Below are positions 1 to 64,000 of a stretch of 64,000 nucleotides of DNA, in pieces (within the stretch, counting starts at the first letter, position 1; the number at the start of each line of letters is the position of its first letter). The notes under the pieces were generated by a model. The model saw nothing but the letters and a program-made list of their open reading frames with translations. It was not told the DNA's origin and made no database searches. The stretch lies in assembly GCF_041886205.1 (NCBI RefSeq), contig NZ_CP169029.1; one strand, given 5' to 3'. The stretch is from Escherichia coli. GTDB lineage: Bacteria > Pseudomonadota > Gammaproteobacteria > Enterobacterales > Enterobacteriaceae. The position numbers were made by a program, and so were the translations under genes.

Positions 1-14623: not shown

Positions 14624-16219
14624 TTATTGCCCGCGCGTTAACTCCCGCGCGGGTAATTGCTCCATCCATTGCATAAACACCTGCGGCGGCATCGCCTTCG
14701 CAAAGAACCATCCCTGGCAATAGCGCACGCCGCGTTTGCGCAGCCAGTTAACCTGCTCCTCAGTTTCGACGCCTTCAGCGATCGTTTTTAACCCCAGGCT
14801 GTGCGCCAGCTCGATGATGTGTTCCGCAATCAAATGACTGGTTTTGTGGGTGGTCAGCGTTTCAACAAACGATTTGTCGATTTTCAAAATATCGACATTC
14901 AATGATTTAAGGTTATGCAAGTTAGAGTAGCCAATACCAAAATCATCAATTGCCACTTCGTAACCGGCCTGGCGGAAAGCCAGAATAATCGGCGTCATTT
15001 TGTCAACATCAAGAAATGCATGTTCAGTCACTTCAAATTTAATTTGCTGCGGACGCACCGCGTATTGCTCTGTTTTCTGATTGATTCGCGCTATCAACCG
15101 TGACGTATGAAAATCGGAGGCCGACAGGTTAATAGAAACATAGCGATCTGCATGTGTTGCCAGGTAATCGCCCAGATCGCGGAAGACATTATCAATAACA
15201 TAATCAGTTATCTGTTCTATCATCCCCTCCTTTTCTGCCAGCGGAATAAACTCTGCCGGATTCATTATTTGCCCCTGCTCACCAGGCCAACGTAACAACG
15301 CTTCAGCGCCGATACATTTTTCTGTTTTGATATCGATTATTGGCTGGTAATAAAGACAAAGTTGATGTTTTTCGAGGGCGCGTTGCAATTTACGTTTGGG
15401 AGATAAATAGTTTTGTCGAATACGTAGCCAGAGTAATAGCAGAACAAGACTCCCCAAAATACCGGCAGGCAACGCAAAAATAAGATGATTATAAAAATGG
15501 GTTATAAGACGTTGATATGAAGTCGCAACAATGGCTGCAATTGGGCGTTTTGTCGAATAAACTGTCGCATATAAATAGCCATTTCTTTGTACGGTTAAAT
15601 CCTTCAAATGAATCAGCGGAGAAAACGTTGCTGCCGAGGCCTCTTTGCTTAACGAGAAAAAGGTTTTCGTCACCGTATCATACACACCCCATTGCAATGT
15701 CGGGTCATCAGACATCACTTCACTCCAGAAGAGAGGGTTGATAACCGCCACATAATTTCCCCGCTGCATATAGGTCATTTTATAGCCAGAGAAAAAAGGC
15801 GTATCGCGGTAATAATAGATAGAAACGTTAGGTTCACGCTTATAATCGGCCGGTGCAATCGTATAGCCGTTTACAGGCGCTATCAGCGATGAGCATAAAA
15901 AATGGTTATCACGGGCATAGATCAATTCATTAATATAAAGATAGCCACGAATAATATTCAACATTCGCTTTTGATGGGCTGGAGTGCAAACTTGCCCCTG
16001 ATAGCGTTCAGCTGCATCGCTCACTAAATCTGCCTGGCGAATGACCAGCTCGGATTTATCCAGTGCCAGTTGAGCAAAGGTTCGGAGCTGATTATTCACT
16101 TCTGATTTTGCCCAAAGGAAGGCAATCCATAGCGAAAGAATGATGGGAAAGAGAACTAAAAAGATAATGCCCGGCAACGCCAGTAATTGGTGTCGTGCAC
16201 GATGACTCATTGCTATCAA
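14624..16219 (-). CDS. pdeC: c-di-GMP phosphodiesterase PdeC (YjcC): CSS sensor domain plus EAL domain
   Basis: N-terminal TM/periplasmic domain and C-terminal EAL domain ([14 protein letters not shown] motifs). Confidence 0.85.
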
Positions 16220-16639
16220 TTTCCTGCCTGTTTATACCCGGCCATTGCAAGGTGAAAACCCTGGGTACCGACGTCTTTAGATAAATCTTACGGTATAAAT
16301 AGCACTTTTGCCTGATTTGAAATTGATACCTTTCTAATCGTCACCTGGATGAAAATAATTCATTGATATTCAAAATTAATTTCCTACAGGAATGCAGAGG
16401 CGGCGGGAAGATATGCCCTTAATGCCACTGAAAAACCACATAATCTGTACAGCAATAAAAGTCACGGCCTAATATGGCTAACAAACAATCAATTGTGATA
16501 TAGTTCACAAAATTAATGAAACAAACAGAGTGTTTCATTTTTGTGTTCTGCAAGCCCCGCGATAGCCAGAGTGTACCACGCCTCCCGTGAACAACGCCGC
16601 GCTGTCCAGGGCATCGGCTCTTTTCAGAGGAATTGTTTG

Positions 16640-16921
16640 ATGGCTACCCTCACCACTGGCGTGGTTCTTCTTCGCTGGCAACTTCTTAGTGCCGTAATGA
16701 TGTTTCTGGCCAGCACACTCAACATCCGTTTTCGTCGGTCTGATTATGTCGGGCTTGCGGTGATCAGCAGCGGTCTGGGCGTTGTTTCCGCCTGTTGGTT
16801 CGCAATGGGGTTGCTTGGCATCACAATGGCGGACATCACCGCTATCTGGCACAACATCGAGTCGGTGATGATAGAAGAGATGAATCAGACACCGCCACAA
16901 TGGCCAATGATTTTGACCTGA
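16640..16921 (+). CDS. yjcB: Small membrane protein YjcB (93 aa)
   Basis: 93-aa hydrophobic ORF starting MATLTTGVVLLRW; internal ATG 16640 chosen over ORF-track start. Confidence 0.7.
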   Translation: MATLTTGVVLLRWQLLSAVMMFLASTLNIRFRRSDYVGLAVISSGLGVVSACWFAMGLLGITMADITAIWHNIESVMIEEMNQTPPQWPMILT

Positions 16922-16925
16922 TACG

Positions 16926-16958
16926 TAGAAGCCTCCATAACGGAGGCTTCTTTTTTAT
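16926..16958. terminator. Intrinsic terminator between yjcB and ssb
   Basis: gaagcctcc-ataac-ggaggcttc followed by tttttta. Confidence 0.65.
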
Positions 16959-17019
16959 GGCTGGCAGATGCTTTAATCATCCACCTTAAAACAATATAAC
17001 CTATTGTTTTAATGACAAA

Positions 17020-17556
17020 TCAGAACGGAATGTCATCATCAAAGTCCATCGGCGGCTCGTTAGACGGCGCTGCCGGAGCGGACTGCTGCGGGCGAGACTG
17101 CGCGCCGCCGCTGAACTGATTGCCACCCTGCGGCTGCTGAGGCTGACCCCAACCGCCCTGCGGCTGACCACCACCGATATTGCCACCTGCCGGAGCGCCA
17201 CCACCCTGACGACCACCCAGCATCTGCATGGTGCCGCCAACGTTCACCACGACTTCTGTGGTGTAGCGATCCTGACCGGATTGATCGGTCCATTTACGGG
17301 TACGCAGCTGACCTTCGATATAAACCTGAGAACCTTTACGCAGATATTCGCTCGCCACTTCTGCCAGTTTGCCGAACAGCACAACGCGGTGCCATTCAGT
17401 CTGTTCTTTCATCTCGCCGGTCGCTTTATCACGCCAGGATTCGGAAGTAGCCAGCGTAATGTTGGCAACTGCGCCACCATTTGGCATGTAGCGTACTTCC
17501 GGGTCCTGACCCAGATTACCAACGAGAATAACCTTGTTTACGCCTCTGCTGGCCAT
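17020..17556 (-). CDS. ssb: Single-stranded DNA-binding protein SSB (178 aa)
   Basis: [28 protein letters not shown]... OB fold, Gly/Gln-rich linker, C-terminal DDDIPF; true start 17556, not 17619. Confidence 0.95.
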
Positions 17557-17708
17557 GTTCGTGTCTCCTGAAAAAAATCGTTCTGAATAAGTGTAAACGC
17601 GCGATTGTACCATTACCAATAGCGCTTTTACTATGTTGTGACCTCGGTTCCGGGAAACAAACCTGGCCAGACATTGTTACACAACACTCCGGGTAATGCA
17701 TTCCAATA

Positions 17709-17724
17709 CTGTATATTCATTCAG
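17709..17724. promoter_or_regulatory. LexA box shared by divergent ssb and uvrA promoters
   Basis: CTGTATATTCATTCAG matches CTGT-N8-ACAG in the ssb/uvrA intergenic region. Confidence 0.8.
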
Positions 17725-17809
17725 GTCAATTTGTGTCATAATTAACCGTTTGTGATCGCCGGTAGCACCATGCCACCGGGCAAAAAAGCGTTTAATCCGG
17801 GAAAGGTGA

Positions 17810-20632
17810 ATGGATAAGATCGAAGTTCGGGGCGCCCGCACCCATAATCTCAAAAACATCAACCTCGTTATCCCCCGCGACAAGCTCATTGTCGTGACCG
17901 GGCTTTCGGGTTCTGGCAAATCCTCGCTCGCTTTCGACACCTTATATGCCGAAGGGCAGCGCCGTTACGTTGAATCCCTTTCCGCCTACGCGCGGCAGTT
18001 TCTGTCACTGATGGAAAAGCCGGACGTCGATCATATTGAGGGGCTTTCTCCTGCCATCTCAATTGAGCAGAAATCGACGTCTCATAACCCGCGTTCTACG
18101 GTGGGGACAATCACCGAAATCCACGACTATTTGCGTTTGTTGTTCGCCCGCGTCGGCGAACCGCGCTGTCCGGACCACGACGTCCCGCTGGCGGCGCAAA
18201 CCGTCAGCCAGATGGTGGATAACGTGCTGTCGCAGCCGGAAGGCAAGCGTCTGATGCTGCTCGCGCCAATCATTAAAGAGCGCAAAGGCGAACACACCAA
18301 AACGCTGGAGAACCTGGCAAGCCAGGGTTACATCCGTGCTCGTATTGATGGCGAAGTCTGCGATCTTTCCGATCCGCCGAAACTGGAACTGCAAAAGAAA
18401 CATACCATTGAAGTGGTGGTTGATCGCTTCAAGGTGCGTGACGATCTTACCCAACGTCTGGCCGAGTCGTTTGAAACCGCGCTAGAGCTTTCCGGTGGTA
18501 CCGCGGTAGTGGCGGATATGGACGACCCGAAAGCGGAAGAGCTGCTGTTCTCCGCCAACTTCGCCTGCCCAATTTGCGGTTACAGTATGCGCGAGCTGGA
18601 GCCGCGACTGTTTTCGTTTAACAACCCGGCGGGGGCCTGCCCGACCTGCGACGGCCTTGGCGTACAGCAATATTTCGATCCTGACCGCGTGATCCAGAAT
18701 CCGGAACTGTCGCTGGCAGGTGGTGCGATCCGTGGCTGGGATCGCCGCAACTTCTATTATTTCCAGATGCTGAAATCACTGGCAGATCACTATAAGTTCG
18801 ACGTCGAAGCGCCGTGGGGCAGCTTGAGCGCGAACGTGCATAAAGTGGTGTTGTACGGTTCTGGCAAAGAAAACATTGAATTCAAATACATGAACGATCG
18901 TGGCGATACCTCCATCCGTCGTCATCCGTTCGAAGGCGTGCTGCACAATATGGAGCGCCGTTATAAAGAGACAGAATCCAGTGCGGTACGTGAAGAATTA
19001 GCCAAGTTTATCAGCAATCGCCCATGCGCCAGCTGCGAAGGAACGCGTCTGCGTCGGGAAGCGCGCCACGTGTATGTCGAGAATACGCCGCTGCCCGCCA
19101 TCTCCGACATGAGCATCGGTCATGCGATGGAATTCTTCAACAATCTCAAACTCGCAGGTCAGCGGGCGAAGATTGCGGAAAAAATTCTTAAAGAGATCGG
19201 CGATCGTTTGAAATTCCTCGTTAACGTCGGCCTGAATTACCTGACGCTTTCCCGCTCGGCAGAAACGCTTTCCGGCGGTGAAGCCCAGCGTATCCGTCTG
19301 GCGAGCCAGATTGGTGCGGGCCTGGTTGGCGTTATGTACGTGCTGGACGAGCCATCTATCGGCCTGCACCAGCGCGATAACGAGCGCCTGTTGGGTACGC
19401 TTATCCATCTGCGCGATCTCGGTAATACCGTGATTGTGGTGGAGCACGACGAAGACGCGATTCGCGCCGCTGACCATGTGATCGACATTGGCCCGGGCGC
19501 AGGTGTTCACGGCGGTGAAGTGGTCGCGGAAGGTCCACTGGAAGCAATTATGGCGGTGCCGGAGTCGTTAACCGGACAGTACATGAGCGGTAAACGCAAG
19601 ATTGAAGTGCCGAAGAAACGCGTTCCGGCGAATCCGGAAAAAGTGCTGAAGCTGACAGGCGCACGCGGTAATAACCTGAAAGACGTGACGCTGACGCTGC
19701 CAGTCGGTCTGTTTACCTGCATCACAGGGGTTTCAGGTTCCGGTAAATCGACGCTGATTAACGACACACTGTTCCCGATTGCCCAACGCCAGTTGAATGG
19801 GGCGACCATCGCCGAACCGGCACCGTATCGCGATATTCAGGGACTGGAGCATTTCGACAAAGTGATCGATATCGACCAAAGCCCGATTGGTCGTACTCCG
19901 CGTTCTAACCCGGCGACCTATACCGGCGTGTTTACGCCTGTGCGCGAACTGTTTGCGGGCGTACCGGAATCCCGTGCGCGCGGCTATACGCCGGGACGTT
20001 TCAGCTTTAACGTTCGTGGCGGACGCTGCGAGGCCTGTCAGGGCGATGGCGTGATCAAAGTGGAGATGCACTTCCTGCCGGATATCTACGTGCCGTGCGA
20101 CCAGTGCAAAGGTAAACGCTATAACCGTGAAACGCTGGAGATTAAGTACAAAGGCAAAACCATCCACGAAGTGCTGGATATGACCATCGAAGAGGCGCGT
20201 GAGTTCTTTGATGCCGTACCTGCACTGGCGCGTAAGCTGCAAACGTTGATGGACGTTGGCCTGACGTACATTCGACTGGGGCAGTCCGCAACCACCCTTT
20301 CAGGCGGTGAAGCCCAGCGCGTGAAGCTGGCGCGTGAACTGTCAAAACGCGGCACCGGGCAGACGCTGTATATTCTCGACGAGCCGACCACCGGTCTGCA
20401 CTTCGCCGATATTCAGCAACTGCTCGACGTACTGCATAAACTGCGCGATCAGGGCAACACCATTGTGGTGATTGAGCACAATCTCGACGTGATCAAAACC
20501 GCTGACTGGATTGTCGACCTGGGACCAGAAGGCGGCAGTGGTGGCGGCGAGATCCTCGTCTCCGGTACGCCAGAAACCGTCGCGGAGTGCGAAGCATCAC
20601 ACACGGCACGCTTCCTTAAGCCGATGCTGTAA
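17810..20632 (+). CDS. uvrA: Excinuclease ABC subunit A UvrA (940 aa)
   Basis: Two ABC ATPase modules ([10 protein letters not shown]; [10 protein letters not shown]) and zinc-finger Cys clusters. Confidence 0.95.
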
Positions 20633-20666
20633 TCGTTAAGGCCGCTTTCTGAGCGGCCTTTTCCTT

Positions 20667-21023
20667 TCAGAGTTGCACCAGCAATTTACGTTTTTCTTCC
20701 GGCAGTAAATTCACCGCCTGCTGATAAGACGCATCCACCAGATAATAGATTTGCGAATCTGGCAGCGAACCGTCGAGATACACGGTGCTCCAGTGCGCTT
20801 TATTCAGATGGCGGCTTGGACGCACATCGCTGTGCTGCTGACGTAGCAGCTCCGCCAGCTCCGGGCTGGTTTTCAGCGAAACAGCTGGGCGATTTTCTAC
20901 TTCTTTCACCATCGCAAACAGTACATCTTCCACTTTGATCTGCGTCGCTTTCCAGTCGTTATGCACGCTCTGTTCTGCGCCTGGTTTTGCCATGCAATAT
21001 TGTAGCAACTCCGAAATGGTCAT
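20667..21023 (-). CDS. yjbR: MmcQ/YjbR family DNA-binding protein
   Basis: 118-aa ORF in the conserved position downstream of uvrA. Confidence 0.8.
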   Translation of the reverse strand: MTISELLQYCMAKPGAEQSVHNDWKATQIKVEDVLFAMVKEVENRPAVSLKTSPELAELLRQQHSDVRPSRHLNKAHWSTVYLDGSLPDSQIYYLVDASYQQAVNLLPEEKRKLLVQL

Positions 21024-21026
21024 TTT

Positions 21027-21443
21027 TTACTCCCCTTGTAGTGTCGCGATGATGCGACGCGATCCGCCGTGGATGCGATGTTCCCCCAGCCAAATGCCTT
21101 GCCAGGTGCCGGTCTGAATACGCCCTTTATGCACCGGCAATACAAGCGATGTTCCCAGCATTGAGGATTTGATATGAGAAGGCATATCGTCTGCTCCCTC
21201 ATAGTCATGCTCATAATTTCCGTTGTCGGGAACGGTGCGGAGGAAAAAACGCTCCATGTCGTGGCGTACGGTGGGATCGCAGTTCTCATTAAGTGTCAGA
21301 GAGGCGGAGGTATGTTGCAGCAACAGATGCAGTAAGCCGATGTTAACGCGCGGCATATCAGCCAGCTGATTCAGAATTTCATCCGTTACCAGATGAAACC
21401 CACGAGATTTGGCGCTAAGCGTGAGCGTCTTTTGATACCACAT
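21027..21443 (-). CDS. yjbQ: YjbQ (UPF0047 secondary thiamine-phosphate synthase-like), 138 aa
   Basis: 138-aa ORF, conserved synteny with yjbR and aphA. Confidence 0.8.
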
Positions 21444-21553
21444 GTGCTGCTCCTTGATAAAACTCTCTTAATCAGTTTGCAGCAAGACAGCGAAAGGATA
21501 AAGGTGTGATTAAAAAAACAGCATTCGGGAGAGCATCACGCTCTCCCGCTCTG

Positions 21554-22546
<993 letters not shown>

Positions 22547-22629
22547 TTAATGAACTTAATGATACAGCATTACAAAAACAATCGAAGTTTATAAAGATGA
22601 TTTCTGATTGACCAGCCCCCTACCCTACA

Positions 22630-22872
22630 ATGGTGATTAATTTTATTACTCGCGATGGAGATGATGATATGAATATATCATATGTGAATAGCAACAAAAC
22701 GACATCTTTACCTGTTGAGCTAGATGCACTAAATAATAAAGATATCTCTTATGCCAAAGATTTCTTTTTATACATAGAAACACAGTTAAAAATTGCAAAA
22801 GATTTTTTAGACCTGGAGAAGAAGTATCAAGTTCTATTGCAAGTAAAGTTTTTCACGCATTTATTGATTTAG
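22630..22872 (+). CDS. Small hypothetical ORF in AT-rich aphA-tyrB spacer (yjbS-like position)
   Basis: 80-aa ORF in very AT-rich DNA; identity not recognised. Confidence 0.3.
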   Translation: MVINFITRDGDDDMNISYVNSNKTTSLPVELDALNNKDISYAKDFFLYIETQLKIAKDFLDLEKKYQVLLQVKFFTHLLI

Positions 22873-23373
22873 TTAACAAAATCAGGGGTAAGAAAGACTT
22901 TATGTATATTTGCACGCTTTGCTGTTTTGCCGAGGAGGTTAAAGGTGATTATTCTCATTACAGGACCTTTTTATTTGATATTGGTAATCAATATAAGGTT
23001 AAACTTACACAAAGCGGAAAAAAGAGTTCTCTTTAACATTAGAATTTAACGATACTATAATTGAATCTCAGAAAGTCACAGGCAATAAGGCAAAGCATAT
23101 TCTTGAGGATATAGAAATATTCTATCGTAACAAACCCGATACTTATTATTAAATTTAATAATGGTTAGATGTGCAGAAATTATTACTCCACCCAAAAAAA
23201 CAGGATAAGGAATTCCAGATAATTGGGATAAACTTAACAATAAAAGAACTAACAACGTTTATTATCTCTCACGTAGAACGATGGCATCAAAAAAATCATC
23301 TATAAAGAAAGAGTGAAAGCGACGACAGTTTAATTTCACTGCAGGCTGGGTAGCTCCAGCCTGCTTTCCTGCA

Positions 23374-24567
23374 TTACATCACCGCAGCAAACGCCTTTGC
23401 CACACGTTGTACATTTGCCGTATTTAACCCGGCGACACACATGCGACCGCTGGCGATGAGATAGACACCAAATTCTTCACGTAGTCGGTCAACCTGAGCG
23501 GCACTTAAACCGGTATAACTGAACATGCCGCGCTGATTAAGCAGATAATCGAAATTGCGTTCTGGCATCTCTGTGCTTAATACCTTCACCAATTCCTGAC
23601 GCATTGCCAGAATGCGAGTACGCATCTCTTCTACTTCCGCCAGCCAGCTGGCTTTCAATGCCTCGTCATTCAGCACTGCAGCCACCACCTGCGCACCAAA
23701 ATTCGGCGGGCTGGAGTAGTTGCGGCGAACTGTTGCTTTCAATTGCCCCAGTACGCGGCCAGCGGCTTCGGCATCTTCACACATAACAGAAAGTCCGCCG
23801 ACGCGCTCGCCGTAAAGGGAGAAAATTTTCGAGAACGAATTGCTCACCAGAGCGGGTAATCCAGCGCTGGCAATGGCGCGAATAGCGTAGGCATCCTCTT
23901 CCATACCGGCACCAAATCCTTGATAGGCAATATCGAGGAATGGAATAAGCTCGCGGGCTTTGAGAATTTCAATCACCGCATCCCACTGATCATTAGTGAG
24001 ATCGGCACCCGTTGGGTTGTGGCAACATGGATGCAGCAACACAATACTGCGGGCAGGTAATGTTTTCAGCGTCGCCAACAGGTCATTAAAGCGCACGCCG
24101 TTAGTCGCTTCGTCATACCAGGGGTAAGTACTCACTTCGAATCCAGCCCCGGCGAATATTGCTACGTGGTTTTCCCAGGTAGGATCGCTGACCCAGACGC
24201 CTGATTCCGGGAAGTAGCGTTTCAGGAAATCCGCGCCCACTTTCAATGCCCCGGAGCCGCCAAGGGTTTGAATGGTTGCTACGCGCTGTTGTTTCAGTAC
24301 CGGATGGTCCGCACCAAACAGCAGCGGCGCAATGGCATGGCGATAGCTGTTAAGCCCTTCCATCGGTAAATAAAGCGAAGCGCCATGAGGCTGCGCATTC
24401 AGGCGCGCTTCCGCCTCCGCCACGGCTTGCAGTTGTGGAATAATTCCGTCTTCGTTGTAGTACAGACCGATACTTAAATTCACTTTGTCGCTGCGAGGGT
24501 CTTCTTTAAAACGCTCCATAAGCGTAAGAATCGGGTCGCCAGCGTAGGCGTCAACTTTTTGAAACAC
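23374..24567 (-). CDS. tyrB: Aromatic-amino-acid aminotransferase TyrB (397 aa)
   Basis: Class I aminotransferase with [17 protein letters not shown]-lysine motif; N-terminus [14 protein letters not shown] implies GTG start at 24567. Confidence 0.9.
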
Positions 24568-24762
24568 GCGATGGTTCTCCAGGTTTACGGGCAGGTGGTT
24601 AAAACACAATAAACCGGAAGAAGGCGAAGATCGAGTGGATGTTCAGGAGCGAACGGCAATTAGCAACAGAGTGAGACTCATGACAAACGTACATCCGCCA
24701 GAGGCACGACCTTTATAAGAGCATGAAAGAACATCAACTTATTGAATTTTTAGGATTTTATT

Positions 24763-24794
24763 GGCCGGATAAGGCATTCACGCCGCATCCGGCA
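24763..24794. repeat. REP element in tyrB-alr spacer
   Basis: ggccggataaggcattcacgccgcatccggca. Confidence 0.75.
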
Positions 24795-24819
24795 CAGACA
24801 ATCAAATATTACAGAACGA

Positions 24820-25899
24820 TTAATCCACGTATTTCATCGCGACCCTTGAAGTCAGGCGCGTAATAAGTTCGTAAGCGCTTACTTTCGTCATTTCAGCGAT
24901 ACGTTCTACGGGCAAACCTTCGCCCCATAAAATGACCGGATCCCCGGCTTTGTCCTGCGCCTGTGGACCTAAGTCTACGCAGATCATATCCATCGCCACG
25001 CGCCCGACAATCGGTACTTCGCGACCGTTCACCAGCACTGGCGTACCGGACGGCGCGGCGCGCGGATAACCATCGCCATAGCCCATCGCGACTACGCCAA
25101 GACGGGTATCACGTTCGCTTACCCAGGTTCCACCATAACCAACAGGCTCTCCGGCTTTATGCTCACGCACGGCAATCAGGCTGGAGGTTAGTGACATCAC
25201 TGGCTGACAGCCAAAATCGGCACCGGTGGAGCGATCTTCCAGCGGCGAGACGCCATAAAGAATGATGCCCGGGCGCACCCAGTCAAAATGCGACTGTGGC
25301 CACAGCAGAATGCCACCCGACGCGGCAATGGAACGTTGACCAGGTTTGCCTTCGCAAAAGGTATTAAAGATAGCGAGTTGTTTCTCGGTTGCGCCACATT
25401 TTGGTTCATCCGCGCGCGCAAAATGGCTGACGATATTCACCGGCTGACGAACGTTTTTGCACTGGGTCAGGCGATGATAAAACGCCTCAGCCTGTTCCGG
25501 CCTTACGCCCAGACGGTGCATACCGGTATCGAGTTTCATCCAGACGGTAACCGGCTCGTCCAGGCTAGCCTCTTCCAGCGCAGCCAGCTGTTCTTCGTTA
25601 TGCACGGCGGTATGAAAATGTTGCGCAGAAATCGTCGGCAGATCTCTGGCATCAAAAAAGCCTTCGAGTAACAGTACAGGTTTGGTGATTCCCCCCGTAC
25701 GCAGTCGCAGAGCTTCTTCGAGACGGGCTACGCCAAAGGCGTCAGCATCGGGGAGCGTTCGCGCGGTCTCAAGAAGACCGTGACCATAAGCGTTCGCTTT
25801 CACCACCGCAACCATTTTACTGGCAGGGGCCAGTTCACGAAGACGTTGCAGGTTGTGTCGCAGAGCGCGGCGGTTAATCACAACAGTTGCCGCTTGCAT
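24820..25899 (-). CDS. alr: Alanine racemase Alr (359 aa)
   Basis: PLP-lysine motif [11 protein letters not shown]; 359 aa; upstream of dnaB as in E. coli. Confidence 0.95.
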
Positions 25900-25951
25900 T
25901 TGTGTTCCTTGATAAGTGTTTGCTTTAATTACCTAATTCATAAAATAATTA

Positions 25952-27367
25952 TTATTCGTCGTCGTACTGCGGCCCCGCATAGTTGTCGAAGCGCGACCAT
26001 TGACCGTTAAAGGTCAGGCGTACCGTCCCGATTGGGCCGTTACGTTGTTTACCGATAATAATTTCCGCGATGCCTTTTAAATCACTGTTTTCGTGATACA
26101 CCTCATCACGATAGATAAACATGATCAAGTCCGCATCCTGCTCGATAGAGCCAGATTCACGCAGGTCGGAGTTGACCGGGCGTTTGTCGGCACGTTGTTC
26201 CAGAGAACGGTTCAACTGGGACAGCGCCACCACCGGCACGTTCAGTTCTTTCGCCAGTGCTTTCAGCGAGCGAGAGATTTCTGCAATTTCCAGCGTACGG
26301 TTATCGGAAAGCGCCGGTACGCGCATCAGTTGCAGGTAGTCGATCATGATAAGCCCGATGCCGCCGTGTTCACGGGCAATACGGCGTGCGCGGGAACGCA
26401 CTTCCGTTGGCGTCAGGCCGGAGGAGTCATCGATATAGATATTGCGTTTTTCGAGCAAAATACCCATGGTGCCGGAAATGCGCGCCCAGTCTTCGTCATC
26501 GAGCTGCCCGGTACGGATTTTAGTCTGGTCAACGCGCGACAGCGACGCCAGAGAACGCATCATGATCTGTTCTGATGGCATCTCCAGCGAGAAGATAAGT
26601 ACCGGTTTATCCTGCAACATCGCCGCGTTTTCGACGAGGTTCATCGCAAATGTTGTTTTACCCATCGACGGACGCGCGGCGACGATGATCAAATCCGACG
26701 GCTGCAAGCCAGCGGTTTTTTTGTTGAGATCGTCATAACCGGTGTTTACCCCGGTAACGCCATCGTGTGGCTGCTGAAACAACTGCTCAATACGCGCCAC
26801 GGTTGCGTCGAGCACATCGGCGATGTTCTTCGGCCCTTCGTCTTTGTTCGCACGACTTTCGGCAATTTTAAAGACGCGGGATTCAGCCAGATCCAGCAGA
26901 TCTTCGCTGGTACGCCCCTGCGGATCAAAACCAGCTTCGGCAATCTCATTCGCAACCGAGATCATCTCACGGACAACGGCACGTTCACGCACGATGTCCG
27001 CATAGGCACTGATGTTAGCCGCACTTGGCGTATTTTTTGACAGCTCTGCCAGATAAGCAAAACCACCGACGCTATCGAGTTGCCCCTGGCGTTCCAGCGA
27101 TTCCGCAAGAGTAATCAGATCGATAGGGCTACCGCTTTCCTGCAAACGCGCCATTTCAGTAAAGATATGACGGTGTGGGCGGGTGTAAAAATCGTCTGCT
27201 ACCACACGCTCGGCTACATCATCCCAGCGTTCGTTATCTAGCATTAAACCGCCCAACACCGACTGCTCCGCTTCGATCGAGTGCGGAGGCACTTTCAGCC
27301 CGGCAACTTGTGGATCGCGTTCGCGGGGTTCAGCCTGCTGTTTGTTGAAGGGTTTATTTCCTGCCAT
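25952..27367 (-). CDS. dnaB: Replicative DNA helicase DnaB (471 aa)
   Basis: Walker A ARPSMGKTTF, 471 aa. Confidence 0.95.
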   Translation of the reverse strand: MAGNKPFNKQQAEPRERDPQVAGLKVPPHSIEAEQSVLGGLMLDNERWDDVAERVVADDFYTRPHRHIFTEMARLQESGSPIDLITLAESLERQGQLDSVGGFAYLAELSKNTPSAANISAYADIVRERAVVREMISVANEIAEAGFDPQGRTSEDLLDLAESRVFKIAESRANKDEGPKNIADVLDATVARIEQLFQQPHDGVTGVNTGYDDLNKKTAGLQPSDLIIVAARPSMGKTTFAMNLVENAAMLQDKPVLIFSLEMPSEQIMMRSLASLSRVDQTKIRTGQLDDEDWARISGTMGILLEKRNIYIDDSSGLTPTEVRSRARRIAREHGGIGLIMIDYLQLMRVPALSDNRTLEIAEISRSLKALAKELNVPVVALSQLNRSLEQRADKRPVNSDLRESGSIEQDADLIMFIYRDEVYHENSDLKGIAEIIIGKQRNGPIGTVRLTFNGQWSRFDNYAGPQYDDE

Positions 27368-27449
27368 AGTGAATGGAGTTACCGAGATAAAGAATGGGTC
27401 GAAACTTTACCATATGAAGCAGACCCTGACGATACGTTCTGGAGGACAC

Positions 27450-28433
27450 ATGGCAACACGAATTGAATTTCACAAGCACGGTGGCCCGGAAGTACTTCAA
27501 GCCGTAGAGTTCACTCCTGCCGATCCGGCGGAGAATGAAATCCAGGTCGAAAATAAAGCCATCGGCATCAATTTTATCGACACATATATCCGCAGCGGCC
27601 TTTACCCGCCGCCATCGCTACCCAGCGGATTAGGCACCGAAGCAGCAGGCATCGTGAGTAAAGTCGGCAGTGGTGTAAAGCATATTAAGGCAGGCGATCG
27701 TGTAGTCTATGCGCAGTCGGCGTTAGGCGCTTACAGCTCTGTGCATAACATTATTGCGGATAAAGCGGCGATTCTGCCTGCGGCAATTTCTTTTGAGCAA
27801 GCTGCGGCATCCTTCCTGAAAGGCTTAACGGTTTATTATCTGCTGCGCAAAACCTATGAAATTAAACCCGATGAGCAGTTCCTGTTCCACGCAGCAGCTG
27901 GCGGCGTTGGCTTGATTGCCTGCCAGTGGGCAAAAGCCCTGGGCGCGAAACTTATCGGCACCGTAGGAACCGCGCAAAAAGCGCAGAGCGCGCTAAAAGC
28001 GGGCGCGTGGCAGGTTATTAACTATCGTGAAGAGAATCTGGTCGAGCGGTTAAAAGAGATCACCGGCGGTAAGAAAGTGCGCGTGGTGTACGATTCCGTG
28101 GGCAGAGACACCTGGGAACGGTCGCTGGATTGCCTGCAACGCCGCGGCTTAATGGTGAGTTTTGGCAACTCATCAGGTGCGGTTACCGGTGTGAACTTAG
28201 GCATTCTCAATCAGAAAGGCTCGTTGTATGTGACACGCCCTTCCCTGCAAGGCTATATCACCACGCGGGAGGAATTAACCGAGGCCAGTAATGAACTGTT
28301 CTCTTTGATTGCCAGCGGTGTGATTAAGGTCGATGTCGCCGAGCAGCAGAAATATCCGCTGAAGGATGCGCAGCGTGCGCATGAAATTCTGGAAAGCCGG
28401 GCAACGCAAGGTTCCAGCCTGTTGATTCCATAA
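27450..28433 (+). CDS. qor: NADPH:quinone oxidoreductase Qor (327 aa, zeta-crystallin-like MDR)
   Basis: MATRIEFHKHGGPEVLQ... with Rossmann motif AAAGGVG; start at internal ATG 27450. Confidence 0.9.
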   Translation: MATRIEFHKHGGPEVLQAVEFTPADPAENEIQVENKAIGINFIDTYIRSGLYPPPSLPSGLGTEAAGIVSKVGSGVKHIKAGDRVVYAQSALGAYSSVHNIIADKAAILPAAISFEQAAASFLKGLTVYYLLRKTYEIKPDEQFLFHAAAGGVGLIACQWAKALGAKLIGTVGTAQKAQSALKAGAWQVINYREENLVERLKEITGGKKVRVVYDSVGRDTWERSLDCLQRRGLMVSFGNSSGAVTGVNLGILNQKGSLYVTRPSLQGYITTREELTEASNELFSLIASGVIKVDVAEQQKYPLKDAQRAHEILESRATQGSSLLIP

Positions 28434-28442
28434 AAGAAATAG

Positions 28443-28475
28443 GGCTTCCACCTGGGAAGCCCTTTCTTTTTATAG
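28443..28475. terminator. Intrinsic terminator after qor
   Basis: agggcttccc-acct-gggaagccct followed by ttctttttat. Confidence 0.7.
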
Positions 28476-28598
28476 TTCGGCTGTATGTAGGGTACAGCAC
28501 GATGAATCTGTTAGAGGCGCAATAGTGACAGATTTGATTATCAATTCCTATTTTGTTCTAAGGATAAAACCTTAGGTTGTGATCATCCGCACAATCCC

Positions 28599-28841
28599 TT
28601 AGTAACGCCAGCGGTCATAACGCTGATATTTCGGCACTTTTGGTGCTTTAATCGCCTTAATAACCCACACCACCGCAATCGCCAGTAGTAACCACGGCAG
28701 CAACTTAATCATCAATGCCAGCATACCGCCGAGGAACATAATGGCCGTCGCCACAACCAGCGCGGCGATAATGCCCAGCAACGAAACGCCGGTGACCATC
28801 AGCATGACAAAAAAGCCAATCACAAAAAGTAGTTCCAGCAT
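28599..28841 (-). CDS. pspG: Phage-shock protein G PspG (80 aa membrane protein)
   Basis: MLELLFVIGFFVMLMVTGVSLLGIIAALVV...; real start 28841 rather than ORF-track 29051. Confidence 0.85.
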   Translation of the reverse strand: MLELLFVIGFFVMLMVTGVSLLGIIAALVVATAIMFLGGMLALMIKLLPWLLLAIAVVWVIKAIKAPKVPKYQRYDRWRY

Positions 28842-28875
28842 GATGCACTCCCAAATATGAAATCTCTTGCTGGCA

Positions 28876-28891
28876 TTACAAGAATCATGCC
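28876..28891 (-). promoter_or_regulatory. Candidate sigma-54 (-24/-12) promoter of pspG
   Basis: Reverse strand reads TGGCATGATTCTTGTA (GG-N10-TT spacing, cf. TGGCAC-N5-TTGC), about 35 bp upstream of the pspG ATG; pspG is known to be PspF/sigma-54 dependent. Confidence 0.45.
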
Positions 28892-28974
28892 AAAAATAAT
28901 CTATTGATTTAACAGCAAAACGCCCCGCGACGGTGCGCAGGGCGTGGTGAATTTGACTATTTTTTGGTGAAAAG

Positions 28975-30012
28975 TTAACGCTTATCCGCCACCAGTTTGA
29001 GCGCGTGTTCCAGCACATTAATGTCTGCACCCGCTTTATGGGCATTTTCACTTAAATAACGCCGCCACTGCCGCGCGCCAGGAATACCCTGGAACAAGCC
29101 CAACATATGCCGGGTAATATGACCGAGATACGTCCCCTGGCTGAGTTCACGCTCAATGTACGGATACATGGCGCGCACTACCGCCACCGGATCGGCATCG
29201 ATATCCGAGGAACCAAAGATCTCCCGGTCTACCGCCGCCAGAATACCCGGATTCTGATACGCCTCGCGCCCGACCATCACGCCATCCATATGTTGCAGGT
29301 GTGCTTTGGCCTCTTCCAGCGACTTGATACCACCGTTAATCGACATTGTCAGATGCGGAAAGTCACGCTTCAGTTGATACACACGCGGATAATCGAGCGG
29401 CGGGATCTCACGGTTTTCTTTCGGACTTAACCCCGAAAGCCAGGCTTTACGTGCATGGATGATGAACATCTCACACTCGCCTTTGCCGGAAACGGTGTTG
29501 ATGAAATCGCAGAGAAATTCATAGCTGTCCTGGTCGTCGATGCCAATACGCGTTTTCACCGTCACCGGAATCGACACCACATCGCGCATCGCTTTCACGC
29601 AGTCGGCAACCAGCTGCGCATTACCCATCAGACACGCACCAAACATGCCGTTCTGCACCCGGTCAGACGGGCAGCCGACATTCAGGTTGATCTCATCATA
29701 TCCACGCGCTTCTGCCAGCTTCGCACACTGCGCCAGCGCCGCCGGATCGCTACCGCCGAGTTGCAACGCTACCGGATGTTCTTCTTCACTATACGCCAGG
29801 TAATCACCTTTACCGTGAATAATCGCCCCTGTAGTTACCATTTCAGTATACAGCAACGTATTGCGGGAAAGCAGACGCAAGAAATAGCGGCAATGTCTGT
29901 CCGTCCAGTCGAGCATAGGAGCAATGCTAAACCGAGAATTCCAGTAAACACCAGTTTTTTCAGGCATCACGCTGGTTTGATTAATTTTTTGTGTTTCATG
30001 ATTATCGTGCAT
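28975..30012 (-). CDS. dusA: tRNA-dihydrouridine synthase A DusA; 5' end abuts the prophage integrase
   Basis: Dus-family TIM-barrel flavoenzyme; alternative start at 29967 would give 330 aa; the extreme 5' end is probably supplied by the integrated element. Confidence 0.9.
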
Positions 30013-30100
30013 TTTTGAACATTTCAGGCTATTTTTCTCGCGTTAGGTTCCCGCACAGGTTCCCACGTTTTATGGGAACCCGAAATAACGAGGTCGTGTA

Positions 30101-31198
30101 ATGGCGTACTATAACATAGAGAAACGACTAAAATCCGATGGCACACCACGCTATCGCTGTAATGTGATTATCAAAGAAAAAGGTGTTATCACTTACAGGG
30201 AAAGCAAAACATTCCCTAAACATGCTCATGCCAAAACATGGGGCACACAGAAAGTGATGGAATTAGATCTATATGGCATTCCATCATCAAATGCAGTTGA
30301 CGGACTTACAGTCCGTGACTTACTACACAAATATTTAAATGACCCAAATGCCGGAGGTAAAGCAGGCCGTACTAAAAGATATGTGCTAGAACTGCTTATG
30401 GATAGTGACATCTCCGCGATCAAACTATCTGAACTGACAGAAAATGACGTAATTGAACATTGCAGGCTAAGAAACAACGCTGGCGCAGGTCCAGCAACAG
30501 TCAGCCACGATGTTAGTTATCTTGGTAGTGTTCTGGATGCGGCCAAACCTGTATACGGAATTAATTACACATCAAACCCGGCGAAAAGTGCTCGTCCATA
30601 TCTACTTAAACTTGGTTTGATTGGTAAATCAAACCGTCGTAATCGTAGACCAGCATCTGATGAACTGGACATGCTCATTGAAGGCCTTCAACAACGATCT
30701 ACTCATAAATGCTCAAAAATTCCGTTCGTTGATATCCTCAAATTTTCTGTGTGGTCCTGTATGCGAATCGGAGAAGTATGCCGGTTACGATGGGAAGATC
30801 TCGACCAGGAACAAAAATCTATACTCGTAAGAGACAGGAAAGATCCACGCAAAAAGGAAGGCAACCACATGAAAGTAGCCTTGCTTGGGGAAGCCTGGGA
30901 TATCGTCCAACGACAGCCCCAAAAATCGGAATTCATTTTTCCATATAACAGCACTTCTGTTACTGCGGGATTTCAGAGAGTAAGAAGCAAATTAGGTATT
31001 AAGGATCTGCGATACCATGATTTGCGTAGAGAAGGGGCAAGTCGCTTATTTGAGGCTGGTTTTAGTATTGAGGAAGTCGCCCAGGTTACAGGGCATCGTT
31101 CATTAAACGTGCTATGGCAGGTATATACCGAACTGTATCCGAAATCTTTACATAATCGTTTTGAAGAGCTCCAAAGGAGCAGAAATAAGATCCCTTGA
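30101..31198 (+). CDS. int: Tyrosine site-specific integrase (dusA-targeting type)
   Basis: 365-aa ORF with C-terminal catalytic region (HDLRREGASR ... LWQVYTELY); first phage gene next to the dusA 5' end. Confidence 0.8.
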   Translation: MAYYNIEKRLKSDGTPRYRCNVIIKEKGVITYRESKTFPKHAHAKTWGTQKVMELDLYGIPSSNAVDGLTVRDLLHKYLNDPNAGGKAGRTKRYVLELLMDSDISAIKLSELTENDVIEHCRLRNNAGAGPATVSHDVSYLGSVLDAAKPVYGINYTSNPAKSARPYLLKLGLIGKSNRRNRRPASDELDMLIEGLQQRSTHKCSKIPFVDILKFSVWSCMRIGEVCRLRWEDLDQEQKSILVRDRKDPRKKEGNHMKVALLGEAWDIVQRQPQKSEFIFPYNSTSVTAGFQRVRSKLGIKDLRYHDLRREGASRLFEAGFSIEEVAQVTGHRSLNVLWQVYTELYPKSLHNRFEELQRSRNKIP

Positions 31199-31200
31199 CA

Positions 31201-31244
31201 CTGTTTATCCATACAGTTAAAAATAATACTGTATACAAACACAG
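31201..31244. promoter_or_regulatory. Two tandem LexA (SOS) boxes upstream of the dinI-like gene
   Basis: ctgtttatccatacag (31201-31216) and ctgtatacaaacacag (31229-31244), both CTGT-N8-ACAG; a TTGACA hexamer sits at 31195-31200. Confidence 0.7.
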
Positions 31245-31259
31245 TATAGAGGGACTTTT

Positions 31260-31508
31260 ATGCGTATTGAAATCTGCATAGCCAAAGAAAAAATGACTAA
31301 AATGCCAACCGGTGCTGTGGATGCGTTAAAGGAAGAATTAACCCGACGCATCAGTAAGCGTTATGACGATGTAGAGGTGATCGTAAAAGCCACCAGCAAC
31401 GATGGGCTTTCAGTTACACCTACTGCAGATAAAGATTCAGCTAAAACTTTTGTGCAGGAAACTCTGAAAGATACCTGGGAGTCTGCTGACGAGTGGTTTG
31501 TTCACTAA
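31260..31508 (+). CDS. DinI-family protein (82 aa)
   Basis: [31 protein letters not shown]...[16 protein letters not shown] resembles DinI (MRIEV..., C-terminal ETWESADDWFV). Confidence 0.75.
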
Positions 31509-31511
31509 TTA

Positions 31512-31570
31512 GCACTATCGGAAGTTCACCAGCCAACCGCAGCACGTTTTTGCATACAACGTGCCTGCGG
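31512..31570. repeat. Repeat copy R1 (about 60 bp, hairpin plus T-run; acts as dinI-like terminator)
   Basis: gcactatcggaagttcaccagccaaccgcagcacgtttttgcatacaacgtgcctgcgg followed by ttttt; about 90% identical to 34181-34240. Confidence 0.7.
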
Positions 31571-31731
31571 TTTTTCGAGACTATTCTGACCGTCATACTT
31601 ACACATCAACTTAGCGCCCATCCAGAGAAATTATCTTTTTTGCATTCCGAAGATTCAAAGAGTTAGCCTAATTTTCCAGATAGTTTTCTCGACAAATCTG
31701 AGGTATTTTGGTTATCGATATAGTGCTTTGG

Positions 31732-32788
31732 GGCTTTGTTGAATAAATCAGATTTCGGGTAAGTCTCCCCCGTAGCGGGTTGTGTTTTCAGGCAATACGC
31801 ACGCTTTCAGGCATACCTGCTTTCGTCATTTTGTTCAGCGCTCGTACCAGGGCCATAGCCTCTGCAACCTGACCATCGTAGTCACGCAGCGTCAGTGAAC
31901 CCCCGAACAGCTGTTTTACCCGGTACATCGCCGTTTCCGCTATCGAGCGACGGTTGTAATCTGTTGTCCATTTCCACCGCGCATTACTCCCGGTCATTCG
32001 CTGATTAGCCACTGCACGGTTACGGTCTGCATATTCACCGGGCCAGTAACCCGCACCTTTTCGGGGAGGGATAAGCGCGCTGATTTTCTTACGCCGCAGT
32101 TCATCGTGACATAGCCGGGTATCGTAAGCGCCATCGGCGGCGGCTGACCTGATTTTCCGGTGGGTTTGCCGGATTAACCCGGGGAAGGCCTCTGAGTCCG
32201 TAACGTTGTTCAGCGACAGGTCAGCGCAGATGATTTCATGTGTTTTACTGTCAACGGCGAGATGCAGCTTACGCCAGATACGGCGGCGTTCCTGGCCATG
32301 CTTTTTGACTTTCCACTCGCCTTCACCGAAGACCTTCAGCCCGGTGGAATCAATTACCAGGTGTGCGATTTCACCCCGGGTGGGCGTTTTGAAACTGACA
32401 TTAACCGACTTTGCCCGCCTGCTGACACAGCTGTAATCCGGGCAGCGTAGCGGAACGTTCATCAGAGAAAAAATGGAATCAATAAAGCCCTGCGCAGCGC
32501 GCAGGGTCAGCCTGAATACGCGTTTAATGACCAGCACAGTCGTGATGGCAAGGTCAGAATAGCGCTGAGGTCTGCCTCGTGAAGAAGGTGTTGCTGACTC
32601 ATACCAGGCCTGAATAGCTTCATCATCCAGCCAGAAAGTTATGGAGCCACGGTTGATGAGGGCTTTATTGTAGGTGGGCCAGTTGGTGATTTTGAACTTT
32701 TGCTTTGCCACGGAACGGTCTGCGTTGTCGGGAAGATACGTGATCTGATCCTTCAACTCAGCAAAAGTTCGATTTATTCAACAAAGCC
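31732..32788. mobile_element. IS903-group insertion sequence (IS5 family), 1057 bp, apparently intact
   Basis: 18-bp terminal inverted repeats ggctttgttgaataaatc (31732-31749) and gatttattcaacaaagcc (32771-32788); flanked by 9-bp direct target duplication gtgctttgg (31723-31731 and 32789-32797). Confidence 0.9.
31788..32756 (-). CDS. IS903-group DDE transposase
   Basis: 322-aa ORF filling the IS; motif DSTGLKVFGEGEWKVKKHG typical of IS903/IS102 transposases; true start may be internal. Confidence 0.85.
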   Translation of the reverse strand: MKDQITYLPDNADRSVAKQKFKITNWPTYNKALINRGSITFWLDDEAIQAWYESATPSSRGRPQRYSDLAITTVLVIKRVFRLTLRAAQGFIDSIFSLMNVPLRCPDYSCVSRRAKSVNVSFKTPTRGEIAHLVIDSTGLKVFGEGEWKVKKHGQERRRIWRKLHLAVDSKTHEIICADLSLNNVTDSEAFPGLIRQTHRKIRSAAADGAYDTRLCHDELRRKKISALIPPRKGAGYWPGEYADRNRAVANQRMTGSNARWKWTTDYNRRSIAETAMYRVKQLFGGSLTLRDYDGQVAEAMALVRALNKMTKAGMPESVRIA

Positions 32789-32843
32789 GTGCTTTGGCTG
32801 AGGAACAGCATTAAATTCAACCATTTTATTCATAGGGATTAAA

Positions 32844-33848
32844 ATGCAAGATACAGACGTTTACGTATACATAGGCGATGTTCACCGCTCTGGTCATCAC
32901 GACATCACCAAAGCGATTAAAGAAAGAAAAACTAACCATGGTTTACAAAAAAATGTTCTTTTTTGCGTCGCTACCTATGGCGGTGATCCCAGCGCAGGAT
33001 ATAGAATTGGCCGCGCTTTGCAACACAACTATGAACACATCACCGTTCTAGTTGTTGGCCCTTGCAAAAGTGCTGGAACCTTGATGGCTGTCGCCGCTCA
33101 TAAGCTCGTGATTGGTGATATGGGTGAGCTTGGTCCTCTAGACATCCAACTTAAGAAAAATGATGAGATCGGCGAATTGAGCTCGGGCCTTGTTATCGCA
33201 ACGGCGATTGATGAAATAAAAGAGTGCGCTATTTCGACCTTTAGATCATACGTACTTGATATAAAGTACAGAAACCAAATTAGCACGAAGATGTCTGCAG
33301 ATATTGCTGCTAAGCTTACTGAAGCAATCATATCGCCGATGGCCTCACAGATAGACCCCATCAAACTCGGGGAGCATCAACGAGCAATGAACATAGCGCT
33401 TTCCTATGGGGAGCGTTTGAATAGTCACTCGAAAAATCTTAAGGAAAGCTCCTTAGGCAAGTTGATCGCTGGATATCCAGCCCATGGTTTTGTGATAGAC
33501 CGTAAAGAGGCGAGGGAACTATTCAACCATGTTGAGAGTCCTACAGACTTTGCAGCCAACCTGTACGAAGTTCTTGGTGAGATGATTTCGTCAGGCGAAA
33601 TCTCTATCTTCGACAAACCGGTGATTAAAGATTTAACTCCTAAAAAACAATATGAAACAACTAACGCAGAGGAAGATTCCCATGACAACAGCAGAATTCA
33701 GGAAGGAGATGAAATCTCTGACCAAAATTCAGGAAGAGCAGAACCGCCAAGGGATGAACCTGTCCAGGGAAGCGATGGAAAACATGCGGAAATTGAAGAA
33801 GAGGCTGGAACCTTACCAGCAGAGCAACCAGATGAAGGCACTCAGTGA
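32844..33848 (+). CDS. Orphan ClpP/crotonase-fold serine peptidase-like protein (S49/SDH-like) with acidic low-complexity C-terminal tail
   Basis: 334-aa AT-rich ORF with SD (aggga) 8 bp upstream; core ...VATYGGDPSAGYRIGRAL...VVGPCKSAGTLMAVAAHKLVIGDMGELGPLD resembles Clp-fold peptidases; last ~70 aa rich in E/D/Q; family assignment from memory only. Confidence 0.55.
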   Translation: MQDTDVYVYIGDVHRSGHHDITKAIKERKTNHGLQKNVLFCVATYGGDPSAGYRIGRALQHNYEHITVLVVGPCKSAGTLMAVAAHKLVIGDMGELGPLDIQLKKNDEIGELSSGLVIATAIDEIKECAISTFRSYVLDIKYRNQISTKMSADIAAKLTEAIISPMASQIDPIKLGEHQRAMNIALSYGERLNSHSKNLKESSLGKLIAGYPAHGFVIDRKEARELFNHVESPTDFAANLYEVLGEMISSGEISIFDKPVIKDLTPKKQYETTNAEEDSHDNSRIQEGDEISDQNSGRAEPPRDEPVQGSDGKHAEIEEEAGTLPAEQPDEGTQ

Positions 33849-33869
33849 ATATTGTAGTTTCTGATTGAG

Positions 33870-33901
33870 GACCTCGGCTACTACGCCGGGGTCTCTTTTT
33901 A
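33870..33901 (+). terminator. Intrinsic terminator after the peptidase gene
   Basis: gacctcggc-tactac-gccggggtc hairpin followed by tctttttaca. Confidence 0.6.
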
Positions 33902-34180
33902 CATCACTGGGCAGTCATCAAACTCCGCATTCCTAGCATCGTGATGATGTACGTGATTGCTCCGAATATTGAGTGTGAGTAATTGTAGCCACCACCATCA
34001 TCTGGCAGTGCTTCCGTTCTCCAGATTTATCAGGTGGGACTAAGGATGAGTACGATATCGCTTAATCCTGAAACTCCATTTCAGACAGGGACCCTATTAC
34101 AGACCGAAAGACCACAGATAAGTAGTTTGTTCATAAATTAATGCGTAGAATCAATAACGGCTGGAAATCATTCAATACTC

Positions 34181-34240
34181 GCACTATCGAAAGTTCGCCA
34201 GCCAGCCGCAGCACGTTCTTGCATACGACGTGGCTGCGGC
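34181..34240. repeat. Repeat copy R2 (about 60 bp) next to the invertase 3' end
   Basis: gcactatcgaaagttcgccagccagccgcagcacgttcttgcatacgacgtggctgcgg; 54/60 identical to R1; contains 13-bp stem agccgcagcacgt / acgtg(g)ctgcggct. Confidence 0.7.
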
Positions 34241-34280
34241 TTCCAACATTAGACAAATAACTCTTTAAATTGCTTTTAAA

Positions 34281-34844
34281 TTATTTCGTTTGAATGCCAG
34301 TAACAGGAAATCGTTTATATAGGGTTGATAGCCCAACGTTATAGATACGTGCAACATAACGCCGTGATTTCCCTGCCGCTATGAGCGCTCCCATCTGTTG
34401 CCACTGCTCGTCGCTAAACTTCGGTCTACGCCCACCAATCCGGCCTTTGGATCTGGCAATAGCCAAACCAGCTAAAGTTCGCTCGCTATTCAAATCAGAT
34501 TCATACTGCGCAGCAGAAAGAATATTACGGAAATTATAGCGACCACTTGCTGTTTTCAGGTCTACACCATCTGTAATACTCCGAAAATTAACGCCTTTTT
34601 CGTGCAGATTTTGAAACATCAATAGCGCATGTAGCACATTTCTCCCTATCCGATCTAGCTTCCAGACAATCAACTCATCTCCACTTTTCATCACCGAAAT
34701 TAATTCCTTTAACACAGGGCGATTAGCTGTTCTGCCACTGGCATATTCTTCATAAATTCGCTCACAGCCAGCTGACTCAAGTGCAAGACGTTGCAACTCT
34801 GTATCCTGATGATTTGTTGATACACGAACATACCCGTAAATCAT
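34281..34844 (-). CDS. Serine DNA invertase (Pin/Gin/Hin/Cin family)
   Basis: N-terminus MIYGYVRVSTNHQDTELQ with catalytic Ser, resolvase domain, C-terminal HTH (GLSTLYKRF); adjacent to invertible tail-fibre segment. Confidence 0.9.
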   Translation of the reverse strand: MIYGYVRVSTNHQDTELQRLALESAGCERIYEEYASGRTANRPVLKELISVMKSGDELIVWKLDRIGRNVLHALLMFQNLHEKGVNFRSITDGVDLKTASGRYNFRNILSAAQYESDLNSERTLAGLAIARSKGRIGGRRPKFSDEQWQQMGALIAAGKSRRYVARIYNVGLSTLYKRFPVTGIQTK

Positions 34845-34903
34845 GAGTGCTTCTCCTGTTGTAAAAACAGGAGAAGAGGCGAAATATCACCTGATTCAGA
34901 AAA

Positions 34904-34929
34904 ATATTTGAAAGGTTGGTTTGGGAGAA
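34904..34929. promoter_or_regulatory. Left crossover site of the invertible tail-fibre segment
   Basis: Contains ttggtttgggagaag (34916-34930), inverted copy of cttctcccaaaccaa at 36813-36827; half-site resembles gix half TTATCCAAAACC. Confidence 0.65.
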
Positions 34930-35415
34930 GGCTCAGCGTTACCCGTTGGTGTGCCTGTTCCGTGGCCTTCAGCCACACCACCAACAGGCTGGCTGAAATG
35001 CAACGGTGCACCTTTTTCTGCCGAAGAGTACCCAAAACTGGCAAAGGCTTACCCAAAGTTAAAATTACCGGATTTGCGCGGTGAGTTTATTCGCGGGTGG
35101 GATGATGGGCGAGGTGTTGATTCCGCGAGACTGCTGCTTTCAAGTCAGGCAGCATCTATCCTTGAACATAACCATGAAATGCATGGATGGACAGGGAACC
35201 CACTCATGGCTAGAGATGTTGGTGAATTAGGTACATCATCCGTATTTGCGGTGCAGTTGAGCATTGGCGATGGCGGGTTATTGTATTCGTGGAAGGATGG
35301 GAGTGGAACAACAAATGACAGTAAACGAATGGATAGAACAAATCATGTCAGTTCCGGCGCCGGTGATGGTAGCCCGCGAAACATTGCATTTAACTACATT
35401 GTGAGGGCTGCATAA
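34921..35415 (+). CDS. Alternative (currently unexpressed) tail-fibre C-terminal variable domain
   Basis: Frame opens exactly at the left crossover site with no ATG (ORF-track M is TTG); encodes tail-collar-like receptor-binding domain. Confidence 0.7.
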   Translation: MGEGSALPVGVPVPWPSATPPTGWLKCNGAPFSAEEYPKLAKAYPKLKLPDLRGEFIRGWDDGRGVDSARLLLSSQAASILEHNHEMHGWTGNPLMARDVGELGTSSVFAVQLSIGDGGLLYSWKDGSGTTNDSKRMDRTNHVSSGAGDGSPRNIAFNYIVRAA

Positions 35416-36018
35416 ATGGAACAGGCTATTTTGGGAAAAGACGGTTACGCTTTAAATGATGGGGAAATCATCGTACATAACTATGATGGCGAAACGCGGG
35501 AATATATTTCTACATCAACTGAATATCTCGCTGTCGGAGTCGGTATCCCGGCATGTTCCTGTCTGGATGCACCAGGTACACATAAAGCTGGTTATGCAAT
35601 CTGTCGCTCTGTAGATTTAAATTCATGGGAATATGTGCCAGACCATCGCGGTGAAACGGTCTATAGCACCAAAACAGGAGAATCAAAAGAAATCACCGCT
35701 CCGGGTGATTACCCTGAAAATACAACCACTATCGCCCCATTAACGCCATACGATAAATGGGATGGTGAGAAATGGGTGACCGATACTGAGGCACAGCATA
35801 GCGCCGCAGTAGACGCGGCAGAAGCACAGCGCCAGTCACTGATTGATGCTGCAATGGCTTCCATTAGTCTGATTCAACTGAAATTGCAGGCCGGACGTAA
35901 ACTGACGCAGGCAGAAACAACCAGACTTAACGCTGTGCTGGATTACATTGACGCGGTGACGGCAACAGATACCAGCACCGCGCCGGATGTCATCTGGCCT
36001 GAACTGCCGGAGGCGTAG
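35416..36018 (+). CDS. Tail-fibre assembly chaperone (Tfa) for the alternative fibre
   Basis: 200 aa with conserved Tfa C-terminus LNAVLDYIDAVTATDTSTAPDVIWPELP. Confidence 0.75.
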   Translation: MEQAILGKDGYALNDGEIIVHNYDGETREYISTSTEYLAVGVGIPACSCLDAPGTHKAGYAICRSVDLNSWEYVPDHRGETVYSTKTGESKEITAPGDYPENTTTIAPLTPYDKWDGEKWVTDTEAQHSAAVDAAEAQRQSLIDAAMASISLIQLKLQAGRKLTQAETTRLNAVLDYIDAVTATDTSTAPDVIWPELPEA

Positions 36019-36442
36019 GCCATTCAATATCTGGCGCACTGGAGGTATCAACCAGCTCCAGTGCATCCAGATAATCCAGCCACAAATTATATTGCGCCAG
36101 TTCCTCACCTTTCAGACGACCAATAGCGGCTTTACCGGGCCATTGCTTACTGTTCATGTATTCGTTGGCCTGGTTAATTAGTAGCTGTCTTTCTGATTCA
36201 GTAATTTCAATAAGCTCTTCATGCGTGGGTGGAGGAATATCTGCCCACGCAGGCAGCCCATCATCTCCGGCAATACGGATTTTTCCTTGTGGCGGTTCAG
36301 CCATAAACTCACTGATAATATTTTGATTTACTTCCTTAGCGTCTGATAAATCCCATCCCTCTGATTTATATTTATCAATCATATCCACAGGGAAAAAAGC
36401 ATTATGCCTTGCGCTATAAACATATTCGTTCATATAAATCAC
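35990..36442 (-). CDS. Tail-fibre assembly chaperone (Tfa) for the currently expressed fibre
   Basis: 150 aa, C-terminus LWLDYLDALELVDTSSAPDIEWPTPP; converges on the other tfa. Confidence 0.75.
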   Translation of the reverse strand: MIYMNEYVYSARHNAFFPVDMIDKYKSEGWDLSDAKEVNQNIISEFMAEPPQGKIRIAGDDGLPAWADIPPPTHEELIEITESERQLLINQANEYMNSKQWPGKAAIGRLKGEELAQYNLWLDYLDALELVDTSSAPDIEWPTPPAVQAR

Positions 36443-36453
36443 CCTGAATAAAA

Positions 36454-37116
36454 TTACTCACCAACAGCCCACCAACTGTAATTCATCGATACCGTGTCGC
36501 TGGTTGATGACGTTCTGTAAGCAGAATTAAAGCCGGTTAACGTTGGGCCTTCTGCAGTCATCACGAACCCTCGCCCAGCGCCTAAAGGCGCACCGCCATC
36601 ACCAGAATGAGTAAGCATGGCGCAGTCCGCTTTTTTGGGGAAAGGGATGCTGAATGTAATTCTCATTGTTTGCGTCGATAATGTCGGCGTAACCGCACCA
36701 CGACCATATTGCAGGATTTTCCCGTTGGGTAATTTCATCCATCCATCACCACTGGCAAAAGAGGCCATGTCCGGTATCTGATTTTCCCCTGTCCCCACAT
36801 CCCGTTTTGCCGCTTCTCCCAAACCAAGGTTTTCGAGAGCCGTTTTCACCGTGCCATCCGATTTGATATCGCCAAACGGATTCTTGCGGCTTAACAGCAG
36901 CGCACGAAGCGCGGTAAGCAGCTGGTCATGCCGCCCCTTCTCCAGGCTGGCACCGGATGCCTCCACCACGCTGCAAAGTTCCTCCTGCAACATGTCAAAG
37001 TAGTCATCATCCAGATCGGTGGCAGGCGTGCCGGTCTGGGGGTTACCACGGGTAAAACCGTTCTTACCCGCGCCGAACTTATCCTTCTGCGCGGTTTTCG
37101 TGTCTATACGATGCAT
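36454..37116 (-). CDS. Tail-fibre protein (constant N-terminus fused to the currently selected variable C-terminus)
   Basis: Conserved N-terminus [47 protein letters not shown]; crossover site falls at ...[10 protein letters not shown]. Confidence 0.8.
36814..36839. promoter_or_regulatory. Right crossover site of the invertible segment (inside the tail-fibre gene)
   Basis: ttctcccaaacc-aa-ggttttcgagag, near-perfect dyad; inverted relative to left site. Confidence 0.65.
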
Positions 37117-37119
37117 GAA

Positions 37120-37704
37120 TTACTCCGGATATTTAAAAATTACGTAGGTATGCGACGGGCAGAGTTTGTTAAGCACACACTCGACAACGGTGTCGCCCCA
37201 GATACGCAGTGCGGAATCACAGGGATCGCCACATGTCATCCAGGTGGTGTTGGTGGCGGCTGGCATGTTGACCTGCCAGTAATACCGCCATTCCGGCGCA
37301 TTCACAGCGTCAGTGCAGGCTGATGAGCAGGTGAACGTGCTTTTGTCGTATCGCGTGATGGTAGCGTCTGGTCTGCCCAGGGCAGCAAGCTGTGCAAGAT
37401 AAAAATCCTCGTTGATGCCGCCCGCCAGGTTAACCTTCGCATCCAGCCGTTGCTGACGCTGGCGAAGGGTCTGTGTCCCTGCGGGAATACATTCATCCGG
37501 CAGACCGCACAGACGCTCCCAGCGGTTTATCAGTTCAGTGGTGGTGCGCGGATCCAGCTCCCGCATCAGGGCATCCGCACGCTGATGAACGCGGGTTAAT
37601 GACGGTGCCGCACCGGCAATCGCCGGATCGCTGGCTGACCACGCCGGACCGGGGGGCAACAGTGCCGACAACAGACGGATGTAATCATCGTTTGTCACGT
37701 CCAT
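37120..37704 (-). CDS. Mu gp48-like tail/baseplate protein (DUF2313, YmfQ-like)
   Basis: 194 aa; position between baseplate J and tail fibre as in Mu and e14. Confidence 0.6.
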
Positions 37705-38753
37705 GAAATCGTCCCCAGTACCGCCAGTTCATTTTTTGCAATGGAGATATTGTCTGCCGGTGCAAGCAACTGATGGCTGTATTCCCCGTTCGCACCGGAA
37801 ATCGCTTCACTGATACGCGACACCTTCAGTTCTCCCTGCGGATAACCATCACGCAGCAGGAACGAACGCAACTCGGCGGTGATGGCAGCCCGTATTTCTG
37901 GTGTATCCGGCGTCACACGGATATGAAAATCCACCGTATGCGCCACCGGCCTGAACACATACAAATCAGAGCCTGCCACCGGGGCCAGTGGCTCGATATG
38001 CAGCCTTGCCGCCGTTTCCGTTGATTCTTCCGGAATGGGATTAATCAGGTCGCTGCTGGCAATCATCACACCGACAGTCCCCGTTCCCATCCAGTGTCGG
38101 TATGTCCATGCGCGGGTAATGCCGGGAACTTCTTTAGCCCAGACGACATAGTCCCCGTCAGCCCCGCCCTGAGGCGTCCAGTAATACCGCTCAATGACGC
38201 GGGCGCGCCACATTTCCAGCTCTTCAGTATCAAATCCACCTGTCAGTGTATCTGCCACGCCGGAAGACGGCAGACCATTCACCGGCGTGACCAGGATTAA
38301 TGACGTACCGTCGTCAGCGTTACCGACCGCGCCTGCACTTGAGCAGGCGATCGGCACGCGCAGGACACCACCGGAGCTGGTTGCATCGGCAGTTGCCGTG
38401 TACTGCACCAGGTCATCGCGCTGAATAACACTCCCGGCGGTCACCTTCAGGCCATCGCTGACACCTTCCCAGCGCATATACCCGCTGGCAGCCGTGGCCC
38501 CCTTGCGCGGACACCGTTTCATCGCAGCATGTCGCGCCAGCCAGGACTCATCGCACAAGTCAGGCAGCATGTTCATTGCCAGATAATCGATGTACCCGTA
38601 AACCGTATGCAGCGCCGCCGCATACACCTTTGCCCGCACGTCTTCATCCATGCGCCGGAGCGTGTCGCTGACGTCCAGCCTGGCGAATAAATCGTTACGG
38701 AGCATACTGATATTTTCTGCCAGCGTCGGGCGCTGAAATTCACTGTCCGCCAT
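37695..38753 (-). CDS. Baseplate J-like protein (Mu gp47-like)
   Basis: 352 aa; gene order and overlapping coupling. Confidence 0.65.
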
Positions 38754-39168
38754 GCGTTATCGCACTCCACAGATCATCAAAAGAAATCATTACCGGTCCG
38801 TCACGACGCCAGAGAGTGATACTGTTACCCAGTTCATTAATCCCGGTGCGGCGGATATCCAGATCAATACGGGACACCACGCCATCATCAATCATCCATT
38901 GCAGGCATTCGCGGATATACCCCCTTACCGTCTGCACCAGCTGATTGGTCAGTTTGCTGCGCTGAAGCAGCCACAGTCGGGAGCCGTAACGGTCATTCTG
39001 TACCGCAGGCCAGGTATCCCCCCACCATCCCATCGGGACGCCGGCGTTGTCATCAGGCTCCGCCCGCCGCCAGGTAAACAGGGAAATCACCACGGCGCGG
39101 GTCAGCGGATCCAGCGGTGCGCTGGCGCAGGTGCGTTTACCGTTCACCGTCAGCCACAGTTCCATCAT
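38740..39168 (-). CDS. Baseplate wedge protein (Mu gp46 / T4 gp25-like)
   Basis: 142 aa; gene order. Confidence 0.55.
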   Translation of the reverse strand: MMELWLTVNGKRTCASAPLDPLTRAVVISLFTWRRAEPDDNAGVPMGWWGDTWPAVQNDRYGSRLWLLQRSKLTNQLVQTVRGYIRECLQWMIDDGVVSRIDLDIRRTGINELGNSITLWRRDGPVMISFDDLWSAITHGGQ

Positions 39169-39713
39169 GCCTCCATCGCTTTATCAGGTTTGTCGGTGTT
39201 ACTGCCCTGACCGTTCTCTCTGTGACGATGCCCGTTATAGGCAAGCCGCATCGCTGACATGGTGGTGCCGCCGGAGTCGCACAGGTCTTTCACCTGTCCT
39301 GTCACTTCCAGGTCCATTTCAAAACGTGCCTTAGGCGCATTGCGAAACGTGATCGTTTTACCAGCACCGTCCACCACGATCCCCTCCCGGGTCAGCGTCA
39401 CGGACTGCCCCTGATCGTCATAGACAGCCACCTCCCCAGTCTGCAGCCCTTTCAGGCGGTAGCGACGGTCCGACACCGTAACAACCACCGCATGAGAACG
39501 GTCGCCATCCGGAAACAACACCACCGCTTCCGCACCGCTGTTTGCCCTTGCGGTAAAACCGTAGGGTTCAAGATGTTCAACCCCGGCTTTGGGTTCACCG
39601 GCAATCAGGGACACATCCACGGTCTGACATTTCGTGGCGGCACTGATGCTTTTCACCACGGCCCGCCCAATCAGGCCGAGGAGTTGTCGCTGCATGGCTT
39701 CAATCGTCCTCAT
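39165..39713 (-). CDS. Baseplate assembly protein V / spike (Mu gp45-like)
   Basis: 182 aa; gene order. Confidence 0.55.
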   Translation of the reverse strand: MRTIEAMQRQLLGLIGRAVVKSISAATKCQTVDVSLIAGEPKAGVEHLEPYGFTARANSGAEAVVLFPDGDRSHAVVVTVSDRRYRLKGLQTGEVAVYDDQGQSVTLTREGIVVDGAGKTITFRNAPKARFEMDLEVTGQVKDLCDSGGTTMSAMRLAYNGHRHRENGQGSNTDKPDKAMEA

Positions 39714-40792
39714 CAGAACGGGTCCTCCTGTACTCTGGCTTTTTTCTTTTTCCGCGCGCCGGGGTCTTCAGGTTCAGGCAGATAAGCATCAGGCGGGCCG
39801 ACACGGATTTCCGTCAGGGTGCCGTTCTGGTCCTGAGTAAACGTGACTTCCGAAACAAGCAGTTCGGTATTTTCGAAACCACAGACCGGATCAAAGACAA
39901 TCACCCGCTGGTTGGGCTGCCACAGCGTACCGTTACCCTGTCGCCAGCCCTGCACCACATAGGTGGTTTCATCCGTCCGCGCCGCCCGTTGTCGGGCTTC
40001 AAAGTCCGCACGGGCAATACAGCCTGCCCCCGTAGCCTGCCCTGTCTGCCTGATATACATCGGACGGTAACGGGCAATAAATGCGTCCTCTGTGCGGGCC
40101 CGCAGCGCGGTGGTGGTGGCCTCACCGAAATCATCGTCGTTTCCGGCACGCTGCCCCGCCACCTGGTAAACAGAAAACCGCTCCCGGATACTCTTCTCCG
40201 TATCGCAGGAAAGGATGTTTTCCCCAAGTACCAGCGCGGTATGTGCCCGCGTTGAGCCAATACCGCCAATCACCAGCCTGCCGTGCGGGTCGTCATAAGC
40301 CAGCGCCTGCTGCTGACCGAGTATTTTGTTAATCACCTCGATCACCGTTTCACCGTGATCAGGCTGGACATCAGGAATAACACCCGACGGCGCACCGCTG
40401 TTCACCACCTCAATACCGAAGGGCGCAGCAAGCGCCTGCGCAATCTGTACCAGTGATCGTCCGTTAAACTGTGTCGGTTCGGCTGCACAATCAATCAGGT
40501 CAGCGGTCAGACTGCGTCCGGCAATACCGGTGCTGACCGAACGGGCATCGTAACGAACGGGCGTCGCCTCCACCCAGCCGGTGATCACCAGCTCATCACC
40601 AATCAGCACCTCCACTTTTGAACCGTTTTTAATGCGCGGCTGAAGCATGGTGATACCCTCATCACCCGGCCACTGGCGAGTGATCTCCACACTGAAATCC
40701 CGCGCCAGCCGTTCAATACCGGCACCGATGCGCACCGATGTCCAGCCATTCCACTCCCGGCCATTTACCCGTAGCGTGACATTGTCGTTCAT
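39713..40792 (-). CDS. Baseplate hub / tail protein (Mu P-like)
   Basis: 359 aa; follows DNA-circulation-like gene. Confidence 0.55.
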   Translation of the reverse strand: MNDNVTLRVNGREWNGWTSVRIGAGIERLARDFSVEITRQWPGDEGITMLQPRIKNGSKVEVLIGDELVITGWVEATPVRYDARSVSTGIAGRSLTADLIDCAAEPTQFNGRSLVQIAQALAAPFGIEVVNSGAPSGVIPDVQPDHGETVIEVINKILGQQQALAYDDPHGRLVIGGIGSTRAHTALVLGENILSCDTEKSIRERFSVYQVAGQRAGNDDDFGEATTTALRARTEDAFIARYRPMYIRQTGQATGAGCIARADFEARQRAARTDETTYVVQGWRQGNGTLWQPNQRVIVFDPVCGFENTELLVSEVTFTQDQNGTLTEIRVGPPDAYLPEPEDPGARKKKKARVQEDPF

Positions 40793-42162
40793 TGCACTGG
40801 CACCTTCAGAGGGATCACCGGCACAAAGCCGGGATGCGTAATGGCATTACGCCGGATAATGTCCGCGTCACGCGCCGCGTTATCAAACCAGGTCGCTGCC
40901 AGCACCAGCGCGGGTAAAACCTCATCCGGTGTGCGCTGAATGATCCGTGCAGACTGTTCAAGGCGCGTGTTGATATCCGCATTCAGATCTGCTTTCACCC
41001 GGCGCAGCGCCAGAAACAGCGCATCACTGGTTGTACGGGACAACTCCTTATCAATTGCCGTATTCAGTGTGTCGCGAATGTCAGTCAGTTCTTCCCACGT
41101 CGGCAGGTCAACCGTGTTTTTCACCGCCGGTGCATTGTTCAGTGCCGGATGCGTGACGGAAGGCCAGCCAGTGCTCTGCGCGGGTGTTGTTGCCTGCCCC
41201 ACTGCGGAATTCTGCATCACCGCGGAAGTTGTTGGCGCAGGCAATCGGGTGACGGCATACGCCGCTTCGCTGATTGCGGTCGTACGAAGGGTGCTGGCAA
41301 CCACGTTACGCTGCTGCGTAGCCGTGGCGGTGGTTTTACTGTCCGTTTTCCAGACGCCGCGCGGTTGCAGATCGCTGCCGAGGCTGACACCGGAAAGCGT
41401 TTTGATCATGGTGACCAGGTCGCTGGCGTTACCATAAAGGCGTTTCCCGGTACGCCACATTTTCTGCACCTGCTCAACGAAATTTTTGCCTGACGATGGC
41501 GGCGGCAGAAGTACCGAGATATCCCCCTGTAACAGCCTGGCGGCATCCGATACGGCAGAATCCACCACTTTCATCGCATCAGAAACATACCCCAGCATTA
41601 TGCTGGCATTACCGATAACGTCGTTCTGCACGAAATCCGCCACACCATCGATACTGAAACCGCTGAAGCTGTCACTGATGCAGTCATCCAGTGCAGAACA
41701 GGATGACATCAGCGTCTGCGCCGTCGCCGCACCTGATGTGGGGTAAGAGAGCTCTCCTGCTTCGACAAACTTCAGGTCAAAGCGGACAATACGTCCTTCA
41801 CTTTTCGATGTGCTGACCCGAACTTCCCCGTCAACACAGACTTTCAGCTCACCGTATGTCGGATGGACAAGCGTGCCGGGACCGGGTTTATTCAGCGCGT
41901 CAATCAGGCGATCGCGCTGGTCAAAACAGTCATCTCCCACCACATAAGCCGTGATGGACGGGCGGAAAGTGATTTTCCCCAGGTCTTCGGTATAGGGTTT
42001 GTCGCGGTTCGGGTATTCATGTGTTTCTACACGGCGACCGGTTCCCGCACTTTCTTCTTCAACCTTAAACGGCACACCTCGAAATGATGCTTCAAGTAGC
42101 TTTTCACGCCAGCCACTTCGAGAATCAGAGGATAGGTACGAAGAAATATGAGAAAAATCCAT
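40789..42162 (-). CDS. Mu N-like DNA circulation / tail protein
   Basis: 457 aa; position between tape measure and baseplate hub. Confidence 0.5.
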   Translation of the reverse strand: MDFSHISSYLSSDSRSGWREKLLEASFRGVPFKVEEESAGTGRRVETHEYPNRDKPYTEDLGKITFRPSITAYVVGDDCFDQRDRLIDALNKPGPGTLVHPTYGELKVCVDGEVRVSTSKSEGRIVRFDLKFVEAGELSYPTSGAATAQTLMSSCSALDDCISDSFSGFSIDGVADFVQNDVIGNASIMLGYVSDAMKVVDSAVSDAARLLQGDISVLLPPPSSGKNFVEQVQKMWRTGKRLYGNASDLVTMIKTLSGVSLGSDLQPRGVWKTDSKTTATATQQRNVVASTLRTTAISEAAYAVTRLPAPTTSAVMQNSAVGQATTPAQSTGWPSVTHPALNNAPAVKNTVDLPTWEELTDIRDTLNTAIDKELSRTTSDALFLALRRVKADLNADINTRLEQSARIIQRTPDEVLPALVLAATWFDNAARDADIIRRNAITHPGFVPVIPLKVPVQ

Positions 42163-42218
42163 GGCGTCACCTCAAATAAAAACCGCGTGTAAACGCGGTT
42201 TTTTATTAGGTAATAAAA

Positions 42219-42707
42219 TTAACGATCATAATCAACATTATGAGTATCTATTCTACATGATGAATAAGTAATTCCGCTTTCACCACTAATATTTACGCCA
42301 GCCTTTACCTTCCCTGTTTTCGTAACATCAACAAAGAATTGCCCTCTTGGCATTTTAAATGCAAAAGAGAAACCAATAATTTCCGAGTCAAAGTTATTTT
42401 CATCCTCACTAATTGGTACAATAAAAGTCAATGGTGCAGATTGTGAGTTATTTTCAAAATCAAAAGCACCAATGCTTTTATTAAACTCGTAGGATGCTTT
42501 TTTTATTAAAAGAGTTCCACTTGCCGACTTTGCTGGGCATATTACATACAGTCTATTTATTCCCTCTACATCTAGATCTATATTCTTATCCGCTGAAGTT
42601 TTAACGTTATCTATAAAGTATGTAGCAAGCTGCTTTTCCGTTACTGGCTTCGCAAAGGAGTTTAATGGCAGTCCTACAGCCAACAACAATATAAACATTT
42701 TCTTCAT
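42219..42707 (-). CDS. Secreted small protein (moron) inside the tail operon
   Basis: AT-rich ORF with signal peptide MKKMFILLLAVGLPLNSFA; own terminator hairpin downstream (42170-42200); start taken at Met-12 of ORF-track frame. Confidence 0.6.
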   Translation of the reverse strand: MKKMFILLLAVGLPLNSFAKPVTEKQLATYFIDNVKTSADKNIDLDVEGINRLYVICPAKSASGTLLIKKASYEFNKSIGAFDFENNSQSAPLTFIVPISEDENNFDSEIIGFSFAFKMPRGQFFVDVTKTGKVKAGVNISGESGITYSSCRIDTHNVDYDR

Positions 42708-42771
42708 ATTCTCTCCTACATTCAGCACAAACTTTACCACTCAATAACCCTACTTGATTAAAGTAGTTATA

Positions 42772-44673
42772 TTATCGTCTGAATGGAGAATACCCCACAT
42801 CGTGCGTGATTTTCATCAGGGGATCGGCTTTGCCCGGTACATCAATTATCTTCATACCTGGCGGAGCATTCTCGAACGTGACTTTCAGCTCGCTGTGCTG
42901 TGTCATGGAAGAAGATGGATTCAACAGCGGAACATTGGGTTTGTACTGACTCAGGCTGGCCTGATACTGCTCGTACTCTTTACGATCAAAAAAAGGCGTC
43001 CAGTCTGAAGCCAGAAACAGCCCTTTATTATCCAGCCAGTTAACCGTATCTTCAGGAACAACACTTTCCAGAGTATCTTTAACCGGCTCATACATCAGGG
43101 TTCCCAGAAAACCATATACCCCGGCCTTCCCGATAAAGCCGCGCCCTTTCCCCATCAATCCCGTTTCTGCCGATACCTTCCCCAGCGTACGCATCTCTCT
43201 GGTCACTGCGGTAATGGATTTGGTAACGTCAGCAACCCATTTGGTTGCCATAAACAGGGCAATCGCTTTCAGAACAGTTTCCCATCCCCCCATCGCCTGC
43301 GCCGTTTCATCCACCACGTGCCAGACTTTTTTTATGACAGGACCTACGGTTTCCCAATTATCAATAATGAGGTAAGCGCCACCAACCAGAAGAGCAATCA
43401 GCCCCTTAGCAGGCGTCATATTCATCACACCGCCGAGAACTTTCATGATTCTGGACAAAGAGCCTGCAGCGGCCCCCACTGTCAGTAAAGCCAGACCGAT
43501 TTTAGCAATGGTCTTAACGAGCTCCGGGTTTTCACGGACAAACGTTCTCACTTCCTCAAGGAGCGGTTTTACCGCTTCAAGACCATCATTAACCTCAGGA
43601 AGAAACGTTTCCCCCAGAGTGGAAGAAATGGCATCAAGTTGATTTTGCAGAAGTAAAAGCTGGTTTTCCGTCGTCGCTGCCCTCGAAGCATATTCCTTCT
43701 GCATCGAACTGCCATACTGCTGGGAATCCGCAACCCGCCTGAAGTTGGTACGCAACAAATCAAGGTTAGTCAGCAGAGGTGCTATCGCGCCCAGAGACTC
43801 TTTCCCGAACAGGGCATTCAGCACAGCTGCCTGTTTTTCTTTAGGCACTTTAGACATCGCATCCAGTACAGACAGCATGGTTCCCCGGGCATCTTTCTGC
43901 ATATCAGCAGCTAATTTCTTCGGATTGATCCGCAGAAAACGTAATGCCTGTTTCTGCGATTTTGTCGCGGAATTTCCCGCGGTCAGGGAAAGCATGAAGT
44001 TCTTGATCCCTGTGGCGGCAATTTCTGACTCCACGCCCATCCCGGCAATGGTTGCCCCCATTGCCGCGATTTCGCCGGAAGCCACACCTGCAACACCACC
44101 TAAAGGACCAATACGCGTAACAATATCGGAGATTTTCTTCGCATTCGCCGGACCGGTATTACCAAGGTAGTTGATTTTGTCAGCCAGCCCGGCCACTTCA
44201 TCCTGCGTCATATTAAACGCAGTACGCCACTGGGCCATCATCTGCCCGGACTCTTCAGCCGTGGTATCAAAGGCCACGCCCATCTTCACCGCATCAGTGG
44301 CAAACTGCATCAGTTCATCACGTGCAATCCCGGCCTGACCGCCAGCCGCCACAATTTCCGCGATCCCGTCTGCAGACATGGGAAGCTCAGTAGACAAAGC
44401 GCGTACCTGCTCCGTCATGGCCTTAAACGCATCCGGCGTATCCAGACCGTCCACCACTTTGCGGACATCAGCCATCTTCGATTCAAGGGTGATGGCTGAT
44501 TTTACAGGGAGTGCCAGTGCCCCCATTATTGCAGTACCCGCCCCGGCAGCGCCCAGAGCAAGGCTGGAGACTTCTTTCTGAAACCCCTTAAGCTGACGCT
44601 GCATACCTTTAAGCGGGCCGGATAGCCTGTCAACGGCGGTGATGATGGCTTTCAGCTGAAAATTATCAGCCAT
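42772..44673 (-). CDS. Tail tape-measure protein
   Basis: 633 aa, Ala/Gly-rich alpha-helical; after tube and chaperone genes. Confidence 0.75.
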   Translation of the reverse strand: MADNFQLKAIITAVDRLSGPLKGMQRQLKGFQKEVSSLALGAAGAGTAIMGALALPVKSAITLESKMADVRKVVDGLDTPDAFKAMTEQVRALSTELPMSADGIAEIVAAGGQAGIARDELMQFATDAVKMGVAFDTTAEESGQMMAQWRTAFNMTQDEVAGLADKINYLGNTGPANAKKISDIVTRIGPLGGVAGVASGEIAAMGATIAGMGVESEIAATGIKNFMLSLTAGNSATKSQKQALRFLRINPKKLAADMQKDARGTMLSVLDAMSKVPKEKQAAVLNALFGKESLGAIAPLLTNLDLLRTNFRRVADSQQYGSSMQKEYASRAATTENQLLLLQNQLDAISSTLGETFLPEVNDGLEAVKPLLEEVRTFVRENPELVKTIAKIGLALLTVGAAAGSLSRIMKVLGGVMNMTPAKGLIALLVGGAYLIIDNWETVGPVIKKVWHVVDETAQAMGGWETVLKAIALFMATKWVADVTKSITAVTREMRTLGKVSAETGLMGKGRGFIGKAGVYGFLGTLMYEPVKDTLESVVPEDTVNWLDNKGLFLASDWTPFFDRKEYEQYQASLSQYKPNVPLLNPSSSMTQHSELKVTFENAPPGMKIIDVPGKADPLMKITHDVGYSPFRR

Positions 44674-44757
44674 GCTTCATCTCCTCATTTATACGGACGG
44701 CCTCTGCCTCCAGATCAGCAAAGTGGGAAATAGCCGTCCGGCGAAGTTCAAGGGGGT

Positions 44758-45081
44758 TTAATTTCCAGAACCACGCGACATTGTAGAATCGCTTCCGGAG
44801 GTCTCTTCCGTCTCCAAGCCGGTAAAAAAACGCATTACAATCATGCCTGCCTTGAAAATATCCAGCTTCGTCATCTGCGCTGCAGACGAGCGCGGGATCC
44901 CGGCCAGAAGCGGGATATATTTCAGCGCTACCTGACTGTCCATTTTCATACCACCATCAGGCGAAACAGAGAAAGGGAACCCCAGCGCCTCAATCTCGTC
45001 ATACGTAGGCTCACGTATTTCCAGCACATGCAGTGTTTCTTTGTGGGCGATGATCGGTTTTTTAAGTACAAGCTCAATCAC
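44758..45081 (-). CDS. Tail assembly chaperone
   Basis: 107-aa ORF between tube and tape measure. Confidence 0.5.
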   Translation of the reverse strand: MIELVLKKPIIAHKETLHVLEIREPTYDEIEALGFPFSVSPDGGMKMDSQVALKYIPLLAGIPRSSAAQMTKLDIFKAGMIVMRFFTGLETEETSGSDSTMSRGSGN

Positions 45082-45434
45082 TGGTAATCCCCTTCTTCAC
45101 CGTGGAACTCAAGATCAACCGTACCTTCTTCGGCATTATGGTTCGCTTCGCCGTGCAGCCAGGCTGACGACAATACATAGACCTGACCGTTCGCCAGCTC
45201 GGCAGTGATGGTCATCTCATCAGACGAGGTGATTTTGCTCACCGGAAAATTCTTCGGCACCTTGAAGGTCCCTTTGACATAAGGCGCACGGTGAGTTTCC
45301 TTGCGGTCCACTGAACCGTCCAGGCCGATGATGTCATCATTGACCGTCCTGTTCATGGGCACCTCAATGCCGCCGGTCAGCGATAGCTGCTGACCGTCAA
45401 TTTTGAAATAACAGGTTCCCCCGATACGGGCCAT
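45078..45434 (-). CDS. Tail tube protein
   Basis: 118-aa ORF immediately after sheath gene. Confidence 0.6.
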   Translation of the reverse strand: MARIGGTCYFKIDGQQLSLTGGIEVPMNRTVNDDIIGLDGSVDRKETHRAPYVKGTFKVPKNFPVSKITSSDEMTITAELANGQVYVLSSAWLHGEANHNAEEGTVDLEFHGEEGDYQ

Positions 45435-46930
45435 TATGCAGACTCCTCTGAATACTGAAGACGGAACTGGTTAACCACGGCAAAGACACGCAACTGGTTA
45501 ACATAGTCAGGCGGGAACAGCGTGTTCAGGCGGTTCGGATCGCTGGCATCACGCTCCACAACCAGGTACTGCTTAAACAGTTCGTAGTTTTCCACGATCC
45601 CCGCACGCTCAAGCTGACGGTAGGTTGCCAGCAGTTCCCCTTTGATTACCGCCGGAGTGACAATCGCCTGACCGGGACCAAAGCGGGTACCGTCGCTGGC
45701 AAGCTTGTGACGCCCGTACTTACTGGTAATGACGGATTTCAGTTTGCGCAGTACATACGCACTGGTATGCAGCGTCTCGCTGTCGAGGTAGCTGTTATCC
45801 GCAACCCCGTAAGCATTTTTCCTGTACGTGGTGACATCACGCTGAATGCGCAGCACCCCGCTTTCGACATACGCCGTTGCCACGCCATGAGACAGCAGGG
45901 TCTGTTGCTCGGTCATCGTGAACCGTTTCCCCTTCGGCGCAGGCAGCATCCCCACCAGCTCACCGGTCTGCGTGGGACGTGCCGGATCGTTGCGAATAAA
46001 CACAGCTGCGCGGGCGGTACGGCTTGCCGCCAGCTCGTCGGCTGGCGTCTGAGTGTCTTTTTCGTATCCCGCCAGGGTAATGTGCTGCTGGTTAAACTGG
46101 TCACCTGCGGTCACCAGTTCTGACAGCGTGCCGATCTTTGCCGTATACACATGACCATACAGCTGACGCGCATAGCTCCAGCGACCGCTGGTATCGTTCA
46201 TCTCGGTCACCAGCGTGTTAACGGAGGCCGTGTCGTTGAACGGCAGGCCGATATAATCAAACGGCTCATCCGCCATTGCAGCCACCGCGCCGGTGAGAAC
46301 AGGAGCGCCCGTTCCGGCGGTACCCGTCGCCACGGCAATCTGTACGCCCGCTGGCAGCACTTCGCCCCCACCAAAGCCGTAGTAATTGAGGCTGACAGGA
46401 ATTTCATTCCCGCAAAGCCCCTTATGACGCGCGGTCAGTGTGACCACGCCTGCCGAAGATGAGGCCGTAAACGGCAGGGCCGGAACGGCATTAATGGCAT
46501 CCTGGATACTGCTGGCAATCGTCGCGACGTTATCGCCGTTGGTCACCGGTGCCTGCACGCGGGTACGTCCCACATAAACATTCACCGTGCCAGTTTCGGT
46601 TGCCGCCCCGGTCACCGTCAGCGTAACCGTTGCCGCCGCGCCTGTGGCTTCCGGAACGGCAATCACATACAGCTCGCCAAACGGGTCGGTCTGGCGATAA
46701 GCCTCGACCATACGCGCCAGCTGACTTCCCGCACCACAAATCTGGCGTGCATAGTCTGCCGACGGCATCAGCACCAGACTGTTGGCAACAATCTCTGCAC
46801 CGTTATTGGCGTGACCAATCAGCAACGATGCCCCGCTGTCCTGTGCAGTATTCGCCGCCTGGTTATCCATTTCCGCATAAAACAGCGGAACCAGCGTATT
46901 CGACGGAATGGTGTTAAAGCTTATCGTCAT
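45434..46930 (-). CDS. Contractile tail sheath protein (Mu L-like)
   Basis: 498 aa; followed by tube gene. Confidence 0.75.
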   Translation of the reverse strand: MTISFNTIPSNTLVPLFYAEMDNQAANTAQDSGASLLIGHANNGAEIVANSLVLMPSADYARQICGAGSQLARMVEAYRQTDPFGELYVIAVPEATGAAATVTLTVTGAATETGTVNVYVGRTRVQAPVTNGDNVATIASSIQDAINAVPALPFTASSSAGVVTLTARHKGLCGNEIPVSLNYYGFGGGEVLPAGVQIAVATGTAGTGAPVLTGAVAAMADEPFDYIGLPFNDTASVNTLVTEMNDTSGRWSYARQLYGHVYTAKIGTLSELVTAGDQFNQQHITLAGYEKDTQTPADELAASRTARAAVFIRNDPARPTQTGELVGMLPAPKGKRFTMTEQQTLLSHGVATAYVESGVLRIQRDVTTYRKNAYGVADNSYLDSETLHTSAYVLRKLKSVITSKYGRHKLASDGTRFGPGQAIVTPAVIKGELLATYRQLERAGIVENYELFKQYLVVERDASDPNRLNTLFPPDYVNQLRVFAVVNQFRLQYSEESA

Positions 46931-47092
46931 CGGTGTTCACCTTTTTATTCACGCGCCGGATATCACCCGCTGCTTCACGGCGCAGCCAGTAGTTGTTCTC
47001 GTCAACATTTCGCCCTTCGGTGGGCAAAAGGTCACCGCGGGCAGGGTCAGGCACTGACCGCCCTTTAACAGGTTTCACAAACATGAAGATTC

Positions 47093-47653
47093 TCAGGAAG
47101 GAAGGGTTATTTCGGTGTGATGTTCGATATCGCCGTCAGGCCCGTTACCGGGATCGAGATAATCAACATCAATCGCCAGCGTTCGCAGTTCATCCAGACT
47201 GTTCAGGTCATCCTGCTGGCGGGTATCGTCTTCGGTCAGCTCGCTGATGACCGAAAAATCGAACTGATAAATCAGCTCATGACGATTCAGATCCAGCAGC
47301 GTGCCGCCGTCATAGTTAATCGGGTTACCGCACGCTTCCGGGTTCCAGCCCAGCAGGGCCTTAAAGAGCATCTGCCGGACATCGTCCACCACATCATACG
47401 AGGCAAACTGACCGCGCTCATCACGCCCGTTACTCAGTATGACAACCACGGAGAAGCCCTCTTTCAGCTCCTGCCAGTAGTCGGTATGGCTTTTGTTTTC
47501 TCCCGGAGAATCATCCCCCGGTACCACATATGCCGCCGGGAGTTTCAGCTTTCCGACCTCCGGCAGATTTTTGAACTGGGCCGCGCCTGCCACCCGGTTT
47601 TCAAAATACGGGCAGCGGGCACGCAGCGCAGCAATAACAGGCGTCAGTTTCAT
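47093..47653 (-). CDS. Tail terminator/completion-like protein (Mu K-like position)
   Basis: 186 aa, directly upstream of sheath gene, coupled to preceding gene. Confidence 0.4.
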   Translation of the reverse strand: MKLTPVIAALRARCPYFENRVAGAAQFKNLPEVGKLKLPAAYVVPGDDSPGENKSHTDYWQELKEGFSVVVILSNGRDERGQFASYDVVDDVRQMLFKALLGWNPEACGNPINYDGGTLLDLNRHELIYQFDFSVISELTEDDTRQQDDLNSLDELRTLAIDVDYLDPGNGPDGDIEHHTEITLPS

Positions 47654-48204
47654 GTTTTTTTCCTTCTTACAGGACGTAATGACCGCTGTAACTCACGGGA
47701 CAGTAACTTTTGTGTCCAGTAACGACGCTGGTCGATGACATCAGCCATAAAGTTATTACGTGGTGCCAGCCGCCAGCGGGATGAATGCTGCTTTTTCTGG
47801 CGCTTATCCTTTTTGCTCATCCCGTATGCGGCATGACGCACACCGTAATACAGAAACGCCGGATAATACGCAGAACCTTCAGGAAAACGCCGGTTACCCT
47901 GCCCGTTTTTCTGGTTAGGGGAAATCCTGACCATCAGGCCAGAACGACGGGAGCTTTTACGGGGGACGTAATAACCTATAGAACGCGCAAGTCGTCCGGT
48001 CTGATAGCCGGGGTTTTCACCTGGAGCAGACCGACCACGTCGCATCACCAGCCGCCGGGCATCACGCATATAGACACGCCCGATTTGAACAAATGCCCTT
48101 CGGAGCCTGGCACGATTAAACTCCATCTCCTCCGGTTGTTTGAAATCAACGTGTAAAAATGCTGTCTGCTCCACTGCGTCCTCCCATTTGTTCTTCGGCA
48201 CCAA
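47650..48204 (-). CDS. Virion morphogenesis / head-tail joining protein (HK97 gp10-like)
   Basis: 184 aa basic protein in head-tail joining block. Confidence 0.4.
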   Translation of the reverse strand: MVPKNKWEDAVEQTAFLHVDFKQPEEMEFNRARLRRAFVQIGRVYMRDARRLVMRRGRSAPGENPGYQTGRLARSIGYYVPRKSSRRSGLMVRISPNQKNGQGNRRFPEGSAYYPAFLYYGVRHAAYGMSKKDKRQKKQHSSRWRLAPRNNFMADVIDQRRYWTQKLLSRELQRSLRPVRRKKT

Positions 48205-48556
48205 GTTCCGTACACTCCAGCAGCAGAAAGCGCCGCGCCCCGTTCAGATCACGCTGACGTTTCACCCGGTACACACTGTCATCACAGACCACCTCATAAT
48301 CAGCAGTGATCCCCCGGCGGTAGCGAATGGTGATGTAATGGGTGATGGCGTCTCCGATCTGCGCGGTTTCCTGCCAGGTGGTGGCACTGGTCTGGATAAC
48401 CTTCGCCCATGCCCGGAACGCAACCGGGTATTGAGGCTCCACGCCAAAGTTATCCGCGGGCATATCCACCCGCTGGCGGATCAGGACGCGTTTATTCAGC
48501 TCGCCTGGGTCAGGCAGAATGTAGGTTGCGCTGGTCTGCGCCTGACGAATTTTCAT
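48146..48556 (-). CDS. Head-tail adaptor / head closure protein
   Basis: 136 aa; position after connector gene. Confidence 0.45.
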   Translation of the reverse strand: MKIRQAQTSATYILPDPGELNKRVLIRQRVDMPADNFGVEPQYPVAFRAWAKVIQTSATTWQETAQIGDAITHYITIRYRRGITADYEVVCDDSVYRVKRQRDLNGARRFLLLECTELGAEEQMGGRSGADSIFTR

Positions 48557-48921
48557 AGTGGTATAAGGCGATAAGGAGCAACCAACCAGTTAAAGCTCAT
48601 TGGCAACTCCATTTTCTCAACGTCTGTAACCGTTGAGCGGTTTTCGTAGAAATGGCTGACAAGTAGCAGGAGCGCCAGCTTCACATCATCAGATATCACA
48701 AGCCCATCAGGATCATCCGCAGGCCTGTCATCTGCGGTTGCATACAACGTACGGTTAAGGAAGTTTTCCGTCCGACTCTGAGCGGCCTTCCCAAGTAGTT
48801 CAAGCAACTCATCTTCATCAGAGAAATCATCATCCAGACGAAGCTGAAGCTTAATCTCTTCCATTTTTAACAGCATAAAACCTCCTGTGCCCGCCAGAAC
48901 GCGGGCACAAAAAAACCGCAT
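48553..48921 (-). CDS. Head-tail connector (gp6-like) protein
   Basis: About 105-122 aa acidic protein just downstream of major capsid gene. Confidence 0.5.
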   Translation of the reverse strand: MRFFCARVLAGTGGFMLLKMEEIKLQLRLDDDFSDEDELLELLGKAAQSRTENFLNRTLYATADDRPADDPDGLVISDDVKLALLLLVSHFYENRSTVTDVEKMELPMSFNWLVAPYRLIPL

Positions 48922-48954
48922 TACGCGGCGTGCTGTATTACGTAAAAAGACTAA

Positions 48955-50184
48955 TCAACCACCAACGCTACCTTTCCCCACCAGCGCTTTAATGGCAGAG
49001 GTGTCTTCCAGGATACAGTCAAAACGATGGAAGGCCAGAAAACCGGTCTGATCATATTCCGCGTAACGCTCAACCAGACGTTTAAGAATCATGTATCGCA
49101 CACGACGGATAATGAAGCGATCAAAGTCACCACAGAACATGAATTTTTTACCCGCCCCGATATCATCAATTTCCTGATCAATGACATACGGTACATTCAA
49201 CACTGAAGCAGGGGCCACACCAACAATATCCGGCAACCATAAAGGGCGTCCCTGACCGTCTTCCATCTCACTGATCAGTTTCAGCGTATTATCGTTAAAC
49301 GCCAGGCGGAATTTCGGTCCGCGACGATATGCAGGATCAATGCTGTGTTTCAGAGCCAGAATTTCCTGCCACTTCACAGCATTTGCCGCGGCAGTCTGTG
49401 TTGTGCCGGTCACTGATGCTGCCAGCCCTTTGGGTTGTTTAGGCGTACCAGCACCCGTCCCCTGAATCAGATAACGGGCTTCACCACGACCAATACGTTC
49501 AGCAATGCGACGGGCAAGATAAGCTTCCATATCGATCGCGCTGTCCTGCAGCAACTCATTAGACACACGAATTATTTTCGATGTCATTTTGAGCGCCCCA
49601 AGGCTTCCCATACCGAAATCGGTGTCTTCTTCACCGGCTTCTTCATTTTCGCCCAGCAGAACACCAACTTCGGAAGTACCATCAGCTGTTGCCCACTCCA
49701 TAGTGCGACCGTCAGAAGTGGTAAGAATCTGCGCCACACTGGCGATGCCACCGTAGGATTTCATCTTCTCAACAACTTTCGCCAGGAATGTTTCTGGTAC
49801 GGTATATCCACCCTTTTCATCCTGAGCTACGCCCTGGGCACGAAGTTCACGCAACGCCTTTCGTTCTTCTGATGTCAGCTCACTGGCACCGTGACGCATC
49901 CACTTATCAAAAACCTGAGCTCGTTTCTCATCCTGTTGTGGATTGTTTTCCGGATCAAGATTCTGACGCTGCTCTTCCTCATTGCTTTCAATGTACGCCT
50001 GATCCTGACGACGTAGTTCTTCTTCGCGAGCAATTCGTTCATCAAGCGCTTCCAGTTCGGATTTTGCTTTGTTCCACTCAGTGCGCTGCTCTTCCGTCCA
50101 TGCGTTATCACCAATTTTTTCATTCAGGGCGCGCATGTCAGTTGCGATAGTATTACGTTTCTGTTTCAGTTCATGCAGTTTCAT
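48955..50184 (-). CDS. Major capsid protein, HK97 fold, with N-terminal coiled-coil delta domain
   Basis: 409 aa; N-terminal ~100 aa coiled coil then capsid core; preceded by prohead protease. Confidence 0.8.
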   Translation of the reverse strand: MKLHELKQKRNTIATDMRALNEKIGDNAWTEEQRTEWNKAKSELEALDERIAREEELRRQDQAYIESNEEEQRQNLDPENNPQQDEKRAQVFDKWMRHGASELTSEERKALRELRAQGVAQDEKGGYTVPETFLAKVVEKMKSYGGIASVAQILTTSDGRTMEWATADGTSEVGVLLGENEEAGEEDTDFGMGSLGALKMTSKIIRVSNELLQDSAIDMEAYLARRIAERIGRGEARYLIQGTGAGTPKQPKGLAASVTGTTQTAAANAVKWQEILALKHSIDPAYRRGPKFRLAFNDNTLKLISEMEDGQGRPLWLPDIVGVAPASVLNVPYVIDQEIDDIGAGKKFMFCGDFDRFIIRRVRYMILKRLVERYAEYDQTGFLAFHRFDCILEDTSAIKALVGKGSVGG

Positions 50185-50194
50185 GATGTTTCCT

Positions 50195-50812
50195 TTACGC
50201 GTTAAGAAGGGTCAGGACGCGTTCACGCGCCATACGTTGATTAATGGCTTTCTGTAGCGCGCCGCTGTTGCGCGCCTCCTGCCATGCTTTCATGGAGCGA
50301 ACAGCCGAGTCAGCCTCCTGATAGGCAGGATATGTCACAGGACTGACATCCAGCAGACGGGAAAAGCGGGTTATCTCGCGAATAACAACCCCGTCCTCAT
50401 CCTGATACCACTCCTCGCCGTCACGGGCGACACGGAAAGCAAAAGATGACTGGTTAATATCTCCACGTTGCATCGGGGCCAGCACCAGATCACGAATGGT
50501 CTGTGTCTCCGGAGCCTGGATGTCATAGCGCAATCCGCGCTCATCAACTGAAAGATTCAGCGTGCCTGCTGCACTACGCCCAAGAATAAAATTAGGATCG
50601 TGGTTAAACAGTGCGCGTACATCATCACCAAGCACATCGTCAAAAGCGCCGGGCCGGATGATTTCGCGGAATGAACCGAATATCAGCTCAGAACGACAGT
50701 CAAACACCGATCCATAACCGATAATGTGCGCCGGGTTATCGTCATGCCGCTCAGCACGCACCTCACCGCTGTAACAACGGATTTCACGGTCATTCATTGG
50801 TTTTTCCCTCAT
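50195..50812 (-). CDS. HK97-family prohead protease
   Basis: 205 aa; ...AHIIGYGSVFDCRSELIFGSFREIIRPGAFDD...; between portal and capsid. Confidence 0.75.
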   Translation of the reverse strand: MREKPMNDREIRCYSGEVRAERHDDNPAHIIGYGSVFDCRSELIFGSFREIIRPGAFDDVLGDDVRALFNHDPNFILGRSAAGTLNLSVDERGLRYDIQAPETQTIRDLVLAPMQRGDINQSSFAFRVARDGEEWYQDEDGVVIREITRFSRLLDVSPVTYPAYQEADSAVRSMKAWQEARNSGALQKAINQRMARERVLTLLNA

Positions 50813-52064
50813 CGTTTTTTGGGGGCTTAAAATCTCCTGCCGGGTTAGCAGCGTTCACGCTTACCAGCATCTCATCCAGCCCTTCAACCGGATTCATATC
50901 CTCGAATGCGCGGGCCTCATTACGGCTCATCCATCCATCGGTAATAGCGAAGTGATAGAATTGCGCGCGCTCCTGCGGAGTTCCGCGTAAAAGCCCCGTC
51001 AGATTGAACCTGACGTAATACCCGGCGGCTAACTCAGCGCGGGTAAACAAGCGACGGTTAAGCTCCTGCTCCCAGTTCGTCACCCACGGCATCATCGTGT
51101 AGCGGACAAACTGAATCGCCTGCGCAGAAATATTGGAGAAGGTGGCTTTTTCGAGGTCATTAATCATGTGCGCAGGAATATTGAAAATACCGGCAATCAT
51201 TGAACGGTTCAGTTTCATCATGTCAATGATCTGAGCGTCAACTGGCGACACAGTCAGTGCCTTGTAATCCAGATCGGCTGGCAGCAGCATGGTTTTGTTT
51301 TCCTGGCGGCGTAACGCCTGCGATGCCTTCTGCCACTGATCTTTAAGCCAGCCCCAGCTTTCCTTATTGAGTCCGCTTTTAACGGATACTATCCCCGCCG
51401 GACGGGCATTACCGCTGAAGAAGCTTTCTGTGTACTTCTGACCGCTCATCCCCATGCCTATTGTTTCGGCATGTTGCATAATCGGACTCAGCCCCATCTT
51501 CTGATTATTACCCAGCGCACGGATGTGGATCATATCGTCCGGACTGATCGCAAACGCCCCATATTCGTTGTACAAACCGTAGGTATATCGGCCACCAGTA
51601 TTCATCAGCGTCGTTTCCCACGGCATACAGCAATCCAGGGATATGACTTCACCGCGACGATTACGTTTCACCCAGGTATACCCATTCCCCCAGCCAAGGA
51701 TGTGACGTTGCTTCAGTTCGCGCCATTTGTAGCTGGTTTGCCAGGTATTGGGCTCATCATGAACCAGATAAAACGCCGGATGATCGCGTGCGGGTTCAAC
51801 CTTCCCCTTGTGCCTGCGCATAACATGCAACGGCATCTGGGCAAGGCTGGAAGACAGGACATAGATACAGGAATACACCGCAGCCAGTTTCATCGCAGTC
51901 TCAGGACTGACATAAACGTCTGCCCGGAACAGCCCATCAGTATCAACGGCATCACCGGTTATCGGGGTGGAAGGATTCTCCAGTGATTTACTTCTGAACA
52001 GAGCATCAAGCAGCACGCGTCCCCCTTCTGGCCATAGCCAGTGCGCCCACCAGCAGTAAAGCAC
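50790..52064 (-). CDS. Portal protein (HK97 family)
   Basis: 424 aa; between terminase and protease. Confidence 0.75.
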   Translation of the reverse strand: MLYCWWAHWLWPEGGRVLLDALFRSKSLENPSTPITGDAVDTDGLFRADVYVSPETAMKLAAVYSCIYVLSSSLAQMPLHVMRRHKGKVEPARDHPAFYLVHDEPNTWQTSYKWRELKQRHILGWGNGYTWVKRNRRGEVISLDCCMPWETTLMNTGGRYTYGLYNEYGAFAISPDDMIHIRALGNNQKMGLSPIMQHAETIGMGMSGQKYTESFFSGNARPAGIVSVKSGLNKESWGWLKDQWQKASQALRRQENKTMLLPADLDYKALTVSPVDAQIIDMMKLNRSMIAGIFNIPAHMINDLEKATFSNISAQAIQFVRYTMMPWVTNWEQELNRRLFTRAELAAGYYVRFNLTGLLRGTPQERAQFYHFAITDGWMSRNEARAFEDMNPVEGLDEMLVSVNAANPAGDFKPPKNDEGKTNE

Positions 52065-52163
52065 CGGACAAAATCAGAGCCGGAGCCATACCAAACTGCA
52101 GGTAAACCCCGCACGTAAGCAGGCCAAAACCAGCCAGCCCGATAACATCAGCAATTAGTGATT

Positions 52164-53897
52164 TCATAGAATTAAGAGATCATCGTCCGGATCAAGAGAT
52201 GAGAGGAAATCGTCAGGTTCTTTGAGCATTGCCCGACCGATCGTCATAATCAGTGCAACCGCACCATCGATTTTGTTTTCCGCCTGCTCCTTGACGGGCT
52301 TCACTAAATCATCGTTACCTGGCATGTTTTTGCCGACCACATTACCGATACACCAGGTCATGATGGGATTGCCGTCATGATGAAAGCGTCCCGATTCAAT
52401 CGCTGCTTCCAGCTCTTTCATCGGATCGGACATATTGGCGAAGTTCTGGACGATAGTGACGGGATTCAGATCTTCATCAGCAAGGTCATGTGACAGCCCG
52501 GTCGCCCCGAAGGGGTCGATGGGTGACTCACTGACCGGGCTGATTTTGTTCGCCGCTTTGGCCTCCTCGAGGATGTAGCGATAATCCACCTCTGCACCAT
52601 CGGTAACGGTCAGGACGCCCATTTCCACCCATTTCTGAAAGCGTTCGGCTGTCCGTCTATCTTCATTTTTCTCGACGCTGTACACCGTGTCATACGGTAC
52701 CCAGAAGCGCGGGGCCACACTGTAGTAATGCGTTTTACCGTCAATCTCGCGGGTATAAAGTCGCGCCATGCTGTTCATATCCAGCTTACGCGCCAGGTCA
52801 AAGGCCAGAATGCACGGCTGCCCCTCGAACTGCTCAAGGGTCAGTGATTTATCCTCGCAGCTCTGCCAGCTCACCAGGTTGAAATACGCCGAACGCGCCG
52901 ACACCCAGATATTGAGGTGTTTTGTTTTAAAGACGTTTGCCAGACGGGCGTTATTTTTCGCACGCTGCTGCTGACTTAACAAAAATTCGCGATAAACCGA
53001 CACGCCAATATTTGGATTGGCTTTTTCCAGCACCTGCGGGTCGGTCCAGTCGTCACCTTCATCAACGGTATAGATGATCCCGAACAGTTCATCGTTAGGC
53101 ACCGAGCCGTTGAGCATCTCGATGACTTCCCGCCGCTTGTCGTAGCACGGCCCCTCAATGTTGTACCCGGCGGTGGTGATGGCCCACATCAGTGGCTGAC
53201 GTCGCGCCCCCATCCCTGTAAGCATTGTGGTATAAAGCGCATCGGTGGCGTGCTCGTGATATTCATCAACCACGGCACAGTGGGGTGATGAACCATCACC
53301 GGGATTGCCGATCAGCGGTTCAAACCGCGCGCCATCCTCCGGACGGTTCATGTTTGAGGCGTTAACCTCAATCCCGAACGCTTCCGTCAGCATGGGTGTG
53401 CGTTTACACATCAGTCGCGCCGGGCGAAAGACTTCCCACGCCTGTTTCTCTGTCGTGGCACCGGAATACACTTCCGCGCCAAACTCGTTATCACAGGCAA
53501 AACAATACAGGGCAACACCGGCAGAGATTGCTGATTTGCCGTTCTTACGGGGGATTTCGGTGTACACCTCCCGGAAGCGGCGCAACCGGGTGCCTTTATT
53601 GACCCAGCCAAACGCACAGCAGATCACAAATAGCTGCCACGGCTCCAGCGTGATGGGCATCCGTTTGAATGCCCACTCCCCCTTGGTGTGCGGCAACAGC
53701 TGAATAAATTTCGCAGCCCGTTCAGCCAGGTCCTTATCGAAGCGGTAACGAAACGACTTACTTTTTTCCGCCATCAGGTCATCAAGATGGCGCTGGCAGG
53801 CCTGAATCACAAACTGGCAGGCAACAATCTTTCCGCGCACGACATCCCGGGCATACTGATTGGCAGCATTTACGTTGGGGTAAGATTTCCGGCTCAT
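52164..53897 (-). CDS. Terminase large subunit
   Basis: 577 aa with N-terminal ATPase and C-terminal nuclease regions; coupled to small subunit. Confidence 0.85.
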
Positions 53898-54397
53898 GAC
53901 TCGATGATTTTCAGAAACGGGTTAGTGGCTTTCTTCTGCCCCGCCAGGCCAATCAGACGCTGGCGGCTGCTGGGGTCGAGTCCGAGCATTGCCCCCGTGC
54001 TGCTCATCTCGGACTCCTGTTCTTTCTTGGCGGTCAGCTCCGGGTTTTTGACCCTGCCGCCCATTGCACCGGTAATGGTGTTGCCCTGGCTGGCAATATT
54101 TTTCACGGCACGTCGCCAGAACTCATAGGCCACGCACCACCGCTCAAGCACCGCGAGGTCAGTCACGCACAGCAGGCCCTGACCGCAGAGTTCTTTGGTT
54201 GTCAGTTGCCACATGATCGTGGCGAGAGGGAGATCTTCTTCAGCGAACCATTCCGGTGGCTCAACACCTTTGATGGGCGTAAAAACAGGTTCATCTTTAT
54301 TCAGGGCTCGCTTGCCGGGGTTTCCGGCCAGCGCCTTGCGCGCCGTTGGCTTGGGGCGACGCCCGGAACGCCCCGCCGTTCCAGCCATATGCGGCAC
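53894..54397 (-). CDS. Terminase small subunit (P27-like)
   Basis: 167-aa basic ORF directly upstream of and overlapping large subunit. Confidence 0.7.
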
Positions 54398-54514
54398 TCC
54401 TGGTTAAATTTCATTTTTCGCGGGTATAAAAAAACGATGGGGCGGGCAGTCCGGAAGACGTCAGGTCACAGGGATTTGACCCGCCCCTCCCTCACAGACA
54501 GTTGAGAATTATTA

Positions 54515-54865
54515 TCACTTTAACCGTTCACGGGCCGTCTTCGCCTTATGGCAGGGCCAGCACAGACTCTGCAGATTACTGTCGGCATCAGTGCCGCCAT
54601 GCGCTTTAGGGATGATGTGGTCAACGGTTTTCGCCTCGCGCACCACACCAGCACGCAAACACAACTGACACAGGCCTTTGTCACGCTTCAGTACTCGCAC
54701 CCGGATACCGTCCCACTTCGAACCATAACCACGCTGATGGCGGGACTGGCCCGACTTGTATTGCTTCCAGCCCTCGCTTTTGTGGCTTTCGCAGTAGCCT
54801 GACGGGTCAGTCGTGGTATTGCGGCAGCCGCGAACACGGCAGGCTTTTGGGATTCGAGGAGGCAT
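54515..54865 (-). CDS. HNH endonuclease (packaging-associated)
   Basis: 116 aa with zinc-finger cysteines and HNH core (VDHIIPKAHGGTDADSNLQSLCWPCH); immediately upstream of terminase genes. Confidence 0.85.
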   Translation of the reverse strand: MPPRIPKACRVRGCRNTTTDPSGYCESHKSEGWKQYKSGQSRHQRGYGSKWDGIRVRVLKRDKGLCQLCLRAGVVREAKTVDHIIPKAHGGTDADSNLQSLCWPCHKAKTARERLK

Positions 54866-54891
54866 AAATATATTCCTGTTCTTTGTCCAGA

Positions 54892-55164
54892 CTATTTGCC
54901 TGCTGCCAGCAAAGCGTTACGGCGCATCTCGATACTTCGAATTCCCGCTTTGTCAATATTGCATTGTCCCAACGCTGACAACAGACTCACATTCAACTCC
55001 AGACTGGCACCATACGTCAGCGGATTGGGTATAAACGGTACAGGAGTATCAGAAGTCAGGCTGGCTGGCAGTGGTGCCACCGGAACGCTCACGTAAACCG
55101 TTCGCGAATTTCCGCAACCGGTCAGCAGCGGCAGCAGGCACAGGACGTGAAGCACAATCATCAT
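54892..55164 (-). CDS. Outer-membrane spanin lipoprotein (Rz1-like), embedded out of frame in Rz
   Basis: Frame starting MMIVLHVLCLLPLLTGC with lipobox LTGC; Pro-rich mature part; overlaps i-spanin gene. Confidence 0.6.
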   Translation of the reverse strand: MMIVLHVLCLLPLLTGCGNSRTVYVSVPVAPLPASLTSDTPVPFIPNPLTYGASLELNVSLLSALGQCNIDKAGIRSIEMRRNALLAAGK

Positions 55165-55441
55165 CCGCAACAGCCACTTTGATATCTTCCTGGGTTCTCT
55201 GTGACTCCAGTGCGATCTGCTGTTTTGCATGTTGATTCGCCTCCTGAATGATGTTCGTTATTGCCATAGTACGCAGAACATTCGCGGTGATAGCCTCAGT
55301 AGAATCAGCTCGCTGTTCCGCAGCGTCAGCACGCTTCTGTTCCTTCAGAAACTTTCCGTGGTAGTGATTAGCTGACCAGACAAGACCACCAGCAATACAA
55401 GCAATAAACGTTAAAATGAGCGCCCAATAACTCATCTTCAT
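55049..55441 (-). CDS. Inner-membrane spanin (Rz-like)
   Basis: 130 aa, N-terminal TM helix then coiled-coil periplasmic domain; follows endolysin. Confidence 0.7.
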   Translation of the reverse strand: MKMSYWALILTFIACIAGGLVWSANHYHGKFLKEQKRADAAEQRADSTEAITANVLRTMAITNIIQEANQHAKQQIALESQRTQEDIKVAVADDDCASRPVPAAAADRLRKFANGLRERSGGTTASQPDF

Positions 55442-56052
55442 ACCAGCAGCGCCGCCCGCGCCTTGTTGTATCGAACCTTACGATCCTCAATACCGTTCAG
55501 ACCGCCGTTAATGATGCGCGTAACACGATTAATATCAGCACCGTAGACCATGCAGCCTTTAGAGGTGTAGAACCATGCAGCTGAGCGCGCGGCCTGTAGC
55601 TCCTGCTCCAGTTGTTCAGGTGAGGTCACCAGATCTAACTTCAGCGCCGCGCCACAGATGCGATAATTATGAAGGCCAGTGATTTGAATTAATCCTCTAC
55701 CACGATATTTCCAGCCATCACCGGGTGCTTTGTTACCCAGTCGGTTGCTATACACCAGATTGGCAATAGCATCCTGACGAGCTGCATGTCCGGATGTTCT
55801 GCCAAGGGCATCAGCCTGCTGCTGTGTGATCCTCTTTCCGAACGTCGCCACCAGCGCAGATGGTGTGTAGTTAAAATTTTCAACTACGGCGCTAAACCCC
55901 ATCGACTCATGGCCTACCTGAGCGATAAACATTGCCTGATCCGCTGGTGCTGTAATGCCGAATTCCTTCATCGCCGCATCAATGTGCGGAAACCAGCGCG
56001 CAGCCAGCCCGGCGCTAATACCAGCCGCCTTTTGAAATAATTGTTGGTTCAT
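55438..56052 (-). CDS. Endolysin (GH19 chitinase-like lysozyme)
   Basis: 204 aa; motifs FIAQVGHESMGF and KYRGRGLIQITG; lysis cassette context. Confidence 0.75.
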   Translation of the reverse strand: MNQQLFQKAAGISAGLAARWFPHIDAAMKEFGITAPADQAMFIAQVGHESMGFSAVVENFNYTPSALVATFGKRITQQQADALGRTSGHAARQDAIANLVYSNRLGNKAPGDGWKYRGRGLIQITGLHNYRICGAALKLDLVTSPEQLEQELQAARSAAWFYTSKGCMVYGADINRVTRIINGGLNGIEDRKVRYNKARAALLV

Positions 56053-56333
56053 TAGTGCCTCAGATGATCAACCAGACGTGCAACGTTGCCTCTGACGGCC
56101 ACCAGCACGGAAAGAAAAATAGTGTTCGCCACGATAATGGGCCATGAGGAATGAGGATAAATCCCACAGAGATAGGCCAACGGAACAGCACTGTATGTAA
56201 CAGTAATCAGCCAGGCTAAACGTGAAACCCAAGGACGATGCCGCGAATCACCACGACGATAAAACATCAGAGTAATAACAACACAAGCACATAACAGCGC
56301 ATTTATAGTTGCTGTCGGGTCATTTAGCTCCAC
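56052..56333 (-). CDS. Small membrane protein (holin/antiholin candidate)
   Basis: 93 aa, 2-3 predicted TM helices, between holin-like gene and endolysin. Confidence 0.5.
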   Translation of the reverse strand: MELNDPTATINALLCACVVITLMFYRRGDSRHRPWVSRLAWLITVTYSAVPLAYLCGIYPHSSWPIIVANTIFLSVLVAVRGNVARLVDHLRH

Positions 56334-56706
56334 CTGAACCTCCCCGGCGCGTTATGAGCGCCACCAGCGAGCCGATATCCTGATTATTCAGGAACGTCAG
56401 GATCTTAACGGCTAAAGCAGAGACGATTACGGCACCAATAGCATCCAGAGGTTTATCACTGTATCCGGTCAAGTTCGCCAGCTTGGAGCCAACCAACCCA
56501 GAGCAAAGAATCCCGGCAATATATGACACGATAAAATATGCCAGTCGGCGCGATGCACTCAGATCTGCTGCTGTTGCTATGTAGAATACAGCCCCTGCAA
56601 ATGCGCCAAATACAACGCCGTAATCAGTTCCGGTCAGCAGTCCATAAACACTGGCACCCGTCAGGGCACCACCAGCCAGCCCAGTACCGGAAATCGGATC
56701 GGACAT
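56320..56706 (-). CDS. Holin-like membrane protein
   Basis: 128 aa Gly/Ala-rich with 3 hydrophobic helices; first gene of lysis cassette. Confidence 0.55.
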   Translation of the reverse strand: MSDPISGTGLAGGALTGASVYGLLTGTDYGVVFGAFAGAVFYIATAADLSASRRLAYFIVSYIAGILCSGLVGSKLANLTGYSDKPLDAIGAVIVSALAVKILTFLNNQDIGSLVALITRRGGSGGAK

Positions 56707-56785
56707 TTAGCCCCCTCTTAATTGCTGTTGGTCCTCTCAGATATGAGGGGAAGGGATCTTAATGACAGTCTGTTTATTATTTCAG

Positions 56786-57043
56786 TCAAATACTACCCTG
56801 TTGATGATTTCTCAGAAGCGAACTTGACTCCCAGGGGAAACTCAACTTTCCGTTAAAACCACCAGCAGACATTCGTTCAATTTCCACAGAAATATCACTG
56901 AGCCGTTCTTCAAGCTCTGCTTTTTCTTTTACCAGACGGTTATAGCGGCTTAGATGAAGCTTTTGCTGCTCCAGCCAGTCTTCAAGCTGTTCAACAGTCA
57001 TACCAGGGTTAAAAAAATATGGCTGCTGCTTTTCGCCCTGCAT
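56786..57043 (-). CDS. Hypothetical first late-operon protein
   Basis: ORF downstream of the late terminator; start placed at Met-24 (57043) because the terminator hairpin lies within the first 23 codons of the ORF-track frame. Confidence 0.35.
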   Translation of the reverse strand: MQGEKQQPYFFNPGMTVEQLEDWLEQQKLHLSRYNRLVKEKAELEERLSDISVEIERMSAGGFNGKLSFPWESSSLLRNHQQGSI

Positions 57044-57061
57044 TATTGACCTCCAGAAAAG

Positions 57062-57100
57062 CAAAAACCCCGCCGAAGCGAGGTTTGTTATGATTTCGTT
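57062..57100 (-). terminator. Intrinsic terminator downstream of Q (tR'-like)
   Basis: Reverse strand reads cctcgc-ttcg-gcgggg followed by tttttgcttttc; analogous to lambda tR' read through by Q. Confidence 0.6.
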
Positions 57101-57193
57101 AACGGCAGACATACAAAGCCCATCGTTAGGAGAATCCTAACCATATTTTTTGAAAAATGCAAGCATCATGTCGCCATCTTCGGCGAAAATCAT

Positions 57194-57946
57194 TTATCTT
57201 GTCACTTTTCTCAATTGTGTCTCTGCATATGCTTCTTCCTGCCAGCACTTTGTAACCAGTTTATCAATGACATCTGCATATCCTTTGTACCACTGATAAT
57301 CCGTCAGGTCTGGTACCAGCTTCTGGACATGATGCCGCGCCAGTGTGGTTGGTAAACGGCTAAACCGGTTTCCATTGCAACGCCCACAAATCTTATAAAC
57401 AGGCGTGCCATGAAGCCGGGTCCTTTTTTCATCCAGGACAATACCTTTACCCTTACACCCTCTGCACGCTGTGCTGACTTCTCCCTTACCATGACAATGC
57501 TGACATAGTTCCTTCACCCACTCTTCCTTGATAACAGATTCCCCGCTTCTGGAGTGTTTCACCACTTCGCGCAATACATTATGAAATCCAGTACCAGCAC
57601 AATGCTCACAGCGAGCCTTACTTGCCGCAGACCTGGAATAATCAGCAAAGGCAAAATTCACAAGGTAAGGAATAATCTGTAGCCGGGTTTCTTCACTCAA
57701 TTTATTCAATGTCGGGCTATCCAGTGCCATCGCGTAATTGAGCAGACCTTCAATCGCAAACTGAGGATCCTGAACACCAACTTTTGCCAGGAATAAGGCA
57801 AACCCAAGCGGTGCTTTCGACTGCACCATCCCCTGCGCAGCCATCACATCCGTAATTGTTAAACCACCAGAGCCTGTCGCCGGTGCGTCATCGCTCAATT
57901 TTGGAGATTTTGGGGAGTAATATTTCGGTAAGGCTTCAAGGTTCAT
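57194..57946 (-). CDS. Late-gene antiterminator Q-like protein
   Basis: 250 aa with zinc-finger cysteines (CEHCAGTG ... CQHCHGKG ... CRGCKGKG ... CGRCNG); upstream of lysis genes. Confidence 0.7.
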   Translation of the reverse strand: MNLEALPKYYSPKSPKLSDDAPATGSGGLTITDVMAAQGMVQSKAPLGFALFLAKVGVQDPQFAIEGLLNYAMALDSPTLNKLSEETRLQIIPYLVNFAFADYSRSAASKARCEHCAGTGFHNVLREVVKHSRSGESVIKEEWVKELCQHCHGKGEVSTACRGCKGKGIVLDEKRTRLHGTPVYKICGRCNGNRFSRLPTTLARHHVQKLVPDLTDYQWYKGYADVIDKLVTKCWQEEAYAETQLRKVTR

Positions 57947-57959
57947 GCTCGTTCTCCAC

Positions 57960-64000: not shown

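Follow-up and report, generated by a model that had tools for sequence, protein, structure and literature searches.

A probable overlapped, rather than embedded, two-component spanin pair in the lysis cassette of an SfV-like Escherichia coli prophage

How are the two genes that close the lysis cassette of this Escherichia coli prophage arranged, and to which class of spanins do their products belong? The window, a stretch of DNA of 64,000 nucleotides that was analysed at its full length, carries on its minus strand an Rz-like reading frame and a lipoprotein frame that share part of their DNA. A first-pass annotation had described them as a two-component spanin pair with the classic embedded Rz/Rz1 architecture, the lipoprotein frame lying out of frame inside the 3' half of the Rz-like gene. 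The identification as a spanin pair is borne out by our analysis and the embedded architecture is not. Judged from the sequence and its relatives, the region very probably comprises the last two lysis-cassette genes of an SfV-like E. coli prophage, which encode a two-component spanin in the 'overlapped' arrangement of P2 LysB/LysC, Mu and SfV. The criteria by which we recognise a two-component spanin are those of Summer et al. 2007 and Kongari et al. 2018.

Both ORFs are present in the ORF listing and in the sequence itself, on the minus strand and with the outer coordinates originally proposed for the pair. Their layout is as follows:

55049..55441, minus strand, Rz-like i-spanin gene, a 130-aa ORF that reads 55441→55049
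54892..55230, minus strand, o-spanin gene (LysC/Rz1-like lipoprotein precursor), a 112-aa ORF in the +1 frame relative to Rz
55049..55230, minus strand, dual-coding overlap of 182 nt, which encodes Rz residues 71-130 and o-spanin residues 1-61
54892..55048, minus strand, the 157 nt of the o-spanin gene past the Rz stop, which make the pair 'overlapped', not 'embedded'

The start coordinates place the lipoprotein frame in +1 relative to Rz ((55441-55230) mod 3 = 1), so that the two are indeed out of frame with each other. The further statement that the lipoprotein frame sits inside the 3' half of Rz is correct for its start codon and for its LTGC motif, but the frame itself continues beyond the end of Rz: the Rz stop codon is the TGA at 55051-55049, and the o-spanin stop codon follows at 54894-54892, 157 nt further downstream. 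Of the o-spanin, the shared DNA encodes residues 1-61 only, namely the signal peptide and the beginning of the linker. Residues 62-112, which include the confidently predicted C-terminal helix and an invariant cysteine, Cys90, lie wholly outside Rz, and the helix is encoded on unique DNA; about 23 of the 74 mature o-spanin codons overlap Rz, and two thirds of the mature protein are encoded outside it. At the other end of the pair the Rz ATG overlaps the endolysin stop codon (GTATGAAG).

The Rz-like ORF opens with the hydrophobic segment MKMSYWALILTFIACIAGGLVWSA, and its product has the following features:

55370..55426, minus strand, i-spanin N-terminal transmembrane segment, residues 6-24, WALILTFIACIAGGLVWSA; the Kyte-Doolittle 19-residue maximum is 1.97, K2 precedes the segment, and it is helical in the AlphaFold2 (AF2) model
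55136..55162, minus strand, i-spanin linker, residues 94-102, DDCASRPVP, which separates the two helices of the periplasmic part, with the Cys96 codon at 55156-55154

A single N-terminal transmembrane domain (TMD), as is expected of a spanin, is thus found in the i-spanin, with K2 on the cytoplasmic side and a polar remainder in which 28% of the residues are charged. The AF2 model, built with 47 homologues, predicts a helix over residues 3-93, a break at 94-102 and a second helix at 103-119, and hence the two helices and linker that characterise the periplasmic part of such proteins, at modest confidence (mean pLDDT 67.7). Cys96 is invariant in the 47 homologues, Mu gp23 included. For the i-spanin of SfV a helix content of 59% and a coiled coil at residues 30-61 have been published (supplement, PMC6139136). 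We assign the i-spanin to its family because of its match to PHROG 214 'Rz-like spanin' (E=1.2e-44) and its 64% identity to SfV Rz over 130/130 aa, and not because of Pfam PF10828 (DUF2570), against which it scores 16.2 bits (E=0.01), below the gathering threshold of 26.6 bits. SfV Rz scores 28.0 against the same profile, close homologues carry precomputed matches to it, and NCBI names this i-spanin family DUF2570. A possible lipobox within the Rz TMD (FIAC, Cys15) was considered and rejected: Cys15 occurs in one subclade only, SfV has VVTVIGS, and more hydrophobic TMD residues come after it.

The o-spanin ORF begins with MQNSRSHWSHREPRKISKWLLRMMIVLHVLCLLPLLTGC, followed by GNSRT…, and the features of its product are these:

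55117..55230, minus strand, signal peptide of a lipoprotein, predicted to span 38 residues: a long n-region of basic character (residues 1-22, net charge +5), then the h-region MMIVLHVLCLLPLL
55114..55125, minus strand, lipobox L-T-G-C, with the Cys39 codon at 55116-55114; Cys39 is predicted to carry the lipid and to begin the mature protein, in which Gly is at +2
54898..55014, minus strand, C-terminal helix of the mature o-spanin, residues 73-111, an AF2 block of pLDDT 86-95, with the Cys90 codon at 54963-54961

The LTGC lipobox that had been noticed from the letters alone therefore exists, at 55125-55114 and within Rz. The stretch VLCLLPLLTGC fits the core pattern of PROSITE PS51257. The PROSITE lipoprotein rule places the lipobox Cys within positions 15-35; counted from M1 the Cys is at position 39, past the 35-residue limit of the rule. 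Among 119 relatives the signal peptidase II signal L[ST]GC is kept in 119/119, and the mature +2 residue, Gly here, is G, N, S or E and never D, the pattern expected for sorting to the outer membrane. Of the 412 open segments of 60 aa or more in the window, 5 match a loose lipobox rule, the Rz TMD (FIAC) and terminase among them. The AF2 model (48 homologues) consists of a signal helix (14-37), an extended Pro-containing linker (38-72) and the helix at 73-111. G38, C39, P65, L87 and C90 are invariant in the 48 homologues, which include Mu and P2 LysC, and the mature o-spanin has exactly one non-lipobox Cys in 119/119 relatives. Each partner accordingly has a periplasmic cysteine of the kind used by spanins for homotypic disulfides (C96 in the i-spanin, C90 in the o-spanin), as predicted from sequence. 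A sequence search of the PDB returned no solved relative; the best match (E=0.12), the lipoprotein YifL/LptM, covered the region of the signal and linker.

Evidence that both frames are coding comes from their relatives. Two scans of viral contigs supplied the 160 related viral loci of the sample, to which four annotated records of phages and E. coli were added; the diversity analysis was made on 119 distinct DNAs with 57% to 99% identity to the window. In the part that belongs to Rz only (nt 1-193 from the Rz start), diversity across the 119 DNAs peaks at Rz codon position 3, with values of 0.51 (nt 1-114) and 0.47 (nt 115-193). From nt 212, which is the ATG at 55230, the diversity at Rz position 3 is down to 0.107, overall diversity falls and the third-position excess is gone. 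Within the overlap the nucleotide diversity is 0.056 in a closer set of 48 DNAs and 0.13-0.21 in the 119, and past the Rz stop it follows the codon positions of the o-spanin, with 0.206, 0.177 and 0.491 at positions 1, 2 and 3 (119 DNAs). The classes of substitution switch as well: changes that are synonymous in Rz and alter Rz1 stand to the reverse class as 53:30 in nt 115-211 and as 10:20 in nt 215-277 (Fisher p=0.005). The 48 closer DNAs repeat the pattern of the 119, with a diversity of 0.138 just upstream of M1 and of 0.017 between M1 and M23. On these comparative grounds both frames are genuine coding sequence, because homology, the codon-position pattern of diversity and the switch in substitution class all point to it.

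The same data bear on the position at which the o-spanin begins, for which two sites have to be compared with the ATG at 55230:

55240..55245, minus strand, Shine-Dalgarno (SD) sequence AGGAGG, which precedes the o-spanin ATG by 9 nt and falls within the Rz codons Q-E-A
55164-55159, minus strand, internal ATG-ATG (M23/M24), within the part that encodes the signal peptide

The ATG at 55230 and the SD core GAGG are each present in 119/119 distinct related DNAs. None of the 119 has a stop codon between M1 and the Cys, and 90/119 have an in-frame stop 4-11 codons upstream of M1; both the level of diversity and its codon-phase pattern change exactly at this ATG. Position 55230 is most likely the start of the o-spanin, as far as sequence can indicate, because the SD, the conserved ATG, the distribution of stops and the switch in constraint all coincide there. 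One alternative keeps the same spanin pair and starts the o-spanin at the internal M23/M24 (55164 or 55161), which would give a 90-aa product, or lets both starts be used. Several observations speak for it. The signal peptide would then be of normal length and the Cys would be residue 17 or 16; 119/119 DNAs keep the M24 ATG, which means that Asp94 of the overlapping Rz frame is always encoded by GAT and never by GAC; Kongari et al. give 93 aa for the SfIV o-spanin, against an annotated ORF of 342 nt, which implies a start downstream of the first ATG (PMC6139136); and some NCBI records (P0019, P0099, P0109, P0119) hold 90-aa versions, some of them named 'peptidase'. However, an n-region that begins at M23/M24 has no basic residue and no convincing SD precedes it, whereas AGGAGG, with its invariant GAGG core, stands 9 nt before the ATG at 55230. 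The collapse of diversity and the flip in substitution class also fall at 55230 and not at 55164, the upstream stops in 90/119 DNAs and their absence from M1 to the Cys mark out the longer frame, and the invariance of M24 may just reflect the need for a hydrophobic residue there. We consider an internal start, whether exclusive or additional, improbable, and retain 55230.

With the start at 55230 the o-spanin has 22 residues ahead of its hydrophobic core, an unusually long and strongly conserved N-terminal extension. By analogy with dual-start holins, this extension and the invariant M24 ATG might together form a dual-start or export-rate device that tunes how much mature o-spanin reaches the outer membrane; we offer this as a speculation to which we give little credence. 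Alternatively the signal peptide may simply be long, its sequence being kept fixed by the Rz frame that overlaps it.

Are the two genes part of a cassette that could still serve a phage? The pair directly follows the other lysis genes, and its neighbours were identified by Pfam and PHROG matches and from the RefSeq annotation of an identical locus:

55438..56706, minus strand, upstream lysis genes: Phage_holin_8 at 56706-56320, Phage_holin_3_7 at 56333-56052 and the GH19 endolysin at 56052-55438

A search against NCBIfam gave nothing useful for any of the lysis genes and returned spurious sub-threshold histidine-kinase matches on the Rz helix. The order on the minus strand is antiterminator, terminator-like hairpin, Phage_holin_8, Phage_holin_3_7, GH19 endolysin, Rz/Rz1, HNH endonuclease, and small and large terminase, so that Rz/Rz1 stand after two holins and an endolysin, in the place within a lysis cassette that is expected of spanin genes. 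This position, the i-spanin with its N-terminal TMD and helical periplasmic domain, the outer-membrane-type lipoprotein in the +1 frame, and clear homology to the Rz/Rz1 of SfV, SfIV and Mu as well as to the Pfam family of P2 LysC together uphold the original description of a two-component spanin pair.

The window holds an E. coli prophage whose 2.4-kb lysis region recurs at 99.9% identity in E. coli PigCaeca_1 as well as in other genomes. PigCaeca_1 shares the 550-nt spanin region at 100% identity, identical copies occur in several E. coli genomes, and matches to it are found in 689/5,426 complete E. coli genomes. It could be argued that the genes are intact but reside in a decayed, non-inducible prophage and have no current function in the cell. 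Defective alleles do exist in the same type of cassette, where, for example, a 22-nt deletion in at least 9 contigs has joined Rz to the C-terminus of the o-spanin and cut the lipoprotein short. In the window, however, both ORFs keep their full length and run collinear with those of SfV, the ORFs around them (holin, endolysin, HNH, terminase, head and tail) are open, and the lysis and spanin regions recur at the identities just given in several genomes; decay to this extent is therefore an unlikely description of the locus. Programmed frameshifting was also entertained as a source of the Rz::Rz1 fusions in databases and was discarded: the junctions differ, being single-base losses in a CCC run and in a GG run as well as the 22-nt deletion, and from their sequences the fusions look like independent mutations or sequencing errors.

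To which architectural class does the pair belong? In the 'overlapped' class the gene for the o-spanin runs on past the stop of the i-spanin gene (Kongari et al. 2018; PMC6139136), and this is what the locus displays, with a +1 frame, a 182-nt overlap and 157 nt past the stop as in the P2 LysB/LysC type; the o-spanin gene is not contained entirely within the i-spanin gene, as the embedded class demands. The closest known system is Rz/Rz1 of Shigella phage SfV (SfVp51/SfVp52), with SfIV also close. The two SfV genes have lengths of 393 and 339 nt, equal to those here, and they share the +1 frame, the 182-nt overlap, the 157 nt past the Rz stop and an HNH endonuclease gene directly after the pair. 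The supplement of the spanin census (PMC6139136) enters SfV as 'ovl', giving 182 nt for the overlap and 393 nt for the i-spanin; the census places SfIV and SfV together in an overlapped i-spanin family and both of them in the 'Mu' o-spanin family (PMC6139136). Kongari et al. assign a protein to a family if 40% or more of its periplasmic domain is at least 40% identical to family members; the i-spanin is 64% identical to that of SfV, and the o-spanin 88% to that of SfV and 43% to that of Mu (residues 19-107), values that are whole-protein BLASTP identities and not products of the BLASTCLUST procedure of those authors. The N-terminal ~70 residues of Rz, which comprise the TMD and the first part of the first helix, have diverged from SfV far more than the overlapped C-terminal part. 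The holin and endolysin of SfV are a lambda-like S/R pair, in contrast to Phage_holin_8, Phage_holin_3_7 and GH19 here; the upstream lysis genes thus belong to other families than those of SfV, and the cassette is therefore mosaic.

Mu has the same +1 overlapped layout in gp23 and its overlapped o-spanin frame, which extends 202 nt beyond gp23 and has a K-rich n-region (MMQKKK) before the h-region. The o-spanin is 43% identical to this unannotated Mu +1 frame (E=4e-22), with the motifs LLTGCGNS and ALGQCN-DKA in common, and for the i-spanin and Mu gp23 the identity is 33% (E=1e-11), with C(A/S)(S/T)RPVPA-AADRLR in common. The RefSeq record of Mu carries no o-spanin annotation.

P2 LysB/LysC is the prototype of the overlapped class: lysC starts inside lysB in the +1 frame, with a 146-nt overlap and 145 nt past the stop (also PMC3091744). 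The o-spanin matches Pfam PF23793 (Rz1-like lysis system protein LysC) with 60.2 bits against a threshold of 27 (E=1.8e-16), its residues 35-101 aligning to positions 2-66 of the 69 in the profile; the scores of Mu and of P2 LysC itself are 52.7 and 64.9 bits. Pairwise comparison with P2 LysC gives 29% identity at a marginal E=0.14, and BLASTP of the i-spanin against P2 LysB detects no similarity, so that the link to P2 is made because of the Pfam profile and the architecture and not through pairwise similarity. The surroundings differ, in that P2 lysC ends within the tail gene R while the o-spanin frame here ends 26 nt before the HNH gene. The P2-like LysC proteins of KS14 and KL3 have mature lengths of 72-74 aa and 9.5-9.7% Pro (PMC3091744), and the mature o-spanin resembles them with 74 aa and 7 Pro (9.5%).

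Lambda Rz/Rz1 is the prototype of the embedded class, with Rz1 entirely inside Rz, and no sequence relationship between it and the pair here is detectable. What the two have in common is a functional class: an inner-membrane protein with a TMD and a coiled coil, an outer-membrane lipoprotein in the +1 frame, periplasmic cysteines and the last place in the lysis cassette. A lambda-type embedded pair with the lipoprotein gene fully nested in Rz, which is how the first-pass annotation saw the locus, agrees with the start codon, the signal peptide and the lipobox, all of which fall within Rz, in its 3' half, and share with lambda the +1 frame. It is contradicted by the 157 nt past the Rz stop and by residues 62-112, which Rz does not cover; no +1-frame stop codon occurs before 55049 that could close the frame within Rz. 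The overlapped +1 geometry is moreover found in 160/160 related loci in which both frames could be located, the lipoprotein frame ending 91-166 nt past the Rz stop, and the published class of the SfV homologue is 'ovl'. Searches against the lambda-type Rz and Rz1 Pfam families gave no match (E≤10 for the i-spanin and E≤0.01 for the o-spanin); among the PHROGs the best matches are 214 for the i-spanin and 456 for the o-spanin (E=1.8e-28), and PHROG 13 gives a weak match (E=1e-4) over the TMD region only. The mature lipoprotein is of the P2 LysC type, being longer and less Pro-rich than lambda Rz1 and having a long C-terminal helix; for a lambda-like Rz1, 46 mature residues and 26% Pro were reported (PMC3091744). 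An embedded pair is therefore very improbable, and the overlapped reading is the one that we adopt.

An open +1 frame is by itself no significant evidence for a gene, as 53% of 20,000 synonymous recodings of Rz leave it open across the overlap, but the notion that Rz alone is a gene and the +1 frame is open by chance is extremely improbable, given the matches to Pfam LysC and PHROG 456, the third-position excess past the Rz stop (0.491 vs 0.206 and 0.177), the lipobox, ATG and SD kept in 119/119 DNAs at identities as low as 57%, and the loss of the Rz third-position excess exactly from the ATG at 55230.

How, then, would an overlapped pair of this kind act? By analogy, the mechanism is most likely the same as that of lambda Rz/Rz1. 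Following the model for lambda and other spanins, the o-spanin precursor would be lipidated at Cys39 and then cleaved by signal peptidase II, and the Lol system would sort the lipoprotein to the inner leaflet of the outer membrane, a destination predicted because the +2 residue is Gly and not Asp. The i-spanin would be anchored in the inner membrane. The two proteins, each presumably a disulfide-linked homodimer, would bind to one another through their periplasmic domains and form a complex that bridges the periplasm. Once the endolysin has removed the murein, the inner and outer membranes would fuse, as in the lambda work summarised in PMC6139136, and the last barrier to virion release would thereby be removed.

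The pair is already known: it falls in a catalogued spanin family, its SfV homologue is annotated as Rz/Rz1, the same geometry appears in the 2018 census, and the identical protein is named LysC in RefSeq. It carries little weight as a discovery and its practical worth lies in annotation, in which the architecture should be recorded as overlapped, not embedded, and the o-spanin start is best set at 55230. The o-spanin is identical to WP_077249172.1 of E. coli RefSeq, which is named 'Rz1-like lysis system protein LysC'. RefSeq records of the identical sequence either omit the intact i-spanin or flag it as a truncated pseudogene, an example of the known bias of gene callers against overlapping phage genes. 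The annotated lengths of the o-spanin disagree among records as well, with 112 aa in SfV, 93 aa in SfIV and 90 aa in the 'peptidase' entries.

Compared with phage SfV (L002), the window has a mosaic lysis cassette (55049-56706). DNA identity to SfV is ~90% in the HNH gene, in Rz1 and in the 3' portion of Rz; the holins and endolysin of SfV belong to other families than those found here. For many relatives, the stretch homologous to the window at the DNA level starts only at Rz nucleotide ~194-199, slightly upstream of the o-spanin start. The i-spanin ORF itself is intact in the window and collinear with SfV Rz (130 aa). The genes and elements surrounding the spanin pair are as follows.

57065-57086, minus strand: strong terminator-like hairpin with a GC-rich 9-bp stem and a T-run
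56052-56706: tandem holin-family genes Phage_holin_8 (128 aa) and Phage_holin_3_7 (93 aa), overlapping by 14 nt
54515-54865: HNH endonuclease gene, starting 26 nt past the o-spanin stop
53894-54397: P27-family small terminase gene, directly downstream of the HNH gene

The two holin-family genes may constitute a holin/antiholin pair or two holins. The hairpin separates the antiterminator gene (57946-57194) from the holin genes, which is where a late-operon terminator subject to readthrough by the antiterminator is expected. At the opposite end of the cassette, the spanin-HNH junction is the same in SfV and SfIV as in the window.

A natural allele of the spanin pair carries a 22-nt deletion spanning the Rz stop codon (L087 1501-2025, and also L088-L090; equivalent to window ~55032-55053). 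The deletion joins the entire i-spanin to the C-terminal ~45 aa of the o-spanin, resulting in a 174-aa fusion (P0123), and cuts the lipoprotein to 69 aa. It occurs on at least nine contigs, where the cassette is again of the holin/holin/GH19 type; the four examples given stem from four different sequencing runs. This is probably a defective spanin allele. The relatives that carry it differ from the window in the interval separating the spanin genes from the HNH gene, where they harbour an additional gene:

L087 2118-2438: extra gene of 106 aa with a weak GrlR-like Pfam match

Because the window has only 26 nt at that place, the gene looks like a moron-type insertion.

Further Rz::Rz1 fusions are present in the databases (P0016, P0025, P0018, P0128 and P0136), all of them 174-182 aa in length and combining the i-spanin family PF10828 with the o-spanin family PF23793. 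These arose from frameshifts at differing sites, two of which are short CCC or GG runs; the sites in P0016 and P0025 are equivalent to window ~55185-55195. The existence of such fusion proteins explains why the lipoprotein frame of the window matches the C-terminal part of the 'Rz-like spanin' profile PHROG 214, its residues 60-102 aligning with profile positions 133-175 of 176 (E=2e-4).

The i-spanin (window 55049-55441) is poorly handled by RefSeq/PGAP in records of identical sequence (compare L001 1993-2542 and L086 970-1242). The annotation of NZ_CP039298 leaves it without any CDS, and that of NZ_CM173464 marks it as a DUF2570 pseudogene, 'incomplete; missing C-terminus'. In the RefSeq record of phage Mu (NC_000929, region 11091-11567, corresponding to L085 2092-2568), gp23 is named 'Rz-like spanin' and the o-spanin frame that overlaps it is left without a CDS, although this frame is clearly there, with an LLTGC lipobox and a PF23793 match of 52.7 bits.

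Follow-up and report, generated by a model that had tools for sequence, protein, structure and literature searches.

What controls the genes that follow a Q antiterminator gene in an Escherichia coli prophage, and where does the first of these genes begin? The locus considered here lies in a stretch of E. coli DNA of 64,000 nucleotides, which we call the window and to which all coordinates refer. An earlier note on this DNA had drawn attention to positions 57041-57193, which prove to be the exact interval from Q to the Met-24 codon of the next open reading frame, with the feature itself on the minus strand. A Q-dependent late cassette consists, in this order, of the Q gene, the promoter PR', a pause element, a terminator and the late genes (PMC9388147). 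We conclude with high confidence that the site is the regulatory core of such a cassette, of the lambda type, in an SfV-like prophage at dusA. The cassette is of the textbook kind, and its cUUCGg terminator is a variant of it.

The genes annotated around the site are all on the minus strand. ETEC H10407 has a prophage at dusA that matches the query 57260-56780 with 100% identity, as do several further E. coli genomes; for phage SKA5 the identity is 99.8%. Downstream of Q, the minus strand carries the open reading frame of 85 or 108 aa discussed below, two holin genes, a GH19 endolysin gene and an Rz1-like gene, and further downstream the terminase, portal, capsid and contractile-tail genes. 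Lysis and morphogenesis genes are thus found on the Q strand and downstream of it, as they are in a late cassette. Collinearity with ETEC H10407 also points to two regulator genes that are possible virulence-regulatory cargo. One, of the GrlR family, separates the lysis cassette from the terminase at ~54482-54802 (minus strand); the other, of the PerC family, belongs to the early region past ~60500.

The assignment of Q itself is clear from profile and structure searches. The protein matches Pfam PF03589 with an E-value of 1.9e-53, the lambda Q structures 7UBM and 4MO1 in the PDB with an E-value of 3.9e-38, and the profile phrog_127. PF03589 is the Q-lambda family, one among three unrelated Q families (PMC9388147), and here its gene lies immediately 5' of the transcription unit that it would regulate, the arrangement of a lambda-type cassette. 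The window Q is 250 aa long compared to 207 aa for lambda Q, with ~40 extra residues separating the two halves of the zinc ribbon. Between residues ~110 and 200 it contains four CxxCxGxG-like motifs, twice the number in lambda Q, and its match to DnaJ_CXXCXGXG is sub-threshold (30.9 bits, against a cut-off of 32.7). Four such motifs are also present in K-12 YdfT/QuuQ, SfV Q and others. The zinc-ribbon arm of Q contacts the Q-binding element (QBE) and sigma region 4. Because the ~40-aa insertion lies in this DNA-contacting arm, the details of Q loading may differ from those in lambda; with its CxxCxGxG module doubled, the window Q might hold two zinc ions and leave a different DNA footprint.

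Table 1. Coordinates of the features of the late regulatory region in the window, with the evidence for each or its counterpart in lambda.
Feature	Position	Strand	Evidence or comparison
Q antiterminator gene, 250 aa	57194..57946	-	PF03589; 7UBM/4MO1; phrog_127
Predicted PR' -35 hexamer, TTGCAT	57162-57157	-	lambda TTGACT, in register; most related loci conserve it
17-nt spacer, TTTTCAAAAAATATGGT, expected position of the QBE	57156-57140	-	11/17 identical to the lambda spacer
Predicted PR' -10 hexamer, TAGGAT	57139-57134	-	lambda TAAATT; relatives TAAGAT or TAAAAT
6-nt gap from -10 to pause element	57133-57128	-	lambda also 6 nt
AACGAT+GGG, predicted start, pause element and discriminator	57127-57119	-	9/9 identical to lambda
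Possible 5'-terminal hairpin of the PR' transcript (+1 to +27)	57127-57101	-	pairing kept across variants
Intrinsic terminator hairpin of tR' type, 9 bp, C(UUCG)G (+42 to +63)	57086-57065	-	scan, folding, conservation
Remainder of the U-tract, UUGCUUUUCU	57064..57055	-	directly after the hairpin
Shine-Dalgarno sequence GGAGG	57054-57050	-	6-nt spacing to ATG 57043
First late gene, 85 aa, phrog_3501	57043..56786	-	start is Met-24 of the 108-codon open reading frame

Where, then, would late transcription start? The earlier note had expected the late promoter and the qut site in the interval between Q and the hairpin, and alignment to lambda supports this expectation at the level of sequence. The 107 nt from the Q stop codon (TAA, 57196-57194) to the hairpin align to lambda PR' without gaps, with 31 of 52 positions identical from -35 to +17 and every element in register (Table 1). 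AACGATGGG is identical to lambda +1 to +9 and is spaced equally from the -10 and -35 hexamers; the lambda copy of AACGAT begins at lambda coordinate 44587. In lambda, AACGAT is a sigma70-dependent -10-like pause element, the discriminator GGG occupies +7 to +9, and pausing takes place at +16/+17 (PMC5001585). The pause motif is invariant among the aligned Q-lambda-type relatives. This part of a lambda-type cassette, too, is found here as sequence. The lambda QBE is located in the spacer of the PR' promoter. By this register, we infer that transcription would start at 57127 (+1), that polymerase would pause near 57112-57111, and that Q would bind its spacer element and bring about Q-dependent read-through.

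The hexamers are weaker than those of lambda PR', matching the consensus at 3/6 and 4/6 positions (7/12 in total), and a generic promoter scan of 55500-59000 did not report PR'; what speaks for the promoter is thus homology and conservation, not consensus strength. A further difference is that lambda has a -35-like TTGACT just 5' of the pause element, which is not conserved in the window (TTCTCC). For the homologous promoter of the K-12 prophage Qin, the Cappable-seq and SMRT-Cappable-seq supplements list no transcription start site where one would be expected, in either genome version, and a literature search returned no experiment on the very sequence of the window. We also noticed a perfect 7-bp inverted repeat, GTTAGGA-TTC-TCCTAAC (57141-57125), which spans the -10 hexamer and the start and was flagged as terminator-like on the plus strand. 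We rejected an operator reading of this repeat, given that relatives have GATAAGATTTTCCCAAC at the same place, with no dyad symmetry. The repeat is specific to this promoter variant and is probably fortuitous.

The hairpin stands where the earlier note had put it, between Q and the first late gene, inside the interval from the Q stop codon to ATG 57043-57041. On the minus strand it reads AAACCUCGC-UUCG-GCGGGGUUU and is followed by UUGCUUUUCU; the loop is UUCG with a C-G closing pair, the classic cUUCGg tetraloop, in agreement with the UUCG-type loop that the note had named. Its stem has 9 pairs, of which 5 are G-C, and no other terminator-like site in 55500-59000 is as strong. Folded alone, its 38 nt give a dG of -13.1 kcal/mol compared to -5.1 +/- 1.9 kcal/mol in shuffles. 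When both strands of the entire 64-kb window were scanned more strictly, 19 terminator-like sites came up, 13 of them at -12 kcal/mol or below, while block-shuffled sequence gave about 4 and 0.4, respectively, which places this hairpin in a small non-random set. Read on the plus strand, the hairpin lacks a U-run; the terminator would therefore act on minus-strand transcripts only, and we ruled out a bidirectional terminator for the same reason. In its position, this intrinsic terminator separates the pause site from the late genes.

The scan also brought up other very strong terminator-like hairpins at 48881-48914 (minus strand), 13724-13754, 28441-28463 and 42178-42203 (both strands), with dG values of -13.5 to -22.7 kcal/mol; three of these four are bidirectional. 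The one at 48914-48881 lies inside the late operon, and Q-modified polymerase would have to read through it.

That the hairpin is a late-operon terminator, as the earlier note had claimed, draws support from three sides: its place on the minus strand 3' of the PR'-like promoter and pause element and 5' of the lysis and structural genes, the related loci, and the K-12 homologue. We gathered related loci with the same pause element by scans of viral contigs and took as our conservation sample the 121 loci that carry AACGATGGGCTTTGTATG. A clean single-hairpin intrinsic terminator begins between +31 and +77 in 112 of them (93%), with stems that fall into at least 8 families. These families are unrelated to each other: the position of the terminator is conserved and its sequence is free. 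The stem type of the window is the commonest single class (18 loci), with related variants whose loops are UCCG, UACG or CUAU. At the equivalent site of SfV, the GenBank record annotates a 'putative rho-independent terminator'. A separate observation concerns loci L014, L031 and L065 (and L026 and L064), which have a degenerate terminator ~+25 to +60 after AACGAT, exemplified by GAACCCGCCATCAAGTAGGT, in which the 3' arm is mutated and dG is about -3 to -5 kcal/mol; such loci may be decayed prophages or may have leaky late expression.

BLAST comparisons locate a mosaic junction within the leader, between 57101 and 57086. On its 5' side, from the Q 3' end through the promoter and leader, the DNA is 88-96% identical to SfV, mEp460 and Stx2c phages and 82-84% identical to 2H10 and Tritos; this side is also common to Qin-type phages. 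On its 3' side, the terminator and the 85-aa gene are instead shared with Salmonella ST64B (80%) and Klebsiella prophages (73-76%). The terminator behaves as part of the downstream module. Qin (ydfT/quuQ), SfV, mEp460, 2H10, Tritos and the Stx2c phages likewise encode a Q of 250 aa, and loci of this Qin/SfV type have a short-leader terminator at an equal distance. They differ from the window in the stem, which is GAACCCGC-NNNNNN-GCGGGTTT compared to AAACCTCGC-TTCG-GCGGGGTTT in the window, and in the genes downstream.

The K-12 prophage Qin provides evidence from RNA. Downstream of ydfT (quuQ) it has the same cassette, TTGCAT-17-TAAAAT-6-AACGATGGG, with the terminator GAAAACCCGC-UGAUGA-GCGGGUUUU. 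Term-seq mapped a 3' end at 1642356 on the minus strand in all three growth conditions, with two average read counts shown, 103,591 and 55,368; in the table, this end is listed simply as 'orphan' and linked to no gene (Adams et al. 2021, PMC7815308, Supplementary file 1). The position is 8 nt past the last stem G of the Qin terminator, and the orphan end can be matched to the tR'-type terminator of the Qin Q cassette (our locus L181). This mapped end indicates that the homologous Qin terminator is active in vivo and that the short RNA it produces is abundant. In principle, the end could also belong to read-through from 5' of Q. A literature search for quuQ found nothing relevant. By analogy with the Qin 3' end, from which we derived the release point, RNA release in the window is expected at ~57061-57060, giving a terminated RNA of about 67-68 nt.

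Taken in sequence, these elements suggest the following mechanism. A sigma70 promoter directly 3' of Q would initiate constitutively at about 57127; sigma70 would then re-bind the -10-like AACGAT with its GGG discriminator, and polymerase would pause at about +16/+17. When Q is absent, polymerase would resume and terminate between +42 and about +68, at the cUUCGg hairpin with its U-tract. The ~67-68-nt RNA would be released, and the 85-aa gene would stay silent along with the genes for the two holins, the endolysin, the terminase, the head and the tail. Once made, Q would bind its site in the promoter spacer and load onto the paused complex with NusA. Since the Q-modified polymerase would be terminator-resistant, the late operon of ~22 kb would be read, with its first gene beginning at ATG 57043, 11 nt past the U-tract (57055).

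This arrangement resembles the Q/PR'/6S/tR' region of lambda in its PF03589 Q and in the order of Q, promoter, pause element, terminator and late genes. The main differences lie in distance. The lambda terminator is at +194, whereas that of the window spans about +42 to +68; because the terminator comes earlier, the terminated RNA would be ~68 nt long rather than 194 nt. The first late gene of lambda lies ~400 nt downstream, compared to 11 nt after the U-tract in the window.

Would the short RNA do anything once it is released? One alternative, which adds to the terminator role and leaves it intact, is that the ~67-68-nt RNA from PR' to the terminator is a constitutive trans-acting regulator in lysogens. 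A precedent exists in StxS of the Stx1 and Stx2a phages, whose authors generalise to lambda, 21, phi80, 82 and P22 (PMC7547250). Like the RNA predicted here, StxS is a constitutive short lysogen transcript running from an antiterminated late promoter to tR'. The two differ in several respects: the StxS phages have another Q, and the 258-nt StxS is cut to 74 nt by RNase E and has no sequence similarity to the predicted RNA of the window. Hfq binding and targets have been demonstrated for StxS. A function has also long been suspected for lambda 6S RNA, the 3' end of the homologous K-12 RNA is abundant in three conditions, and the intrinsic terminator with its long U-tract resembles, in general form, the 3' end of an Hfq-binding sRNA. 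However, no Rfam family matches at threshold, and the 3' half of the RNA, including the terminator, is freely swapped among relatives, which argues against a conserved seed there. At a permissive threshold, Rfam gave only sub-threshold matches to istR and rsmX in 54000-60000, at about 25 bits. We rejected membership in either family: the gathering scores are 45 and 56, and the matches are carried by the terminator hairpin alone.

The leader is strongly conserved from +1 to +28, and it can form a hairpin with the pairs AACG.UGGGC / GUCUG.CGUU, in which the RNA of the pause element (+1 to +10) pairs with +18 to +27. The hairpin is weak in the variant found in the window (dG -6.4 kcal/mol, z -1.4) and stronger in its sister variants and lambda (z -2.2 to -3.3). 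Across 27 distinct leader variants, 97% of cells are paired; six of the nine pairs vary, always in the 3' arm and always in a pair-preserving way, and the unpaired column 23 carries all four bases. The same 5' arm can also pair in lambda 6S RNA and in a third, divergent leader, where its partners are other downstream sequences. Because the 5' arm is the invariant pause element, true double-sided covariation is impossible and the shuffle control is uninformative. We regard a conserved 5' hairpin of the PR' transcript as suggested but not proven, and the conservation of +1 to +28 is equally explained by constraints of pausing and Q loading on the DNA. A role for the RNA itself, be it as an StxS-like regulator or through a 5' hairpin that stabilises the late mRNA or aids pause escape, seems rather doubtful to us, and we rate trans-acting regulation in lysogens as similarly unlikely.

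Compared to a regulatory RNA, the remaining alternatives would change the reading of the hairpin as the terminator of the late cassette. The first is that the hairpin merely ends the early, Q-containing transcript and that the late promoter lies elsewhere. Its position 108 nt 3' of the Q stop codon would indeed let it stop unmodified read-through. Against this reading, the PR'-homologous promoter with its identical pause element lies between Q and the hairpin, the U-tract (to 57055) and the Shine-Dalgarno sequence (57054) are too close together for another promoter to fit, and the next genes are late lysis genes on the same strand. We consider it very improbable.

A second question is whether the hairpin lies in coding sequence, since the mechanically called open reading frame of 108 codons (57112..56786) has its codons 9-16 covered by it. 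The earlier note had put the probable start of the gene at Met-24, and our comparisons support this. The GGAGG before Met-24 begins 3 nt after the last U of the final U-run of the U-tract (57057) and lies 6 nt 5' of the ATG, while ATG 57112, at +16 of the predicted transcript, has no Shine-Dalgarno sequence. In the ETEC H10407 prophage, which is 100% identical, RefSeq gives the gene its 85-aa form, and PHROG 3501, which has 85 positions, matches residues 1-84 with an E-value of 1.3e-54; a Pfam search with the 85-aa protein gave no match. In a three-way alignment of the window, ST64B and a Klebsiella phage, the conserved protein starts with M-Q-(x)-QQPYFFNPGM, 3' of the terminator. Upstream of Met-24, the three extensions are unrelated save for shared terminator nucleotides, so that the likeness there is one of terminator and not of protein, and the differences among them (UUCG or CUUU in the loop; the spacer from U-tract to ATG) spare the stem and change the would-be amino acids. 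Met-24 is well supported by the GGAGG, the RefSeq form, PHROG 3501 and the non-conserved upstream extension. The frame is open from ATG 57112, and older annotations of ST64B (Sb50) and a Klebsiella phage also call extended open reading frames; yet, given the evidence above, a real 108-codon gene with an incidental hairpin inside it is most improbable, and the 23 upstream codons would be an artefact of an open frame that runs through the terminator. The phrog_3501 gene is conserved in E. coli, Salmonella and Klebsiella prophages, and in every case it follows the late terminator and precedes the holin gene.

Finally, a chance hairpin without function deserves almost no credence: although shuffles in the scan contain 3.2 G+C hairpins with a T-rich 3' side per 3.5 kb, this one has a z of -4.29 with 0/200 shuffles as good, a terminator sits at the equivalent position in 93% of related loci despite sequence turnover, and a 3' end is mapped at the K-12 homologue.

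The reading of the site as the core of a lambda-type late cassette is of value mainly for annotation. The first late gene is now assigned its start at 57043, with a product of 85 aa and not 108, and positions can be given to the late promoter, the pause element and the terminator in a family of prophages. This family occurs in about one fifth of the complete E. coli genomes searched, Stx2c phages included, and in the Stx2c phages the same Q-PR' module drives toxin expression. Within the family, the terminator is a swappable module whose distance from the pause site is fixed. Were the short RNA functional, the idea behind StxS would extend to the Q-lambda family and to Qin of K-12, where the RNA is already visible in Term-seq.
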